Made by a program: the position numbers and the translations under genes. The notes below the pieces were generated by a model. That model ran no database searches. It saw only the letters and a list, made by a program, of their open reading frames with translations, and had not been told where the DNA came from. Below, piece after piece: positions 1 to 64,000 of a stretch of DNA of 64,000 nucleotides (the stretch's first letter is position 1; every line of letters begins with the position of its first letter). The stretch is from Candidatus Thorarchaeota archaeon (GTDB lineage Archaea; Asgardarchaeota; Thorarchaeia; Thorarchaeales; Thorarchaeaceae). The stretch is taken from positions 49,313-113,312 of the forward strand of contig RDNZ01000005.1 of the NCBI GenBank assembly GCA_011364905.1, in the 5' to 3' direction.

Positions 1-571
1 TTGGTTCGCCTCCAGCAAATTGGATCGCAGGAGCTGGAACAGGTAAATTGCTACGGAGGTTCTTCATCATATCAAAGACCTCCTGAGGTTCTGGCTCATA
101 GACAGTTCCACCCTCAGCAGCAACAGCGAAGCAAATAGGACATCGAAGGTTACAGCGATTAGTCACATCAAGAAGAGCAAGAGCTGTGTGAGACTTGTGT
201 TCAGGGCATTGGCCACAATCTTCGGGGCAGCCTTTCACAGTTTCAGTTCGCGGATTGTCAAGACCAACTGACTTGTACCACCACTTTTGGGCTTTCTTGA
301 ACATTTCAACATCACCCCAGTAAACATCCACAAACTCTCCATGCTTCTCACAGGTCTTCTTGTACATGACCTTACCATCGTCTTCATAGAGGGTTGCATC
401 GATCACATGGACTTCATCATCAGTCAAGAAGCATTCAGGACAAATCGATTGAGTCGTATATGGTAATTCTTTGACTGGGTACCGTTCAACATGATACCTT
501 GATATTGGCCCACCATCTTCATGTTTTACGGGTTCTTCTGGTATTTTTTTAATATCATTATCAGTAGCCAT
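1..571 (-). CDS. tes: Tetraether lipid synthase (Tes / GDGT-MAS, MJ0619-family radical SAM), 3' end outside window; absent from ORF track
   Basis: Manual translation from ATG at 571: MATDND...TQSICPEC...KKTCEKHGEFVDVYWGD...GCPEDCGQCPEHKSHTALALLDVTNRCNLRCPICFA...PAIQFAGGEP. N-terminal CxxC...CxxH and CPxxCGxCxxH metal sites followed by the CxxxCxxC radical SAM motif, typical of the Tes family. Confidence 0.85.
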   Translation of the reverse strand, partial: MATDNDIKKIPEEPVKHEDGGPISRYHVERYPVKELPYTTQSICPECFLTDDEVHVIDATLYEDDGKVMYKKTCEKHGEFVDVYWGDVEMFKKAQKWWYKSVGLDNPRTETVKGCPEDCGQCPEHKSHTALALLDVTNRCNLRCPICFAVAAEGGTVYEPEPQEVFDMMKNLRSNLPVPAPAIQFAGGEP

Positions 572-688
572 AATTATTCACTCCATGGCCAAATAAAACC
601 ACCACTGAACAGGGTGGTATTGTCTGATACGGTGCGCCAAGAATTTGAATATAAGTTTAATCCGAAGTTTCCGAATATGTAAAGTGAG

Positions 689-1006
689 CTACTCGTACCC
701 TTCAGCTTCTTCAGATGAAAGAACATATCCCTTCGTGAATCCGCCTCGAGCAAGAAGTTTACTGTGTCGTTGGAGTTCAATGAGTGCTGTGTCTGCTTTT
801 CTGAGTCTAAGTAGGGCATCGATAGCCTCTTGAATATCGACTAGTTCCTCAGTATCACCAGAGAAAAGAAACTCCTTTGCCTCTTCGACAATCTTCTCGC
901 GAAGCAGCACTTCAAGCTCATCAGGTCCGGCAACGCGAACCCTGGGATTTCCTCCATTTTCACGAATAATGTCTGGAATCTTATCTCGTACTAGTTTTTC
1001 TGCCAA
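689..1006 (-). CDS. MazG/HisE-superfamily nucleoside triphosphate pyrophosphohydrolase
   Basis: KLVRDKIPDII...LREKIVEEAKE...EELVDIQE...RGGF motifs; likely TTG start at 1006 preceded by a GGGTGA SD. Confidence 0.8.
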   Translation of the reverse strand: MAEKLVRDKIPDIIRENGGNPRVRVAGPDELEVLLREKIVEEAKEFLFSGDTEELVDIQEAIDALLRLRKADTALIELQRHSKLLARGGFTKGYVLSSEEAEGYE

Positions 1007-1022
1007 GAGAATCACCCATTTC

Positions 1023-1697
1023 TTATCTGATTGCAAGCGCAACTTCTACTTGATATTTCGCAGCATCCAAGAATGCATCTGCAGCAAGTCTGACTGAATT
1101 GGGAAGTTCTGAGGTCCAAGGAGACTCAGCATCTCGTGGTGTAGATTCAGTCATAGCTGAGAATGCCAGATACTCGACATTCATTGCATCATCAAAGGAA
1201 ATCGTTCCCACCCATTGACCCTCTCCATCCACAACCTCGTACGTCGGGAGGAACTTCTTCATTCCTTCAGGAACAATGGCATTCCAATAGATCGACATGT
1301 CATTGAATTGCTCTGGGTCTCCGAGACCTATGGTGTACGTGTCCATTGTCGCAGTTGCTGTCACTAGCTTATAGAGAATACCTATGTGACAATTCAGACA
1401 CTGATTGAACTCAAGACCATCGCCGCTGGGTTCGACATATGCAATTCCATTTTTCTCAATATTATCGTCATTGCAGTGAACACAGAGATTCATGCCCCAT
1501 CTCACTTCAAGGTGGTCGCTAAATGGCCCCTTGAGAAAACGGTCTTCAGCTCCTTCAAAAGCGCTTCTTACTGCTTCTTTCCCTTCGCCGTCCATTTTGG
1601 TCCGGATGGCTTTCCAGACTTGAAGACCATCTTGCCAAAGAATGTTGAAAATCATATCTGCAAGCTTGTCAAGAGACCTTTCTTCTAATGCGCTCAT
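1023..1697 (-). CDS. Hypothetical protein with CxxC...CxxC zinc-ribbon
   Basis: 224-aa ORF with CVHC and CLNC pairs; tightly coupled to the downstream gene. Confidence 0.65.
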   Translation of the reverse strand: MSALEERSLDKLADMIFNILWQDGLQVWKAIRTKMDGEGKEAVRSAFEGAEDRFLKGPFSDHLEVRWGMNLCVHCNDDNIEKNGIAYVEPSGDGLEFNQCLNCHIGILYKLVTATATMDTYTIGLGDPEQFNDMSIYWNAIVPEGMKKFLPTYEVVDGEGQWVGTISFDDAMNVEYLAFSAMTESTPRDAESPWTSELPNSVRLAADAFLDAAKYQVEVALAIR

Positions 1698-2007
1698 AGC
1701 ATCACGTCAATAGAATAAGGACTAGACATTTCAATTAAACATTGGTTGGACCTCCTGAAGGTCAACTATTGCTAGCCTAAGATTTTTAACTAAGTCAGAA
1801 TGAGATTCCAGAGGACGAATAGGTGAGAAAAGGATGGATTGCCAAATTCACTAACTCATATGAAAGTGAATGTAGTCCGTTCTCTGATTGCATGCTTGTT
1901 CGATCTTTTATGGTGTATTCAGAGCAATATGTTAGACAACCATACTCCATATCGAGCTGCCATACTGCATTTGCAAGTTACAGATATTATCTATTCCGAC
2001 GTTGGTG

Positions 2008-5000
2008 ATGGAAGTGTTCAAGCCAGTACCCAGTCAAGTTGATTTTGTTGCCCAAGAAAAAGAAATGCTCAAGCTGTGGAGTGATTCGCAGATTTTTGAG
2101 AAACTAAAGAGTCTCAGAGCAAATGGGCCAATCTGGTCATTCCTTGATGGCCCCATCACAGCCAACAATCCCATGGGAATCCATCATGGATGGGGACGCA
2201 CCTACAAAGATCTATACCATCGTTTCAAAGGTATGCAAGGATACCACACCCGATATCAAAATGGATTTGACTGCCAAGGGCTTTGGGTGGAGGTCAATGT
2301 GGAACGGGACTTGGGATTCAAGGGCAAGCAGGACATAGAAGCATTCGGATTGGAGAAGTTTATCATTCTATGCAAGCAGCGTGTTTTGAAATACGCTGCA
2401 ATCCAAATGGAGCAGAGTGTACGTTTAGGCTATTGGATGAACTGGGACAATCCAGAAACTCTTCAAAAATTGCACGATGCTCTTGGTAAAAACCCGTTAG
2501 CAGAAATGACAATCGAAGGCGTGAAAGGTCCGGTCACTGGTACAGTTGAACAACTTGTTGGAAAGCTTGGGACACCTGAGGTGGGAGGATCGTATTTCAC
2601 ATTCTCTGAAGAGAACAACTATACGATTTGGTCTATGCTAAAATCCTGTCATGATAGAGGGTGGATATACAAAGGCCGGGACGTAATGCCATGGTGCGCT
2701 CGATGCGGAACGGGAATTAGTCAACATGAGATAGTAACCGAGGGCTATCGTGAGTTGACGCATCCTAGCATCACATTGAGATTTCCATTGGTAGATCGAC
2801 CTGGAGAAAGTCTTCTTGTATGGACCACGACGCCATGGACCCTGAGCAGCAACGTTGCAGCAGCTGTTGGTCCAGACTTAACATATGCAAAGGTGCGTCA
2901 GGGAGAGGAAATTCTGTACCTCAGTAACAAGACTTTACACATGCTGAAAGGAGATTTCCAAGTTGAGGAGGAACTCCTAGGTCTCGATATGGAGGGGTGG
3001 GTATATCATGGCCCTTTCGATGAGCTTCCGGCTCAGAAAGAGCATGACGTTGCAGGAAAGCACCGAGTGGTTGCTTGGGATGAGGTAGGTGAGGAGGAGG
3101 GTACAGGGATTGTACATATTGCACCAGGTTGTGGTGCAGAAGACTTCGAACTCTCAAAGGAGCTTAATCTTGCTGTAATTGCGCCACTTACGGAGAATGG
3201 AATTTTCCTGGATGGATTTGACTGGCTGACTGGGATGAATGTGAAGGAAGTTGCTCAGCCAATATTCGATAACCTCCGCAAGAAGGGTCTGGTGTACAGG
3301 ATAGAGGACTATACTCACCGATATCCTGTGTGTTGGAGATGCCAAGAAGAGCTGGTCTTTCGGCTTGTAGATGAGTGGTTCATTTCCATGGGTGCGAAAC
3401 TAGACATTCCGTATGAAGATGTCATGGAAGAACAGAAAGAACATAATCTTCGCTACCAAATCATGGAGGTGGTTACCAGCGATACCAATTGGTATCCTTC
3501 CTTTGGAAAAGATAGAGAGCTAGATTGGCTTCGAAACATGGATGATTGGATGATCTCCAAGAAACGCTATTGGGGACTCGCGTTGCCAATCTGGGAGTGT
3601 TCGCACTGCGGCCACTTCGAAGTGATAGGCAGTAGAGATGAACTCAAGAAGCGAGCTGTTGCTGGATGGGATGCTTTCGAGGGGCATTCACCACACCGAC
3701 CGTTCATAGATGAGATTGAGATAGAGTGCACTGAATGTAAAAAGAGAATGAAGCGAATACCTGACGTTGGAAACCCATGGCTGGATGCAGGTATTGTTGC
3801 CATGAGTACAATGAGGTACAATTCAGATAGAGAGTATTGGAACAAATGGTTCCCAGCAGATCTCATTAGCGAGAGCTTTCCGGGGCAATTTCGAAACTGG
3901 TTCTATAGTTTACTCGCAATGAGCACAATCCTTGAGCGTCGAGCACCATTCAGGGATGTCTTCACCTATGCCACACTGAATGCTGAAGATGGAAGGCCGA
4001 TGCACAAATCCTGGGGCAACATGGTGGAGTTTGATGATGCAGCCGATTCGATGGGAGTTGATGTAATGCGCTTAATCTATTGCGCTCATCGACCTGAGAA
4101 GGACCTTGCCTTTGGATACCACCGTGCTGATGAGGTGAGGCGACAGTTCCTGATTCCGCTATGGAATGTCTACTCATTCTTTGTCACATATGCTTTGATA
4201 GATGGATGGGTTCCGCATAAGGAGAGGAGACTGACTCTAAGCCTATTGGACCGATGGATACTCTCAAGAATGAATGAGTTCACTCGCGAGGTTACAGATT
4301 CTTTGAATGCATATGAGCCGGATACAGCGACAGCGGCCATCGCTCGTTTCATAGATCATCTTAGTAATTGGTATCTCCGGCGAAGCCGAAGGCGATTCTG
4401 GGCTGAATCAGGAGCAAGTGACGATGTTGATGCAGATAAGAATGCAGCATATGATACGTTGTATCGTGTGCTCATCACTCTATCTCGACTACTTGCCCCA
4501 TTCGCACCGTTCGTATCAGAAGCTATGCATCAGAACCTAACACAGGGAGTTGAAACAGACACACCTGAAAGCGTTCATCTTTGTGATTGGCCTCAGAGCG
4601 AGTCCATCGATACAAAACTCAACTCAGAAATGGAGTTCATCTTACGTCTGGTTTCACTTGGACATGCAGCAAGAAACCAAGCGAATTGTAAACTTCGCCA
4701 ACCATTGTCAGAGATCGCATTTGCTGTTACTTCTGATATGGAACAAGAAGTAGTTATGCGCTATAAAGATGTGATAGCAGATGAACTGAATGTAAAAGAA
4801 GTCCGGCTGCTAGATGTTACTGCTGAGGTGATAAGTTATCAGCTCAAGCCACTGCCAAAGCAGCTAGGTCAGAAATATGGCTCGCGTTTCCCTGAACTCA
4901 GAAAAGCCATATTGCAGCTAGACACACGAGATGCTTCAACCCAGTTTCTGAATGGCAATTCAGTTGATGTGACCTTAAATGGAGAGAAATTCAGTATTCT

Positions 5001-5370
5001 GCCCGAAGAGGTCGAAGTAATCGTACAAGCCAAAAAGGGCTTTTCAACTGCGTCAGAAGGACCCTACCTTGCAGCCTTAACAACACAAGTGACGCATGAA
5101 CTGAAACTTGAAGGCCTTGCTCGAGAGTTCGTCAGACGTGTTCAGAATTTGCGCAAGTCGGCGGACCTCAACGTCAATGACCAGATAGAAATCCAGTACT
5201 CTTCAAGCAAGATTATGGCTGAAGCAGTAGAGAATCATCAAGTGTATATCTCAGAGGAAACGCTGGCTGAAAACTTGAAACAAGTGCAAAAGCCTGCAGG
5301 CAAATTTCACGAGGAATATACATTCGCGGACGAAAAGCTGGTGTTAGCGATTACTCGTATTAAGAGCTAA
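2008..5370 (+). CDS. ileS: Isoleucyl-tRNA synthetase (type 2) with non-canonical GIHH/PMHKS signatures
   Basis: DGPITAN-PMGIHH, GFDCQGL, WTTTPWTL editing motif, GTGIVHIAP, DWMISKKRYWG, WLDAG, PMHKSWGN, NWYLRRSRRRFW and the C-terminal EGLAREFVRRVQNLRK of IleRS2. Confidence 0.95.
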   Translation: MEVFKPVPSQVDFVAQEKEMLKLWSDSQIFEKLKSLRANGPIWSFLDGPITANNPMGIHHGWGRTYKDLYHRFKGMQGYHTRYQNGFDCQGLWVEVNVERDLGFKGKQDIEAFGLEKFIILCKQRVLKYAAIQMEQSVRLGYWMNWDNPETLQKLHDALGKNPLAEMTIEGVKGPVTGTVEQLVGKLGTPEVGGSYFTFSEENNYTIWSMLKSCHDRGWIYKGRDVMPWCARCGTGISQHEIVTEGYRELTHPSITLRFPLVDRPGESLLVWTTTPWTLSSNVAAAVGPDLTYAKVRQGEEILYLSNKTLHMLKGDFQVEEELLGLDMEGWVYHGPFDELPAQKEHDVAGKHRVVAWDEVGEEEGTGIVHIAPGCGAEDFELSKELNLAVIAPLTENGIFLDGFDWLTGMNVKEVAQPIFDNLRKKGLVYRIEDYTHRYPVCWRCQEELVFRLVDEWFISMGAKLDIPYEDVMEEQKEHNLRYQIMEVVTSDTNWYPSFGKDRELDWLRNMDDWMISKKRYWGLALPIWECSHCGHFEVIGSRDELKKRAVAGWDAFEGHSPHRPFIDEIEIECTECKKRMKRIPDVGNPWLDAGIVAMSTMRYNSDREYWNKWFPADLISESFPGQFRNWFYSLLAMSTILERRAPFRDVFTYATLNAEDGRPMHKSWGNMVEFDDAADSMGVDVMRLIYCAHRPEKDLAFGYHRADEVRRQFLIPLWNVYSFFVTYALIDGWVPHKERRLTLSLLDRWILSRMNEFTREVTDSLNAYEPDTATAAIARFIDHLSNWYLRRSRRRFWAESGASDDVDADKNAAYDTLYRVLITLSRLLAPFAPFVSEAMHQNLTQGVETDTPESVHLCDWPQSESIDTKLNSEMEFILRLVSLGHAARNQANCKLRQPLSEIAFAVTSDMEQEVVMRYKDVIADELNVKEVRLLDVTAEVISYQLKPLPKQLGQKYGSRFPELRKAILQLDTRDASTQFLNGNSVDVTLNGEKFSILPEEVEVIVQAKKGFSTASEGPYLAALTTQVTHELKLEGLAREFVRRVQNLRKSADLNVNDQIEIQYSSSKIMAEAVENHQVYISEETLAENLKQVQKPAGKFHEEYTFADEKLVLAITRIKS

Positions 5371-5403
5371 GTCCGACACTAGAATTGCATCTATCTAGAG
5401 GGA

Positions 5404-6732
5404 TCAGAGAGAACCGGATTTCCGTATGAGCACATCGATTAAGGTGTGATAGACTTCAGAAGTTGTTCGTAAGGACTCTATTGAAACCCATTCATTCACT
5501 CCATGAACGTTGTCGCCTATCGGACCAAAGTCGAAGAGGTCAGCGCCTTCGCCAGCAAAAAACCGAGAATCAGAAGCTCCAAACCCCTCAATGACTCTAT
5601 ATGGTATCCCCTCTTTCTCAAGAGCCCATCGCGCAGCTTTGATGAGCTGTGAATCAGGGTCGCAGTCCACGTAGCCTATACCTGGATGAACTTGAAGTGA
5701 GAACAGGTTTACTCGGTCCTTCAAGGCGTTTTCCATAGCCAACTTGATAGATTCATCGTCATTCGTCATTGAACGAATATCAATGTACAGAGTCCAAAGG
5801 TCACCTTCCTTTGACAGGATGTTGGGACAAATGTTGGTCCCCATATCTGAAGGGTGCGTCGGAAATGCAATACGAGTAATTGGAAGCAAGGACCGCATCA
5901 GATTGGTCAGAGCTGAGTCATAGGTATAGTCTGAACCTGTTTCACTTGGATGAATAACCTCCATCTCAATCCAATCTGGTACAACATTACCCTTGAGAAA
6001 TGCACCTTTGACTGATTCTACCACGGCTTGAGGATTGAGATCAAGATACTTCGATGCGGCAATCATCGCGTGCCTATCTACGCCAAATCGCAAGTAAGCA
6101 CTATGTCGAGTGTTCGTACCATAGGTTTCAGTCTCCACTCGTATTGTTTCTTTAGTTCCTCGAATCTTCTGTTTCTCTTCTTTGACTTTAATGAATGTAG
6201 GAAGGATGTTGCGTCGGCGATGAATGATATTCTGCCCAGATCCATCTGCGACAACAACATGGTCCGGGAAGAGACCCTGCTTTATTAGATACTCCTTCAA
6301 GAAACCTGCTCCTTGACGACCCCCTAGCTCTTCATCCCCAGATACGGCAATCATAACTGTACAAGGAAAATCGGATTCCGCAATCTTTTCAGCGAGGAGC
6401 AGAAGCGAAACAACATTCCCCTTATCATCACATGTTCCTCTTCCGTAAGCTCTGTCACCTTCGATTCTAAGCTTCAACGGATCCGAGTCCCAACCATCAC
6501 CAAATGGGACAACATCAAAGTGAGCAAGGAAGAGGATTTTGAATGAACCATGACCTCTTCGAGCAAACACTGTGAAGTATCCATTGGACTCTAGGATTTC
6601 AGAGTGAAAACCATAATTCTGAAGTACGCCACTAATGAATTCTGGGCACTCTTTTTCTGGCTTTGTGTTTCCATCATTTCTTGTGTCGAACGAAATCAGA
6701 GTTTCTAGAAGGTCGGTGGGGTCTAGTTTCAT
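5404..6732 (-). CDS. M20/M25/M40 metallopeptidase (ArgE/DapE family)
   Basis: AHFDVVP, GRGTCDDKG, DEELG, ASDSRFF and HGVNE motifs. Confidence 0.9.
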   Translation of the reverse strand: MKLDPTDLLETLISFDTRNDGNTKPEKECPEFISGVLQNYGFHSEILESNGYFTVFARRGHGSFKILFLAHFDVVPFGDGWDSDPLKLRIEGDRAYGRGTCDDKGNVVSLLLLAEKIAESDFPCTVMIAVSGDEELGGRQGAGFLKEYLIKQGLFPDHVVVADGSGQNIIHRRRNILPTFIKVKEEKQKIRGTKETIRVETETYGTNTRHSAYLRFGVDRHAMIAASKYLDLNPQAVVESVKGAFLKGNVVPDWIEMEVIHPSETGSDYTYDSALTNLMRSLLPITRIAFPTHPSDMGTNICPNILSKEGDLWTLYIDIRSMTNDDESIKLAMENALKDRVNLFSLQVHPGIGYVDCDPDSQLIKAARWALEKEGIPYRVIEGFGASDSRFFAGEGADLFDFGPIGDNVHGVNEWVSIESLRTTSEVYHTLIDVLIRKSGSL

Positions 6733-6793
6733 CTCAATCAGTTGTAGACGTGCTTAAACGAGTCAAAAGTCTATCCTCTGGGGAAGCCGTTCT

Positions 6794-6833
6794 AAAAAAA
6801 GTAGGGTCGAGGAGCAATCAATGGACTGCTCCT
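6794..6833 (-). terminator. Hairpin plus T7 tract ending the EF-2 gene
   Basis: AGGAGCA (6810-6816) / TGCTCCT (6827-6833) inverted repeat, followed on the minus strand by T7 at 6794-6800. Confidence 0.55.
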
Positions 6834-6847
6834 GTCTTCAAACTGGA

Positions 6848-9061
6848 TTAAGTTCGTTTGTACATCCATCGACTCCAAGAACTCAGGCTTGGCATTTCCT
6901 CAGGCATACCTTTTCGAGCTCTAATCTCTAGGATGATCTCTTCCTGCATGTTGCTAGGTAGCGGTTCGAATCCTCTGAACTCATAGCCAAAGAAGCTCCG
7001 ACCCGCGGTTGCACTCCTGAATTCATCTGCAATCCCTATGGTTTCTGCAGTCGGGAGTGTACCCTTCACAGTGACTGTGTCTTCTTCACCTTCGATTGTC
7101 ACGATTTGACCGCGATGTCCTGTCAGGACCTTGATAACCTGTCCCTGTGTATCGGTTGGAGTTTTGATATCAGTGTTCAGAACGGGTTCAAATAGTCCAG
7201 GTTTCCCTGTTAGAAAACTCATGTTAAGTGCAGCACTCACCATTGTGGCGACCTCGTTGTAACCAGTGTGAGCAGGGTCGGTATGGACCGTTGCATCAGT
7301 GAGCACTACTCTAACACCCATCACAGGCTCTTTTGCGATTGGACCGCCTTCAATAAACTCTCTGAATGTAGTCTGAAGATATGAGAATATTCGCTCAAAT
7401 CTCTGGACACCGCTCATAGCATCGACAAGTATGGAGGACTCGTAGATATCAAGGATCTTTCTGGCTTCCTTCGCATCCCATCCAGCCTCGTCTCGGAGAA
7501 TAGCTGCACGCTCACGGTCCGGCATTTCAGCTGTAATCCTCTTCTTTCTGATGAGCTCCACAGTCTTTTCGTCAAGCGGTTCAAGATACATTCGAATCCT
7601 GTTGTGTCCATTGGGAGACTTGGTGTGAAACTCGTCGCCCTTATCAGTCATCTTTTCTCTGTACACAATGATTGGCTCAGATACCTTGATCTTGACTTGC
7701 TCGTTGATTCTCTTTGTCAGAATCTCAATCTGAAGTGGGTCAATACCATCAAGTCGGTACTCACCGGACTCCTTGTCGTGAACGAACCGTGCAGTGGGGT
7801 CAGCCATGATCCACTTTGAAACGACCTCACCGAGCTTAGCGATTTCTTGTGGATCGACTGGTTTAATGCTTCTACTAACAACAGGTTCACTGACATATTC
7901 AATGGCCTCAAAGCCCTTCATATTGGAACCCGGCATAACGAATGACTCACCACTTGGACACATGAACCCAAAGACAGAGAAGAGGTTACCAGCAGGCACT
8001 TCATCCATGTCAAGAATGTCGGTGATCTCTTGGACACCCAAACGTTTCACCTTTGCATTCTGTTTCATGTTGACTAGTTGAATCTCCTGTCCAGACTTGA
8101 TTGTGCCTGAGAAAACCCGTCCAATGAGTGTAGGTCTCTTGCTTTTGGGATCAATGAAAATCTTGGTAATCATTCCGAGCAGAGGTCCATTCGGATCACA
8201 TTGTACAAGCGCCTTACCCTCCGGACTGTCAAGTTCTCCAGACCAGATTCGAGGTATCTTGTACTTTTGAGCCTCTTTTGGACTGGGCAAGTGTTTTACA
8301 ATCATCTCGAGGAGTGCATCATCGAGCGGTAGATTCTCTCGTAGCCAGCGCTCGTCACCCTCGTTGTATTTCTCGAAGACAATGAGAGGTTTGATATCCT
8401 TCTTCTCTAGGGTCTTCATAGTGAAAGCCCAACCAGTCTTCGCGCTTCCGATTGCAACACTTCCCTCTTGGAAACTCACTCTCCAGTTTAGGGCATACTC
8501 CTTTGGAGCGACCTTCTTGATGAGTTCGTTCACCTTTGCGATGATGATGTCAATACGCTCATAGACCTTAGCTGGTGGGAGCTTCAACTCGTTGATGAGT
8601 CGGTCCACTTTGTTGATGAACAGGACTGGCTTGCATGCTTCGCCGCCCACAGCAAGACGTATGTTAGTTTCCGTCTGAGTCATCACTCCCTCTAGAGCAT
8701 CGACAAGAATGACCGCGCCATCGCTGGCACGCAGTGCTCGGGAAACCTCTCCAGTGAATGAGAGGTGTCCAGGAGTGTCAGACAGCTGAACGAGATACTC
8801 CTCGCCGTCGACCTCGAAGTTCAACAGCACGACTGAAGTGAATATAGTGATACCGCGCTCCTGTTCCTCTTCGTCACTGTCTGTCATCAGTGCCTGTCCA
8901 GCAGCGGCATCACTCATCAGACCAGCGCGACGCATCAGATAGTCAGTTGTTGTGGTCTTTCCATGATCGATGTGAGCGCTAATGGAGATGATTCTCTTGT
9001 GCTCGAAATCGTTTGAAAGGATGAGCCTTTTGATTGCATCTGGCTCTTTGATTTTAACCAT
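6848..9061 (-). CDS. fusA: Translation elongation factor EF-2 family GTPase, divergent copy (HTG at the diphthamide loop)
   Basis: AHIDHGKTT, ERGITI, DTPGH and NKVD G-motifs; KSPNGHNR; domain IV VHTDPAHTG; C-terminal IRARKGM; 737 aa. Confidence 0.93.
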   Translation of the reverse strand: MVKIKEPDAIKRLILSNDFEHKRIISISAHIDHGKTTTTDYLMRRAGLMSDAAAGQALMTDSDEEEQERGITIFTSVVLLNFEVDGEEYLVQLSDTPGHLSFTGEVSRALRASDGAVILVDALEGVMTQTETNIRLAVGGEACKPVLFINKVDRLINELKLPPAKVYERIDIIIAKVNELIKKVAPKEYALNWRVSFQEGSVAIGSAKTGWAFTMKTLEKKDIKPLIVFEKYNEGDERWLRENLPLDDALLEMIVKHLPSPKEAQKYKIPRIWSGELDSPEGKALVQCDPNGPLLGMITKIFIDPKSKRPTLIGRVFSGTIKSGQEIQLVNMKQNAKVKRLGVQEITDILDMDEVPAGNLFSVFGFMCPSGESFVMPGSNMKGFEAIEYVSEPVVSRSIKPVDPQEIAKLGEVVSKWIMADPTARFVHDKESGEYRLDGIDPLQIEILTKRINEQVKIKVSEPIIVYREKMTDKGDEFHTKSPNGHNRIRMYLEPLDEKTVELIRKKRITAEMPDRERAAILRDEAGWDAKEARKILDIYESSILVDAMSGVQRFERIFSYLQTTFREFIEGGPIAKEPVMGVRVVLTDATVHTDPAHTGYNEVATMVSAALNMSFLTGKPGLFEPVLNTDIKTPTDTQGQVIKVLTGHRGQIVTIEGEEDTVTVKGTLPTAETIGIADEFRSATAGRSFFGYEFRGFEPLPSNMQEEIILEIRARKGMPEEMPSLSSWSRWMYKRT

Positions 9062-9335
9062 CAGGGTGTCTCCTTGCTACTTACTTTGTGTCCCCTCGTG
9101 ATATTGTACGATAGCATGTCCCCAACTGTCCATTATCACACGAGAGAACTCGTTGGGAGCACCAGCAATCTCACTGGTGGCTTGCGCGACCTCGCGAGCA
9201 GATGATTAAAAGTATTTCTACAGGGGAATTCCAAATTGCTGAAGAATTGAAGACGACTCCTTCGGTTATGAAACTTCAGCTTGACAAATGCGTTTCAAAC
9301 GTCGAGTTAGACGACTCAATGCTCAAATATCAATT

Positions 9336-10115
9336 CTAGCGATGAGCAATCACAACCATGCGTTCAGAATTAGAAGCATACGGAAGTCGGGGAAGAAAGT
9401 GCTGGCCGTAGAATTCCACTTTTGAGAATCCGACCTCTTCAAGCATCTCTCGAATCTCAAGGGCAGTATACACTCGGGTGTCATTATTTGAGAGCGCGTC
9501 TTTATCCATCAGGACAAGTCGATCCTCTTCCGTGTCGATAAACACAGCAGGACGACCGATGAGGACACCTGCATGTGCATCCAGAACATGAGGCTCATTC
9601 AATAGAAAACCCTCTTCCAGTTGGGTCCAAGTCTTCTGGAACTTTGGCAAGTTGTAAGGATTCATTAGGTCAAGCAGAAGGCAGCCACCCTCAAGCAATG
9701 CGTCATAGGTCTCTTTCAGCACATGCTTATTCATCTCATGATCAAAGAATCCAAAACTATGACTGAGCATGACTGCAGCTTTGAACTGCGATTTGAAGGA
9801 CATGTCCCTCATATCGCCGGCATAGAAGTTGGTATCTACCTTGGCATCCTTTGCGCTTCTCTTTGCAAATTCAATCAAAGACTGCGCTATGTCAAATGCT
9901 GTTACTTTGAAACCCTGCTTGGCAAATTCAATAGACTGGTATCCTGCGCCACAAGCGATATCCAGTATTTCATTGCCTTTCTTAAGATTCAAGACCTCAA
10001 TGATGAAGGATACAACGAGCTTGTCATACTGGTCAATCCCTTGAATTGATTGGCGGTGTCGTACACGAATGATTTCAGCCCAGAACTCATCCCAGCCAAG
10101 TTCGACCTTCTCCAT
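9336..10115 (-). CDS. Class I SAM-dependent methyltransferase
   Basis: ILDIACGAG motif I, GDMRDM, HSFGFF; start adjusted to ATG 10115. Confidence 0.88.
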   Translation of the reverse strand: MEKVELGWDEFWAEIIRVRHRQSIQGIDQYDKLVVSFIIEVLNLKKGNEILDIACGAGYQSIEFAKQGFKVTAFDIAQSLIEFAKRSAKDAKVDTNFYAGDMRDMSFKSQFKAAVMLSHSFGFFDHEMNKHVLKETYDALLEGGCLLLDLMNPYNLPKFQKTWTQLEEGFLLNEPHVLDAHAGVLIGRPAVFIDTEEDRLVLMDKDALSNNDTRVYTALEIREMLEEVGFSKVEFYGQHFLPRLPYASNSERMVVIAHR

Positions 10116-10298
10116 TGATTTGCACTTCCAATCGATGCCCTGCATTGACTTGGATATGAAGATTGTCATGGTGAAACTAGTTGTCATGAAAAGATCGGTT
10201 TCACCAATATAGGAACAGACCTAACCTATCATTGTGGATGCTGCAGTGCGTTAGAGGTCGATGAGATTATGTTCACGAACGAGAAGAAAATTAGAAAA

Positions 10299-10386
10299 TG
10301 GAGAGTCCGCATTTTTCCTTTCTCCGCCGGGAGGGACGCAGTACAACAGGAAAACTCGAAATGAGCATAACCTGCGGGCTTCTCCA
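10299..10386 (-). ncRNA. Candidate ~88-nt structured non-coding RNA of unknown family
   Basis: The 5' and 3' ends pair, internal helices are present, an upstream promoter-like 12-mer is identical to the one upstream of the 33646 gene, and a U-rich tract follows immediately. Confidence 0.5.
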
Positions 10387-10607
10387 CCTGAAACGAAGGT
10401 AAGTTATCTAAAAAACCTTTAGGTTGTCTACAAAAGTATCACTTTTGACTAATTTTCGTCAAGTCTTTCTAATTTTTGGACTGTTACTAAAAGATGAGTT
10501 GCGTATGGGAAAAAACCGGTCTTTGAACGAAATGAACAGCAAAAAATGAGGATTGCGTACCCAAATATGTGAATCAACGATATGAAAAAGGCAAATCAAG
10601 AAGTGAT

Positions 10608-10683
10608 TGGTAGCCCCGCCAGGATTTGAACCTAGGTCCGGTGGGCCAGAACCACCGATGCTGGACCACTACACCACGGGGCT
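10608..10683 (-). tRNA. tRNA-Gln (anticodon CUG), intronless, CCA encoded
   Basis: Minus strand AGCCCCG..GTAGTGGTCCA..GGTGG TTCTGGC CCACC..CTAGG TTCAAAT CCTGG CGGGGCT A CCA folds into a cloverleaf. Confidence 0.97.
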
Positions 10684-10789
10684 ATGTGTGGCTCCGAAGT
10701 CTGCTAGTGTATTTTTCATCTTTTCGGTTCGAAGGCAAACTAGACGCTTCTTTTATAAAAAGACTCAGCTAAGCCATCACGATTTAGAA

Positions 10790-11536
10790 ATGCCACTCTG
10801 GTCGGAACTCACTCACGGAAACTTCAAAGAAATAGCTTGCAAAACTGAAGTTGTAGTCATGGTGACTGGAGCTCTCGAAGCTCATGGAAAGCACCTTCCT
10901 CTTGGGACAGATACAATACTTCCTGAGTCTCTCGGAACCCAGATAGCTAAGAGAACAAACGCACTAGTCCTTCCAGCAATCCCATTTGGTGAGAGCTGGT
11001 CGTTTGATCAGTACGATGGGACCATCTCGATTCAGTCAGATGTTTTGACAGGATACTATGAGTCAGTCATGACAGCCATATTCAAACATGGATTTCATTA
11101 TATTGTGGCATTGAATGGCCACGGAGGAAACGACCCGATTCTACGCCAAGCCGCGAGAAAGGCAACTCAAGAGGGGGAAAGGACAGTCGTTATCGTGAAC
11201 TGGTGGAGAGATCTGGCAAAGTCTGTGCGAGAACTAGTAGAAGAAACTCCAGGAGGCCACGCGGCGGAGGATGAGACTTCTGAAGCCATGCATGTACGCC
11301 CTGACCTCGTTGACATGACTGTTGCTGAGGCACATCGCATCGAAACGAAGTTCACCATTGTATCTGGGGCTTATCGAAAAGACCTTCTCCCATCCGCGGT
11401 TTATGGAGACCCAAGAAAAGCATCAGGGGAAAAAGGCAAAGCCATCATGGAACAGGCTGAGAAAGAACTCCTTGAGCTGATTAATCAATTAGAACAGGGA
11501 CAACTCCCTGTTGAAAAAACTAGATTCCAACCTTAA
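10790..11536 (+). CDS. Creatininase / creatinine amidohydrolase family protein
   Basis: GALEAHGKHLPLGTD, NGHGGN, GHAAEDETS. True start is ATG 10790; the track's N-terminus overlaps the tRNA antisense. Confidence 0.9.
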   Translation: MPLWSELTHGNFKEIACKTEVVVMVTGALEAHGKHLPLGTDTILPESLGTQIAKRTNALVLPAIPFGESWSFDQYDGTISIQSDVLTGYYESVMTAIFKHGFHYIVALNGHGGNDPILRQAARKATQEGERTVVIVNWWRDLAKSVRELVEETPGGHAAEDETSEAMHVRPDLVDMTVAEAHRIETKFTIVSGAYRKDLLPSAVYGDPRKASGEKGKAIMEQAEKELLELINQLEQGQLPVEKTRFQP

Positions 11537-12332
11537 AGATTAGGGCATCTCGAAGGACCCGTTGAAACATGCGTAGAAGGTTCTTTCCTTCAGTGGCGAT
11601 AGTGTCAAATACCGGATATCCCTCCAAATCCAACATCTGGACCATATAGTCAAGGGGCAGTGCGTTTGGAAGGTCCCTCTTGTTCAACGCCACAATGATA
11701 GGGAGTGTTGCCATCCTATCGGTACCTAATGCAATTCTGAGCTCTTGTATCGATGCAAGATTCTCATTCATCTGTTCAGGCGTAGAGTCTGCCATGAAGA
11801 TTAAGCCATCACAATCTCGTAACACTTTGATTCGCTGGCTTGCATGTCGTCTCTGTCCAGCCACAGTAAAAACATCAAACACAACCATCTCGCTCGCTGA
11901 AACCGGAACGAAGTCGAAGAAGGTCGTTCGACCGAGCTCATCATGAATCTCAATTATCTTTCCCTTGGCGAGCGAGCGAACATTAGCAAACAACCATCGG
12001 AGAGCAGTGGTCTTCCCAGAGAGAGATGGCCCATAGAAAACAATCTTGATGTGAACCCTTCCTACTTCGTCGCGTTTCAAGATATGACCTGGTACAATCT
12101 CAGCCGCGCTTTGAGGCTTAATACTAGCCCGTCGAGCATACGCAGCGGTTGCTTCGGGATCAAAACGAACCTCCTCTGAAGAAGCGACTAGCGTACCCAT
12201 AGGTGCAGGAGTTGACTCAGGAACGGGTGGAGTTTCAACCGCAGGTTTGGCATCAACACTAACTTCTACTGATACTTCCTCTTCATCTTCAGGCTTCTTG
12301 GAGCGCCCGGTCAACCTGCGGAACACAGACAA
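11520..12332 (-). CDS. MglA-like small GTPase with N-terminal extension
   Basis: KIVFYGPSLSGKTT, RTTFFDF, TVAGQ and NKRDL match the MglA signatures. Confidence 0.88.
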   Translation of the reverse strand: MSVFRRLTGRSKKPEDEEEVSVEVSVDAKPAVETPPVPESTPAPMGTLVASSEEVRFDPEATAAYARRASIKPQSAAEIVPGHILKRDEVGRVHIKIVFYGPSLSGKTTALRWLFANVRSLAKGKIIEIHDELGRTTFFDFVPVSASEMVVFDVFTVAGQRRHASQRIKVLRDCDGLIFMADSTPEQMNENLASIQELRIALGTDRMATLPIIVALNKRDLPNALPLDYMVQMLDLEGYPVFDTIATEGKNLLRMFQRVLRDALIFKVGI

Positions 12333-12433
12333 ACGCCTCTCCAGAATTTAGGATACTCAATCACCGTTTAAATCTTAGGGGGCTTTCATCCGCAGTAGGC
12401 TTTATCAACTAAAAGGCTTTGGAGAGATTCATA

Positions 12434-13558
12434 ATGACAGATTTGATTGAATCAGAGTTCATCTCTAAGACATGGCCTACACTCAGTCAGATGACTTACC
12501 TGAATAATGCCTCGACTGGGATTCCACCAGTCAACGCTTTCAAAGCAATGAAGCAGTATTTGGACAATAGTGCAAATGCAGCTGGTAAAATCGAAGACAC
12601 ACTCAAGGCATTCAAAGAGATTCGACAGAATCTTGCTACGCTTCTTGGTGGAGATTACAACCAATATGCATTCGTGCCAAGTACTAGTGAGGGAGTCAAC
12701 ACAATCGCGCATAGCGTGGAATATCCTCCAGGCTCAAACGTTGTGCTCTGCGACCTCGAATTTCCAGCCAATTATGTTCCTTGGCAGAACGCAAGCAAGC
12801 TGTACGGTTTTGACCTTCGAGTTGTAAAATCAGATGAGGGCGCGGCTCCCTTGGAATCATTCAAGGACAAGGTCGATGAAAATACAAAGGTCATTGCTGT
12901 AAGCCAGATTCAGTTTGGTACGGGATTCAGATCAGATTTGAGTAGACTCTCAAAACTTGCGCATGACAACTCTGCCATTCTATCTGTTGACGTGATTCAG
13001 GCTGCAGGATGCATCGATACAGACTTGGTGAAGTCAGGCGTAGACTTCGCAACCGGACAATCAGCGAAATGGTTGCTAGGACCTATCGGAGCAGGGTACA
13101 TCTTTGTTGGGCAGTCAGTACTAGAGAAACTGCGACCTCGGTTCATTGGATGGTGGGGAGTTGAAGAGCTCATGGAGTTCGAATACCGTGAACGGACACC
13201 ACTACCTGATGCACGAAAATTTCAGGTAGGATCACCATCAATGGTATCATATGTTGGATTGTTGGAATCATTGAAGACCCTACTTCAGATTCCTGGTAAA
13301 GTTAGAGAGACAGCGGCTCTAAGTAATTCAGATTATCTCCGTAAGCGGCTCTCAGAGCGCGACATTCCATTCTATGACTTCGGTCCGGAGAACAATTCAG
13401 CTATTGTTTCCTGCAAACCCCAAGATGTTGAAAAGCTCCATGAAGAATTGTTGAAGAACAAGATTCATTGCTCTGTAAGGAATGGCAGACTACGAATATC
13501 ACCTCACTTGTATAATAATCAGGATGAGATTGACAAAATTGTCGATAATTTGAGGTGA
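12434..13558 (+). CDS. Class V PLP-dependent aminotransferase-fold enzyme
   Basis: YLNNASTG, STSEG, DVIQAAG, AKWLLGP (PLP lysine), RISPHLYN. Confidence 0.88.
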   Translation: MTDLIESEFISKTWPTLSQMTYLNNASTGIPPVNAFKAMKQYLDNSANAAGKIEDTLKAFKEIRQNLATLLGGDYNQYAFVPSTSEGVNTIAHSVEYPPGSNVVLCDLEFPANYVPWQNASKLYGFDLRVVKSDEGAAPLESFKDKVDENTKVIAVSQIQFGTGFRSDLSRLSKLAHDNSAILSVDVIQAAGCIDTDLVKSGVDFATGQSAKWLLGPIGAGYIFVGQSVLEKLRPRFIGWWGVEELMEFEYRERTPLPDARKFQVGSPSMVSYVGLLESLKTLLQIPGKVRETAALSNSDYLRKRLSERDIPFYDFGPENNSAIVSCKPQDVEKLHEELLKNKIHCSVRNGRLRISPHLYNNQDEIDKIVDNLR

Positions 13559-13562
13559 CTCG

Positions 13563-14249
13563 ATGCTAGATCAAATCGCAGACTCAATCTATTTCATAGA
13601 GAGTAGGTCATTCGATTCAAACATCACCTACATCAAGTCAGGAAACCATGAGATTCTTGTGGACACAGGCACGGGGCTCTATTCATCGGCGCTTGATAGA
13701 GATTTGCAGACGCAGGGTTCATCATTGGAGTCGATAACTGACGTGGTCCTTACCCACTGCCATATCGATCATATCGGTGGCGTAGTACCGCTCTTGGAAG
13801 TAGGATCACCAAAACTCTATCTTCACAAGGCAGAGGCCGAGTCTATTAACAGTGGCGACATGAGCCCTACGCTTAGTGACACCTTTGGAGCAGACCTCCC
13901 ACTATTCAAAATTGATGTCATACTTGAAGAGGGGAGCTTGATTGACTTCGGAGATATTAGACTCAAAGTGTTCCACACACCAGGACACTCAGCCGGGAGT
14001 ATCGTGATGAGAGTGGAAGGCTCAGGAATCCTATTCACTGGAGACACGCTATTCCCCGGTGGTAGTTTTGGCAGAGTTGACTTCCCAACTGGTGATCCGC
14101 TCAAACTTGTGGAGTCGCTTAGACGGATCTCTGAGATGGAGTTTGAGATTGGTTTGCCTGGACATATGAGTGCCATGAAGCATGACGCTCGTCGGTCTGC
14201 ACTTACATCGTATCAGATGGCGAAGAATTGGTTCAATGTGAGTGGTTGA
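13563..14249 (+). CDS. MBL-fold metallo-hydrolase (glyoxalase II-like)
   Basis: THCHIDH, HTPGHS, FTGDTLF, PGH. Confidence 0.9.
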   Translation: MLDQIADSIYFIESRSFDSNITYIKSGNHEILVDTGTGLYSSALDRDLQTQGSSLESITDVVLTHCHIDHIGGVVPLLEVGSPKLYLHKAEAESINSGDMSPTLSDTFGADLPLFKIDVILEEGSLIDFGDIRLKVFHTPGHSAGSIVMRVEGSGILFTGDTLFPGGSFGRVDFPTGDPLKLVESLRRISEMEFEIGLPGHMSAMKHDARRSALTSYQMAKNWFNVSG

Positions 14250-14444
14250 CAAGAACAAAATCATCATTGTAATACGGGGATAATGTGGGGTATTCTACTA
14301 AGCAAAGAATATATGAGATAAATCGTTTGAGCGTGAGTGTCGATGATGACACCATCAGTGGAAAAGCCGTCGGCATTAATGCTCAAAACAGACTCTCAGA
14401 CCATCTTGATGGCCTTGAGGGGATAAAGAATAAACAATCCATCA

Positions 14445-15293
14445 GTGAGTGTGGAATATTTGACTGACCCTCCTCGTGACTTGGAAGAACTACTAAAAGA
14501 GTTCAAGCCCGAGAAGAAGGCTCGTTTTCAAGCATTCGACAGGGTAATCAGTGCACTCAATACACCCAGCCAATCACTCTTTGTCACAGACAACGATAAC
14601 GAGGTCGACACATTTCATCGAGAATTCGACCAATTCTTGGTTTTAACAGGAAGAATGGAGGAAGGTGGAGAACGACCATATCATATGGTGCGAATCGGAT
14701 ACGACGGCGATATGTTAGATGATATGTTTAGAATCGTTGTTTCAGAGGAAGCCGCAAACTTCAAACCATCCTCCTTAGATGTCAACATGCTCTATTCCAA
14801 GCAAGCCATCTTTCAACACCTCTATGAGATAATCACCAAAGACAAGTTCATCATTTTCCATATCCCCGAGTTCCCCTTGGCATACTACTTTGAAACTGCG
14901 GTCGTCGTGGATGTGGAGGAACTCTCAGATGTCATGGACCCATCTGTCCACGATGATACTATAGTCCGATACCTTAATGACCTTCGTGAACAAGGAGCAG
15001 AGGAGCATAGAAAAACATACAGCTTCTTCTACAGGATCAGTACCTCTTTGTTAATGGAGTTCTCCAATGTCTTTCTTGTTGCCCCAACTGCGGGCATGAA
15101 TCGACATCTTTGTGTGACCAGTTGGCGGACTCAGACACTATTGCTTGGATTCGCCCCGCTCACATGGTCATCTGGGAGTTTCCGAGTGTTTGATTTAAGC
15201 GGCAGAGATATCGATGCTAGATGGGCATACCCCGCACCTCCATCAGATGATCCACGAGTCAAACAATACACACGAATTGTTCCAATGGAATAG
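14445..15293 (+). CDS. Hypothetical protein
   Basis: 282-aa ORF with natural composition; no motif recognised. Confidence 0.6.
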   Translation: MSVEYLTDPPRDLEELLKEFKPEKKARFQAFDRVISALNTPSQSLFVTDNDNEVDTFHREFDQFLVLTGRMEEGGERPYHMVRIGYDGDMLDDMFRIVVSEEAANFKPSSLDVNMLYSKQAIFQHLYEIITKDKFIIFHIPEFPLAYYFETAVVVDVEELSDVMDPSVHDDTIVRYLNDLREQGAEEHRKTYSFFYRISTSLLMEFSNVFLVAPTAGMNRHLCVTSWRTQTLLLGFAPLTWSSGSFRVFDLSGRDIDARWAYPAPPSDDPRVKQYTRIVPME

Positions 15294-15344
15294 TAGTCCG
15301 GGATAAACGCATGTGAGAATTAAGTTTCGTAGAGATATTGATTG

Positions 15345-15360
15345 TATATACATGTATATA
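15345..15360. promoter_or_regulatory. 16-bp perfect palindrome upstream of the CoA operon promoter (candidate operator)
   Basis: TATATACATGTATATA is its own reverse complement and lies about 25 bp upstream of a TTTAATA TATA-like box. Confidence 0.45.
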
Positions 15361-15413
15361 TGCATGATTGAATGTATAAAGAATATTTAATACTCGACCT
15401 GATAGGATAAGAC

Positions 15414-16355
15414 ATGACTGACACTTTGAGACCGCAACAAAACGCAGCAAAGTCTGCAAAGGCATTCGTGCCAGGACATGTCACGGGACTCTTCAGAATC
15501 TTCGATGACAATGAAGATCCTCTTCGTTGCGGTTCGATAGGTGCAGGGTTCTCAGTGACCATCGGAACAGTCACTTCTGTGTCTGTGGTGGATCACCCGT
15601 CACTAGTAGTCAAAGTAGATTACAACAATGAACGAGTAGATGCAAAAGTAACAAATGCGGTGATACAGAGGTTGACAGACGAATATGAGAGGACACTCAA
15701 GGTACACGTGGAACATCAGTCCTCTCTTATTTCAGGCGCCGGAATGGGAGCTTCGGGAGCTGGCGCGCTGGGTACAGCCCTTGCTCTGAGTCATCTGCTT
15801 GATCAGGATATCGAATATGAAAAAGCCGCAAGCTATGCACATGTGGCCGAGATTATTAACCACACAGGTCTTGGAGATGTTCTCGCCCAGACAAAGGGAG
15901 GAATCGAGGTACGAGTGAAGGCTGGGGGACCAGGAGTTGGAAAAATAGAGAACATATCATATCATGATTCTTTACGTGTAGTGTTAGCGGGTGCACCAGG
16001 ACTAGAAACATCTGAAGTTCTGACCAATCCAGTTTCAAGAAAGAGAATCAATTCAGCGGGCGACAGATTGGTATCAAAGATTATTGGCGACCAGAGGATT
16101 GAAACATTCGTGGAGTGCTCCCGCGAATTCGCAGAAGAGGTGGGGCTACAGACCACTCGGGTTAAGAATGCTCTTATTGAGCTCAAGAACGCGGGGCTTG
16201 GTTCCTCTAGCATGATTATGCTCGGTGATTCCGTCTTTTGTCTCTGTGATGAAGCTGAAACAGGTAGGGTTCAGAGAATCCTGTCGAAATATTGGAACTC
16301 AACTGATGTTCGTGTTGCAGGTATTGCACCCGAAGGTGGGAGGCTGTTCAAATGA
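15414..16355 (+). CDS. pok: Pantoate kinase (GHMP family)
   Basis: AFVPGHVTGLF, GSIGAG, GAGMGASGAG, TGLGDV, SMIMLG; first gene of the CoA operon. Confidence 0.92.
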   Translation: MTDTLRPQQNAAKSAKAFVPGHVTGLFRIFDDNEDPLRCGSIGAGFSVTIGTVTSVSVVDHPSLVVKVDYNNERVDAKVTNAVIQRLTDEYERTLKVHVEHQSSLISGAGMGASGAGALGTALALSHLLDQDIEYEKAASYAHVAEIINHTGLGDVLAQTKGGIEVRVKAGGPGVGKIENISYHDSLRVVLAGAPGLETSEVLTNPVSRKRINSAGDRLVSKIIGDQRIETFVECSREFAEEVGLQTTRVKNALIELKNAGLGSSSMIMLGDSVFCLCDEAETGRVQRILSKYWNSTDVRVAGIAPEGGRLFK

Positions 16356-17164
16356 CAAAAACTGAAATCCCTCCCGACCATCCCCGAAGAGTATCTTTGG
16401 AAACCAGGGAAGCAATAATTGAAGGGCATGAGGCCCATATTGTTGCAACAGCTGGTCTGCTAGCTCATGGCAGAGGCGAAGCATTTGACTATCTCATTGG
16501 CGAAACAACAACAGATCTAGCCAGAAATGCAGCCCGAGCTGCAGTTGCTGCGTTACTTTCTGCGAGCCATCCAGTGTTGAGCGTCAATGGGAATGTATGC
16601 TCGTTGGTGCCAGAAGAATTAGTGGAGCTGTCAGAGCTCTGCAGAGCGCCACTAGAAATCAACCTGTTCTACTACCGAAAGGAAAGAGAGGATGCCATTA
16701 AAGATGCTCTTTTTGCAGCCGGCGCCAAGGAAGTGCTAGGAACTCATGATCGTCCATCAATGACAATCCCAGAGTTGAGTAGCAACCGTCGAAAAGTTGA
16801 TCCTGAGGGAATTGGATCTGGCGATGTTATCCTTGTTCCATTAGAGGACGGTGACAGAACTGAAGCACTGAAAGCCATTGGCAAATTCGTCATTACCATT
16901 GACCTGAACCCAATGAGTAGAACTGCAGTGTTTTCTGATATCACCATTGTTGACAATGTGGTAAGAACTCTTCCACTCATGACCGAGCTTGCCAGAGAGA
17001 TGAAGGAACTGCCAAAGGAAGAACTTCATCGAATAGTGGAGAGTTTTGATAACACAAAGAATCTTGCTATGGCAGTAGAGGTAATAATCAAGCACCTTGA
17101 AGCGACCGCCAAGGACATTGGCAAAATCAGAGAAAGGAAGAGAACTGGAGTGAAAAAGATTTGA
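16352..17164 (+). CDS. pps: 4-phosphopantoate--beta-alanine ligase (phosphopantothenate synthetase)
   Basis: IPPDHPRRVSL, AHGRGEAFDYLIGE, VPLEDGDRTEAL, IDLNPMSRTA. Confidence 0.95.
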   Translation: MTKTEIPPDHPRRVSLETREAIIEGHEAHIVATAGLLAHGRGEAFDYLIGETTTDLARNAARAAVAALLSASHPVLSVNGNVCSLVPEELVELSELCRAPLEINLFYYRKEREDAIKDALFAAGAKEVLGTHDRPSMTIPELSSNRRKVDPEGIGSGDVILVPLEDGDRTEALKAIGKFVITIDLNPMSRTAVFSDITIVDNVVRTLPLMTELAREMKELPKEELHRIVESFDNTKNLAMAVEVIIKHLEATAKDIGKIRERKRTGVKKI

Positions 17165-18147
17165 AGATAGTTGTAGTGGGATCTGGATCCATTGGGAGTC
17201 TATATGGAGCCTTTCTGAGCCAACTAAAGGATACTGAAGTTATTCTGATTGGTAGAAATCCTCATATTTCCGCCATCCAGAAGAAGGGCCTCAGAATAAA
17301 GGGCATTCTCGGAGACCGTCTCTTCAAGCTAAAAGCTATGAAATTCGCTTCCGAAGTGGATTCTGCAGACCTCGTTATTATAACAACAAAGACCTATGAC
17401 ACTCTGGAAGCAGCCAAGAGCGCTAAACATCTCATCGATGCAGGTGCTTCAGTGCTGCTGATTCAGAATGGTCTTGGAACTGAAGAGGTAGTAGCCAAAG
17501 CCCTAAACACTACTAAAGTCCTTAGGGCAACCACTTGCATGGGTGCACTTCGGACTTCGCCCGGAGTTGTTACTGCGACGGGGTGTGGTCTGACGGAGAT
17601 AGGCTCGAGATACCCAGAGAACAGGGAACTTGTAGAAAGGCTTGTCAAGATGATGAAAGAAGTGGGATTCAAAGTCAGATCGAGCGAAAACATCGAAGGA
17701 GTCGTGTGGACAAAAACACTCGTAAACTGCGGCATAAATCCTGTTGGCGCCCTGACTGGTCTTTCTAATGGTGAGGTTTACAAAAATCACATTCTTCGAG
17801 GTTTGATTGTAAGACTTGTGGAAGAAGCTGTTCAAGTAGTCGATGCCCTTGGTGTGGAACTTACAACCGACGACCCGATTAGGTATGCACTTGGTACTGC
17901 AAAAGCGACTGGAGACAATATTAACTCAATGCTGCAAGACCTTCAAGCAGGAAAGAGAACTGAAATTGATGCAATAACCGGTGAAATCATTCGATTGGCC
18001 AAAGAGCATGGCATCGAAACACCCTCAAATGAGGCAGTCTATGCTCTTGTGAAAGCTTTAGAGTCTAGGAATCTCAAGGAAGGTAAGAAACTAGCTGAAG
18101 TTGACGTTCTGAAGGTAGCTGACCTCGTTGAGGCAATAACCGGGTGA
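17161..18147 (+). CDS. panE: 2-dehydropantoate 2-reductase
   Basis: GSGSIG Rossmann motif, TKTYD, QNGLG, WTKTLVNCGIN, SMLQD...RTEID. Confidence 0.93.
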   Translation: MKIVVVGSGSIGSLYGAFLSQLKDTEVILIGRNPHISAIQKKGLRIKGILGDRLFKLKAMKFASEVDSADLVIITTKTYDTLEAAKSAKHLIDAGASVLLIQNGLGTEEVVAKALNTTKVLRATTCMGALRTSPGVVTATGCGLTEIGSRYPENRELVERLVKMMKEVGFKVRSSENIEGVVWTKTLVNCGINPVGALTGLSNGEVYKNHILRGLIVRLVEEAVQVVDALGVELTTDDPIRYALGTAKATGDNINSMLQDLQAGKRTEIDAITGEIIRLAKEHGIETPSNEAVYALVKALESRNLKEGKKLAEVDVLKVADLVEAITG

Positions 18148-18152
18148 AGTAG

Positions 18153-19394
18153 TTGGTAGAGCACACATCAAAGCTCATCAAGGGCAGTCTGAGTAATCTG
18201 TTAGAGGGAAAGACTATTGCCTTGGGCATCACAGGAAGTGTGGGAGCTGTAGAATGTGTAGCTCTTGCTCGAAAACTGATGAGACATGGAGCAGATGTAG
18301 TCACTGTTATGAGTCAAATGGCACAAACCATCATCCACCCTTATCTTATGGAGTGGGCAACAGGGAATAGAGTGATAACTGAACTAACGGGTCAGATTGA
18401 GCATGTGACCCTAGCAGGAAAACACAAGGACCATGTTGATCTCCTTCTGATTGCTCCTTCCACAGCCAACACAATTGGAAAGATTGCCAATGGCATAGAT
18501 GACACGCCAGTGACGACAACGGCATCGTCTGCCATTGGTGCTGGAATCCCAGTTATCATTGTGCCTGCCATGCATGAGTCGATGTATGACCATCCCGCAG
18601 TCATACGAAACATTGGTCGACTGAAAGAGATGGAAGTCACAGTAATTGCTCCACGCATGGAAGAAGCAAAGGCGAAAATTCCAGAAGTGGACACAATCAT
18701 AGAGCACGTCCTATTAGTATTGGGACCTAAAGATCTTCAAGGGAAGCATTTCGTTGTCACAGCTGGGCCGACAAGAGGGTGGGTGGATAGAGTACGGTTC
18801 ATCACAAATCCTTCAACTGGTAAGATGGGAATAGCTGTGGCTGAAGAACTCATTCGACATGGTGCTTCTGTGACTCTGGTTCTGGGTCCAACATCCGAAC
18901 AAGGTCCAGCCCTTGCAGAGATTCTTAGAGTGACGACCTCAAAGGAAATGCTTGACACTGTGATGTCACAACTCTTAGCTCGGAGGACAGATGGATTTGT
19001 GTCAGCAGCGGCAGTTTTGGACTATACACCATCCAAGAAAGAGGACGTCAAGCTGGCTTCTGGTTCAGAAAGTCTGACGGTAGAGCTTGTGCCCACAAAG
19101 AAAATCATAGAAGAGGCAAGAAAAGCTCACCATGATCTATTCATCGTGGGATTCAAGGTGGAGTCTGGAGTATCAGATGAAGAGCTTGCATCAAAATCAC
19201 GGGTGAAAATCGATGCGGGAATCTGTGACCTTGTGATTGCTAACGATGAACAAAGAAAAGGTGTAGCATTCGGTACGGACACCAACGCGGTTCTGATTGT
19301 CGGACCGCAAGGCTACACTAAAAGCATCAACCTAGCACCAAAGCGAGAGATTGCACGTCACATAGTCAGTGAAATCGTTGAAAGGATGAAGTGA
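18153..19394 (+). CDS. coaBC: Bifunctional phosphopantothenoylcysteine decarboxylase/synthetase
   Basis: GITGSV, APSTANTIGKIANGIDD, PAMHESM, TAGPT, NPSTGKMG, VGFKVE, IAND. Confidence 0.95.
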   Translation: MVEHTSKLIKGSLSNLLEGKTIALGITGSVGAVECVALARKLMRHGADVVTVMSQMAQTIIHPYLMEWATGNRVITELTGQIEHVTLAGKHKDHVDLLLIAPSTANTIGKIANGIDDTPVTTTASSAIGAGIPVIIVPAMHESMYDHPAVIRNIGRLKEMEVTVIAPRMEEAKAKIPEVDTIIEHVLLVLGPKDLQGKHFVVTAGPTRGWVDRVRFITNPSTGKMGIAVAEELIRHGASVTLVLGPTSEQGPALAEILRVTTSKEMLDTVMSQLLARRTDGFVSAAAVLDYTPSKKEDVKLASGSESLTVELVPTKKIIEEARKAHHDLFIVGFKVESGVSDEELASKSRVKIDAGICDLVIANDEQRKGVAFGTDTNAVLIVGPQGYTKSINLAPKREIARHIVSEIVERMK

Positions 19395-19404
19395 AAACCG
19401 ACAT

Positions 19405-19767
19405 TCAGAGTATCTCTAGAAGAGACTCGGCCATTCTTCTCATGTCAACAAAAATCAGTCCGATCTGAGCGTCAGATTTTGCCAGGACCAAGAAAAGAGC
19501 GTTCTCTCCAACTGAAGTCAACAGGGTGTATCCTCTGTCGCTTTTGACATAAATTTCTATCAAGTTGCCGCGGTCCAACTCATTTGCAGCCTTCTCGCCC
19601 AGAGATAGCAGCGCCGCACTTATCGCCGCAACTCTCTCTTGTTCTGCTTCCGGGAGTGCGGATGAAATCATCAAGCCATCAGCTGAAACGAGAGCCGCGC
19701 CTTCCACCCCTGGTACTGTTTCAAAATCACGAATTATTTTGTTGATGTTGTCCACACGACCAGACAT
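19405..19767 (-). CDS. Roadblock/LC7 (MglB-like) protein
   Basis: GVEGAALVSADGLMISS...VAAISAALLSLG...IGLIFVDMRR; start at ATG 19767. Confidence 0.92.
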   Translation of the reverse strand: MSGRVDNINKIIRDFETVPGVEGAALVSADGLMISSALPEAEQERVAAISAALLSLGEKAANELDRGNLIEIYVKSDRGYTLLTSVGENALFLVLAKSDAQIGLIFVDMRRMAESLLEIL

Positions 19768-19869
19768 TCTTGCACCCTCTGGCAATCCAAACAGGCGTTA
19801 GTCAGTGGCCATTCTATAATAACTTATTGCATTACTAGGTTTCTCGGCCTTCTGGGTGCCTTACCTGGA

Positions 19870-22800
19870 CTAAATGCCGAAGTACTCCTTTACATCAGAC
19901 TTGCTGTCCTTTTTTCGTTGCTCAGCTTCCTTCTTCTTTTCCTGAGGGGTCTTGCCACGTTTCCAGGATATATTGTCACCCCGCCTTTTCTTCCAGTATA
20001 GCCAACCACCTACTATAATGGCAGCGCCGCCTCCTATAATTCCAATCAATAGGATTGGGAAGGGTCTGATGAGCATGAACTGTTCTAGTGTGAGAGTGAG
20101 GGTGTCATATCCTGCCTTGGAAGCAACTATGTGGATATCGAAGTCACCAATATTGTTCCTCGTCCAAGCACCATTTAGGGTAACAGTATAGTACCCACCG
20201 CCGGCATCAGAAGTGCTAGTTTGACTGGAGTTAATCAGCACAGACAGACTTGCTGAGTCTATTCCATTGCCGACAAGGTCAGTCAGCCTAAAGCGAATTG
20301 TAACCTGATCTCCAGCCCAAATTATCCTTTGACTGAGCGAGATTTCATTAAGCGTTATTGATGGGTATTCAGCCCATGTGATTGCATTCTCAATGGTGTG
20401 GACCTGTTCTACTCCGGTTGGTGATGTTGTCGTGAGTGCTAGTTTTCCTGAACCGATAACGCCAGCGACAACGATAGGATTTAGTCCGTCAGTCGCAATA
20501 ACAGAGAAATTAGCCCACACTGACGAAAAGTGGCCAGCAAAATCAACGGTTGAATTCAGCATGTTCGGAGAACTCAACAACGGATGAGATGAGTCTTCGA
20601 TTGTAATAGATGTTCCAGATCCTACTGACTGATAGATAATCGGCCACGGAAGCCAGTCAATTGGTTCCGTCACCCCTAATATTACTAAGACGCCACCATT
20701 TTCTATGAAAGACTTCAGTTGATTGCTGGTTGATGCAAGATTCGAACCAAGGTTGGACAATGTACCAGGTTCAATAAGTACTACCTTCCTCAGCGGGAGA
20801 AGCTGAACGAACTCAGTGTAGTTCGTGGATTCATAGTATCTAAAGTCAGCGCCTAAAGAGGACAATGAAGAGGGGAGATAGGATGAAGCACCAAGGGCTG
20901 CAATCCAACGAATGCCATGTCCTGGAACATGGGAGCCGAATCCTGTTTCTAGAGGATTAACAGAATCAATGTAGGGAGATGAAGTGGGTTCAAAGAGTCT
21001 AATGGATGGATCACCAAAGAGAACTTGTTGATTGGCATAGTCACGAGGGTCTCGCCCAAGAGGGTCTGAGTAGTCTATTGAGGTAAGAGCAAGACCAGAA
21101 GAGAGCGCCTCTGCCACCGTTGATCCCCCACAGAGAGACTCCGTGAGAAGAACTGAAAGCATCCCTGCGGGTTGGAAATAGACTGTCCGTGGCGATGCAG
21201 TAACTGCAACAGCTCCATGCTCCATGAGCATGAGGGGCATTTGTGTCCCGCCCAGGAGACACGCAGTCAGAATCACGATTGGACTGCCAATGTTGCCTAC
21301 TGCAGCATCCAAGTCATGGGAAGATTTGATGACATGATTAACAACATCTGGAAAAGCTACCGGATTTACCAGTAGATTCGCATCTGAGGGACTTTCTCTA
21401 ACCTCTAAGCTGTCCTCAAATCCATAAGGTGCGTCAACACTTCTCATTGAGAAATAACCCACGCCATTTGGGCGGTCAGGCGGGTCTCGTGGTAGCTCTG
21501 TCAAGGTTCCGTGTGTACTGAGTGACCAGAAAGCCACCTGACTGCCAAGGGTTTCAAAGACCTCGTTTTGTCCAACATGACTTTCAATTGAGAAGCCGAG
21601 GTCCTCAAGAGGGCCTGTTGTGTCTTCAATCTGAAACAGAACGTGAGAGCCATAATTGTTGTCGACAAAAGTTGCACCATCAGTATATGCATACATACTC
21701 ACCAGAGACGTGTCTGCATGGTCAGCCTCCAGAAACAGGAACCGATGGAGAAGGCCTCTGTTAATGAGAATGGAAGCCATAGTTGGCGATGCCGCGGGAA
21801 TTCTTCCCGGGTTGAAATGGCTCTGAAGTGACCTATCGAAACTCAACGGAACCAACGAATCTGGAGAAACAACAACAACAGGTTGAGAGGACGAGGAATT
21901 GTAAGCGCCTCTGGATGTGAGGAATGTTTCAAACTGCGCTTCGGAAGCCATCATTGAGAACTTATTTGGAATGCGTTCGTCATACCACCCGTTTTCAGCC
22001 CTGTTCTCATATTTGTGGATGACATAGATGTTATTTATCTCAGGACCAATTAGGTATGGAGCCCATGTTTCTTCAGCTCGTGTCGTGAGCACATTTGTGG
22101 TGCCGCACAGAGAGAATACAGGGCTACCATGTGCAGCTGCTGAGAATGCTGCAGGAGCGAAGAACTCGCTTCCATTACCCACGGGAACAGTGACAACAAT
22201 ATCCTGAGAACCTGAAAGGGATTTAATCAACGAAGTCACATCAGAGTGGTTCTGTATGTTGTAGAGTGCGCCGTGCGTTTCTAGCAGGGTTGAAAGTCCG
22301 GCCCCCTGCTGATTGTATGGATCGACAAGATAGATATCATTCACACCAAGCCGATTGAGTGCCCATTCTGTATCAGTGGGAATCTCGTCCTCAAGCACGT
22401 AGAGGAGAGGACAATTGAGGAGGGAGGCCAGTACTGCTGCGTTAGCCGCAGACTCCATGTATGCTTGGAGGTCTGCGGGTATTCGAGATATCTCCCATGA
22501 GAGGTTGATGTTGTTTTGTTCCTCACTTGCATCCATCCAAGCGGCAATAATTGTCCAATCACCTGCCATCGGGTATGGTAAGTTTACCACCTCATGTCCA
22601 GGATTCGACAAGATACTCCCCGCAGGAGCCCACATGACAAGTCGACCATTGGGATCTACAAGAGCCAAGTTAAGGTCGGTGGCCGCATTATCCCAGAGAA
22701 GAGAAACATTGAACCATTTCGCATTTGTCGGGACATTGACCGTCTGTCTGTACCCCGGATGAGAAATAACCTCATTGACCATGGTCGTAGTGGTGTCAGT

Positions 22801-23673
22801 GTCGCTAGTTATATTCATGGTCCAAGTTCCGTCAACTGTCTTTGGCAACCAGAAATTCAGAGGTACGGGGGTCACAACATAGCCCACCTGTCGGGAGAAG
22901 TAGACCTGATTAAACACTGAGTAATCTACCACTTCTCCATTGGGATCTATTAGTTCATGTGTCAATAATTCATTTCCAGTCCAATTGAATCGACCTTCTA
23001 TCCAACCAGCCCAAGTAGGAGGAGTGAAGGTGATGCTTGAAGGAGCGCCATATGTAACAGTGCCTCCAAACTCTGATACCTCAGATGGTTGATTCTGAAA
23101 TGTGTGAGAAGCGCTTCCTGTAATCAATGCAGGAGTGTTGAAATCCTCCTTTAGAAGTGCGACCACTGCTGTCGCACTAGTACTCCATCCATTCAAAGCA
23201 AGCAAGGATGCAATACTCGTAGCTGAATCACCAGTAATCCGAGGATAAATTTTGGCGCCAGTCTCATGCTGGAGTTGAGTCAGATAGCTCTCAGAGAAAT
23301 CTCCAATTGCGACAGCTTGCGTGATCCCATTATTGCGTCCAAGATACCCAGACCAGTCATCCAAGAGCCAATGTTCACTATCTGAACCATCGCTATAGAT
23401 GAGTGGCGATATAAACTGCGTGTCATTGAAGTAAAAAACTGATGTAGGAACTGCAGCCATGTAGGCGAACTCATCAACATATGAGGTTGGATCTGGTGCG
23501 ACAAATGCGACCCGCGAAAGAGGAATTTGATTTGCTGCAAGGTCACTCGGAACAAAATCATTCACTTTGGAGTCTAGTCCAGAGTTAATGAAAGTGGTTG
23601 TTATTGGAGCCATAGCACCCAGCATTAATACCACAAATAGAACAGAGAGTGTTTTGTTCTTGGATTTGACCAT
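19870..23673 (-). CDS. Large membrane-anchored surface protein: CWB2-like repeats, PPC-like domains and a C25 (gingipain/clan CD)-like peptidase domain
   Basis: Signal peptide after ATG 23673; AANAAVLASLLNCPLLYV..IP..T..AL..LG repeat; DLNLALVDPNG; STHG...TACL dyad; LFGDP; C-terminal TM helix with basic tail. Confidence 0.7.
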   Translation of the reverse strand: MVKSKNKTLSVLFVVLMLGAMAPITTTFINSGLDSKVNDFVPSDLAANQIPLSRVAFVAPDPTSYVDEFAYMAAVPTSVFYFNDTQFISPLIYSDGSDSEHWLLDDWSGYLGRNNGITQAVAIGDFSESYLTQLQHETGAKIYPRITGDSATSIASLLALNGWSTSATAVVALLKEDFNTPALITGSASHTFQNQPSEVSEFGGTVTYGAPSSITFTPPTWAGWIEGRFNWTGNELLTHELIDPNGEVVDYSVFNQVYFSRQVGYVVTPVPLNFWLPKTVDGTWTMNITSDTDTTTTMVNEVISHPGYRQTVNVPTNAKWFNVSLLWDNAATDLNLALVDPNGRLVMWAPAGSILSNPGHEVVNLPYPMAGDWTIIAAWMDASEEQNNINLSWEISRIPADLQAYMESAANAAVLASLLNCPLLYVLEDEIPTDTEWALNRLGVNDIYLVDPYNQQGAGLSTLLETHGALYNIQNHSDVTSLIKSLSGSQDIVVTVPVGNGSEFFAPAAFSAAAHGSPVFSLCGTTNVLTTRAEETWAPYLIGPEINNIYVIHKYENRAENGWYDERIPNKFSMMASEAQFETFLTSRGAYNSSSSQPVVVVSPDSLVPLSFDRSLQSHFNPGRIPAASPTMASILINRGLLHRFLFLEADHADTSLVSMYAYTDGATFVDNNYGSHVLFQIEDTTGPLEDLGFSIESHVGQNEVFETLGSQVAFWSLSTHGTLTELPRDPPDRPNGVGYFSMRSVDAPYGFEDSLEVRESPSDANLLVNPVAFPDVVNHVIKSSHDLDAAVGNIGSPIVILTACLLGGTQMPLMLMEHGAVAVTASPRTVYFQPAGMLSVLLTESLCGGSTVAEALSSGLALTSIDYSDPLGRDPRDYANQQVLFGDPSIRLFEPTSSPYIDSVNPLETGFGSHVPGHGIRWIAALGASSYLPSSLSSLGADFRYYESTNYTEFVQLLPLRKVVLIEPGTLSNLGSNLASTSNQLKSFIENGGVLVILGVTEPIDWLPWPIIYQSVGSGTSITIEDSSHPLLSSPNMLNSTVDFAGHFSSVWANFSVIATDGLNPIVVAGVIGSGKLALTTTSPTGVEQVHTIENAITWAEYPSITLNEISLSQRIIWAGDQVTIRFRLTDLVGNGIDSASLSVLINSSQTSTSDAGGGYYTVTLNGAWTRNNIGDFDIHIVASKAGYDTLTLTLEQFMLIRPFPILLIGIIGGGAAIIVGGWLYWKKRRGDNISWKRGKTPQEKKKEAEQRKKDSKSDVKEYFGI

Positions 23674-23771
23674 ACGGGACGCACTCCGGTAGAATTCAAC
23701 AAGACGAAGAATTCTATGTAAATAGAGTTTTCCTGTTGGGAACACAGATTCTAACTTAACCCGCGAGACCT

Positions 23772-24650
23772 CTATTCATCATCTTGAAACTCAAGAAGGT
23801 CCTCATCAAAATCATCATCGCCATCTTCATCAGATTCATCTTCTTCGGGCAATGCATCAATCAGCTCATCAATCACCCTTCGAAGCCTACGGCGAGTACT
23901 TTTGGGAACATCCCACATTTTTTGCTCTGCGCGCTCAAGTACTTCGCGAGCTATATCAAAAATCTCAGATTCGTAGTAGTTTTGTGCAGCCTCTACAAAG
24001 AATTCTGCCGCCTTCTTTTGATTTCCTTTAGTTTCAGCAATATCACCAAGAAGCGAGAGAGCATCAGCCACTCCGGACTTGTCATCAATCTCACGATAGA
24101 CTTTCAAGGCTTTCTTGATTGTAGTTTCAGCAGTAGTCCAATCCTCCTTGTCAACGTAAGCGGCTCCCATGTCCATTATTACACTCGCAACACCTTGATC
24201 GTTTTTGAGCGAGCCGTAAGCACGTTGCGCTTTTTTGAAATAGTCCATGGCAGTATCAAAGCTCCCTTGACCCAGACTTGCCAATGCTAATCCATAAATC
24301 GCATCGGCAGCACCACTGGAGTTAGAAGATTTCTCAAACATGTCTTTTGCAGATTCTAGAGTTGAAATTGCTCCATCCCACTGCTCCAAATTAATCTGAG
24401 CCACACCTAAGTTGTACATCGTGTCGCAGATACCTGTTTCATCTTTCATTTCTTTGTAAATTTTCAAAGAGTCTTCAAAGCACTTGTGAGCCTCTTCAAA
24501 TTCAGCGACAGCCATGTAAAGATTACCAACAGCATTGAACATCTTTGCAGCAGTATCCTTGTCACCAGCCTCAAGTGCAGCATTAGCTTGCTCCAAGACT
24601 TCAGCCGGGTCCATATCTTCAATGTCATCACTCATTTGGCTCACCTGCAA
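23772..24650 (-). CDS. Tetratricopeptide-repeat protein with acidic C-terminal tail
   Basis: Repeating ~40-aa units (NLG..Y....D.A...F..AL..Y....D..G.A) and a D/E-rich C-terminus. Confidence 0.85.
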   Translation of the reverse strand: MQVSQMSDDIEDMDPAEVLEQANAALEAGDKDTAAKMFNAVGNLYMAVAEFEEAHKCFEDSLKIYKEMKDETGICDTMYNLGVAQINLEQWDGAISTLESAKDMFEKSSNSSGAADAIYGLALASLGQGSFDTAMDYFKKAQRAYGSLKNDQGVASVIMDMGAAYVDKEDWTTAETTIKKALKVYREIDDKSGVADALSLLGDIAETKGNQKKAAEFFVEAAQNYYESEIFDIAREVLERAEQKMWDVPKSTRRRLRRVIDELIDALPEEDESDEDGDDDFDEDLLEFQDDE

Positions 24651-24760
24651 ATATCAACGATGGCGGCCTATATCGCTTTTGATTCTTTCTGAACGACCTC
24701 TTCTAGTTACTAAGTGTTTCCAAAGAGAGCGCGCACCTGATAATAAAGCGGAGTTCGTGA

Positions 24761-25462
24761 CTAGTGAGGCATGAGTAGTACCGGATTCTCAAGAAGTGGC
24801 CTGACACTATCCTTAACGATAAACTGCTCGTCACCTACTTGGACCTCCAAGAGCTTACGGAGTTCAAATCTGCGAAGATAGCCGACGGCTTGATCTCTTT
24901 CTAGGTTTAAGTCCTTCATCATTTTGCTAAGACCCTTCTTATCGCCGCTGAATTCAGCAAATTTACTGAAGACCGAGCTCCATTGCATCATTACAAGATA
25001 CAAGAGTGTTCGAAGCATACTATCCACATTTTCTCCAGTCTTAGCTGACACAGGAAAAACTGGAAGACCTGCAAGGAAACGAAGGTTCTTTCGCAGTTGA
25101 TCAATTGGTCTGGATTCTGAGAGGTCCTGTTTGTTCGCAGCCACCACACAAGGGACTCCTGGGAGGAAAAACGCAATCTCCCGGAAGAATAGCTTTGCCC
25201 TAGCATCTGACTCTGGATCAACTGAGTCTACCACAAAGATAATGCCGTCTGCGCCTGCGCTTAGAATCTTTCGCATTGTTCGAAACCGTAACAGCCCGGG
25301 AGTACCGAACATGAAGACATTCAAGCCATCTACATTAGCTAGACCATGGTCCATCGCAATTGTAGTACCCCTGCGTTCCACATTGATGCAGGCACCATTG
25401 GTGATGTGATGAATCATCAGGCTTTTTCCAGCTTCATATGGACCTGTCACGACTATCTTCAT
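24761..25462 (-). CDS. Small GTPase (MglA/CvnD-like) with C-terminal helical/wHTH-like extension
   Basis: GPYEAGKS, TTIAMDHG, FGTPGLLRF, NKQD, SAKTG. Confidence 0.88.
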   Translation of the reverse strand: MKIVVTGPYEAGKSLMIHHITNGACINVERRGTTIAMDHGLANVDGLNVFMFGTPGLLRFRTMRKILSAGADGIIFVVDSVDPESDARAKLFFREIAFFLPGVPCVVAANKQDLSESRPIDQLRKNLRFLAGLPVFPVSAKTGENVDSMLRTLLYLVMMQWSSVFSKFAEFSGDKKGLSKMMKDLNLERDQAVGYLRRFELRKLLEVQVGDEQFIVKDSVRPLLENPVLLMPH

Positions 25463-25688
25463 TCGACCACCAAACTCTGAATTCGAATCACTGTGTTTCC
25501 AATATTCTGATGCTCATTATAAGGTTTGTAGTGCTATTATCGTTAATGCTTCTTCAGGCGCCACCTATAAAGAATGCATTTCTAAGGCACCCAGATTGCA
25601 CAATTTGGAAGAATTGGTTTGTGAGGAGAGACCGGCCGCTCGCGACGGCAATCCTCAAACACGGGCTCCAACGGATTTACCGATGTTC

Positions 25689-26723
25689 TCATGGGAAATC
25701 GGTCTCAATGAACTGAACCTCTTGTGCAAGTCTTGCACAAGGTGATCCTTTAGCTTCCACAACTTTGCCAATAGTCCAGCAGGGCAGATTCTTCTTTGCT
25801 AGGAAATTTCGAAACTCATCTGCCTTACTTGAATCCAAGAACACAAGCATTCCACCTGCAGTTTCAGACCCAAATCCAGACGAGAGTTTATGTCCAAAGA
25901 ACTCTGCAAGTCGGAGGGTTCCCCGAATTACAGGGATTTGATCAATGACAACATCAACTCCGCTGAGAAAACTGACATTTCCAGCATGTCCAAGTAGGCC
26001 AAAACCTGTTACATCAGTTGCAGCATGGACTCCAACTTCTTGCATTGCTTGTGCAACTTCAAGATTGCTGAATGTCATTAGTCGAACTGCATTATCCTGC
26101 ATATTCTTCAGGTCTGCTTCATCGAACTTGGACAAGAGGACATCGCGTTTCTCATCCTTGAGGTCTCTATAGGATCTCATTGCTGGTTGGATACCCAATG
26201 GTTTTGTTAGAAGAACTACATCACCTGCTTTTGCACCATGTGAATATACAATATCACGAGGATGTGCAGTACCCAGAGCAATCCCTCCGAAGACCGGAAC
26301 AGGATTTTTGATTGTCTGACCACCAGCGAGTTTTGCATCATGTCTTTCCATGAAATTCTTCATGCCCGTGAGAACACCAACAACAATCTCCTCGGGTAAA
26401 TCCTTGGGATAAGCAAGAAATGCTTGAAGTGATAGGAGCTTGGTAGCACCCATCGCAAAGACATCATTGGTAGCATTGCAAGCGACAATCTCCCCTTGTA
26501 TCTGAGGGTCATCATGTATAGGTGTGAAGATATCCACATTTTCTACAATTGCTACATCATCGTTGATAATGCGGATCACAGCATCGTCGCCAATTTCCTC
26601 AGTTGTGCATTCACCTAGAGGAAGTAGATTAGCTGTTTGTAGAAGGTGAGTGAGATCCTCCTGCTTGACCTTGCAGCTTCAGCCGTGAGAAGTTACCATT
26701 GCAGTCAAACGCACATCAGGCAC
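25689..26723 (-). CDS. selD: Selenophosphate synthetase, selenoprotein (Sec at codon 15)
   Basis: GTG 26723 is in frame with the track ORF and gives MPDVRLTAMVTSHG-TGA-SCKVK...GDDAVIR...NVDIFTPI...NDVFAMG...TDVTGFGLLGH...ETAGG. TGA is at 26679-26681; a GGAGG SD lies upstream. Confidence 0.95.
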
Positions 26724-26874
26724 TTAGTGACTCATCCTCCTGTTCTGTTTTAGGCATTGCAGCCTCGTCCATGTTTAGTGATAGCCTGTAATAAGATTCT
26801 GGGTCAAGTTCACTTCACAAGCCTTATAGCCATGCCAACGAAGCGATGCGTCATTATAGGAGCGTGCATACTAG

Positions 26875-28320
26875 TTGGATATCAAGAAGGTATCTGAGAA
26901 CATCCACGAGATTCCCAAGGGTACACAAGCCTGCATGAGAGTACCTGTCAAGATATTCGCTTCTGATAAACTGGTCGAGAAGATGAAACAAGATGCTACC
27001 TTCACACAAGCAACAAACGCAGCATGTTTGCCAGGTATCTATAAACACAGTATTGTACTGCCTGATGGTCACCAGGGCTATGGATTCCCTATAGGGGGAG
27101 TTGCAGCCACGGATTATGAATCAGGAGTGATTTCACCAGGTGGAGTTGGCTATGATATCAACTGCGGTGTCCGCATTTTGAGGACCAATCTTGATGAAAA
27201 CGATGTACGGCCTAAACTCAAAGATCTCATTGATCAACTCTTCACGAATGTGCCTACTGGAGTTGGAAGACAAGGAAAGATCGACTTACGAAACCAAAAA
27301 GGTGTAGATGAGGTCTTGGCTGGTGGAGCAGAATGGGCCACAGAGCAAGGTTATGGTTGGCAGGAAGACCTTGACCATCAAGAGGCAAATGGAAAACTCA
27401 GTATTGCAAATCCGGATGACGTTCCTGTTTCAGCGAAAAACCGCGGACTTAAACAAAGCGGTACACTTGGTTCTGGCAATCATTTTCTAGAAATTCAAGT
27501 CGTGGATGATATCTATGATGAGGCGGCTGCAAAAATCATGGGTATCACTCGAAAGAAGCAAGTAATGGTTATGATTCACAGTGGGTCAAGGGGTCTTGGG
27601 CATCAGGTATGTTCAGAGTTCATAAAGACAATGACTCAAGCGATGAGGAAGTATAACATTGAGGTTCCAGATAGGGAGCTATGTAGCGCCCCCACCACGT
27701 CTCCTGAGGGGCAGGCATATTTGGGAGCAATGAGCGCAGCCGCAAATTACGCATTCGCCAACCGGCAAGTGATGATGCATTGGACAAGAGAGACTTTTGG
27801 TAAGGTTTTGGGCAGTTCTCCTGAAGATTTGGATATGAGTCTAATCTATGATGTAGCCCATAACATGGGTAAGGTGGAGTATCACGATATAGATGGCAAG
27901 AAGACCAAGGTAGTGGTTCACAGAAAAGGTGCAACTCGCGCTTTTCCGCCTGGTAATCCTGATGTGCCCTCCAAATACCGTGATGTTGGACAACCGGTGA
28001 TAATTCCGGGTACAATGGGGACAGCGTCGTATATACTTATTGGGAATCAAAAAGCAATGGATCTCACCTGGGGATCAACCGCTCACGGTGCTGGTCGATT
28101 CATGAGTCGCTCAAAAGCCAAGAAACGCTTCTTTGGCAAGGAGGTTCAGGAAAAACTAGCCACTGAAGGTATCATTGTAAAGGCGACCAAGGGAATTGTC
28201 ATCGCAGAGGAGGCACCAGGCGCATACAAAGATGTGGATGAAGTAGTGAAAGTGTCGGATGCAGTCGGAATTGCCACAAAGGCTGTCAGATTACGACCCA
28301 TTGGTGTCATCAAGGGTTGA
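26875..28320 (+). CDS. rtcB: RNA-splicing ligase RtcB
   Basis: LPDGHQGYGFPIGGV, GYDINCG, GTLGSGNHF, HSGSRG, HRKGAT, STAHGAGR, EEAPGAYK. Confidence 0.97.
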   Translation: MDIKKVSENIHEIPKGTQACMRVPVKIFASDKLVEKMKQDATFTQATNAACLPGIYKHSIVLPDGHQGYGFPIGGVAATDYESGVISPGGVGYDINCGVRILRTNLDENDVRPKLKDLIDQLFTNVPTGVGRQGKIDLRNQKGVDEVLAGGAEWATEQGYGWQEDLDHQEANGKLSIANPDDVPVSAKNRGLKQSGTLGSGNHFLEIQVVDDIYDEAAAKIMGITRKKQVMVMIHSGSRGLGHQVCSEFIKTMTQAMRKYNIEVPDRELCSAPTTSPEGQAYLGAMSAAANYAFANRQVMMHWTRETFGKVLGSSPEDLDMSLIYDVAHNMGKVEYHDIDGKKTKVVVHRKGATRAFPPGNPDVPSKYRDVGQPVIIPGTMGTASYILIGNQKAMDLTWGSTAHGAGRFMSRSKAKKRFFGKEVQEKLATEGIIVKATKGIVIAEEAPGAYKDVDEVVKVSDAVGIATKAVRLRPIGVIKG

Positions 28321-29238
28321 ATGATTTCTTCTTTCACGCACAGCAATATCTGCGAGCACTAATGCAATTCCAGATAAGATGACTATAAACCCAATCACCG
28401 TTGTTAGACTAGGTATTTGAAAGAAGATTATTGCTGCTAGCAATGCGGCGCCTATAGGCTCACCAAGAACGGCTGATGAAACAACATATGCAGGTACTTT
28501 GGTTAAGAGGTAGTTGTTTACAGAGTGCCCAAGAACCGTGGGAAAGATTGCTAACGCAATAAAAATCGCAACCTCTCTAGGCTCAAAGACTACTAAGTTC
28601 AGGTTGAAAGCAATACAGATTGGTGCAGTTGTAATGGCTGCTATAAAATAGATGGCTGTTGTGTATACTGTTATTGGCAACTCCTTGGCAAACCGTCGAC
28701 CGCCTATGAAGTAAAGAGCCAAGAACACAGCACCTGCGAGAGCAAGAAGATCACCACTCAGTGCGATCAATCCACTTCCTCCGAAGTCGCCCCAGGCAAG
28801 AAAAACTGCTCCAATGAGCGCGATTAAAATTCCTATCCAAGACCGTCTTCTCAGAGATTCTCCTAGAAAAAGAGTTGAGAGAACAGCTGTAAAGATAGGC
28901 GATGAATCCACAAGTACGACACTTGCAGCCACAGTTGTCATGGTGAGAGATTGAAACCATGTACAGAAGTGGAGCGACAAAGTGACACCGATGGCCACCA
29001 ACCAATGCCAGTTCGCTTTTATGACGGATCGGGTAATTCTTTTGAAATCACCATTCACGATTCCAATGGACCCCATGAATATTGCACCATAGAATGTTCT
29101 CCAAAAGACAATCACAAATGGGTGAGAAGAACTGAGAAGAATCAGAATACTCGCGCTCGATACCATTGAAACTGATAAAACAAGCAGAGGAATTACTTGG
29201 CGCTTACTACTTGAGGAATCAACAAGGGATTCTGCCAT
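28291..29238 (-). CDS. DMT/EamA family transporter
   Basis: About 10 TM helices, GDLLAL, EPIGAALLA. Confidence 0.88.
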   Translation of the reverse strand: MAESLVDSSSSKRQVIPLLVLSVSMVSSASILILLSSSHPFVIVFWRTFYGAIFMGSIGIVNGDFKRITRSVIKANWHWLVAIGVTLSLHFCTWFQSLTMTTVAASVVLVDSSPIFTAVLSTLFLGESLRRRSWIGILIALIGAVFLAWGDFGGSGLIALSGDLLALAGAVFLALYFIGGRRFAKELPITVYTTAIYFIAAITTAPICIAFNLNLVVFEPREVAIFIALAIFPTVLGHSVNNYLLTKVPAYVVSSAVLGEPIGAALLAAIIFFQIPSLTTVIGFIVILSGIALVLADIAVRERRNHSTLDDTNGS

Positions 29239-29241
29239 TTT

Positions 29242-29742
29242 TTACACCCATGTTCGATGACCACCAGATCCACATCCAAGACATCTTAATCCTTCTTCAT
29301 TAGCTTCTGCGACCTGGGAAGAGCAAACTGGACATTTCTGGACAATCAAATTCTCAAGATTGTGAGCTTGAATCTTTTCTTCAACCTCACTGAGATCAGA
29401 ATACTCTATGAGCACTTTTCCATCTGCTCCACGAACCATCTTCGATAACGATTCGATATCGCCTTGGAAAAACATCAAAACCGGTTTCATGTGCTCAATT
29501 GCGAGCATGATCTCCATTCCCACGCCTAAGGAGGAATTTGATACTTCGGCAATTAGAAAGTCAGACATTAGGACTTTATGGACGTCTCGTCTATAAACCT
29601 CTTCTGAGTCAGCTGGAGCGAGAAACTGGGGAGCAAAGACAGTAAATCCTGAATCCTCAAGCGTTGCCACAACTCGCGTGCAAAAATCGTTCTTCCTTGA
29701 TGCTTTCTTGATGATTGGAGCTGAAAGATAAACTAGGACCAT
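29242..29742 (-). CDS. Nucleoside 2-deoxyribosyltransferase/Rcl-like protein with C-terminal zinc ribbon
   Basis: VYLSAPI, VYRRD, AEVSNSSLGVGMEI, LSKMVRG; C-terminal CPVC...CLGC. Confidence 0.8.
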   Translation of the reverse strand: MVLVYLSAPIIKKASRKNDFCTRVVATLEDSGFTVFAPQFLAPADSEEVYRRDVHKVLMSDFLIAEVSNSSLGVGMEIMLAIEHMKPVLMFFQGDIESLSKMVRGADGKVLIEYSDLSEVEEKIQAHNLENLIVQKCPVCSSQVAEANEEGLRCLGCGSGGHRTWV

Positions 29743-29770
29743 CGTTGAACCTCTAGCAGTTTCTCAATCC

Positions 29771-30154
29771 CTATTGCTCACCGGTAGACTCTCTTGCAGC
29801 ACCCAACTCGGAAATTGATGGAACTGAACCATCATCTACAAGTATCTCATATTTCCCAGAGCGGCCAAGAGAGAGTTGAATCTTCCCCCGCCATTCTTTG
29901 GCCCAGCCATCAATAATTCTAATCACCTTTCCAGCAGATAGATCAGTTCCTTCATTGAATCCCCAAAGCGAGAGGATCGTAGATCCAGTATCATCAGCTA
30001 CGAGAACTTCAATGAGTTGGGTTTTCCGCCCGGTTCTAGTGCTTATCATTTTAGGTGGGGCCATGGAAACAACACGGACAACCAAGTCGGTCACATTCTT
30101 TTCTGGTTCGACATCGGATAGTTTCAAGAAGATTCCTCTATCTTGATGACGCAC
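29771..30154 (-). CDS. Single OB-fold ssDNA-binding protein (SSB/RPA-like)
   Basis: V.VRVVS...LVADDTGSTILSLW...GKVIRI..GWAKEWRGKIQLSLG. Confidence 0.85.
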   Translation of the reverse strand: MRHQDRGIFLKLSDVEPEKNVTDLVVRVVSMAPPKMISTRTGRKTQLIEVLVADDTGSTILSLWGFNEGTDLSAGKVIRIIDGWAKEWRGKIQLSLGRSGKYEILVDDGSVPSISELGAARESTGEQ

Positions 30155-30187
30155 ATACTAGCAAATCAGTTTTTCCGATTATCGAAA

Positions 30188-32017
30188 CTATTCGGATTCC
30201 GTTTCGTCATCGTTGGAATCCAGAAGTTTATCGAGTTCTGCGAGTGTTTCTCCATTAAGCGGAAGATATGGAGTATCTTCATCCTCTTCTTCATCCGCAG
30301 TGGTTTTGGATTCGGCTGTCCCTGTACCACCTACCGAGCGATCTAGGGGCCCCAGAAAAGCCTCAAGCTCTTCAAGAGATTCAGCATCTATCTCACTGGG
30401 TTCCTCAGGTTCATGCAAGAAGGGAATAGTTTCATCACTCCCAATTGCCTGAAGCGCTGTGTCAAGGTCCTCGTCAGAAGCATGGTCAATCTCCTGCGCA
30501 ATCATATTGTCAAAATCATCTGCTTCAAGAGCTTCAAAGATGATGTCTTTGGCCATCTGTGCTGCATCCGTAATTTCTTCCACGAGAGCAGGGCCTAGGT
30601 CTTCAGAAGCTACAACGGTGGTTTCCATATCAAGCTCTATTGGTTCATGCTCTTGCACAGATTCAATTGCGGGTCCGGACTCTGGCTCTTGTTCAATTTG
30701 GATGGCTATTTCTTCTGTGGCATCGCCTATTAGAGCCTCTATCTCAATTTCCTCTTCTAACATTGGCTCTTCTACCTCCTCAGCCTCTGTCACTTCAGAT
30801 TCCAATTGAGCGGCTTCGACCTCAGGTTCCACTAGTGATGCTTCGGCCTCCTCAGCAGGTGTTTCTTCAATCTCTGCGGGTTCTTCCTCTACTTCGAACT
30901 CCTCTTCTACTATCTCCTCTTCCCCTTCCTCGATAATCTCATATTCCTCAAGATTCTCGATTACGTGGCCTTCTTCATCAACATAGACTTCTTCGTATTC
31001 TTCTGCCTCTTCGTATTCTTCTTCAGCTTCTGCCTTTTCCACCTCGACCATCTCTGCGTGTGAAGTTTCAGCTATGGCCTCTTCAGTAGCGGCTTCTGTA
31101 AACTTAAGCAGTTCCGAGGCTGGTAGGTCAGGCAGGGCGACTCCCACATATTGGGCAGCAGCATTCATGAGGATTCGAAGCATTTCATCTCGGCGTTCTT
31201 TGTCAATGGCCACCATTGGATAGGTGGGTATTCCCAGCACCTTTTGGACCACCTCAGGTTTCATCGCATTTGGTTTGTCCTGTTTATTCGCCATGGCAAA
31301 GACTGGGACCTTAGGAGCATCCCTTTTGATCAGTTTCAATATGTCCTTACTAATGATGACATTCCTCAGCGTAGAGTCACACACTAGAAAGATGACATCG
31401 GCACCATGAAAATAAAATCGCCATAAAGTTCTGAAACGCTCTTGCCCTGCAAAGTCCCACAGAACCAGAGAGTAATTACCAAATCGAATATTCTCAACAG
31501 TTTCCAGATTCAAAGCGATTGTAGGCACATATTGAAGGGGGGGAGTGTCACCAAGGAGCAAATGCAGTGTGGTTGTTTTACCAACACCTCCTTCCCCAAC
31601 CAAAGCGATCTTGAGACGAGTAGTCACAGATGGTTCAATTAGAATTGCATAATTCTTTACAGCGCCTTCAATGCCCTCCTTTTTGAACTTCGTTCGGAGA
31701 GCTTTGAGAGCCAAATCAATTTTCTCGAATGTACTGCCTTCGTCTTCACCCTTATCGGTAACAAAGACCAGAACTGAGTCCTCTATCCAATCTTTCCCGA
31801 GAAACTTATGGTCACCAACCACCAAGGGCAATTCTGAAACTTGACCGGGTTCCGTTCTGAGCTCTTCTCTGGTTGAGATGAATTCATTCAGCTCATCTCT
31901 ATCCACATCAACAGGCCAGTATTGAGTCGCAGCGATTATCTGCCGCGTGGAAATGCGAACGAGGAAGGTGTTGTGGATCACTTCAATATCACCAGTTTCT
32001 ATCACATCAAGAGGCAA
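30188..32017 (-). CDS. Arf-like small GTPase with N-terminal alpha/beta domain and ~300-aa acidic tail
   Basis: GEGGVGKTT, PTIALN, WDFAGQERFRTLWRFYF, NKQD; the C-terminal half is extremely E/D-rich. Confidence 0.88.
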   Translation of the reverse strand: MPLDVIETGDIEVIHNTFLVRISTRQIIAATQYWPVDVDRDELNEFISTREELRTEPGQVSELPLVVGDHKFLGKDWIEDSVLVFVTDKGEDEGSTFEKIDLALKALRTKFKKEGIEGAVKNYAILIEPSVTTRLKIALVGEGGVGKTTTLHLLLGDTPPLQYVPTIALNLETVENIRFGNYSLVLWDFAGQERFRTLWRFYFHGADVIFLVCDSTLRNVIISKDILKLIKRDAPKVPVFAMANKQDKPNAMKPEVVQKVLGIPTYPMVAIDKERRDEMLRILMNAAAQYVGVALPDLPASELLKFTEAATEEAIAETSHAEMVEVEKAEAEEEYEEAEEYEEVYVDEEGHVIENLEEYEIIEEGEEEIVEEEFEVEEEPAEIEETPAEEAEASLVEPEVEAAQLESEVTEAEEVEEPMLEEEIEIEALIGDATEEIAIQIEQEPESGPAIESVQEHEPIELDMETTVVASEDLGPALVEEITDAAQMAKDIIFEALEADDFDNMIAQEIDHASDEDLDTALQAIGSDETIPFLHEPEEPSEIDAESLEELEAFLGPLDRSVGGTGTAESKTTADEEEDEDTPYLPLNGETLAELDKLLDSNDDETESE

Positions 32018-32119
32018 TGCCCAGAGGCCTTAACGCCAGTAGGTTAATTTCATTGAGTATAGATTAAGATGTCCCGTGTGTATATTTCGATATTCTGTAT
32101 ATCCATTCTTGGTATTAGA

Positions 32120-32388
32120 GAAGGAAAACGTTGGAGCGGCGGGTTCGCCGAGGCGAACCTTCCGCATCCGTGGAGCTCTTCGCAACAGGATGCATGGTAA
32201 AATCAAATTACATGCGCAAGACTGCCCAGTTATGGGCAATAGGGACCTAGAACTCACTTTGGGACCGTGTTTGCTGCGAGTTCCTGACGGGGGAAGCCAT
32301 GCAACCCTGTCATGAAGATTCACAGGTCCGAAGGGCAAAATACCATATGAAGCTTTCTAGGTTTTCAAAAGGCGTTTCTTAGTCGGAA
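32120..32388 (-). ncRNA. Candidate ~260-nt multi-helix non-coding RNA of unknown family
   Basis: At least seven helices within 32136-32329, an upstream TTTAATA box (32411-32417 on minus) and a terminal GC hairpin followed by a pyrimidine tract. Confidence 0.55.
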
Positions 32389-32506
32389 TTCACTGGAATT
32401 ATCGCAGTATTATTAAAGACTGATTGAGGAAATCGCAGAGGTTTGGAACATGCGTTTTCCATTTTAGTTTCAGCGAAGTATGAGTTATCAAATCCAGTGA
32501 TTGCAT

Positions 32507-33646
32507 TCAGCGCGGGAAGTTGTCTCTGAGTAATCGCAGGTGATGATGTACCATTTCCATCTGTTTTGGATCATCAGGTGTTTTCTCAAGGTCAGTGACG
32601 AGTGTTTGCAGGAAATACTCAGGGAAGAAGAGTCTGACACGGATGTCGTTCAAGAGGAACAACCATTTGTCGTAATCACCTGATGCACCCTTGCGTCGCT
32701 TCTCAGATATTATTCTGAACTTCTTGAGTGTCTGAATCGCAGACTTCAACTCTTTTGGTGGGATGGCGAGGGTCGCTTCTAGTTCAGAGATATTTACAGG
32801 TCTCCTTCGTAATTCACTAAGAGTATCATAGCAGTCAGGGTCTGCCAATACTTGTGCTACGGAAACAGTGTCTTCTGGGGTCTTCTGCCACTCTGTCAAG
32901 AACTCCAGAACTTCGGCTTTATATTCGGCAGCAAGCTCAGGGTCCAAAACACTGCTAGCGGCTTCCATGGCCACTAACGGCGGAGCTCGGAAAACCTCCA
33001 AATCCTTAATCATGAAGACACAGGTTCGACCAATCTCATCAACCCACTCTGTCTTTACAAGACCCAATTCTTCGAAGGGAGCGATTACAGAATCAACGCT
33101 TACACTTGGTAGTCCTGTAACCATCTTGAGCCACTCCTCAAGCTCCTCCTTAGAGATTCCGCCTTTCCAGAGCTTGGGAAAAACAGCTCGTGAAATCTCA
33201 TCAGAAAACAGTCGTGCTAAACGCGACTCATCAGTCATTCCTGCAAGCCGAATGATTCTGCGATAGGTATTGTCGAGCTCAACCTTCAGTTCAGCATCAG
33301 TCATGGCTACGACAGCGTTGGTGAGTGGCGTCACGATTGAGGTTATCGCGGCCTCGTAAGTCTTCGGATCCTCAGAAGGTGTGAGTAACAAGGAAACGCA
33401 ATACTGTTCCTCTTCTCTGACAATCCCTGTGTAATAAGAAGCCACACCATACTCTTCACCCCCAATTCTAACACTTAGTGATGAGAATCCAGCTGTGGCG
33501 TCACCCATAGCATGTGACGTGAAGATACGCATGATCTCCGTATTGAGATCCTCTCTGTAGTAGTCCGCAAAGTCCGCAGGAACTTTCGCCTTTAGGACAG
33601 CGCCAATCTTTGAGTCCCAGTCTATTAGCAGCATCGCAACGGGCAT
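32507..33646 (-). CDS. Longin/uDENN-like N-terminal domain protein with C-terminal winged-helix domains
   Basis: Longin-like start (LLIDWDSKIGAVLKAKVP...SYY...YCVSLLL...EDP..YE); two wHTH-like segments (ISKEELEEWL..APFEELGLVK; VNISELE..LKSAIQTLKKFRII). Confidence 0.6.
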   Translation of the reverse strand: MPVAMLLIDWDSKIGAVLKAKVPADFADYYREDLNTEIMRIFTSHAMGDATAGFSSLSVRIGGEEYGVASYYTGIVREEEQYCVSLLLTPSEDPKTYEAAITSIVTPLTNAVVAMTDAELKVELDNTYRRIIRLAGMTDESRLARLFSDEISRAVFPKLWKGGISKEELEEWLKMVTGLPSVSVDSVIAPFEELGLVKTEWVDEIGRTCVFMIKDLEVFRAPPLVAMEAASSVLDPELAAEYKAEVLEFLTEWQKTPEDTVSVAQVLADPDCYDTLSELRRRPVNISELEATLAIPPKELKSAIQTLKKFRIISEKRRKGASGDYDKWLFLLNDIRVRLFFPEYFLQTLVTDLEKTPDDPKQMEMVHHHLRLLRDNFPR

Positions 33647-33811
33647 TTTACTTCGCTCCCAGTCCCTGGAGTATGGTAAGTATAAAGCCAGATTATTATT
33701 TGATGCATGGGGCCAGCCTAAAAAACCTTGTCTTATTTGGCTCCGACTATTAGAAATATCGAACTGTTCAGCGCTTTTTAGATGGGCCTTTTTTAAGCCC
33801 GAAAAGTAGTT

Positions 33812-34495
33812 CTATTCACTCATTATCAGGGTGTCTGTTATTATATCGTATATTTCATCAACCACTCGCTCAAGTGACTGCTCAGAATTAATAATTCTGA
33901 ATGTCCCCACATCGTTTTCAGCTATCTCAAGATATGCTTGACGAACCTTGACAAGACGATCGAGCTTCTCAAACTGTAGATTAGCTTTCCCAGTCCGACC
34001 AGTAGCTCGTTCCAAGCCAATCTTTGCTGGTACATCGAGAATGAACACAATATCAGGTTCTGGTGAAGAGATCTCTTCACGGTTTCTTCTGAGGATTTCT
34101 TTCCAGGAGAGATTTGTGACTGTTGATTGATAAGCTCCCGTAGCAAAGAAATACCTGTCTAGAAGAACCACTTTGCCTTCCTTAAGAGCTGGGAGAATTC
34201 TATTTGCAATATGCCATTCACGGTCTCGGATGAAAAGTTCAAGCTCCTCCTCCGGAGTGAGTTCTCCTTTTGGAGACCGCTCTCTAATTTCCTTTCCCCA
34301 CTGACTTTCATTGGTGGGCTCTCGAAGATGAATAACGGTATAACCATCTGACGTGAGCCGCTTTAGCAATTCCTTGCAAGCACAAGTCTTGCCTGAACCG
34401 TCAATTCCCTCAAGGACGAAGAGAAAGCCACTGTACTCTTTTTTAGCTTCATCAACCAAGACGGAAATCCCCGCTGTGTAAACAGGATTTCTCAA
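33812..34495 (-). CDS. tmk: Thymidylate kinase
   Basis: FVLEGIDGSGKT, REPT, LDRYFFATGAYQ, PDIVFILDV. Confidence 0.95.
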   Translation of the reverse strand: MRNPVYTAGISVLVDEAKKEYSGFLFVLEGIDGSGKTCACKELLKRLTSDGYTVIHLREPTNESQWGKEIRERSPKGELTPEEELELFIRDREWHIANRILPALKEGKVVLLDRYFFATGAYQSTVTNLSWKEILRRNREEISSPEPDIVFILDVPAKIGLERATGRTGKANLQFEKLDRLVKVRQAYLEIAENDVGTFRIINSEQSLERVVDEIYDIITDTLIMSE

Positions 34496-34585
34496 ACTCG
34501 AGTACGTATTAGATGCTTCGGTAAGGTCCCAAAAAGCAAAGCTTAAATTATTGATGTTGTAGGACAGGTTGACCTATCCTAGGGT

Positions 34586-35089
34586 GTGAATGCCACGCGG
34601 CGACAAGGATATTCTCTCGCTCTTACACTCATTGTGGTTCTGATGATGACTCTAGCTATCACAATAGACGCGCAGGGTGATAATGAGAACATCGTTGCAG
34701 CGCAGGGAATCACACTCAGTATAGACTTTGGAAATGGAACAACCAGAGAATATGACAACCTCAATGGATCAACTGTTCTCGATGTCACATCGTCAGTTCT
34801 TGATGTTCAAGTGCAATGGTATGGATCATTTGCATATATCAGAGGAATAGAAGGGCATGTTGGCGCGGGAGATACTGGGTGGGAGTATTGGGTGAATGGA
34901 GAATTCGCATCAATTGCGGTAAATCTCTATGTGCTTCATGATGGTGACTCAATATTGTGGAGGTATACAAATCCTCAACCACAAACGCAGTATGACCCAA
35001 CATTCATCCCAGGATTGATTGTTGTATCGCTATCTGGCATGGGATTCCTAGGTATTGTCTACATTCAAACATCGAGGAGAATAAAATGA
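34586..35089 (+). CDS. DUF4430 (transcobalamin C-terminal-like) membrane-anchored protein
   Basis: Signal peptide, TVLD, YIRGIEG, WEYWVNGE, Y.LHDGDSILW, C-terminal TM helix. Confidence 0.8.
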   Translation: MNATRRQGYSLALTLIVVLMMTLAITIDAQGDNENIVAAQGITLSIDFGNGTTREYDNLNGSTVLDVTSSVLDVQVQWYGSFAYIRGIEGHVGAGDTGWEYWVNGEFASIAVNLYVLHDGDSILWRYTNPQPQTQYDPTFIPGLIVVSLSGMGFLGIVYIQTSRRIK

Positions 35090-35826
35090 AACACAGTTTT
35101 GCCACTATGCTAGTTATTGCAGTGCTTCTTTTTCCAATCAGTGTTCAAGCACAAACAAGCGATTTTGGCGTAAGTAAAGGAAATTCGGTAATTTGGGACG
35201 TCGAAATTGGCACTAACTTCACGCTATGGTATACTGGCGGTGGATATTGTGCAATTGAAAACGGGAGTACTATGAGTTTCGATGTATCAGAAGTGAATCA
35301 GGAGGTTTTCGGCATATTGAATATCGGAAATGTGACTGTGCCAGCAAATGACACCGCGGTTGCCCTTGATTTGACCCTGGGAATCTGGCCAAGTTGGTTG
35401 ACTGGGTTATTCGTTGAGGTTGGTCAACAGAATATCCATAATCTCAATGAATCAGCTTATGCGGCAGCGGAGAGAGTATCAGGAAACTGGATGAATGGAA
35501 CAATCACCTCACGATATGAGAACATCTCAGTGGGTGAGGGCCTTCAGGAATGCATTGTGTTTGATTATCAACAAGACCCGCCTGGAACTCAGATCACTCA
35601 TCTTGCATATTCCTTAGCCTTTGGCGTGCTTGTCGAAGCTAATACAAGTGTGACATTCGGAAGCACCTACAAGCTTGTCCTTTCACTCAGGGGGGATCAA
35701 GGCTACCCAACAGTAGTTGACTTCAGTGCGAACTTGGGGAGATTGATTGTGTTTGGAGGGGTTGTGGGAGGCGGATTGCTTGCTGTGATAGTCATTGTAT
35801 ATGTACAATTAAGCCGCAAGAAGTAA
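35086..35826 (+). CDS. Secreted protein with C-terminal TM anchor
   Basis: Signal peptide, many NxS/T sequons, C-terminal TM helix ending in RKK. Confidence 0.7.
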   Translation: MKHSFATMLVIAVLLFPISVQAQTSDFGVSKGNSVIWDVEIGTNFTLWYTGGGYCAIENGSTMSFDVSEVNQEVFGILNIGNVTVPANDTAVALDLTLGIWPSWLTGLFVEVGQQNIHNLNESAYAAAERVSGNWMNGTITSRYENISVGEGLQECIVFDYQQDPPGTQITHLAYSLAFGVLVEANTSVTFGSTYKLVLSLRGDQGYPTVVDFSANLGRLIVFGGVVGGGLLAVIVIVYVQLSRKK

Positions 35827-35844
35827 TGCAGAAGGGATGGTTGG

Positions 35845-36483
35845 GTGGAAACCGAGAAGTCACAGAGAAAGATTAGCGACAGTAGATGGATTTCCATTAC
35901 TGCCATCATGACTGCTTTGGCGTTGGTTGGCAACTACGCTCTGGTAGCTATACCAAATCTAGAGTTGGGATCAACTGTACTGTTTGTAACAGCATATATC
36001 TTTGGAGCAGCGATGGCCATCTGGTCAACGCTCATCATGTCCGTACTCTTCGGCATCATCAATCCGTGGGGAGCATTTATTCCGCAAATATGGATCTCTC
36101 AGGTGATTGGGTGGTTCTACATAGTCGCAATCGGGTCAATCATGGGAAGGCAGGGTAAGTCAGGAAAACGACTGCAGCCAAAAGGATGGGAACTTGCTGT
36201 CACTGGAGCTTTCGTGACGTTCATTTTTGAGCAAATCACTAACCTTGGATATTCGGTCACTTTTGCTGTTCCGTTCATAATAGCAGTAACAGCTGCGATT
36301 CCATTCTCGGTCATTCACATTGTTTCCAATGCTGTAATCTTCGCTCAAGTTGTTCCTATGATGGATACCGCTTTGAGGAAACAGTTCAAAGACCTTATCT
36401 GGAATGCCGAATCAAGCATAAAAGTCGAAACATTGGAGTATGTGCAATTTGACATGGAAGGAAGAGTTCATCAGGCTCTCTGA
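35845..36483 (+). CDS. ECF transporter S component (CbrT-like)
   Basis: AIMTALA (AxxxAL motif), IPNLE, about 6 TM helices, HIVSN. Confidence 0.8.
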   Translation: METEKSQRKISDSRWISITAIMTALALVGNYALVAIPNLELGSTVLFVTAYIFGAAMAIWSTLIMSVLFGIINPWGAFIPQIWISQVIGWFYIVAIGSIMGRQGKSGKRLQPKGWELAVTGAFVTFIFEQITNLGYSVTFAVPFIIAVTAAIPFSVIHIVSNAVIFAQVVPMMDTALRKQFKDLIWNAESSIKVETLEYVQFDMEGRVHQAL

Positions 36484-37087
36484 AGCTGCAGATGGTCGTG
36501 TCGCACCAGCTTTCAAGCCACATCACGCTGCAGTTGGTCTGATTATGATTGCCAGAGAGCAACCTCTCGGGAGATATGAACTCTGTGAAAAGATGTCGAT
36601 AGGGGAGGGAAGTGTAAGAACCCTGCTGAAAAGACTCACAGAGGCGGAATACATTGAACCTGAAGGAAAGCAGGGACAACGCTTGACAGCCAATGGAAAG
36701 AGGCTGTTCGAGGAGATGTCTCGCGACGTCCCGATTGGATTGATGCTAGACATTCACAGACTTGTGATGTACGAATACGCATATGCGAACTTGGTCAGAA
36801 ACAAGGCATCGGAGGTAACCGATGGTGTTCGACAAAGAGATGAGGCAATCATCCAAGGGGGCTACGGTAAAGCAGGTGCGACAACCTTAATCCAAAGGAA
36901 CATTCGTTTGGTCATGCCTCCTGACGATTTTCACATTCTTGTTGCCTACGAGCCTGAAACACTTCTTATCATTGAGAGCCTTAGACCAGAGAACAACGAC
37001 GTTGTTGTCATTGGCTCTGCGGATGATCCAAACTTGGCCAGGGAGGTCTCAATGGCCGCAGTCATGACACTCTTTGATGAGGGGTAG
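36440..37087 (+). CDS. Winged-helix protein of the DUF4443/DUF2111 type
   Basis: PLGR..L...MSIGEGSVRTLLKRL, QRDEAI..G..GATTL. Confidence 0.75.
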   Translation: MCNLTWKEEFIRLSEAADGRVAPAFKPHHAAVGLIMIAREQPLGRYELCEKMSIGEGSVRTLLKRLTEAEYIEPEGKQGQRLTANGKRLFEEMSRDVPIGLMLDIHRLVMYEYAYANLVRNKASEVTDGVRQRDEAIIQGGYGKAGATTLIQRNIRLVMPPDDFHILVAYEPETLLIIESLRPENNDVVVIGSADDPNLAREVSMAAVMTLFDEG

Positions 37088-37089
37088 GT

Positions 37090-37923
37090 ATGCAATCAGA
37101 CCTTTTCGGCAATGTACCGGAGATTGTCATTGATGTACATGAAACTGGCGGAAAACGGAAGAATGCTGTGAAGCACCTCATGTCCATGTTGGACAAGGAG
37201 CAAATCACATACTCCGTTCAGAAAATCCCCATCGGAGACATCCTTGGAGTTGACGGCATCGCAATCGAGAGAAAGACCGTTAGTGATCTTGTGAACACAC
37301 TGAAAGGCAGCGCTTCAGGCGTACCGAGGCTAACCAAGCAACTGGATGCGCTTGTTTCATATGACAAGCCCTATGTCTTGATTGAGAACATTCTTGCGAT
37401 TCGGAGAGACCCCGTAAAGAGTTGTATCTACATTCCATTCTCGACCAAACAGACCAAGGGAAAACCATACTATGTGACAATGGAACGCGCCAGCTTCATT
37501 CATCCAAATTCATTAGATGCCCTAATAGATAGCATAGGTGAGAGAGGAATCACGATTCTCAAAGGTTTCAATGCGCTCCATTCAGCAGGATTGCTCTACG
37601 GAGTCCTAGTGGGTGAAGAGGCGAAAAGAGAGCAAAAAGGACAACGTCTTCCCGTGATAAGAACAAGGAAAGGACTGGACTCTATGAATGATGAACAGGA
37701 ATTCTTCATCGCTGGCTTTCCTGGCATTAATGTCGTTCGTGCAAAGAGTATTCTCGAACACTTTGGATCACCTCAAGAGGCGATCCTTCAGATTGATGAC
37801 TGGGGTAAAATACCAGGGATAGGTCCAAAAACTATAGCTTCAGCAAAGAAGCTCCTCTACTCGGACTATGAAGTCGCAGAAGGAGAGACTTCTGAGACTA
37901 ATGATGATCCAGTGAACTCTTGA
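37090..37923 (+). CDS. xpf: Short-form XPF/ERCC4 structure-specific endonuclease (nuclease + HhH2)
   Basis: IDVHE, GDI, IERKTVSDL, LIE; C-terminal PGINVVRA and IPGIGPKT hairpins; no helicase domain. Confidence 0.85.
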   Translation: MQSDLFGNVPEIVIDVHETGGKRKNAVKHLMSMLDKEQITYSVQKIPIGDILGVDGIAIERKTVSDLVNTLKGSASGVPRLTKQLDALVSYDKPYVLIENILAIRRDPVKSCIYIPFSTKQTKGKPYYVTMERASFIHPNSLDALIDSIGERGITILKGFNALHSAGLLYGVLVGEEAKREQKGQRLPVIRTRKGLDSMNDEQEFFIAGFPGINVVRAKSILEHFGSPQEAILQIDDWGKIPGIGPKTIASAKKLLYSDYEVAEGETSETNDDPVNS

Positions 37924-37990
37924 TATTGCCAGCTCACAAGTTTTAAAAGAAGTAACTATTCTATGACTATAGAATACTTGACAAGGTGAA

Positions 37991-39085
37991 ATGACTATGG
38001 GAGATGTCCGAATAGCAATCGCAGGACTCGGAAACTGTGCGTCTGCACTCATACAAGGCACACACTATTATAGAAACGCCAAGGCAGATGAAGAAGTTCC
38101 TGGTCTAATGCATGTTGATTTTGGAGGTTATTTTCCTAAGGACCTAAAGGTCGTGGCAGCTTTTGAGGCAAACAGGAAGAAGATTGGACTCGATGTTGCC
38201 GAAGCTATGTGGGCGGAACCCAATTGCTGCGCTGCGTTTGCCCCCGACTTCCCAAAAACGGGTGTTAAGGTATTGCCCGGACCCATCTCGGATGGTGTAG
38301 CTCCTCACATGCGAGAATCTTTCTTCGCATATGACGAGAAGGAAGTAGAACCGGTAAATGTTGCGGAAGAGCTGAAGAAAGCAAAGGCAGACTTGCTTGT
38401 CACATACCTCCCGGTTGGGAGTGCTGATGGCACTAGGATTTATGCTAAGGCCGCATTAGAAGCCGAGATTGGATACATTAATGCCATCCCAGAGTTCATT
38501 GTTTCTGACCCCAAATCACCGATTGCGCAAGCATTCGAAAAGAAGGGACTTCCTTGTGCAGGCGATGACATCAAGAGCCAACTAGGTGCGACAATCTTGC
38601 ATCGTGTCCTAGCTCAACTATTTGACAAAAGAGGGCTTATTCTGAATAATACATACCAGCTCAACATAGGCGGAAATACTGATTTTGAAAATATGCAGGT
38701 TGAGAACAGATTGACCTCAAAGAGGATTAGTAAGACCGAGGCAGTCACAAGCTGTGTTGATTACGAACTCCCAACCAAGATTGGTCCAAGTGACTATGTG
38801 CCATTTTTGGGAGATAACAAAGTTTGCTACATTAGTATGCGTTCGAGAGCCTTTGGAGACTTACCAATAGACCTCGATCTGAAATTGTCAGTCCAAGACT
38901 CACCGAACAGTGGTGGCGTTATTATCGATGTTGCCAGAGCCGTTAAAATCGCTCTGGACCGAGGCATAGGAGGAGAACTATCCAGTATCAGCTCCTATAG
39001 TTTCAAGCACCCAAGATATCAGATAGACGACTTCGAAGCAAGAAATCGCGTAGATGAGTTTATCGAGGGCAAACGCGAACGGTAG
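37991..39085 (+). CDS. ino1: myo-inositol-1-phosphate synthase
   Basis: AGLGNCASALIQG, YLPVGS, GDDIKSQLGAT, QLNIGGNTDF, SKRISKT, DSPNSGG. Confidence 0.96.
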   Translation: MTMGDVRIAIAGLGNCASALIQGTHYYRNAKADEEVPGLMHVDFGGYFPKDLKVVAAFEANRKKIGLDVAEAMWAEPNCCAAFAPDFPKTGVKVLPGPISDGVAPHMRESFFAYDEKEVEPVNVAEELKKAKADLLVTYLPVGSADGTRIYAKAALEAEIGYINAIPEFIVSDPKSPIAQAFEKKGLPCAGDDIKSQLGATILHRVLAQLFDKRGLILNNTYQLNIGGNTDFENMQVENRLTSKRISKTEAVTSCVDYELPTKIGPSDYVPFLGDNKVCYISMRSRAFGDLPIDLDLKLSVQDSPNSGGVIIDVARAVKIALDRGIGGELSSISSYSFKHPRYQIDDFEARNRVDEFIEGKRER

Positions 39086-39093
39086 TAAATATC

Positions 39094-39135
39094 AAAAAAA
39101 GAAGAGCCAGCCTAGAAGTAACTAGGCTGCTTTTA
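39094..39135. terminator. Probable bidirectional terminator between convergent ino1 and the M42 peptidase gene
   Basis: CAGCCTAG (39108-39115) / CTAGGCTG (39122-39129) flanked by A7 and T4. Confidence 0.65.
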
Positions 39136-39140
39136 ATTCT

Positions 39141-40280
39141 CTAAAGAGTTGTGAAGCTCTTGACTGTCTTTTCATCGAGTTTCTGGAGTACTTCAACTAG
39201 AAGTTGGACTGCATTCTCAACATCGCTAAGATCCAGCATACCATGATGAGAGTGGATGTATCTTGTCGGAATCCCAAGATACAAAGATGGAGCACCCATT
39301 CCTGCAAGATGGATTTGACCTGCATCAGTCCCGCCGGCCTTGATAAATGATGGTTGATACCGTATACCCTTCTCTTCAGCGATTTCCAAGACGAATCTTC
39401 GCAGCTTTGGATTTGGAATCATGGATGAATCACCAGCGGAGATTGAAACGCCTTTGCCCATCTTTGCAACGATGCCCTCGACTTCAGGCGAGTCTCCAGA
39501 GATGTCCACATCGAGAGCGAATCCAATGTCAGGTTCAATCATTTGAGCAGATGTCTTCGCACCTCTAAGACCGACTTCCTCCTGAACGGTTGAACAGAAA
39601 AAGACAGTGTTTGGAAGTTCGATGTTGTTTTCGGAAATGCGTCGTAATGCCTCAAGGACAATGAACACGCCAATTCTGTCATCGAAGGCTTTTGCAACAG
39701 CGAGAGTGACTTCGCGAGTTTCCCCTTTTGCATCTTTGCTATCTTCATCCTTCTTTTCCTTTCTCTTTCGTTTCATTGTACGAAAGGAAGAAAGAGGTAC
39801 TGCAGGGTCTCCCACGCGAATCCCAAGCTCCTTTACATCAGCTACTGATGAGCAGCCAATATCGATATACATCTGGTCTTTTGTGACTACTTTGCCACGC
39901 ATCTCAGGGGTAAGAACATGCGGTGGTGGTGCACCAATAATGCCTACTAGTTTTTCTCCCTTGAAAGATTGAATCACCACCTCTTGGGTCAACAAAGTCT
40001 GATCCCACCAGCCCCCTAGCTGATGAAACTCCAAATAGCCCTCTTTCTTAATGTTGGTTATCACAAAACCAATCTCATCGACATGCCCAGCTATCATGAT
40101 TTTGGGGCCTTTGCTTCCCTTCTTGAAAATCACAGACCCCAGTCCATCATGCAATATCTCATCAGCGTATTTCTGGCCATGTTTCTTTGCGACTTTCTGC
40201 GCCTCTTCCTCGTGCCCACTTGGTCCGAAGGCTTCGCAGAGTTCTTCTAATAATTTCAGGTCAAGATCTATCTTGGTCAT
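39141..40280 (-). CDS. M42 (TET) aminopeptidase
   Basis: GPSGHE, GHVDEIG, KAFDDRIG, QEEVGLRGA, GGTDAG, PTRYIHS. Confidence 0.93.
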   Translation of the reverse strand: MTKIDLDLKLLEELCEAFGPSGHEEEAQKVAKKHGQKYADEILHDGLGSVIFKKGSKGPKIMIAGHVDEIGFVITNIKKEGYLEFHQLGGWWDQTLLTQEVVIQSFKGEKLVGIIGAPPPHVLTPEMRGKVVTKDQMYIDIGCSSVADVKELGIRVGDPAVPLSSFRTMKRKRKEKKDEDSKDAKGETREVTLAVAKAFDDRIGVFIVLEALRRISENNIELPNTVFFCSTVQEEVGLRGAKTSAQMIEPDIGFALDVDISGDSPEVEGIVAKMGKGVSISAGDSSMIPNPKLRRFVLEIAEEKGIRYQPSFIKAGGTDAGQIHLAGMGAPSLYLGIPTRYIHSHHGMLDLSDVENAVQLLVEVLQKLDEKTVKSFTTL

Positions 40281-40366
40281 GAAACCCACTCATTTATCTT
40301 GAATCGATATCGACCTTAAAATTCGCCTCTTTAGTGGTTTTGGTTTGAGGACTAAAAGAGAAAAGT

Positions 40367-40909
40367 CTAGGAAATTGATAGAGAACTTTTCGCAAGTATA
40401 CTGAATGCTTCTTCAACGTTCTGCCCAGTGAGTGCACTTGTTTCAAGATAGCCAACCAGATTCTGCTCACGAGTGAATTCTTCACCCATCTCCCGGGTTA
40501 TCACTCGGTGTTCAGCCAAGTCCACCTTGTTCGCCAACAGAATGATAGGGATCCGCTCACCCAACGCATCTTCGGTTTCCTTAATCCATTTTGGCAATTC
40601 CAGCCAAGTGCTCTTTCGTGTTGTGTCATAGACAAGCAGAGCACCTTTAGAGCCACGATAGTAGCTTCCTCGAATGAAGTCGAACCTCTGCTGTCCAGCA
40701 AGGTCCCATACGAGAAGTTTAACTACAATATTTCGACCATTTGCAGCTTCGACAGCGACTGTCTTGACTGCAAATTGCGACCCGATGGTCACAATATACT
40801 CTTCCGAGAACTTGTGTGTAAGAAAGCGGTTGACTAAGGCGGTCTTTCCACTGCCTCCTGCGCCAATCATGACGACCTTTCGCATGTAGTCAAAACCACC
40901 GCTACTCAA
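40367..40909 (-). CDS. Rab-like small GTPase
   Basis: TTG start at 40909 after an AGGTGA SD; FDYMRKVVMIGAGGSGKT, TIGSQF, WDLAGQQRF, YYRGS, LVYDTT, NKVD, ETSA. Confidence 0.9.
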   Translation of the reverse strand: MSSGGFDYMRKVVMIGAGGSGKTALVNRFLTHKFSEEYIVTIGSQFAVKTVAVEAANGRNIVVKLLVWDLAGQQRFDFIRGSYYRGSKGALLVYDTTRKSTWLELPKWIKETEDALGERIPIILLANKVDLAEHRVITREMGEEFTREQNLVGYLETSALTGQNVEEAFSILAKSSLSIS

Positions 40910-41142
40910 GTACTCACCTTTCCGCTCTATTAAGGGATTCACATAGGGGGTGCTTGATTGCTTCCACCCGCAGGTTTCCTTATTCGAACTTCGCTCCTCT
41001 GTATTTAGCCTTTTATGGGTCGAATGTATTAAAGTCAAAAGGCTCTTTGCCATATCATGAGTGGTTGGCGCGGAGTTTCTAAGGCGTAGTATCGACTTAT
41101 ATCCGGTATTACCCGGTTAACACCAGTTGAGAGGAATTACAT

Positions 41143-41322
41143 GTGCAGCTTGTTACTGTTAAGATGAGTGATATCTACGTAAAGGGTCTTGACAAACTAG
41201 TGGAAATTGGCATGTATCCGTCGAGAAGCGAGGCTATTAGGGTAGCTATAAGAGATCTTCTTCGCAGGGAGCTGTGGCCCGCTGAAGGAAGTCCTATAAA
41301 CATGGAACAGGAAACTGGATAG
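41143..41322 (+). CDS. Ribbon-helix-helix (CopG/CdrS-like) transcription regulator, 59 aa, below the ORF-track cutoff
   Basis: GTG start after GAGGA: MQLVTVKMSDIYVKGLDKLVEIGMYPSRSEAIRVAIRDLLRRELWPAEGSPINMEQETG*. Confidence 0.88.
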   Translation: MQLVTVKMSDIYVKGLDKLVEIGMYPSRSEAIRVAIRDLLRRELWPAEGSPINMEQETG

Positions 41323-41404
41323 AACAGTGCTAGATGCACACAAGACACATTAAGATATATGAGTTGAATTTGCTAACTACCCTTGCTTTAAGGAGGACAA
41401 TTGA

Positions 41405-41920
41405 TTGAACTTCAGGGTATTCTTCAAAAGCGTGAAATTCGCATTCAGAGCTAGAATTCGAGTGCTGGCATTCATTCTAATCTATGCGATTCTTTTCATT
41501 ATAGTATCGAAAGGTATGACAAATAATCCCAGTGAATGGCTCACATATTTTGGAATGGCGTTTATTGTTGCAACAATTTATGCGATTCTAATCTCACAAT
41601 TTAGAAGAAGAGATATTTCAATCTTCAAATGTATTGGATGGGATAACAATAACGTAATGCTATTGATGGTGGGAGAGGTCGTACTAGTTTCATTCAGCGC
41701 ATTTCTACTGGTCTTTCAAGTCAGCATTGAGATTATTGGTTTCATAGGCTACTTTGGATCATCAGCACTACTAACTAGTATTCGGGACTTACTCTTCATA
41801 GACCTGAGCTCAATGGCTGTGACACTATTGGTGATAATTGTTTGTCAAATACCGGGGCTGCTTCTGTCCATGTATAGAGCAACAAAGATACCTCCGATGA
41901 GGGCACTAAGGGAGGAATGA
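41405..41920 (+). CDS. Minimal FtsX-like ABC permease (no extracellular domain)
   Basis: RRRDISIFKCIGW...GEVVLV...KIPPMRALREE; 4 TM helices. Confidence 0.8.
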   Translation: MNFRVFFKSVKFAFRARIRVLAFILIYAILFIIVSKGMTNNPSEWLTYFGMAFIVATIYAILISQFRRRDISIFKCIGWDNNNVMLLMVGEVVLVSFSAFLLVFQVSIEIIGFIGYFGSSALLTSIRDLLFIDLSSMAVTLLVIIVCQIPGLLLSMYRATKIPPMRALREE

Positions 41921-41923
41921 GAT

Positions 41924-42610
41924 ATGGCAGGACCAATAATTGAACTTGAAGATGTCAATAAGGAATTTGGAAAAGGGAAAAACACTGTAGCAGCTCTCAA
42001 GGATGTCAATTTACAAATTGAGGCTGGAGACTTCGTAGCAGTCCTTGGACCCAGCGGATGCGGAAAGTCTACGCTTCTACATGTCATGTCGGGTCTTGAA
42101 GCACCTTCATCAGGTCGCGTGCTTGTTGATGCTGTTGATGTCACACTCATAAGTGAACGAGATATGCCTAAGGTTCGTGCTCAGAAGATTGGCTTTGTCT
42201 TTCAATCATTTCTCTTGGTGGAACACCTCACAGCGTATGAAAATATCGAGGCTGTCCTCTGGCCTAGAACAGATATGACTAAACAAGAACAAGAGGAAAG
42301 AACCTTGTCAGTCCTCCGTGAGGTAGACATGCTTGAGCGAAGAGACCACTTTCCAAGACAGCTTTCTGGCGGAGAGCAACAGAGGGTTGCCATAGGAAGA
42401 GCACTTGTTAATGAGCCCCCAATCCTGTTTTGCGATGAGCCTACCGGGAACCTCGACTCAAAGACAGGTGAGAACATTCTCAAAATCATCGCTCAACTCA
42501 ATCGTGAGAAGAGGATGACAGTTGTTCTTGTCACACACAATCAGGATATCGCTAAGTTTGCTAAAAGAACACTCAGCATGAAAGATGGAGTAATAAGAAG
42601 AGCAACATAA
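41924..42610 (+). CDS. LolD/MacB-type ABC ATPase
   Basis: [35 protein letters not shown]. Confidence 0.93.
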
Positions 42611-42633
42611 TCCAACACGAGGACCTGATAGTC

Positions 42634-43467
42634 ATGGGTCAGTCAGAGTGCCAGAAACTGGAGAAGCTGGCTGAAGAAATGGCAGACTCGGGGAAGAACA
42701 AAGAAGCGATGACGCTCTTTCAGAGAGTAGGCGATTGCTGGAAGAATTGGGAATCATTCTCAAGATCTGCTCAGGCATACGAACGCGCATATGAGCACGG
42801 TATGCTGGCGCATGAGTATAATGAAGCAGCTCTGATAATGACAAAAGCTGGTTCCTCGTGGATCAAGCAGGGGGAACATGAGAAGTTCGAGATTGATTGT
42901 CAGATTGCAGCACAAGCCTATGTGTCAGCAGCTAAGGAGAAGAAGAACCCATACCTGCTTTTGGACGGGGCATTTTGTGCCATCACTGGTGGAGATTTGG
43001 ATCTTTCAAGACAACTGATAGATGGAGTAATTCAAGTAACAAAAGGCGAAGTCACTGGTTTCATCGACCTCGCCTTGATGCTCACAGAGTATCGTTTTGG
43101 CGATGCGAACAAACTGATTGAAACAGTTCTAGCTGATGAGGTAGATAGGGAAGAGCTGGGAAAACTCAGGCATTCTTTTGAGTTGGTCCTAGCAGGTTTT
43201 GTCAGAACCTCTATTGAGTCCGAGGCAGCTGTGACTCTCGCAAGTCTTGAAGAGAGTACCGGACTTGAACGTAGACAGCTGAAGAAACTCATTCTCAGAC
43301 TGATCGAGAATGGATACATACCAGCCTATTTAGACGAGGTTTCTGAAGAACTGATTGTCGACAGCGACCGGTTCGATGTTTCATCTCTTGAAACTAGAAA
43401 ACGACCTATACTAAGCAGAGATTTGGAGGACCCGGGTGCATGGGATATCGACCTTGATGAAGACTAA
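42634..43467 (+). CDS. SNAP-like helical-repeat protein with C-terminal PCI-like winged helix
   Basis: N-terminal [14 protein letters not shown]...SAQAYERA...[13 protein letters not shown]; C-terminal [12 protein letters not shown]...[23 protein letters not shown]. Confidence 0.65.
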
Positions 43468-43571
43468 TTGAATGAAGGTACTCATGCCGCGTGTGGCCCC
43501 TAGAAAACGTTTTTAGTACCATTGTTGAAACTCACAATAGCCTGCCCACTTACACACAGGTGATACTACTA

Positions 43572-43787
43572 ATGGCTGAAGGGCTGAAATGGATGCAATG
43601 TCCTGTCTGCAAAGAATCGATCTATTGGGAGGTTCCAAAAGACAGTTTGAAGGACGTGAAACGTTTCCCAGTCCCCGTTGTTGTGAAGCACAAAGACCAT
43701 TATCTTGTCTGCTATTTGGATAGCCATTTCCAGCTTGCTGACACCGAGATTGCCATTGCTGGCGTTGAGGGCAAAGAAAAGAAATGA
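43572..43787 (+). CDS. Small putative zinc-binding protein (CxxC...HxxH)
   Basis: ATG 43572 after AGGTGA; QCPVCK...KHKDHYLVCYLD. Confidence 0.7.
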   Translation: MAEGLKWMQCPVCKESIYWEVPKDSLKDVKRFPVPVVVKHKDHYLVCYLDSHFQLADTEIAIAGVEGKEKK

Positions 43788-43810
43788 TACATAGAATTGC
43801 TGGTTTTCAA

Positions 43811-44347
43811 TCACTCGATACCATTATCCATAGCCCACTCTAAAACTCGTGCAGCTTGAGCACTAGCCATTCCCCACGAGCGGAGATTGAGAATCAGGTT
43901 TCGGATCCCCGCAATCCAATCATCCAGAAGGTCCTTTATGCGTTCCCTAATTGCAGGGTCTGGATCTTGTCTGTATATGGGGAGAATCATGTCAACGAGG
44001 CTCTGAGAGAGAACAAGAATGGTTTCCAATCTTGCGATCCACTCCTCCCGAGGTAGACCAGATAATGTTTGAGCCACAGCAAGATGATAGTCATATTGGG
44101 CTGTGAAGTATCTGAGTCGCCAGCTCAGCACCTCAACAAGTAAGGTCTTATGAGCTGTGCTTGGCGCGGTCTTGATGAGTAGGCTGAGGAATCGTTGGGT
44201 CATCTCATCTGCAGACTGGCTGGCATCGAAATAGAGCGCCATCGCCTGCTGGTACTCCTCATTGGTAAGACACTCGTCAGCGCGGCCTACTGCATGCTTG
44301 AAGCGGTCAAGCAGTGCTTTTGTGGATGCGCCTTCGATATCTTCCAT
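43811..44347 (-). CDS. All-helical hypothetical protein
   Basis: 178-aa ORF with AGGTGA SD and helical pattern. Confidence 0.65.
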   Translation of the reverse strand: MEDIEGASTKALLDRFKHAVGRADECLTNEEYQQAMALYFDASQSADEMTQRFLSLLIKTAPSTAHKTLLVEVLSWRLRYFTAQYDYHLAVAQTLSGLPREEWIARLETILVLSQSLVDMILPIYRQDPDPAIRERIKDLLDDWIAGIRNLILNLRSWGMASAQAARVLEWAMDNGIE

Positions 44348-44466
44348 TAGAAGTTCACCTTGTCTTCATACCATTGGGAGCGACCATGATGACCCTATTG
44401 AGCGTATCCTCTTGGTCCGAGTCTTGCTCAGAGTTCCTACACTTCCAATATGATGTTTTGCTGTTT

Positions 44467-45456
44467 CTATTCTTCTAGATACATGACAGGGGCAGGATGC
44501 TTCAATTTGAACTCTTCTGTGGCCTGTGTCCATGCTAAAAACTCCTCAGTTGGTGGGCTGGTTCGATATAACTCCTCACGTTCTGCTTCTAGAGTGATGT
44601 TCTTCACGCCTGAAAGCTCAGCCATTGTGAGCACTTTGTTACCAGCTTCTTCACCTTTTTCCCGTATAGGTTGCATCCAATCGTTCCAGGATTTGTCTCT
44701 CATGAGGTGATGATCCACCACGAGAATCGGAACAGTCGAGGCGAGGACAACTAATGAGTTATGTGCTAGCTCTCTTTCGTGGTCCGTAAACTGTGACAAG
44801 TAGAGAGGAGGACCACCGACAATAAGAAGGTCTGGAGACAATAGCAGAATATACTGGAGGGATTTCTCGACAATGGGTCCTTGGACATCTGGTGCAAACA
44901 TGAAACGACTGTCCCCATACTCGACACTTGTTGCTAGAACATAGCCCAGAAATGAGTTGACAGGACCGTGAGCCAGTGGCAGTGAGTAAGTCATCTTCGT
45001 GTCATTGAATTTGAATGTTCGATTATCCGCCCACTCAATCCTACTGGCCACTTCTTGAATGTCCTTCTCGAAATAGAAACCACGCTTTCTCTGAGAGGGA
45101 TTTATGTTGTCCCGATTATCCTTAGTCAGGACCACCTTGCCAGCAAACATTTCACGACGCTCATTTCCTGTACTCAGGTTGTATAGGCAGTTCTCAAAAC
45201 CCGGTCGAACATGATCATAGTGATAATGTGAAAGGGATAAAATGTCAGACTCCGCAGCAGTTTTAGTGATTGCCTGCAGGGACTTTTTGAGCGCGATGTA
45301 CTCTGTTGGATGTGGCTCTAATTTGAACCGCTTTGCCAAGGCAGCTGATGGATCAAAAAGAATACTGACATCGGGTGTAGAAACATGCGTGCACAATGAA
45401 CGAGTGCCGAGACTCTCTGCAGCCAGGGGAGTGATCTCAATCTCTCCTATTTTCAT
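44467..45456 (-). CDS. UPF0282 family MBL-fold protein
   Basis: PLAAESLGTRS, SHYHYDH, INPSQRKR, DVQGP, GGPP, DHHLMRD. Confidence 0.88.
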   Translation of the reverse strand: MKIGEIEITPLAAESLGTRSLCTHVSTPDVSILFDPSAALAKRFKLEPHPTEYIALKKSLQAITKTAAESDILSLSHYHYDHVRPGFENCLYNLSTGNERREMFAGKVVLTKDNRDNINPSQRKRGFYFEKDIQEVASRIEWADNRTFKFNDTKMTYSLPLAHGPVNSFLGYVLATSVEYGDSRFMFAPDVQGPIVEKSLQYILLLSPDLLIVGGPPLYLSQFTDHERELAHNSLVVLASTVPILVVDHHLMRDKSWNDWMQPIREKGEEAGNKVLTMAELSGVKNITLEAEREELYRTSPPTEEFLAWTQATEEFKLKHPAPVMYLEE

Positions 45457-45958
45457 TCTCAGACTCCCTATAATAGACCAACTGATACCCATCTTTGTCA
45501 TGAAGTAGCTCAGCTTCATAGATTGCTTGATGCGAACTAGGACTCTTGAAACACCTGAACATCTGGTAATCTGATGGCAAGAACTGACGTTTCATAGAAG
45601 GTAATTCCTCTTCTGTAATCAATCTAAGGACCCCTTCACGATGATTCTCATTGAAAGTCGAAATCTCAGCGTGTCCTACGAATATGAGAAAGTATGCGGA
45701 GAGCTGTCCGTTTGTTTCAACTAAACGTTCAGATACTAGACCACGATACTCATAGTTTTGGACTCTAGACGCACCAGTTTCTTCTAGGACTTCTCTAATT
45801 GCTGCACTTCGAATGTGCTCCCCAAGTCTTATTTTCCCTCCCACCATACTCCATAGTTTCTCATAAGGGGGGTTTCGTCGCTGGAGGAACAAATAGCCAT
45901 TTCCACATCTGAGAATCGTGATAGCGATTGGGATCATCTTCGTCATTGATTCCGCCAA
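45437..45958 (-). CDS. NUDIX hydrolase
   Basis: GGKIRLGE....AAIREVLEETG Nudix box. Confidence 0.9.
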   Translation of the reverse strand: MAESMTKMIPIAITILRCGNGYLFLQRRNPPYEKLWSMVGGKIRLGEHIRSAAIREVLEETGASRVQNYEYRGLVSERLVETNGQLSAYFLIFVGHAEISTFNENHREGVLRLITEEELPSMKRQFLPSDYQMFRCFKSPSSHQAIYEAELLHDKDGYQLVYYRESENENRRD

Positions 45959-46062
45959 TAGATGGGTTGCATCGCGACTCCTTTAAAGATAGATGCTTTC
46001 CGAATTCTATCGAAGCTAACATTCATAGCAATCAATAAGATTCTGATTCATAGGTCTGTACT

Positions 46063-47550
46063 GTGGAACCGATAATTTCGAATAACATTAGAAAACGGAT
46101 ACTTGCAGAGATCACACCCTCAAAGGAAGAGATAGACCTACAGAAAACGACCATTGATAGTCTCAAAAGCGCTTTGTCTAGTCATCCAAGCTCACATGAG
46201 TATAGATACTCCTTCATAGAAGCCCAAGGGTCTACAGGTAGAAAACAGACACAACTTCGAGGCACTGCTGACATTGACCTCTTTGTTGGATTAAGTCCTG
46301 AAGATTACAGTGCAATCCTTGAGAAACCTCCACAAAGCAGACATCGTGAGATTGACAATCTGATGAATAGGATGATCAATGATTGGTTTGAACCAGCGTT
46401 AGCAGGGTTGGATACAGCAGATGTTCAGCTTGCGTTCTCGCAACACCCATACCTTTCATTGAAGATGAGGGGATTGGATATTGATATACTAGGCTGTTTC
46501 GACATTAATCAGGACCAACTTTCCAAGAGAGGACCCTTCACAGCTGTTGACAGGACAGTTCATCATACACAATATGTTGCAGACCGCCTAACAGAAGAGA
46601 AAAGGGAAGATGCTAGAATCCTAAAGTCCTTTGTGAGAGCCTGCCATGCCTATGGAGACCGTTGCGCAGTTGGAAGAATGGGCATCACAGGGGTGTCCCT
46701 TGAACTGTTGGCAATCCTGTCGCGAAACTTGGATGATGCTATCGAAAAACTGGAGAAACTGCGAGATTTCCCAATAGACCCTGAAGAACGTACATTGAAG
46801 GATTTACGCAAGATTCCAGCGTTTAAGGATGATTACATAATCTTGATTGACCCAACTGACCATCAAAGAAACATCGCATCAAGTTTCACTCCTCGAGCAT
46901 ATGAGTGTGTGAAGTATCGTATAGGAGAATTACAGAAGGCATGTCTTGAGCACGATGAGACCAAACTGATTGAATTAATGATAGAAGCGCCAATTCCGAG
47001 TGATCCATTACCTGACTGGCTAGCAAATCACGCTTTTGCGAGGGAGTTCAAATCTGATGGCTCCAGACATTATACTATCCTTCGAGACAAGTTGTATCGT
47101 GCGGCTGGAAAAGCGCAGGCAACACTTCAGGCTGAGAGAACTGGAGAGCCAAGATTCGGCGAAACACTCATGGAGGTCGTTTTCGAAGAAGATACATTCT
47201 CAATCGGATTCTTGATTGAGTGTCCGAAGATCTCAAAGGACTATCTTAGACGGGGACCGCCCATTACGCTTGTTGAGGCTGCAGAGGAATTCAGAAAGAG
47301 CCATCCTGAGGTTGATGAGCGGGATGGATACCTTTGGATCAAGGTTGAAAGGGAGTGGGATAACCCAAAGGCACTAGCGGATATGGTTCTGGCTGAGAGC
47401 ACTATTAAGGGATTGAGACAAGTTACGGAAACAGGCGAGGTTTCACAAAAAGTCCTCAATGTTCTATACAAATTCATACTACCCCTAGATCAGACTTTCT
47501 ACAAAAAAATAACAAGAGTTAAGGATAAAGACCAAGACATTCAGCAGTGA
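46063..47550 (+). CDS. cca: Archaeal (class I) CCA-adding enzyme
   Basis: GST...TQLRGTADIDLFV, HPY, TAVDRTVHH, DPTD..RNIASS, GPP. Confidence 0.88.
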   Translation: MEPIISNNIRKRILAEITPSKEEIDLQKTTIDSLKSALSSHPSSHEYRYSFIEAQGSTGRKQTQLRGTADIDLFVGLSPEDYSAILEKPPQSRHREIDNLMNRMINDWFEPALAGLDTADVQLAFSQHPYLSLKMRGLDIDILGCFDINQDQLSKRGPFTAVDRTVHHTQYVADRLTEEKREDARILKSFVRACHAYGDRCAVGRMGITGVSLELLAILSRNLDDAIEKLEKLRDFPIDPEERTLKDLRKIPAFKDDYIILIDPTDHQRNIASSFTPRAYECVKYRIGELQKACLEHDETKLIELMIEAPIPSDPLPDWLANHAFAREFKSDGSRHYTILRDKLYRAAGKAQATLQAERTGEPRFGETLMEVVFEEDTFSIGFLIECPKISKDYLRRGPPITLVEAAEEFRKSHPEVDERDGYLWIKVEREWDNPKALADMVLAESTIKGLRQVTETGEVSQKVLNVLYKFILPLDQTFYKKITRVKDKDQDIQQ

Positions 47551-47556
47551 TTAGCT

Positions 47557-48630
47557 GTGCCAAAAAACAATATTGCCTTCATCTCACATCCAAAATCAAA
47601 TCAACACAGAATGCCATTCGCCAGACCAAGCATAGAAGCTTTTGAAACTCCTCTTAGAACCCAATATGCAGAAAGGTACCTTGAGAAAGAAGGCGTACTT
47701 AACGATGTATTGAGAGTGAAAGCTCCAAAGGCCAAGCTACGAGACGCCTTGATGGTTCACTCCCCTTATTTAATCGATACTGTCCGAATCATGACAGAGA
47801 TTGGCAGCGGAGAGCTAGGCGAGGCATCCTACGCAAGTCCAGATCTTATGAGAGCAGCCCTACGTGCGGTTGGAGGAGCGATGAAAAGTGCCGAGTTGGT
47901 TGTTGCGGGGGAGTCTGAGCATGCATTCTCTTTGATGCGGCCACCAGGACACCATGCGACATCATCAGATCCAATGGGGCTCTGTTACTTCAATAACTTG
48001 GCAATAGCAACTCGCCATATCATGAAGGATGAAGATGTCAACAAGGTGTCGATACTCGACTTCGACGACCATCATGGAAACGGTACATCAGAGATATTCT
48101 ATGCAGATGCAAATGTCCAGTTCATTTCTATTCATGAGTATGACTATGACAACTTTGGTTTGGGATATTTCACAGAAGTTGGCTATGGAGACGCAAAGGG
48201 GACAAACATCAACATACCTCTGATGGAAACATCTCCGAATGCTTCGTACGAAACAGCCTTAGAAAAGGTGATACGTCCAGCGATAAGACGATTTGCTCCA
48301 GATATAATCATGGTTTCTGCAGGCTTTGATGCTCACTATGCGGACCCTGTTGGAAACATGGATGTTGATTCACGCGTCTTTTGGCGGTTCGGGAAATTCG
48401 TTCGCGATATGGTCCATAAATTGAAAGCAATGGGCTCAGTTTGGATTCTGGAGGGAGGATACAATCCATTTGCACTGGGACAATCGATTAGAGCAAGTCT
48501 TGAGGGGCTTGCTGGGAAACATCCTCCGAAACTTGATGATCAAATAGAGAGAGAGGTATTTCCTGAGATCACCGAGGCAAATGTAGAGATTATAGATAAG
48601 GTTCTAGAGACAATTGACCCATTCTGGTGA
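47557..48630 (+). CDS. Histone deacetylase family protein
   Basis: RPPGHHA, GLCYFNN, DFDDHHGNGT, SAGFDAH..DP, LEGGY. Confidence 0.93.
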   Translation: MPKNNIAFISHPKSNQHRMPFARPSIEAFETPLRTQYAERYLEKEGVLNDVLRVKAPKAKLRDALMVHSPYLIDTVRIMTEIGSGELGEASYASPDLMRAALRAVGGAMKSAELVVAGESEHAFSLMRPPGHHATSSDPMGLCYFNNLAIATRHIMKDEDVNKVSILDFDDHHGNGTSEIFYADANVQFISIHEYDYDNFGLGYFTEVGYGDAKGTNINIPLMETSPNASYETALEKVIRPAIRRFAPDIIMVSAGFDAHYADPVGNMDVDSRVFWRFGKFVRDMVHKLKAMGSVWILEGGYNPFALGQSIRASLEGLAGKHPPKLDDQIEREVFPEITEANVEIIDKVLETIDPFW

Positions 48631-48722
48631 AACTTTGGAGTGTTTTCGTTCATAGTGACATGAACAAGATTTTAAGGCCTCTCGAGTTGCAGGCGAGCTA
48701 TCAGTCTTGGTGGAACTACAAA

Positions 48723-49019
48723 TTGGGTAAAAAGAGAAAATCTGGCGGAAGAAGCAAGGGCAGTTCTGGCAAATCAGGAACTGTTCAATGCTCAAGATGC
48801 GGACGGATTGTGCCAGCCGACAAGGCAAAAAAATACACGAAGAGAGTATCAGCTGTTGAACCTCAGCTTGCCCGTGAGCTTAGACAACAGGGGACCTATA
48901 TACAAACTAAAAGGGTCACTTCCTATTACTGTGTGAGCTGCGCGGTTCATGCAGGCAGGGTTCAAATCAGACAAGCCTCAGAGCGGAGAACCGTACCAGG
49001 TCGACGCTCAAGAAATTAA
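48723..49019 (+). CDS. rps26e: 30S ribosomal protein S26e
   Basis: TTG start; KKRKSGGRSK...VQCSRCGRIVPADKAKK...YCVSCAVH. Confidence 0.93.
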   Translation: MGKKRKSGGRSKGSSGKSGTVQCSRCGRIVPADKAKKYTKRVSAVEPQLARELRQQGTYIQTKRVTSYYCVSCAVHAGRVQIRQASERRTVPGRRSRN

Positions 49020-49088
49020 TGTCACAATGACCGACCTTCAAGTCGAAAACCAATAGAGCTGAAAAATAACAAAGAGCTGGTATGCCAA

Positions 49089-49679
49089 ATGCCAGAATCC
49101 ACCATGATTAGATTCTTACAACTCCTCCCCCAAGTTTCTCCAAAGGGAGAATTCCTTCTCAAGGACCTACCTGGATCTGGAAAAAGAATAGACGTGCTTT
49201 GTAGAGGCCTTGCAGCATGTTTTGAGTGGGCTCCAATGACTTGGCCAAAATCAAGTCTTGAAATGATTGCGATTATTGGTGGTACGAAGATACTCAGATT
49301 TAAAGAGCCTGCAAATCAAAAATTTGAGGGGGAACTTGAGTGGGCGATTGCCATAAAAGATTCTCTTAGAGGAGAACCTTCCGGGTTCATTACCGTGGCC
49401 ACTGGAACCCTTGAGGATGTGATTCAGGAACTGAATAAGCCCCCAGTGTCTGCATTATGGGTCTTAGATGAGAAAGGCTCTAAGCTTTCAGAGGTTCCAG
49501 ATGTGCACTCAGCTCCTCAGAACAGTTTTATGCTTGGAGACCATAGGGGCTTTGATTCCCAGACTATGGATGTCATATCTAAGTATAAAATCCCAAAGAT
49601 ATCTCTTGGGAGGAAGAGTTATCTCAGTAGCCACTGTCTTGCTGCGATAATATCAGAGTTTGAAAGGACCGTCAGATAA
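49089..49679 (+). CDS. trmY: tRNA (pseudouridine-54-N1)-methyltransferase, SPOUT fold
   Basis: F.LKDLPGSGKRIDVLCR, LDEKG, FMLGDHRG, ISLG...YLSSHC. Confidence 0.85.
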   Translation: MPESTMIRFLQLLPQVSPKGEFLLKDLPGSGKRIDVLCRGLAACFEWAPMTWPKSSLEMIAIIGGTKILRFKEPANQKFEGELEWAIAIKDSLRGEPSGFITVATGTLEDVIQELNKPPVSALWVLDEKGSKLSEVPDVHSAPQNSFMLGDHRGFDSQTMDVISKYKIPKISLGRKSYLSSHCLAAIISEFERTVR

Positions 49680-50035
49680 TGCCAGATGATGAAAAATCCC
49701 ATTCCGAGCAACAAGCCAAGGCTATGACAAGACTTGTGAACAAACTTACCAAGGAGATGCTCTGGATGTACATATTGCGTCTGTTGCAAGAGCGACCTCA
49801 TTATGGATATGAAATCAAGGAACTCATCACCAAACGATTCGGTTTTTCACCAGCAACTGTTAGTGGATATGCAATCATCTATCGTCTAATGAAAGATGGA
49901 CTCATAGAAGAACAGAGAAAAGATGATTCGCCAAGAAAATATTACTCGATAACGGAGAAAGGCAGTAGAGCGATGGTTGAGGCCAAAGCATTTCTAGGAA
50001 AAACTATGGATATGGTATTTGACGAAACATCATAG
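49679..50035 (+). CDS. PadR-family transcriptional regulator
   Basis: ILRLLQERPHYGYEI...Y..IYRL..DGLI...RKYYSITEKG. Confidence 0.9.
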   Translation: MPDDEKSHSEQQAKAMTRLVNKLTKEMLWMYILRLLQERPHYGYEIKELITKRFGFSPATVSGYAIIYRLMKDGLIEEQRKDDSPRKYYSITEKGSRAMVEAKAFLGKTMDMVFDETS

Positions 50036-50045
50036 AAATCATCGA

Positions 50046-50924
50046 CTATCGAGTTTCGATTGAGTCGGAGATAAAATTGGACCGCCGATCCACTTCTGAT
50101 TCTCTTATTGAGAAGTCCATACCAAGACTCTCAACCTTCAGACTTGCAATACTTGATGCATAGACACCACAATCAACAATGGGCATTCCATTTATCGACT
50201 GCGATGCGAAGGATGCAAGAAACACAGAGCCTGCGCCAACTGGGTCGACTTCCTCGGTCGGAAACGCAGGAATGTGATTGAAGTCTGTTCCATCATAGGT
50301 AAGGCAACCCTTTTTCCCAAAAGTTATGATGCAAGCTTCAGCCGCCCACTGAACCATGAGTTCTGCAGCCAGATATGGGTCAGACTCTCCAGTCAGCAGT
50401 TCAGACTCGAGCTGATTTGATTTAATGATATCAAGATAGCTTTCGGTTTTCTCAGCGACACTAAACTCTCGAATAAACTCCAGTCGGCCATCTGAGTTCA
50501 GTTTTCGAAGTTGGGGATCAAGAAAGACAAGCGTGTCTGTCGAACTACATACCCATTCTATAAACTCCGGCGTAATTTCTTGAAGGGATGGACTCAATAG
50601 AATGGCTTGTGAGTTCAGAAACTCCTCTGGAATGCTGCGAATACTAATCTTTGATGGAATGACAATGATACTCGAATCATGATTAATTGACGGATTATTG
50701 ATCTCCACACCCTCTTTTTCTTTAGCATCTACAATGAAATACTCTGGTATTCCGAGTTCATCCGCACCACTGATGAATGCATCGGCCAGGGTTGTAGTAA
50801 CAGAACTTACAATTGCCATTTGCTCAATTCCAATCTTTGCTGCGGTCGCAGCTGAATAGATACTCGGTCCTGACAGTCTGCCGTTGTGGAATGTTGGATT
50901 ACCAATCACAACGAGATCATACAT
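50046..50924 (-). CDS. PfkB-family carbohydrate kinase-like protein (GAGS in place of GAGD)
   Basis: DLVVIGN, LDPQ, KSNQLE, ITFGKKG, DPVGAGSVF. Confidence 0.82.
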   Translation of the reverse strand: MYDLVVIGNPTFHNGRLSGPSIYSAATAAKIGIEQMAIVSSVTTTLADAFISGADELGIPEYFIVDAKEKEGVEINNPSINHDSSIIVIPSKISIRSIPEEFLNSQAILLSPSLQEITPEFIEWVCSSTDTLVFLDPQLRKLNSDGRLEFIREFSVAEKTESYLDIIKSNQLESELLTGESDPYLAAELMVQWAAEACIITFGKKGCLTYDGTDFNHIPAFPTEEVDPVGAGSVFLASFASQSINGMPIVDCGVYASSIASLKVESLGMDFSIRESEVDRRSNFISDSIETR

Positions 50925-51645
50925 CTGCGTTTTCACCCTTTTCTGATGCGCCAATGACTTTCTTTGCATAGCTAAGTCTCTGGACCACGGTGATGTGTGA
51001 CAGAATGCCAACGATTACGATGCATAGAGTGAGTATGTTGGTGATGTCCAGCATAACAAAGAAGGCGAGCGCTGCAGGAATTGGAGTTAGAATGTCTATC
51101 CAAATGTTCGTAGTCGGAATGGCTAGTAGCAGGATTCCTGCGATTTGAAGAATCAATTTCTCCTGACGCTCAGCTATTCCAACTGCGCAGCTCTCCATGC
51201 CTCCAACTGATTCAGCCTTGGCGCGAGTGAAACTTGCCATTATCATTCCAAAAAGTGCGAAGATCCCCCAAAACCAAGGAACAAATGTGTCTCCGGATAT
51301 ATATGGCCACCAGGGTATGGTGACTGCATTGACCGGACCCATCATTAGACCCAACATGAACAGATACTCTGCATACCTGTCAAGTGTATGGTCAAAAGTG
51401 GCACCGAATTTTGATGCCAAACCTGCTGCCCGGGCTACAGCACCGTCGAACATATCCATGACTACCGTTAGAATCATGAATGACAGGCCAATAAGGAGGT
51501 CACCAAGTACAAAGAACCATGCACTCACAAGGGCAACAAGAACTGTCAATCCCGTGATCATATTGGGAGTGATGCCAGTTCGAGCTAATACTCTGCCAAC
51601 GGGCATCATGGCGCGTTGATATCGTTCTCTCAAAGACCCGAGCAT
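50917..51645 (-). CDS. CDP-alcohol phosphatidyltransferase (probable archaetidylinositol-phosphate synthase)
   Basis: TPNMIT, DMFDGAVARAAG...FGATFDHTLDRY, SFTRAKAE, G.AER.E. Confidence 0.85.
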   Translation of the reverse strand: MLGSLRERYQRAMMPVGRVLARTGITPNMITGLTVLVALVSAWFFVLGDLLIGLSFMILTVVMDMFDGAVARAAGLASKFGATFDHTLDRYAEYLFMLGLMMGPVNAVTIPWWPYISGDTFVPWFWGIFALFGMIMASFTRAKAESVGGMESCAVGIAERQEKLILQIAGILLLAIPTTNIWIDILTPIPAALAFFVMLDITNILTLCIVIVGILSHITVVQRLSYAKKVIGASEKGENADV

Positions 51646-51720
51646 ATGTTTCACAAATCCAGTACCCTAGGGACCGGCTTCGCCGAAAGGTGTAGTGTTA
51701 ATAAACGTGTTGTGAGATGC

Positions 51721-53391
51721 TCACAGCACGCTCATAATCCGACGAATGACCCATTCATTTCCTAGAAGATTGAGGAACCCACCCAATCTAGGACCCGATT
51801 TTCTGGAGATTAGAATCCTGTAGAGTACGATGAAGGCTCGTTTGTCCTTCAGACCGGTGTTTCGAGCGGTTTCAAACACTTTGCTCTGCAACTCCTCATC
51901 ATCAAGAGGGCTTTTTTTCAAAATATCTACAAAGCTTCTGAGGAAGACACGATCTTGGTCTGTAAGAGTGTCTTTGATTTCCTTGGGAACCTCATCTGGA
52001 ACCTCAACTTTGTCCCGGTCACTTCCATACTCATTAGCCCAGTTCCGTGCTCTACTAAGTCTGGTTGGAACCAAATCCATTGATGCGGAGGATATTGTTT
52101 CAAGTCCATATTGCTTCTTTAGAACAGTTTCACACCGTTCCAGAATTGTTTGTACTCCAAGTATATCTTCCATCTGGGATGTGATGACTGCGAACTTGAA
52201 AGGTAGTTTTGGAATGTACTCCTGAGGAACCTCTCCGGGCAAACAAAGCGGGTAAAGAAGCTGGGCAATCTCCTTTTGGTCCTCTGGAGCGTCTTCCAGA
52301 CCGTAATAGATTCTCTCAAATCTATCATACTCGTCAATCATGTCGGGTATACGTTCAGGTCGAATATCATACGCTCTAGTAAGGCCAGTCTTTAGCATCA
52401 AGTATCTAAACAGTTCAGGAGGCGCAATTGATAACCAATCCTTTGGAAGAAACACTATTCCCTCCGAAGTCGCCATATCTCGACCTCCAATTCCTACCCA
52501 TTCGAAAGGAACTTTTACCGGGCCGACCCATCCGAAGACTCGTTTAGATATCTCCAGACCCGTATCGAAGGATCCACCTTTCACGGAGTGATCCTTGCCA
52601 GCTGGTTCACATGTAACATTCAGGACATACCATTTCGCAGGCCAATCAACACGCCAGGAGAGCTTCACTCTGAGATCAGATAGAGGAGACTCATCACTGA
52701 AACCACATGACGGACAAGAGAATGAAACCATATCTGTTTCTGGGTCATAGTTTGTGATTCGGTTGGGGACAATAGCCCCTTTAGCTCCTGCTTGAATACG
52801 ACCACAAGAGGGACATATCACTGAACCTGGATACCAAGTTTTCATAGACTCAATGTATTCAGATTTCTGTGCTTCGTTGAAATCACGAGCAACATACTCG
52901 ATGAGGATTTGACGAATGGTTTCTGTGTGTTTTAAAGAAGTCCTAACGGCCTTCATCATTTCAGGAAGCTCATAGATTTTACTTTGCCATAGAACTTCAG
53001 GATTAACCCCAAAGGCAGGAAATGTGTCTATGAGTTCTTTGGCAGCATGTGCCCCAAAACTTTCACAACATCCGAACTCATCTGGTACATCGGAATAGGG
53101 TTTCCCCAACCATTCTTCAAGTGGGAGAGAAACACTTGCGGGAAATGAACGGACTGGGTCGAAGTCATCAATAACAAGAAGCGTACGAGCATTCTTTCCC
53201 TTTTCGAGGAGTTTGCGCTTGATAACATCTGCAATAATGAGTTCACGGACAAATCCGATATGAATACTACCACTGGTGCTTTTGCCCGTCGAAATTCGAT
53301 ATTCATCAACATCTCTTTCTAGTACTTCTTCGACTAGATCATTTATCCAGTGGATCGAGAACTCCTCATTCTGCGTATCTTCAGAGGACAT
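51721..53391 (-). CDS. lysS: Class I lysyl-tRNA synthetase
   Basis: HW...STSGSIHIG, KLSWRVDWPAKW, EPAGKDH, MATSEG, GPRLG. Confidence 0.95.
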   Translation of the reverse strand: MSSEDTQNEEFSIHWINDLVEEVLERDVDEYRISTGKSTSGSIHIGFVRELIIADVIKRKLLEKGKNARTLLVIDDFDPVRSFPASVSLPLEEWLGKPYSDVPDEFGCCESFGAHAAKELIDTFPAFGVNPEVLWQSKIYELPEMMKAVRTSLKHTETIRQILIEYVARDFNEAQKSEYIESMKTWYPGSVICPSCGRIQAGAKGAIVPNRITNYDPETDMVSFSCPSCGFSDESPLSDLRVKLSWRVDWPAKWYVLNVTCEPAGKDHSVKGGSFDTGLEISKRVFGWVGPVKVPFEWVGIGGRDMATSEGIVFLPKDWLSIAPPELFRYLMLKTGLTRAYDIRPERIPDMIDEYDRFERIYYGLEDAPEDQKEIAQLLYPLCLPGEVPQEYIPKLPFKFAVITSQMEDILGVQTILERCETVLKKQYGLETISSASMDLVPTRLSRARNWANEYGSDRDKVEVPDEVPKEIKDTLTDQDRVFLRSFVDILKKSPLDDEELQSKVFETARNTGLKDKRAFIVLYRILISRKSGPRLGGFLNLLGNEWVIRRIMSVL

Positions 53392-53440
53392 TTATCACTC
53401 CTCATGGTCTTCCACGGTCCGAGCCTAAAGAACGTTATTA

Positions 53441-55294
53441 TCAAGATGAGAATTCTGATACAATCAAGTCATTTCTCGTTGCAAAGAATACATAGGTTGG
53501 TATCGATGCCACGAGAATGACTCCAATCATCGTGATTAGAACAGCTATGATCGAAATTGGGAGATATGCCAGGGACGGAACAGCCGCTTCAGGAATTAAG
53601 AGATATATACTGAATAATGTGCTCACAATCAATGCAGGTATTCCAGCTCTGAGTCCGACATCCAAACCTTCAGCAATCATTACTTTTGCAAGGAAGGATG
53701 GCTTCGCTCCCAGAGATCTCATTATCACGTAATCGCGAAGTCGTCCGAATACAGAAACAAGCAAGTAGTTCATCAAGCTAAGAAATGCACCTACGAGAGT
53801 CACTAACGCAAGGGGATTGAGGAGTGCCCAGATAGCATCTATCGTTCCCAGGTTTCTCTCTAGAACCTCTTGTTGCTCAAAGATATCGAAACCGTAGCTA
53901 TGAGCGAGACTTGCAATGCTTGTAATGAGTGAGTTGTCATAGTCCGCTAATTGAACAAGTAGTAAGTTCGAGCCTGACACCCCAAAGAAACTCTGCAGCA
54001 TGGACAGGTCCATTAATGCCATCATACCACCGTTTAGGATGTCAAAAGCTTGAGCTTTGATCTGTAAAGAGTTGCCAAGCACGTCTAGATTTTGAACCAG
54101 TGGATCTTCAAAGAGATCGCTTGCCATCTTCCCCCCAATCCATATTTGTCCTGAATTTTCTGGCGTGCGCCCTTCGAAATACCAATCAGAAATCGTCGTA
54201 TCCCAGTTTATGCCAACCAAAACTGCGGACCCTGGTCGGTCCTCTCCAATTATATCATATTTCTGGAGTTCTTCATTCCATATAACAGCCCGTTTTGCCT
54301 CTACTTGAGAATACACAACAAGCCGTTGCTCAACTTTATGGACCCCAAACGTTTCCTGAAGACTACTGACGAGTCCGGTTGGTATCATATCTGAACTGCT
54401 CAAGTAATTGAAAGAGCTGTTGAGAGGCGAGCCATAGAGTGAGTATGACTCGTAATAGGAGTTCAAAAGGTCGGGATTTCCAATCGCCACAACGTTCACG
54501 CCCATTGAGCGAGTCATATAGGAACTAGAAGTGGTATGCACAACACCGCCTCCTATCCAAAGAACTGAAGCAATTGTGAAACTAAGGAATAGAGAGATCA
54601 CTGTTCTACGTGTGCCTCTTAATCGTCTACCTGTACCCTTGGTGGCAATACGGAACGAGAGACCAAAGCTGTCTAAGAAACCTGAAACGCGGACTTTGGT
54701 GCCCACATCCGGATTTAAGGCAAGAGATGGAGATTCCTGCACAGTGTCGTATATTGGCTTTTGAGCTGAAAAGTAGCCAGCAAATATCAATACTACTGCA
54801 AGAATTGCTAACTGCAAAACCGGGAAGGAATTTGTAAATTGAAGACCGGGAACAACACTGCTCAACCAAATCATTCCAGCCATATGCAGGATTACGCCAA
54901 ATGTTAGTCCCAGAGCGATACTGGCGAGTAGAATAATGACAGACTGGGCCATGAAAAAGTCGAAGATAGTGTCGAGTAGCGTGCCAATTGATTTCATCAA
55001 GCCAATATCACGACGACGTGTAACCATTTCTAGCGAGATTGTTGTAGAAACAACTACAATTCCTAGAACAAATACTAGCAGAAGTATGGACCACACGAAA
55101 GTTGAGAAAAATGTCCCAAAAGATGACGTTAGAGCGCTTGAAACCGTAAAGGTGGATACATCCAGAAGGACGTTGCCGAAGAGGAACACAAAGGTGATTG
55201 CAGTGATAGCACTCGTCAAAGAAATCAGTGTAAGCGTAGTCCTAAATGGACGTCGTTTCAGGTCCCTTGAAGCAAAAACCTGATGATCAGACAT
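53441..55294 (-). CDS. FtsX/MacB-type ABC permease (two repeats)
   Basis: RRRDIGLMKSIG and RDYVIMRSLGA FtsX motifs; extracellular domain between TM blocks. Confidence 0.85.
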   Translation of the reverse strand: MSDHQVFASRDLKRRPFRTTLTLISLTSAITAITFVFLFGNVLLDVSTFTVSSALTSSFGTFFSTFVWSILLLVFVLGIVVVSTTISLEMVTRRRDIGLMKSIGTLLDTIFDFFMAQSVIILLASIALGLTFGVILHMAGMIWLSSVVPGLQFTNSFPVLQLAILAVVLIFAGYFSAQKPIYDTVQESPSLALNPDVGTKVRVSGFLDSFGLSFRIATKGTGRRLRGTRRTVISLFLSFTIASVLWIGGGVVHTTSSSYMTRSMGVNVVAIGNPDLLNSYYESYSLYGSPLNSSFNYLSSSDMIPTGLVSSLQETFGVHKVEQRLVVYSQVEAKRAVIWNEELQKYDIIGEDRPGSAVLVGINWDTTISDWYFEGRTPENSGQIWIGGKMASDLFEDPLVQNLDVLGNSLQIKAQAFDILNGGMMALMDLSMLQSFFGVSGSNLLLVQLADYDNSLITSIASLAHSYGFDIFEQQEVLERNLGTIDAIWALLNPLALVTLVGAFLSLMNYLLVSVFGRLRDYVIMRSLGAKPSFLAKVMIAEGLDVGLRAGIPALIVSTLFSIYLLIPEAAVPSLAYLPISIIAVLITMIGVILVASIPTYVFFATRNDLIVSEFSS

Positions 55295-56039
55295 TCTGCT
55301 CAAGGACTCCTAGTTTCATCCTATAGCAGTGAGCTTTGGGCTGTTTGATTATCTTTTCATCATGTGTCATAACAATCACTGCTTTTCCTTGTTTGTTCAA
55401 ATCGGTCAGCAATTCACGAATCATTTGCCCACTATCTCCATCAAGATTGGCAGTAGGCTCATCAGCGAGAATTATTGGGGGATCGTTGGCAATTGCCCTG
55501 GCGATTGCTATCCTCTGTTGTTCTCCTGAGCTTAGTTGCCAAGGAAGGTGATCAGCGCGCTCATCCAAGCCAATGTTCTCCAGGAGTTTCAGAGCATCCT
55601 CTCTTAGTTCAGTTCGGTTTTTGTCAGAAAGTTGCATTGGAAACATGATATTCTCTACAGCAGTCAATGTGGAAACAAGGTTATAGCTCTGAAAGATGAA
55701 ACCTGTGTTGTTTAGCCGAAAGGAAGCTCTGAAGGACTCATCATAATCGTTTATGGGTACATCCATGACAAATACGCGACCGCTGGTGGGAAGGTCAATT
55801 GCACCGATGAGATTCAGGAGAGTTGTCTTTCCGGAGCCGGACTTTCCAGATATTACAACAAAATCACCGGCGTCAACAGTGAGGTTTACACCCTGAACTG
55901 CGGCTATCTCCTTCTTGGCAAGTGTGAACGTTCGATGAACATCCAAAAGGCGGACTGCATGTCGGACCTCTTCAAGGTCCTCAACGTCTAAATCATCTCT
56001 GGTATAATCAACTGCATCAAGATAATCGTCATCTGCCAT
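55287..56039 (-). CDS. LolD/MacB-type ABC ATPase
   Basis: GKSGSGKTT, LSSGEQQRIAIARA, DEPTANLD. Confidence 0.93.
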   Translation of the reverse strand: MADDDYLDAVDYTRDDLDVEDLEEVRHAVRLLDVHRTFTLAKKEIAAVQGVNLTVDAGDFVVISGKSGSGKTTLLNLIGAIDLPTSGRVFVMDVPINDYDESFRASFRLNNTGFIFQSYNLVSTLTAVENIMFPMQLSDKNRTELREDALKLLENIGLDERADHLPWQLSSGEQQRIAIARAIANDPPIILADEPTANLDGDSGQMIRELLTDLNKQGKAVIVMTHDEKIIKQPKAHCYRMKLGVLEQNV

Positions 56040-56103
56040 TATTTGCCACCTAGAATAGGTGGCGAATGATTCTCAACCCAAGATAAGGATAGAGGTTGAG
56101 CAA

Positions 56104-56919
56104 TTAATGTACCAAAATATTCTCGCAGTCAATTGCAGTTCTAGCCCATTCAGTGAGAAGAACAGGTTTCTCTCGTCCAAATACTTTCACTGAACGAAGG
56201 ATGTTTGCGTCGAGAAGGCTATTGATGTAGTAAGAAATGAGGCTCTTATCTACACTTAGTACTCTGCTTATTTCAGCTTGCGTTGTCTGGCCATTTGAAG
56301 CACATTCACTGAGGATAGAGCCCACCGTTGGGTTTCTAGCCACTGCTGTCAGCAACATGATCCTCTCATCAGATGAATAACCAGGGGCGAAAAGGTGTTT
56401 TACATTTCCGTTCCTCAGCGAGATAACGAGTCCATCCTGCTCCAAGAACCGTATATGATATTGAAGTGCGCCCATCGCACATCCGATTGTCCGGTGAAGC
56501 TCACGAAGATGTATACCAGGATTTGCTATGACCTCATCAAGGACTCGATCGCGTAGTTTCTGAATCTTGCGGTCATCTCTCCGGTCAATGGATATTGTAC
56601 CAATCGCAATGACAAAGCAACCAAAACTAATGGATGTAAACAATGAATTGGACCAGCTTAGCGTTGTTCCACCGGAATTCCAAGAAAAGAATTGAGCATC
56701 CATTGAAACATTCTCAGTCCTTGTAGCACTTCCGATCCATATTGAAAAATCTTTGAATATCTGAGTAATATGCTCAGAGCTTGAGGAGGAAGATAGATCT
56801 AGAGCTTCAGGATGAACACCACCAAAACTAGTACTAGATAGAAATACCCCTAAGACGCCCCATGTGAGAAGGGCAAGTGAGAGGCCTACCAGAAGGTGTT
56901 TGGTGATACGTCTATTCAT
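56104..56919 (-). CDS. Membrane-anchored double winged-helix transcriptional regulator
   Basis: Two N-terminal TM segments, then R..VLD.V..NPGIHLREL...YHI..LE..GLV and a second HTH (TQAEIS...ISYY...L). Confidence 0.8.
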   Translation of the reverse strand: MNRRITKHLLVGLSLALLTWGVLGVFLSSTSFGGVHPEALDLSSSSSSEHITQIFKDFSIWIGSATRTENVSMDAQFFSWNSGGTTLSWSNSLFTSISFGCFVIAIGTISIDRRDDRKIQKLRDRVLDEVIANPGIHLRELHRTIGCAMGALQYHIRFLEQDGLVISLRNGNVKHLFAPGYSSDERIMLLTAVARNPTVGSILSECASNGQTTQAEISRVLSVDKSLISYYINSLLDANILRSVKVFGREKPVLLTEWARTAIDCENILVH

Positions 56920-56988
56920 ACTCTAGCTTCCTGCATCGAAACCTAATAGGATTTTCCAGTTAAAAACTACGTTTGTTGAAATTTCGCA

Positions 56989-57546
56989 CTACTCAGTCGC
57001 TCCACGTGCTGGGTAAGTCATTGTAATCTTAAAACTACAAGTTTCTTGTCCTGTTGACATGCATGTGTCTTCATTCACTAGTAATCGTTCATACTCGATT
57101 CTGTTGAAATCTGTTAGATACTCAAGAACAGCCTCTATGAATCCCTTCAGAAAGTAGCATGATGGCTCCTCAGATTCGTATCCTGAGGCATAAGGATTGT
57201 CTCCAATCTCGATAATTGCCTCCTCATCAAGCCAGAGTTTGTATAGTTTGGCAATCCTAACATCACCAAATGGTACAATCAGAGTTTCGAGAGACATTTT
57301 AATGAACTCGACAATTCCTTTGAAATCACCAGGTGGCGTTTGTTTACCAATCTTGAAGTATTCTCGTTGCGCCTCAAGACCTGCAAGGCGCCCGGCAGAG
57401 TAGTAGAGGTCTTTGACACGGTCAGGGAACATCACAGCGATTCTGCTGCCGAGTTTATTCCAGGTTTTAGCAAAGAATGCAACCATTAGGTCTCGTTCCT
57501 TGAGTCGACCATGCCACCATGGAATTACCTTTTCTTCCTTAGACAT
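56989..57546 (-). CDS. V4R-domain protein
   Basis: YSAGRLAG, PFG, PSCYFLKGFIE, EDTCMSTGQETCSF. Confidence 0.85.
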   Translation of the reverse strand: MSKEEKVIPWWHGRLKERDLMVAFFAKTWNKLGSRIAVMFPDRVKDLYYSAGRLAGLEAQREYFKIGKQTPPGDFKGIVEFIKMSLETLIVPFGDVRIAKLYKLWLDEEAIIEIGDNPYASGYESEEPSCYFLKGFIEAVLEYLTDFNRIEYERLLVNEDTCMSTGQETCSFKITMTYPARGATE

Positions 57547-57615
57547 ATTCAAGACCTCAGTGTCACTGCCTGAAGATGAATTGAGCGTTAAGTGCTTTAT
57601 GTGTGTGTGATATAA

Positions 57616-58089
57616 TTACACAAGACGGACATTCCATACACATGCATCCGCACCAGTTGCATGACTCATTTCTTGGAAGACCTTAGCATCGACGCCTTTG
57701 AACTCCAGTATTGTTTGAAGAATTCCACTGAACACCTCGCAGTATCCGAAACCACGCATTCCCTCAAGATTTACTTCCTGGCACCACACACAATTATCAT
57801 CAGTGATTCGAACTGACCCTCGAGCAGTCTTCATGTCAATGTCTTTGGGTTTTTTGTCGAAAAGGACCTTGTAAATGACCTCAATTAGCTTGGCTACGTC
57901 TTCACGAGTTGTAACGTTATCTTTAGTTTTCTCAACTATTTCTGTGTTGAGATAGATTTGCTGACCAATCTCACTTCCAAGATTTCGTAGCCTTTGATTT
58001 GCTTCTTCGATATTATCAGTTTCTGACAAGATTTTCTCTACATAATAAGAGTAAAGGCTAAGCAACAATGGATTTTCCACCTTGGGCAT
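57616..58089 (-). CDS. TRAPP Bet3/TRAPPC3-like (V4R-related) protein
   Basis: KVENPLLLSLYSYYVEKI...EEANQRLRNLGSEIGQQI aligns by eye with the Bet3 N-terminus; YCEVFSGIL...GADAC. Confidence 0.75.
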   Translation of the reverse strand: MPKVENPLLLSLYSYYVEKILSETDNIEEANQRLRNLGSEIGQQIYLNTEIVEKTKDNVTTREDVAKLIEVIYKVLFDKKPKDIDMKTARGSVRITDDNCVWCQEVNLEGMRGFGYCEVFSGILQTILEFKGVDAKVFQEMSHATGADACVWNVRLV

Positions 58090-58112
58090 GACATATTCAC
58101 CTGAACTACAGT

Positions 58113-59120
58113 TTAGATGGTTTTTCCAATCAACTTCAGACCATACTTTCTGTATTTGGCAATTGTTTGTACAACCTTTGGTAACGGAAGTTTCAACTCT
58201 TCCGCGATTTGCTCTGTTGTACGAGACCCATCACATATTCTAATGATATTCATGTCTTCACTTGCGATTTTGCCCATGTCCCCTTCAAAACGAGGACATT
58301 TGATATAATGACCCATCGAGCTCTGGGCTTTTGTCTTGACTTCATCACCAGCTGAAACCAATGGAACCTCGACGATGCCTTTCGAAGCGCCCCATTTGAG
58401 AAGTTCAATCACCCTGTTGTTCGGTTGAAACATAGAGTCAGCAATTTTTTCTACGCTTATGGTTCCATCGACAAGCATTAACACATCAAATCCGAAGTTG
58501 CGGTAGAGTTTCTTCATTTCGCTATAAAGCGCCGAGTCCAGTGAAAGCGCATTTGAGTATGTGGGGCCTCTTTCTGGTACCGTTGCTGGTAGAACATTGA
58601 AAGATTCGGGGGGCGGCAGTTCTTCAACCTGTGATTGAGAAGTATCAGCTACTGGAGGAGGAGTTTCAACTACTGGTTCAGACACAGTAGCTGTATCCAA
58701 CGGTTTTGTGGCCTCAACAGATGCTGCCTTAATGGCAATGCTCTCCAAGACTTGAAGATTCGATTCAACAGACTCCTCAAACTCTTCAGGCGGAGGTGGC
58801 AATTCTATTCCTTCTAGCAGCCGTAGGACATTCTTGGTCTTAGCAATTGCAAGGCCAAGTTGAAGCTCAGGAACATATAGAACTGTCAGAATCCAATTAT
58901 CGTCAACGGGAGATAAGACAACAAGTCCACGGTCAGTGTCAATGGTCATGAGGCGTAGATCACTTTTGTAGAGATTGATGCTATCCTTTACACGTGGAAA
59001 CAGCTCATCGGGAAATGCAAAACTGACAAATGGTCTTCCAACTTTTGTCATTAATGAATAACCCAGAACTTGGTCATCAAATCGTAGTTTAGAGAGAGCT
59101 CGTTCTAAATCTTTGGACAT
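58113..59120 (-). CDS. Roadblock-like domain + Pro/acidic linker + two winged-helix (DG..T/S..IA) domains
   Basis: N-terminal alpha-beta-beta-alpha-beta-beta-beta-alpha pattern; LPPPP; VDGTISVEKIA; CDGSRTTEQIAEEL. Confidence 0.7.
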   Translation of the reverse strand: MSKDLERALSKLRFDDQVLGYSLMTKVGRPFVSFAFPDELFPRVKDSINLYKSDLRLMTIDTDRGLVVLSPVDDNWILTVLYVPELQLGLAIAKTKNVLRLLEGIELPPPPEEFEESVESNLQVLESIAIKAASVEATKPLDTATVSEPVVETPPPVADTSQSQVEELPPPESFNVLPATVPERGPTYSNALSLDSALYSEMKKLYRNFGFDVLMLVDGTISVEKIADSMFQPNNRVIELLKWGASKGIVEVPLVSAGDEVKTKAQSSMGHYIKCPRFEGDMGKIASEDMNIIRICDGSRTTEQIAEELKLPLPKVVQTIAKYRKYGLKLIGKTI

Positions 59121-59265
59121 TGCTATACCTCACGGGCACTGGATTGACCGACACCTGCCTCTAGAGCTATTTTCTCAAGGTCATCTGAAAAGGATTGTGG
59201 TGGCGAAGCATACCGAAGCACGTCAAAAACGGTTAAGAAGGATTCAACTCTGCCCAGTAGGTAGA

Positions 59266-59832
59266 ATGAAGAACTTTGTTGGTGGGTTTATAGCAGTCAT
59301 AATAGGTTCTCTAGCTATCACAATACTTCTTCAACTTCCTCCACCAATCTATCCAGAGCCATTCAACGACATCTGGTATATTCTAGCAGGAAGTAGTGCC
59401 CTCCAGAAGACCTTGCTCAGTCCTGCCCCAGCACCCACTATAATCCTCTATTTTGTTTCATGGATCATAATTGGCTTGATAATAGGTCTGTTTTCCAAGC
59501 CCGGTTGGAATACCCTCAGATCAGCAATCTGGGTCGGTCTAATCTGCGCAATCTTCGCTCTAATTTCGCTCCTTCTTTTGAAACCTGATTTTTGGAACAG
59601 CTCCAGTAGAAACATAGAATTGCTCTTGCAGTTCTCCACCTCGCTGGTTCTGTCAGTGCTCTCGTTATTCTCAGGAGTTCCAATAGCAATGATTGTCGAG
59701 AAACTCGGAATTGAATCTGAAACGCCAATACCCTCCAAAATTGAAACAATATGCGAGTGTGGTGCGGTTTTCAAGTCCAAACCATTGATGTGCTCTGAGT
59801 GCGGAAGACCATTGAATTTAGAAAATGAGTGA
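59266..59832 (+). CDS. 4-TM membrane protein with C-terminal zinc ribbon
   Basis: ATG 59266; hydrophobic helices; CECG...CSECG. Confidence 0.75.
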   Translation: MKNFVGGFIAVIIGSLAITILLQLPPPIYPEPFNDIWYILAGSSALQKTLLSPAPAPTIILYFVSWIIIGLIIGLFSKPGWNTLRSAIWVGLICAIFALISLLLLKPDFWNSSSRNIELLLQFSTSLVLSVLSLFSGVPIAMIVEKLGIESETPIPSKIETICECGAVFKSKPLMCSECGRPLNLENE

Positions 59833-60366
59833 TCATCGGTCTCTGGTTATTGCTCCTCCAAGAAGACCACCAATAGCGCAGGCAATGGCAGGATAGACTG
59901 TACCTTCAAGTGCCGCTTGCATTATAATGAGAGAGCCTTGCTGGAAAATTGCCATTATACCTGTGCTGGCAAAGGAGGGACTTATCATGAAGAATAGCAG
60001 CCATGTGAGAAAGGCACCAACGATGGCGGAGAATACTGCAGATAGAATACCAGGGAATATTTCCTTAGTCATTAATCCAGCAACAAGACCGCCAATACCC
60101 CATGCGAGCCACATAAGAACTGTCCCGCCCGGAGCACCATATCCGACCAAAGAACCCAAACTGGTGGAACCAAGCAAAGCAGGGGCAGGAAACAGGATAG
60201 TACCAGTAACGGCGAGACGTATCTCAAGTTCGTTAGTGACGAGAAAATCATCTACAATTGTGGATGCTATAAGGTCGTTTGGCATGATTGATCCAAACAT
60301 CAACACTATGAAGGTCACTGCAAATGCTGTTATCAGTCCCAATAGCGTGCCTAATCCTTGACCCAA
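59833..60366 (-). CDS. Gly-rich multi-TM membrane protein
   Basis: GGAGGA SD, TTG start; WGIGGLVAGL, GGLLGG. Confidence 0.75.
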   Translation of the reverse strand: MGQGLGTLLGLITAFAVTFIVLMFGSIMPNDLIASTIVDDFLVTNELEIRLAVTGTILFPAPALLGSTSLGSLVGYGAPGGTVLMWLAWGIGGLVAGLMTKEIFPGILSAVFSAIVGAFLTWLLFFMISPSFASTGIMAIFQQGSLIIMQAALEGTVYPAIACAIGGLLGGAITRDR

Positions 60367-60462
60367 TTGAGGTCCTCCATATGCAATGGTTGTATATCCC
60401 TATTTCCAGTTATTATGTTTTATACCTATGCGGGATGGTTAGCTTGAAGTATTCATGAAGCC

Positions 60463-60966
60463 TTACAGGAGAGTGAGAGTCCATGTACATACTTCATCGC
60501 CTAGTGCCCTACACGATTCCTGAAAACTCTCTGCTTGGAAACCTCTGAGCTTCATGACTGCATCAAACACGCCGCTCACAATAACGCAATATTGCAGACC
60601 AGGCATATCCGTTATATGCACTCCAGAACAAATCGGGCAATCATCGTCAGTGAACTTTATTGTTCTCTTGTCCTCACTCACCCAGATATCAGAGAATTCT
60701 TGTCCCGAATTCACTTTGTATGCCAACTGGAGAGTGTTGGCAAACTCGTGGAACTTGCCAGCGTGTTCTCGAATTCTTTCAGCATAGTCCATCAGCAGGG
60801 TTTCTCCAACCCGAAAACCGATGTCTTTCATCTTCCGGTTTATCTCATCAACACTGGCACTCGTGCTCATGAGAAGATTCATCAATTCGCGATAACTAGC
60901 CTGAAACAGGACTTTTGAGACCTTAGGGGTCATCGCGAACCAAGCAATACGTCCTTTAATTCCCAT
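60463..60966 (-). CDS. TRAPP Bet3-family-like (V4R-related) protein
   Basis: KVSKVLFQASY...VDEINRKMKDIGFRVGETLL, DCPIC, YCVIVSGVF, SCRALGDEVC; paralog of 57616-58089. Confidence 0.75.
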   Translation of the reverse strand: MGIKGRIAWFAMTPKVSKVLFQASYRELMNLLMSTSASVDEINRKMKDIGFRVGETLLMDYAERIREHAGKFHEFANTLQLAYKVNSGQEFSDIWVSEDKRTIKFTDDDCPICSGVHITDMPGLQYCVIVSGVFDAVMKLRGFQAESFQESCRALGDEVCTWTLTLL

Positions 60967-60987
60967 TTATCTATTCAACCTCCGTTA

Positions 60988-61968
60988 TCAGAATCGTGAC
61001 GCTTTATCAGTGCGGACGATTTTGACTGATTTCCCGCGATAGGGAAGGATTGTTTGTAGCGCTTCGAAATAGGGTATACCGAGTTCGGTGGCAATCTCCT
61101 GAAGCGTTCTCTTTCCATCGCACAGCTCGAGTATTGTGCGATCCTTCTTCTTGACCTTATCGATGTTTCCTTCGAAAACAGGGAGCTCAATAATCTCTTT
61201 CTGACTTGGCTCTTGCTCCTCAGGGCATTCAACCCAGAGGACTCCATGCGAGATGCACCATTCAACAATCTGGATGATCTTTTCCATTGGTCGGGCAAGA
61301 TGTTCAGCCAGCATATAAACAGTCATCTTTTCATCAACAACCAGAAGAACATCAACTCCGACATTAGCGAATTCACGCTTGATGGAAGTGTTGAGCTTAG
61401 TGTCCAAAGTGACAGAGTCTCTGTAATTCTCACCTCTATGAACCACACATCCATGTCGTACTTCGACAGGTTCCTCAGTTGGCTCCGCTTGGATTCCGAT
61501 AGGTGCTGTTTCAGACGGAGCGCTTGGCATTGATGTACTTTCAACAACATCATGTTGCATTTCAGGCATGGTTGACTCGACATCAACTGATGATTCTTTC
61601 TCCAGATTAGGAGTCACTTCCTCTTCTTCACTCAGGCCAGTTGGAGGCGGAGGCAAGTCAACTTCCATAAGAAGATCGACAACAGCCTTGGTTCTAGAGA
61701 GTGCGCCTCCAAGCTGAAAGTCAGGCTCGAAAAGAACTGCTAGCACCCATTTCGGATTAACTCTTGCGAGTATGACTATTCCCTGATTTGTCATGATGTT
61801 TACGAGCTTTAGGTCACTTCCGTGAATTCTAAGAGTTCCCTTGATTTGAGGAAGTACTTCATCCGGCAATGAGAACGATAGGAATGGATGGCCATCACTG
61901 GTAATGAGTGCGTACCCATTAACTGATTCATCAAATTTCAGTTTGGTAAGTACTCGTTCCAGTTGCAC
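60988..61968 (-). CDS. Roadblock-like domain + linker + two winged-helix domains (paralog of 58113-59120)
   Basis: GTG start at 61968; LERVLTKLKFDESVNGYALITSDGHPFLSFSLPDE, LPPPP, CDGKRTLQEIATEL. Confidence 0.72.
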   Translation of the reverse strand: MQLERVLTKLKFDESVNGYALITSDGHPFLSFSLPDEVLPQIKGTLRIHGSDLKLVNIMTNQGIVILARVNPKWVLAVLFEPDFQLGGALSRTKAVVDLLMEVDLPPPPTGLSEEEEVTPNLEKESSVDVESTMPEMQHDVVESTSMPSAPSETAPIGIQAEPTEEPVEVRHGCVVHRGENYRDSVTLDTKLNTSIKREFANVGVDVLLVVDEKMTVYMLAEHLARPMEKIIQIVEWCISHGVLWVECPEEQEPSQKEIIELPVFEGNIDKVKKKDRTILELCDGKRTLQEIATELGIPYFEALQTILPYRGKSVKIVRTDKASRF

Positions 61969-62014
61969 CGGCCATACACCTAACCTTGCGTTACAAATAC
62001 AAATGCTATGGAAG

Positions 62015-63124
62015 TCACTGAACTTTAAGTAGCTTTGTACCATCTACTGATAGAAGCGGACTAGACTCTAGAAATTCAGCTATATCAGATATCTTGGGAT
62101 GTGTAGCTGAAACTGAGGAAACATAGAGAGTCGCGACTGCATTAGCAAGAATTAGGCGATCTTGAGGTGGGAGAGCCAAAAGCGTACCGTAAATGTCGCC
62201 TGCGTTCCAAGCATCTCCTGCCCCACAGACAACATGACTCTCAGCAACAAATGTTGGAACAGCACACACCTCGTCGCCACTGATTGTTGCTGAGTAATAA
62301 GGAGAATGAAAATCAACTCTAACTCCAGTTTCATCTGCAATGAGCTTAGCGCCCACAAGCCAAAGTTCTGGCTTTGCTGGCATGTTTTTCCAGCGTTCAC
62401 AATCACCGGTTAATGTCTGAGCAATCCAGCCCACCTCATTCTCATTGACGCTTAAGATGTCAAGAAGGTCCCTTTTGATTACCCTTTCAATATGTTGAGG
62501 GACTATTTGGGGATTGCCTGAAGGATCTCCCAAGTCCATGAAGGTCAAAGCATCGGAAGTATCTTTTATCATTTCAAAGAGGTCATGAGCGAGGTCTGCG
62601 CCTTTTAGATTGTGATTCAAGTTCACCAGTGCTATAAGTCCACAACCCTTGATGATATCAATGTCCTCGCTTGTGAGCTCTGAAAACGAAAATTCGGAAG
62701 CTGACCCGCTGTCGCTGATCATCAAGTTGACTTTTCTGTTCTTATACTTCGTTTCGATAGAAACTGTGGATGAGAGACGACCATCAGTGTGAACATGACT
62801 CAAGTCTACACTAGGGTCAGCAAGAGCTTTTAGAAGAGATTCACCATAATTGTCAGTAGTTGCAATGAGTCTTGGACTGAGACCCAATGAAAGCAGAGCA
62901 GATACCGTATTTACTGCATTCCCTCCCTTCCGAATGAACTGCTTATTGTTGAGAAGGTTCCCACCACCCTGTTCTGCAAGTCGCTTCAATTCATCAATGA
63001 GGGACTCTAATGAGTCATACACTACGAAGTGGTCAACAAAAAAATCAGGGAGCACCACCGGATATTTCACCGATGGAGGATTCAGAAGCACTGATGTGAG
63101 TTGAGCATAGTCCAACTCGCTCAT
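62015..63124 (-). CDS. PfkB-family carbohydrate kinase
   Basis: GGNAVN, SVNENE, CGAGDAWNAG. Confidence 0.85.
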   Translation of the reverse strand: MSELDYAQLTSVLLNPPSVKYPVVLPDFFVDHFVVYDSLESLIDELKRLAEQGGGNLLNNKQFIRKGGNAVNTVSALLSLGLSPRLIATTDNYGESLLKALADPSVDLSHVHTDGRLSSTVSIETKYKNRKVNLMISDSGSASEFSFSELTSEDIDIIKGCGLIALVNLNHNLKGADLAHDLFEMIKDTSDALTFMDLGDPSGNPQIVPQHIERVIKRDLLDILSVNENEVGWIAQTLTGDCERWKNMPAKPELWLVGAKLIADETGVRVDFHSPYYSATISGDEVCAVPTFVAESHVVCGAGDAWNAGDIYGTLLALPPQDRLILANAVATLYVSSVSATHPKISDIAEFLESSPLLSVDGTKLLKVQ

Positions 63125-63148
63125 CTCCATGGCACGACCCAGTCTGCT

Positions 63149-63601
63149 CTATACTTTCTTAAGAGCCGCTTTCACCATTTTGGTAATCCGGTCCTCATCG
63201 ATGCCTGTCTTTTTGGCAACCTTTGAAATGTCACAATACGCAAGGTCTTCGAAGGTCTTGATGCCTGCTTTCACAAGGAGTGGGACTTCGGTTTTGTTGA
63301 CTGCACGAAGAGAACCCAGGTCATCTGCTGGTGCAGCTGCCTTAGCCTTTGTAGGTTCGGTCTCCTCAGCCATTGAGGCAACGAGGTCTTCAAGGTCCTT
63401 CATGTATTGCTTAAGTGCAGCAACATTCTCTGGATGGACAGTCTTTCTCTTTATATCTACAATCAAGCCCATACGCCGAGCCTCGTCAACGGTGAGTCCT
63501 GCTTGTGAGGTCTCTTCCTTACTAAATCCACGACCTCTCCTTGGACGAGCATCTCGTAGAGACTTTACAGTTGGCTCAGCAATAATATCAAAGCTCATCA
63601 A
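63149..63601 (-). CDS. rpl13e: 50S ribosomal protein L13e fused to a C-terminal HhH domain
   Basis: RRGRGFSKEE...AGL...AR.MGL.VD.KRKTVHPENV; C-terminal LVKAGIKTFEDLA...KTGIDEDRI. Confidence 0.85.
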   Translation of the reverse strand: MMSFDIIAEPTVKSLRDARPRRGRGFSKEETSQAGLTVDEARRMGLIVDIKRKTVHPENVAALKQYMKDLEDLVASMAEETEPTKAKAAAPADDLGSLRAVNKTEVPLLVKAGIKTFEDLAYCDISKVAKKTGIDEDRITKMVKAALKKV

Positions 63602-63723
63602 TCATTCACCTGACTCGGGTTCGAGCCTCCAGTCGGCTTATTAGGCTTTCGAGATGGCAGTGATTCACACATCTCACAGAAACAATGTGCGCTATACCAT
63701 TTACGTAATCAAGATGCAAGTAT

Positions 63724-64000
63724 TCAATAGAAAAGGGTCACCGATTCTTCCGCTCCTAGTGCAATGACTATCACTACCAGCCATGCCAACAAAACCATGC
63801 CCCAGTCGGATAATGTTCTGTAGATTCCTGAGGATTCAGGCAATCGGAGATCAAGATACATTAGTGGAACAGGTGGACTGAACATAATAAAGAAGATAAC
63901 TGGATTACCAGCAATCATTGGATTGTAAGGTAGACTTCCCTGTATTATCCCAATAATGTTGATTGAAACACCAATAACCAGAAACACAATGTAAAGACCA
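63724..64000 (-). CDS. Membrane protein, C-terminal fragment (5' end outside window)
   Basis: Frame open to the window edge; hydrophobic helices. Confidence 0.55.
   Translation of the reverse strand, partial: GLYIVFLVIGVSINIIGIIQGSLPYNPMIAGNPVIFFIMFSPPVPLMYLDLRLPESSGIYRTLSDWGMVLLAWLVVIVIALGAEESVTLFY

Follow-up and report, generated by a model that had tools for sequence, protein, structure and literature searches.

Base-pairing small RNAs that act through C-rich loops are known from the Firmicutes, with RsaE/RoxS and the UCCC loops of Staphylococcus RNAIII as examples. Short loop motifs are put to another use in the CsrB/RsmZ type of small RNA, in which repeated motifs make the molecule a sponge for protein. 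Comparative genomics has furthermore supplied Rfam with orphan structured ncRNA candidates of the Weinberg/Breaker type.

The element described here lies in a spacer of 490 nt within the window (i.e. the whole 64,000-nt stretch of Candidatus Thorarchaeota DNA that was analysed), and this spacer almost certainly holds a real RNA gene. As the best explanation of the whole we favour an independent minus-strand gene for a structured small RNA of about 200 nt that would regulate by base-pairing, a reading held with somewhat less than even confidence. Like the Firmicutes RNAs, the predicted product stands alone as a small RNA, ends in a terminator-like hairpin and carries several unpaired C-rich motifs complementary to G-rich sequences of ribosome-binding sites. 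It differs from them in having no sequence or structural homology and no Rfam match, in being about twice as long, archaeal and built around a multi-branched core that a long helix closes, in having predicted targets only, and in belonging to a host with an archaeal translation and RNA-chaperone apparatus. It shows at least two unpaired C-rich motifs in loops or junctions, which is one mark of the C-rich-loop RNAs, a functional class and not a homology family. With CsrB/RsmZ it shares short motifs repeated in exposed loops, but it has only two to three sites, another motif and no more than a candidate partner. Like the Weinberg/Breaker-type orphans it is defined by conservation and covariation alone and is tied to a gene neighbourhood; unlike them it matches none of the 4227 models of Rfam 15 and occurs in one Asgard family only.

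The locus and its conserved neighbour

The spacer is flanked by two minus-strand genes (Table 1), and the RNA-bearing stretch is modestly G+C-rich relative to its flanks. The upstream gene encodes a 379-aa protein for which neither Pfam nor NCBIfam holds a family, and which is longin/winged-helix (wHTH)-like and part of an Asgard-wide family. Homologues occur in 214 of the 301 genomes of the phylum. The protein is 83–98% identical over all genera of the family to which the host belongs, 65% in the sister family and 30–38% elsewhere in the phylum, in genomes with up to six paralogues each, whereas the GTPase encoded downstream is 48–90% identical across the family. Judging from these identities, the constraint on the 379-aa protein is unusually strong for an uncharacterised protein.

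Table 1. Coordinates of the RNA element, its candidate target box and the flanking genes (positions in the window)
Feature	Position	Strand	Remarks
GGGACU-GGGAG box	33656..33666	minus	10–20 nt upstream of the 379-aa ATG; complementary to the GGUCCC motifs
379-aa gene	32507..33646	minus	upstream flank of the spacer
BRE/TATA-like box CTAGAAAG-C-TTCATATG	32345..32362	minus	conserved in nearly all homologues across genera
Proposed sRNA transcript	32323..32122	minus	202 nt; both ends uncertain by about 10–15 nt
Helix P3, 5' strand	32297..32321	minus	pairs with 32173–32197; many double changes across genera
C-rich junction CUUCCCCCGUC (GACGGGGGAAG on plus)	32286..32296	minus	unpaired in the MFE fold; CCCCGUC nearly invariant
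Hairpin P5 (AACUC/GAGUU)	32251..32282	minus	100% paired in 69 homologues
Junction CUAGGUCCC	32242..32250	minus	unpaired; carries the second GGUCCC motif
Hairpin P4 (UGCCC/GGGCA)	32223..32238	minus	sequence and length vary between genera
Invariant motif CUUGCGCA	32213..32220	minus	from homologue alignments
Helix P3, 3' strand	32173..32197	minus	pairs with 32297–32321; long, irregular
3' hairpin P1 (GGAUGCGG ... CCGCUCC, YNYG-type loop)	32133..32169	minus	91–97% of cells paired, double changes
CCAAC tail then U-rich run	32122..32132	minus	CCAAC conserved; U-rich in most, not all, genera
Arf/Roc-type GTPase gene	30188..~32008	minus	downstream flank of the spacer

The element is present in single copy in its own genome. 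Searches with blastn recovered it from 23 of 24 genomes of the genus at 76–95% identity, and with the covariance model R1 a single full-length copy was found in each of 70 family genomes out of 86, spread over 12 of the 16 genera. Unfiltered searches beside the 379-aa gene added family genomes that had been missed at first, one with a complete copy (39.9 bits) and several with divergent ones. Among the carriers are the Thorarchaeota MAGs SMTZ1-45, AB_25 and OWC in the public records. Beyond the family, one extra genome of the order gave no match, and neither did the surroundings of the 379-aa homologues in the sister family and nine other Asgard families; as far as these searches reach, the RNA is restricted to a single Asgard family (Thorarchaeota). 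Wherever it occurs, it lies just 3' of the 379-aa gene, 100–250 nt past the stop codon.

A covarying fold that displays C-rich motifs

The strings from which the initial annotation had drawn its helices are all present where it placed them, and comparison with the homologues separated those helices into two sets. Three of them covary in the relatives: the GGTTCGCC/GGCGAACC hairpin with its GCGG/CCGC extension, kept and covarying in about 70 homologues, became P1; TGCCCA/TGGGCA, trimmed to TGCCC/GGGCA, became P4, conserved and covarying in the same set; and GAACTC/GAGTTC, as AACTC/GAGTT, became P5, conserved with a compensatory variant. The remaining pairings are unconserved in relatives, namely GCATCC/GGATGC, GCATG/CATGC, the TGACGGGG/CCCTGTCA helix, the mutually exclusive fold through a second GGACCGTG copy, and the closing helix GGACCT/AGGTCC, whose 3' arm (32324–29) is genome-specific and lies upstream of the likely start. 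These helices give way to the covarying helix P3.

In model-fitted alignments of about 70 homologues, which lean towards the model and whose counts overstate independence because the homologues are kin, 38–39 of 47 pairs show changes on both sides, 88–89% of cells are paired (against 72–74% in column shuffles and 35–45% with slid partners), and the covariation score is 0.32–0.33, compared with 0.12–0.13 for shuffles and 0.03–0.05 for slides. P3 closes a conserved core with the hairpins P5 and P4, and P1 lies outside it. The inner part of P3 differs from genus to genus (CAUGG, GGCGG, GCACG, CGCAUG, ACACGG, GUACGG and CGCGCG), and the partner strand matches each version. The arms of P4 (32223–27 with 32234–38) carry double changes in all five pairs, with 91.9% of cells paired. 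The arms of P5 (32251–55 with 32278–82) enclose a loop of 18–22 nt that carries the invariant ACACGGUCCCA; the hairpin is invariant in sequence in most genera, and one divergent genus has AAACCUGU/ACAGGUUU in place of AAACUCG/CGAGUUU, a clean compensatory change. Additional structure occurs in places: other genera have an extra UUCG-capped branch within P1, and some members of the genus have a 17-nt hairpin inserted between P5 and the C-rich junction. These insertion sites are positions that a structured RNA tolerates.

The energetics agree with the comparison. Folded alone, the 202-nt minus-strand transcript has a minimum free energy of -78.1 kcal/mol (z -4.83), and its MFE fold is the comparative model; the whole stretch out-folds shuffled sequences on both strands, with z of -3.8 on minus and -3.2 on plus. 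Three C-rich segments are nearly invariant and are unpaired in the MFE fold and the comparative model alike: CCCCCGUC (within the CUUCCCCCGUC junction), ACGGUCCCA in the P5 loop, and CUAGGUCCC. Depending on the genus, there are two or three copies of the C-rich motif.

Several further structural candidates were set aside. An AUCCGU/ACGGGG pairing and a K-turn at CUGA/GAAGA displayed mixed or contradictory variation when inspected by eye, their sites lying at opposite ends of P3, and a pairing of UGCGCAAG with UUGCG of the P5 loop is not universal. A column-by-column covariation scan of a MAFFT alignment proved too noisy, because the variable helices were misaligned. The covarying helices, together with indels (1, 2, 6 and 17 nt), rule out a coding role for the small open reading frames of 79 and 102 aa that run over the element. 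In the divergent genus with the compensatory change in P5 (loci L134, L135 and L136) there is no separate P4, and UGUGCAAG directly joins GGGGACCAAUGC.

Relation to known RNA families

The absence of RNase P, SRP, C/D-box and tRNA signatures, remarked upon in the initial annotation, is borne out by cmscan against Rfam 15. With the 4227 models at gathering score, the whole window yielded only a tRNA elsewhere and no match on the element; at the same threshold there was no match in 20 distant homologous loci. Relaxing the search to E<=10 over 31900–32650 returned only SNORD110 (E=3) and adapt33_3 (E=7.2), both far under their gathering scores. The riboswitch, C/D and H/ACA sRNA, tRNA and RsaE families of Rfam 15 do not match the element either. 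The RNA belongs to no catalogued Rfam family, and a literature search retrieved neither a description of it nor a report of another structured, conserved small RNA from Thorarchaeota.

RNase P RNA and SRP RNA resemble the element in being single copy, 200–340 nt long, strongly structured and lineage-wide, and in having a long-range helix that closes a conserved core. Neither was found in the element's own assembly (95 contigs, 80.8% complete), and the element was therefore tested as a divergent form of either. It is matched neither by RF00373, the archaeal RNase P RNA with its conserved P4 pseudoknot core (threshold 84 bits), nor by RF01857, the archaeal SRP RNA with its helix 5/6/8 S domain. 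True genes are found in the relatives: RNase P RNA at 146–170 bits in 22 of 26 genomes of the genus, and SRP RNA, of about 310 nt, at 80–112 bits in 24 of 26, in both cases on contigs other than that of the element's homologue. The presence of both at separate loci rules out a divergent RNase P or SRP RNA, and the corresponding genes of the own genome probably lie in its unassembled parts. In one relative (G001:C7:28603-28942, 31249-31574) the RNase P RNA model matches twice above gathering score, at 157.5 and 110 bits, on the same strand and 2.3 kb apart, which may be a tandem duplicate.

The RNA is a family-wide, single-copy molecule, well defined by covariation and missing from Rfam, and its covariance model constitutes a new RNA family with which Thorarchaeota genomes can be annotated.

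A candidate target beside the 379-aa start codon

The proposed mechanism follows from the display of the C-rich motifs. P3 would close the core, so that P5, P4 and the junctions present three single-stranded C-rich motifs, and these would base-pair with G-rich sequences beside ribosome-binding sites. The longin/wHTH-like 379-aa gene has such a sequence, the GGGACY-GGAG box ahead of its start codon, and this is the first candidate target; by pairing there the RNA might tune how well the mRNA is translated or how stable it is, as the C-rich-loop RNAs of Firmicutes do. That the RNA is a base-pairing regulator whose targets include this neighbouring gene is a tentative proposal, and we consider it more doubtful than probable.

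The box is a regular feature of the locus: GGGAC[CU] occurs at positions -18 to -21 in 62 of 76 loci, and GGAG adjoins it in 60 of these. Among the 2499 Shine–Dalgarno (SD)-led ORFs of the own genome, a crude set, GGGACY occurs no more than 35 nt from the start in only 28, and directly joined to GGAG in only three. The complementarity extends over 12 bp, taking in both the box and GGGA, in the second clade of the genus. RNA and box are both absent from a sister-family genome, and in one genome of the divergent genus that lacks a separate P4 both GGGACC motifs are mutated, to GGGAAUU and GGAACC, and the 379-aa gene has likewise lost its box. Other results speak against the pairing. Two genomes have kept the RNA motifs and have no box. 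By duplex energy the 379-aa leader takes only 364th place of 2499 with the best single motif, and 121st place when the best two are used. RNAs bind their own leaders no better than those of other genomes (-21.98 kcal/mol as against -21.67 kcal/mol for cross-genome pairs; permutation p 0.18). The 379-aa ATG is preceded by a conserved TATA-like CTTTATAC whose end is 33 nt away from it, so transcription of that gene may start downstream of the box, which would then be outside the mRNA.

The main rival to base-pairing is a protein-binding role. The RNA would then be a scaffold or sponge, with its repeated C-rich motifs (two or three of the GGUCCC type plus CCCCGUC) as protein sites, and the winged-helix 379-aa neighbour could be the partner, forming a particle with the RNA or entering into mutual titration. 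Repeated, nearly invariant motifs that covarying helices set in loops and junctions speak for such a role, and the variation in their copy number between genera, the strict linkage to the extremely conserved 379-aa gene and the lack of clade-specific co-variation between RNA and leader fit it as well. However, sequence searches of Pfam, NCBIfam and PDB detected no RNA-binding domain in the 379-aa protein, and the exact complementarity between the motifs and the GGGACY box would have to be due to chance, at odds of about 1 in 100. On balance we regard a scaffold or sponge as unlikely, though worth keeping in mind.

A broader proposition would make the RNA part of a 'eukaryote-like' GTPase-regulatory module of Asgard archaea, either as its dedicated riboregulator or as an RNA subunit, with GGUCCC loops that act on the mRNA of the longin/winged-helix gene or bind its protein. 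This is a speculative and rather unlikely extension. If true, the neighbouring longin-Arf GTPase would work with a GATOR/NPRL2-like regulator whose level or activity is set by the RNA, and RNA-level control would be built into a proto-eukaryotic small-GTPase switch. Because the RNA adjoins the ultra-conserved longin/winged-helix gene and, usually, the Arf-like GTPase, it offers a testable entry point into the regulation of the GTPase module.

Putative promoter, terminator and ends of the transcript

A small RNA of the C-rich-loop class would have a promoter and a terminator of its own. The 5' end of the proposed transcript was placed by promoter spacing and the 3' end by the U-run, which gives an RNA of about 200 nt in place of the roughly 260 nt estimated initially. 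The BRE/TATA-like box, which was compared with the TATA boxes of RNase P, SRP and tRNA genes of the genus, ends 24 nt ahead of the first base of P3, and we infer that it acts as the promoter of the RNA, with transcription starting about 24 nt downstream. The TTTAATA box at 32411–17, to which the initial annotation had pointed, is unconserved. Transcription would stop at about 32122, past the stable 3' hairpin and the CCAAC/U-rich tail, which is a probable termination site. The arrangement that had been noticed from the single sequence, with the strongest hairpin last and a U-rich tail after it, is seen again in the comparison of about 70 homologues; the U-run 3' of P1 is weak or absent in some genera. 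Between the TATA box and P3 a mini-hairpin of 3 bp can be drawn, but it is too weak to count.

An origin by processing, wholly or partly, from the 3' UTR of the 379-aa mRNA would dispense with a promoter of its own. The RNA does lie on the same strand as the 379-aa gene, always at a short distance past its stop codon, and the spacer between them holds conserved motifs. The sequence ATCGCAG (on the minus strand CUGCGAU) occurs there twice, at 32401–32407 and 32432–32438; the copies, about 30 nt apart and conserved in the genus, sit between the 379-aa stop codon and the sRNA promoter box and could serve a regulator as binding sites or belong to a 3'-UTR element. Such an origin is nevertheless improbable, given that a BRE/TATA-like box stands family-wide at a suitable spacing ahead of the first helix and that the stretch between box and helix is poorly conserved.

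A gene in its own right is also what was first suggested: one of the two identities proposed at the outset was a stand-alone novel ncRNA, and a single-copy, family-wide element with covarying helices, no Rfam match and its own promoter-like box corresponds well to it.

Assignment of the strand

The RNA very probably lies on the minus strand, which was also the strand of the TTTAATA box and the last, strongest hairpin in the initial annotation; helix energies, G.U/A.C counts and mirrored models agree on it. P1 is more stable on minus in 60 of 67 homologues and P3 in 57 of 67, by about 4 kcal/mol each. Over 44 internal pairs, the minus strand has 190 G.U and 60 A.C oppositions with 92.8% paired, the plus strand 81 G.U and 148 A.C with 88.3% paired. 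The mirrored covariance models R2 (plus) and R3 (minus) were built from the same 12 sequences with the same pairs, and the minus model scores higher for most non-seed genera. On these three grounds the plus-strand model was dropped.

That model had envisaged a functional transcript of about 250 nt on the plus strand, running from the P1 hairpin to CAUAUGAAGCUUUCUAGG and containing a pseudoknot between GGGACCUAGAA in the core and UUUCUAGGUUUU at the 3' end. Complementarity between these segments extends over 7–11 bp with G.U pairs valid on plus only, one genome has a matching GGAC/GUCC extension, and three helix-terminal G.U pairs fit plus. The G-rich core alone also folds better on plus, although this is expected from its G-richness alone. 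Set against this, the internal pairs of the covarying helices speak for minus by about 3 to 1, the energies of P1 and P3 do so in about 60 of 67 homologues, and the mirrored model scores prefer minus as well. The conserved motif that was supposed to form the plus-strand 3' end is a BRE/TATA-like box when read on minus, at the right distance for a minus-strand start. The 250-nt RNA with its CUAGAA/UUUCUAG pseudoknot was accordingly rejected on wobble counts, energies and mirrored models, and we regard a plus-strand transcript as very improbable.

The downstream GTPase gene

The remaining alternative, a cis-acting leader or attenuator of the Arf-like GTPase in which a sensor domain precedes a terminator hairpin, echoes the switchable attenuator of a GTPase signalling locus first proposed, and it could appeal to the position of the RNA on the same strand directly upstream of the GTPase gene in most genomes and to its terminal hairpin and U-tail; yet it is largely refuted by synteny and must be considered extremely unlikely, since in loci of at least four genera, and also in one genome from the genus of the host, a convergent, opposite-strand gene of 300–420 aa splits the RNA from the GTPase or the GTPase is not nearby, a conserved block read as the GTPase promoter intervenes, the alternative pairings on which a switch would depend are unconserved, and no riboswitch family matches.

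The block in question spans 45 nt (32061–32105) between the RNA and the GTPase start, carries a TATA-like AAATATACA on the minus strand and is read as the GTPase gene's own promoter. The GTPase leader (region 32005–32105) also has a small AGGC/GCCT hairpin. Alignment with relatives suggests that the GTPase starts at the GTG at 32008 (MIETGD...) and not at the TTG at 32017 chosen by the ORF finder.
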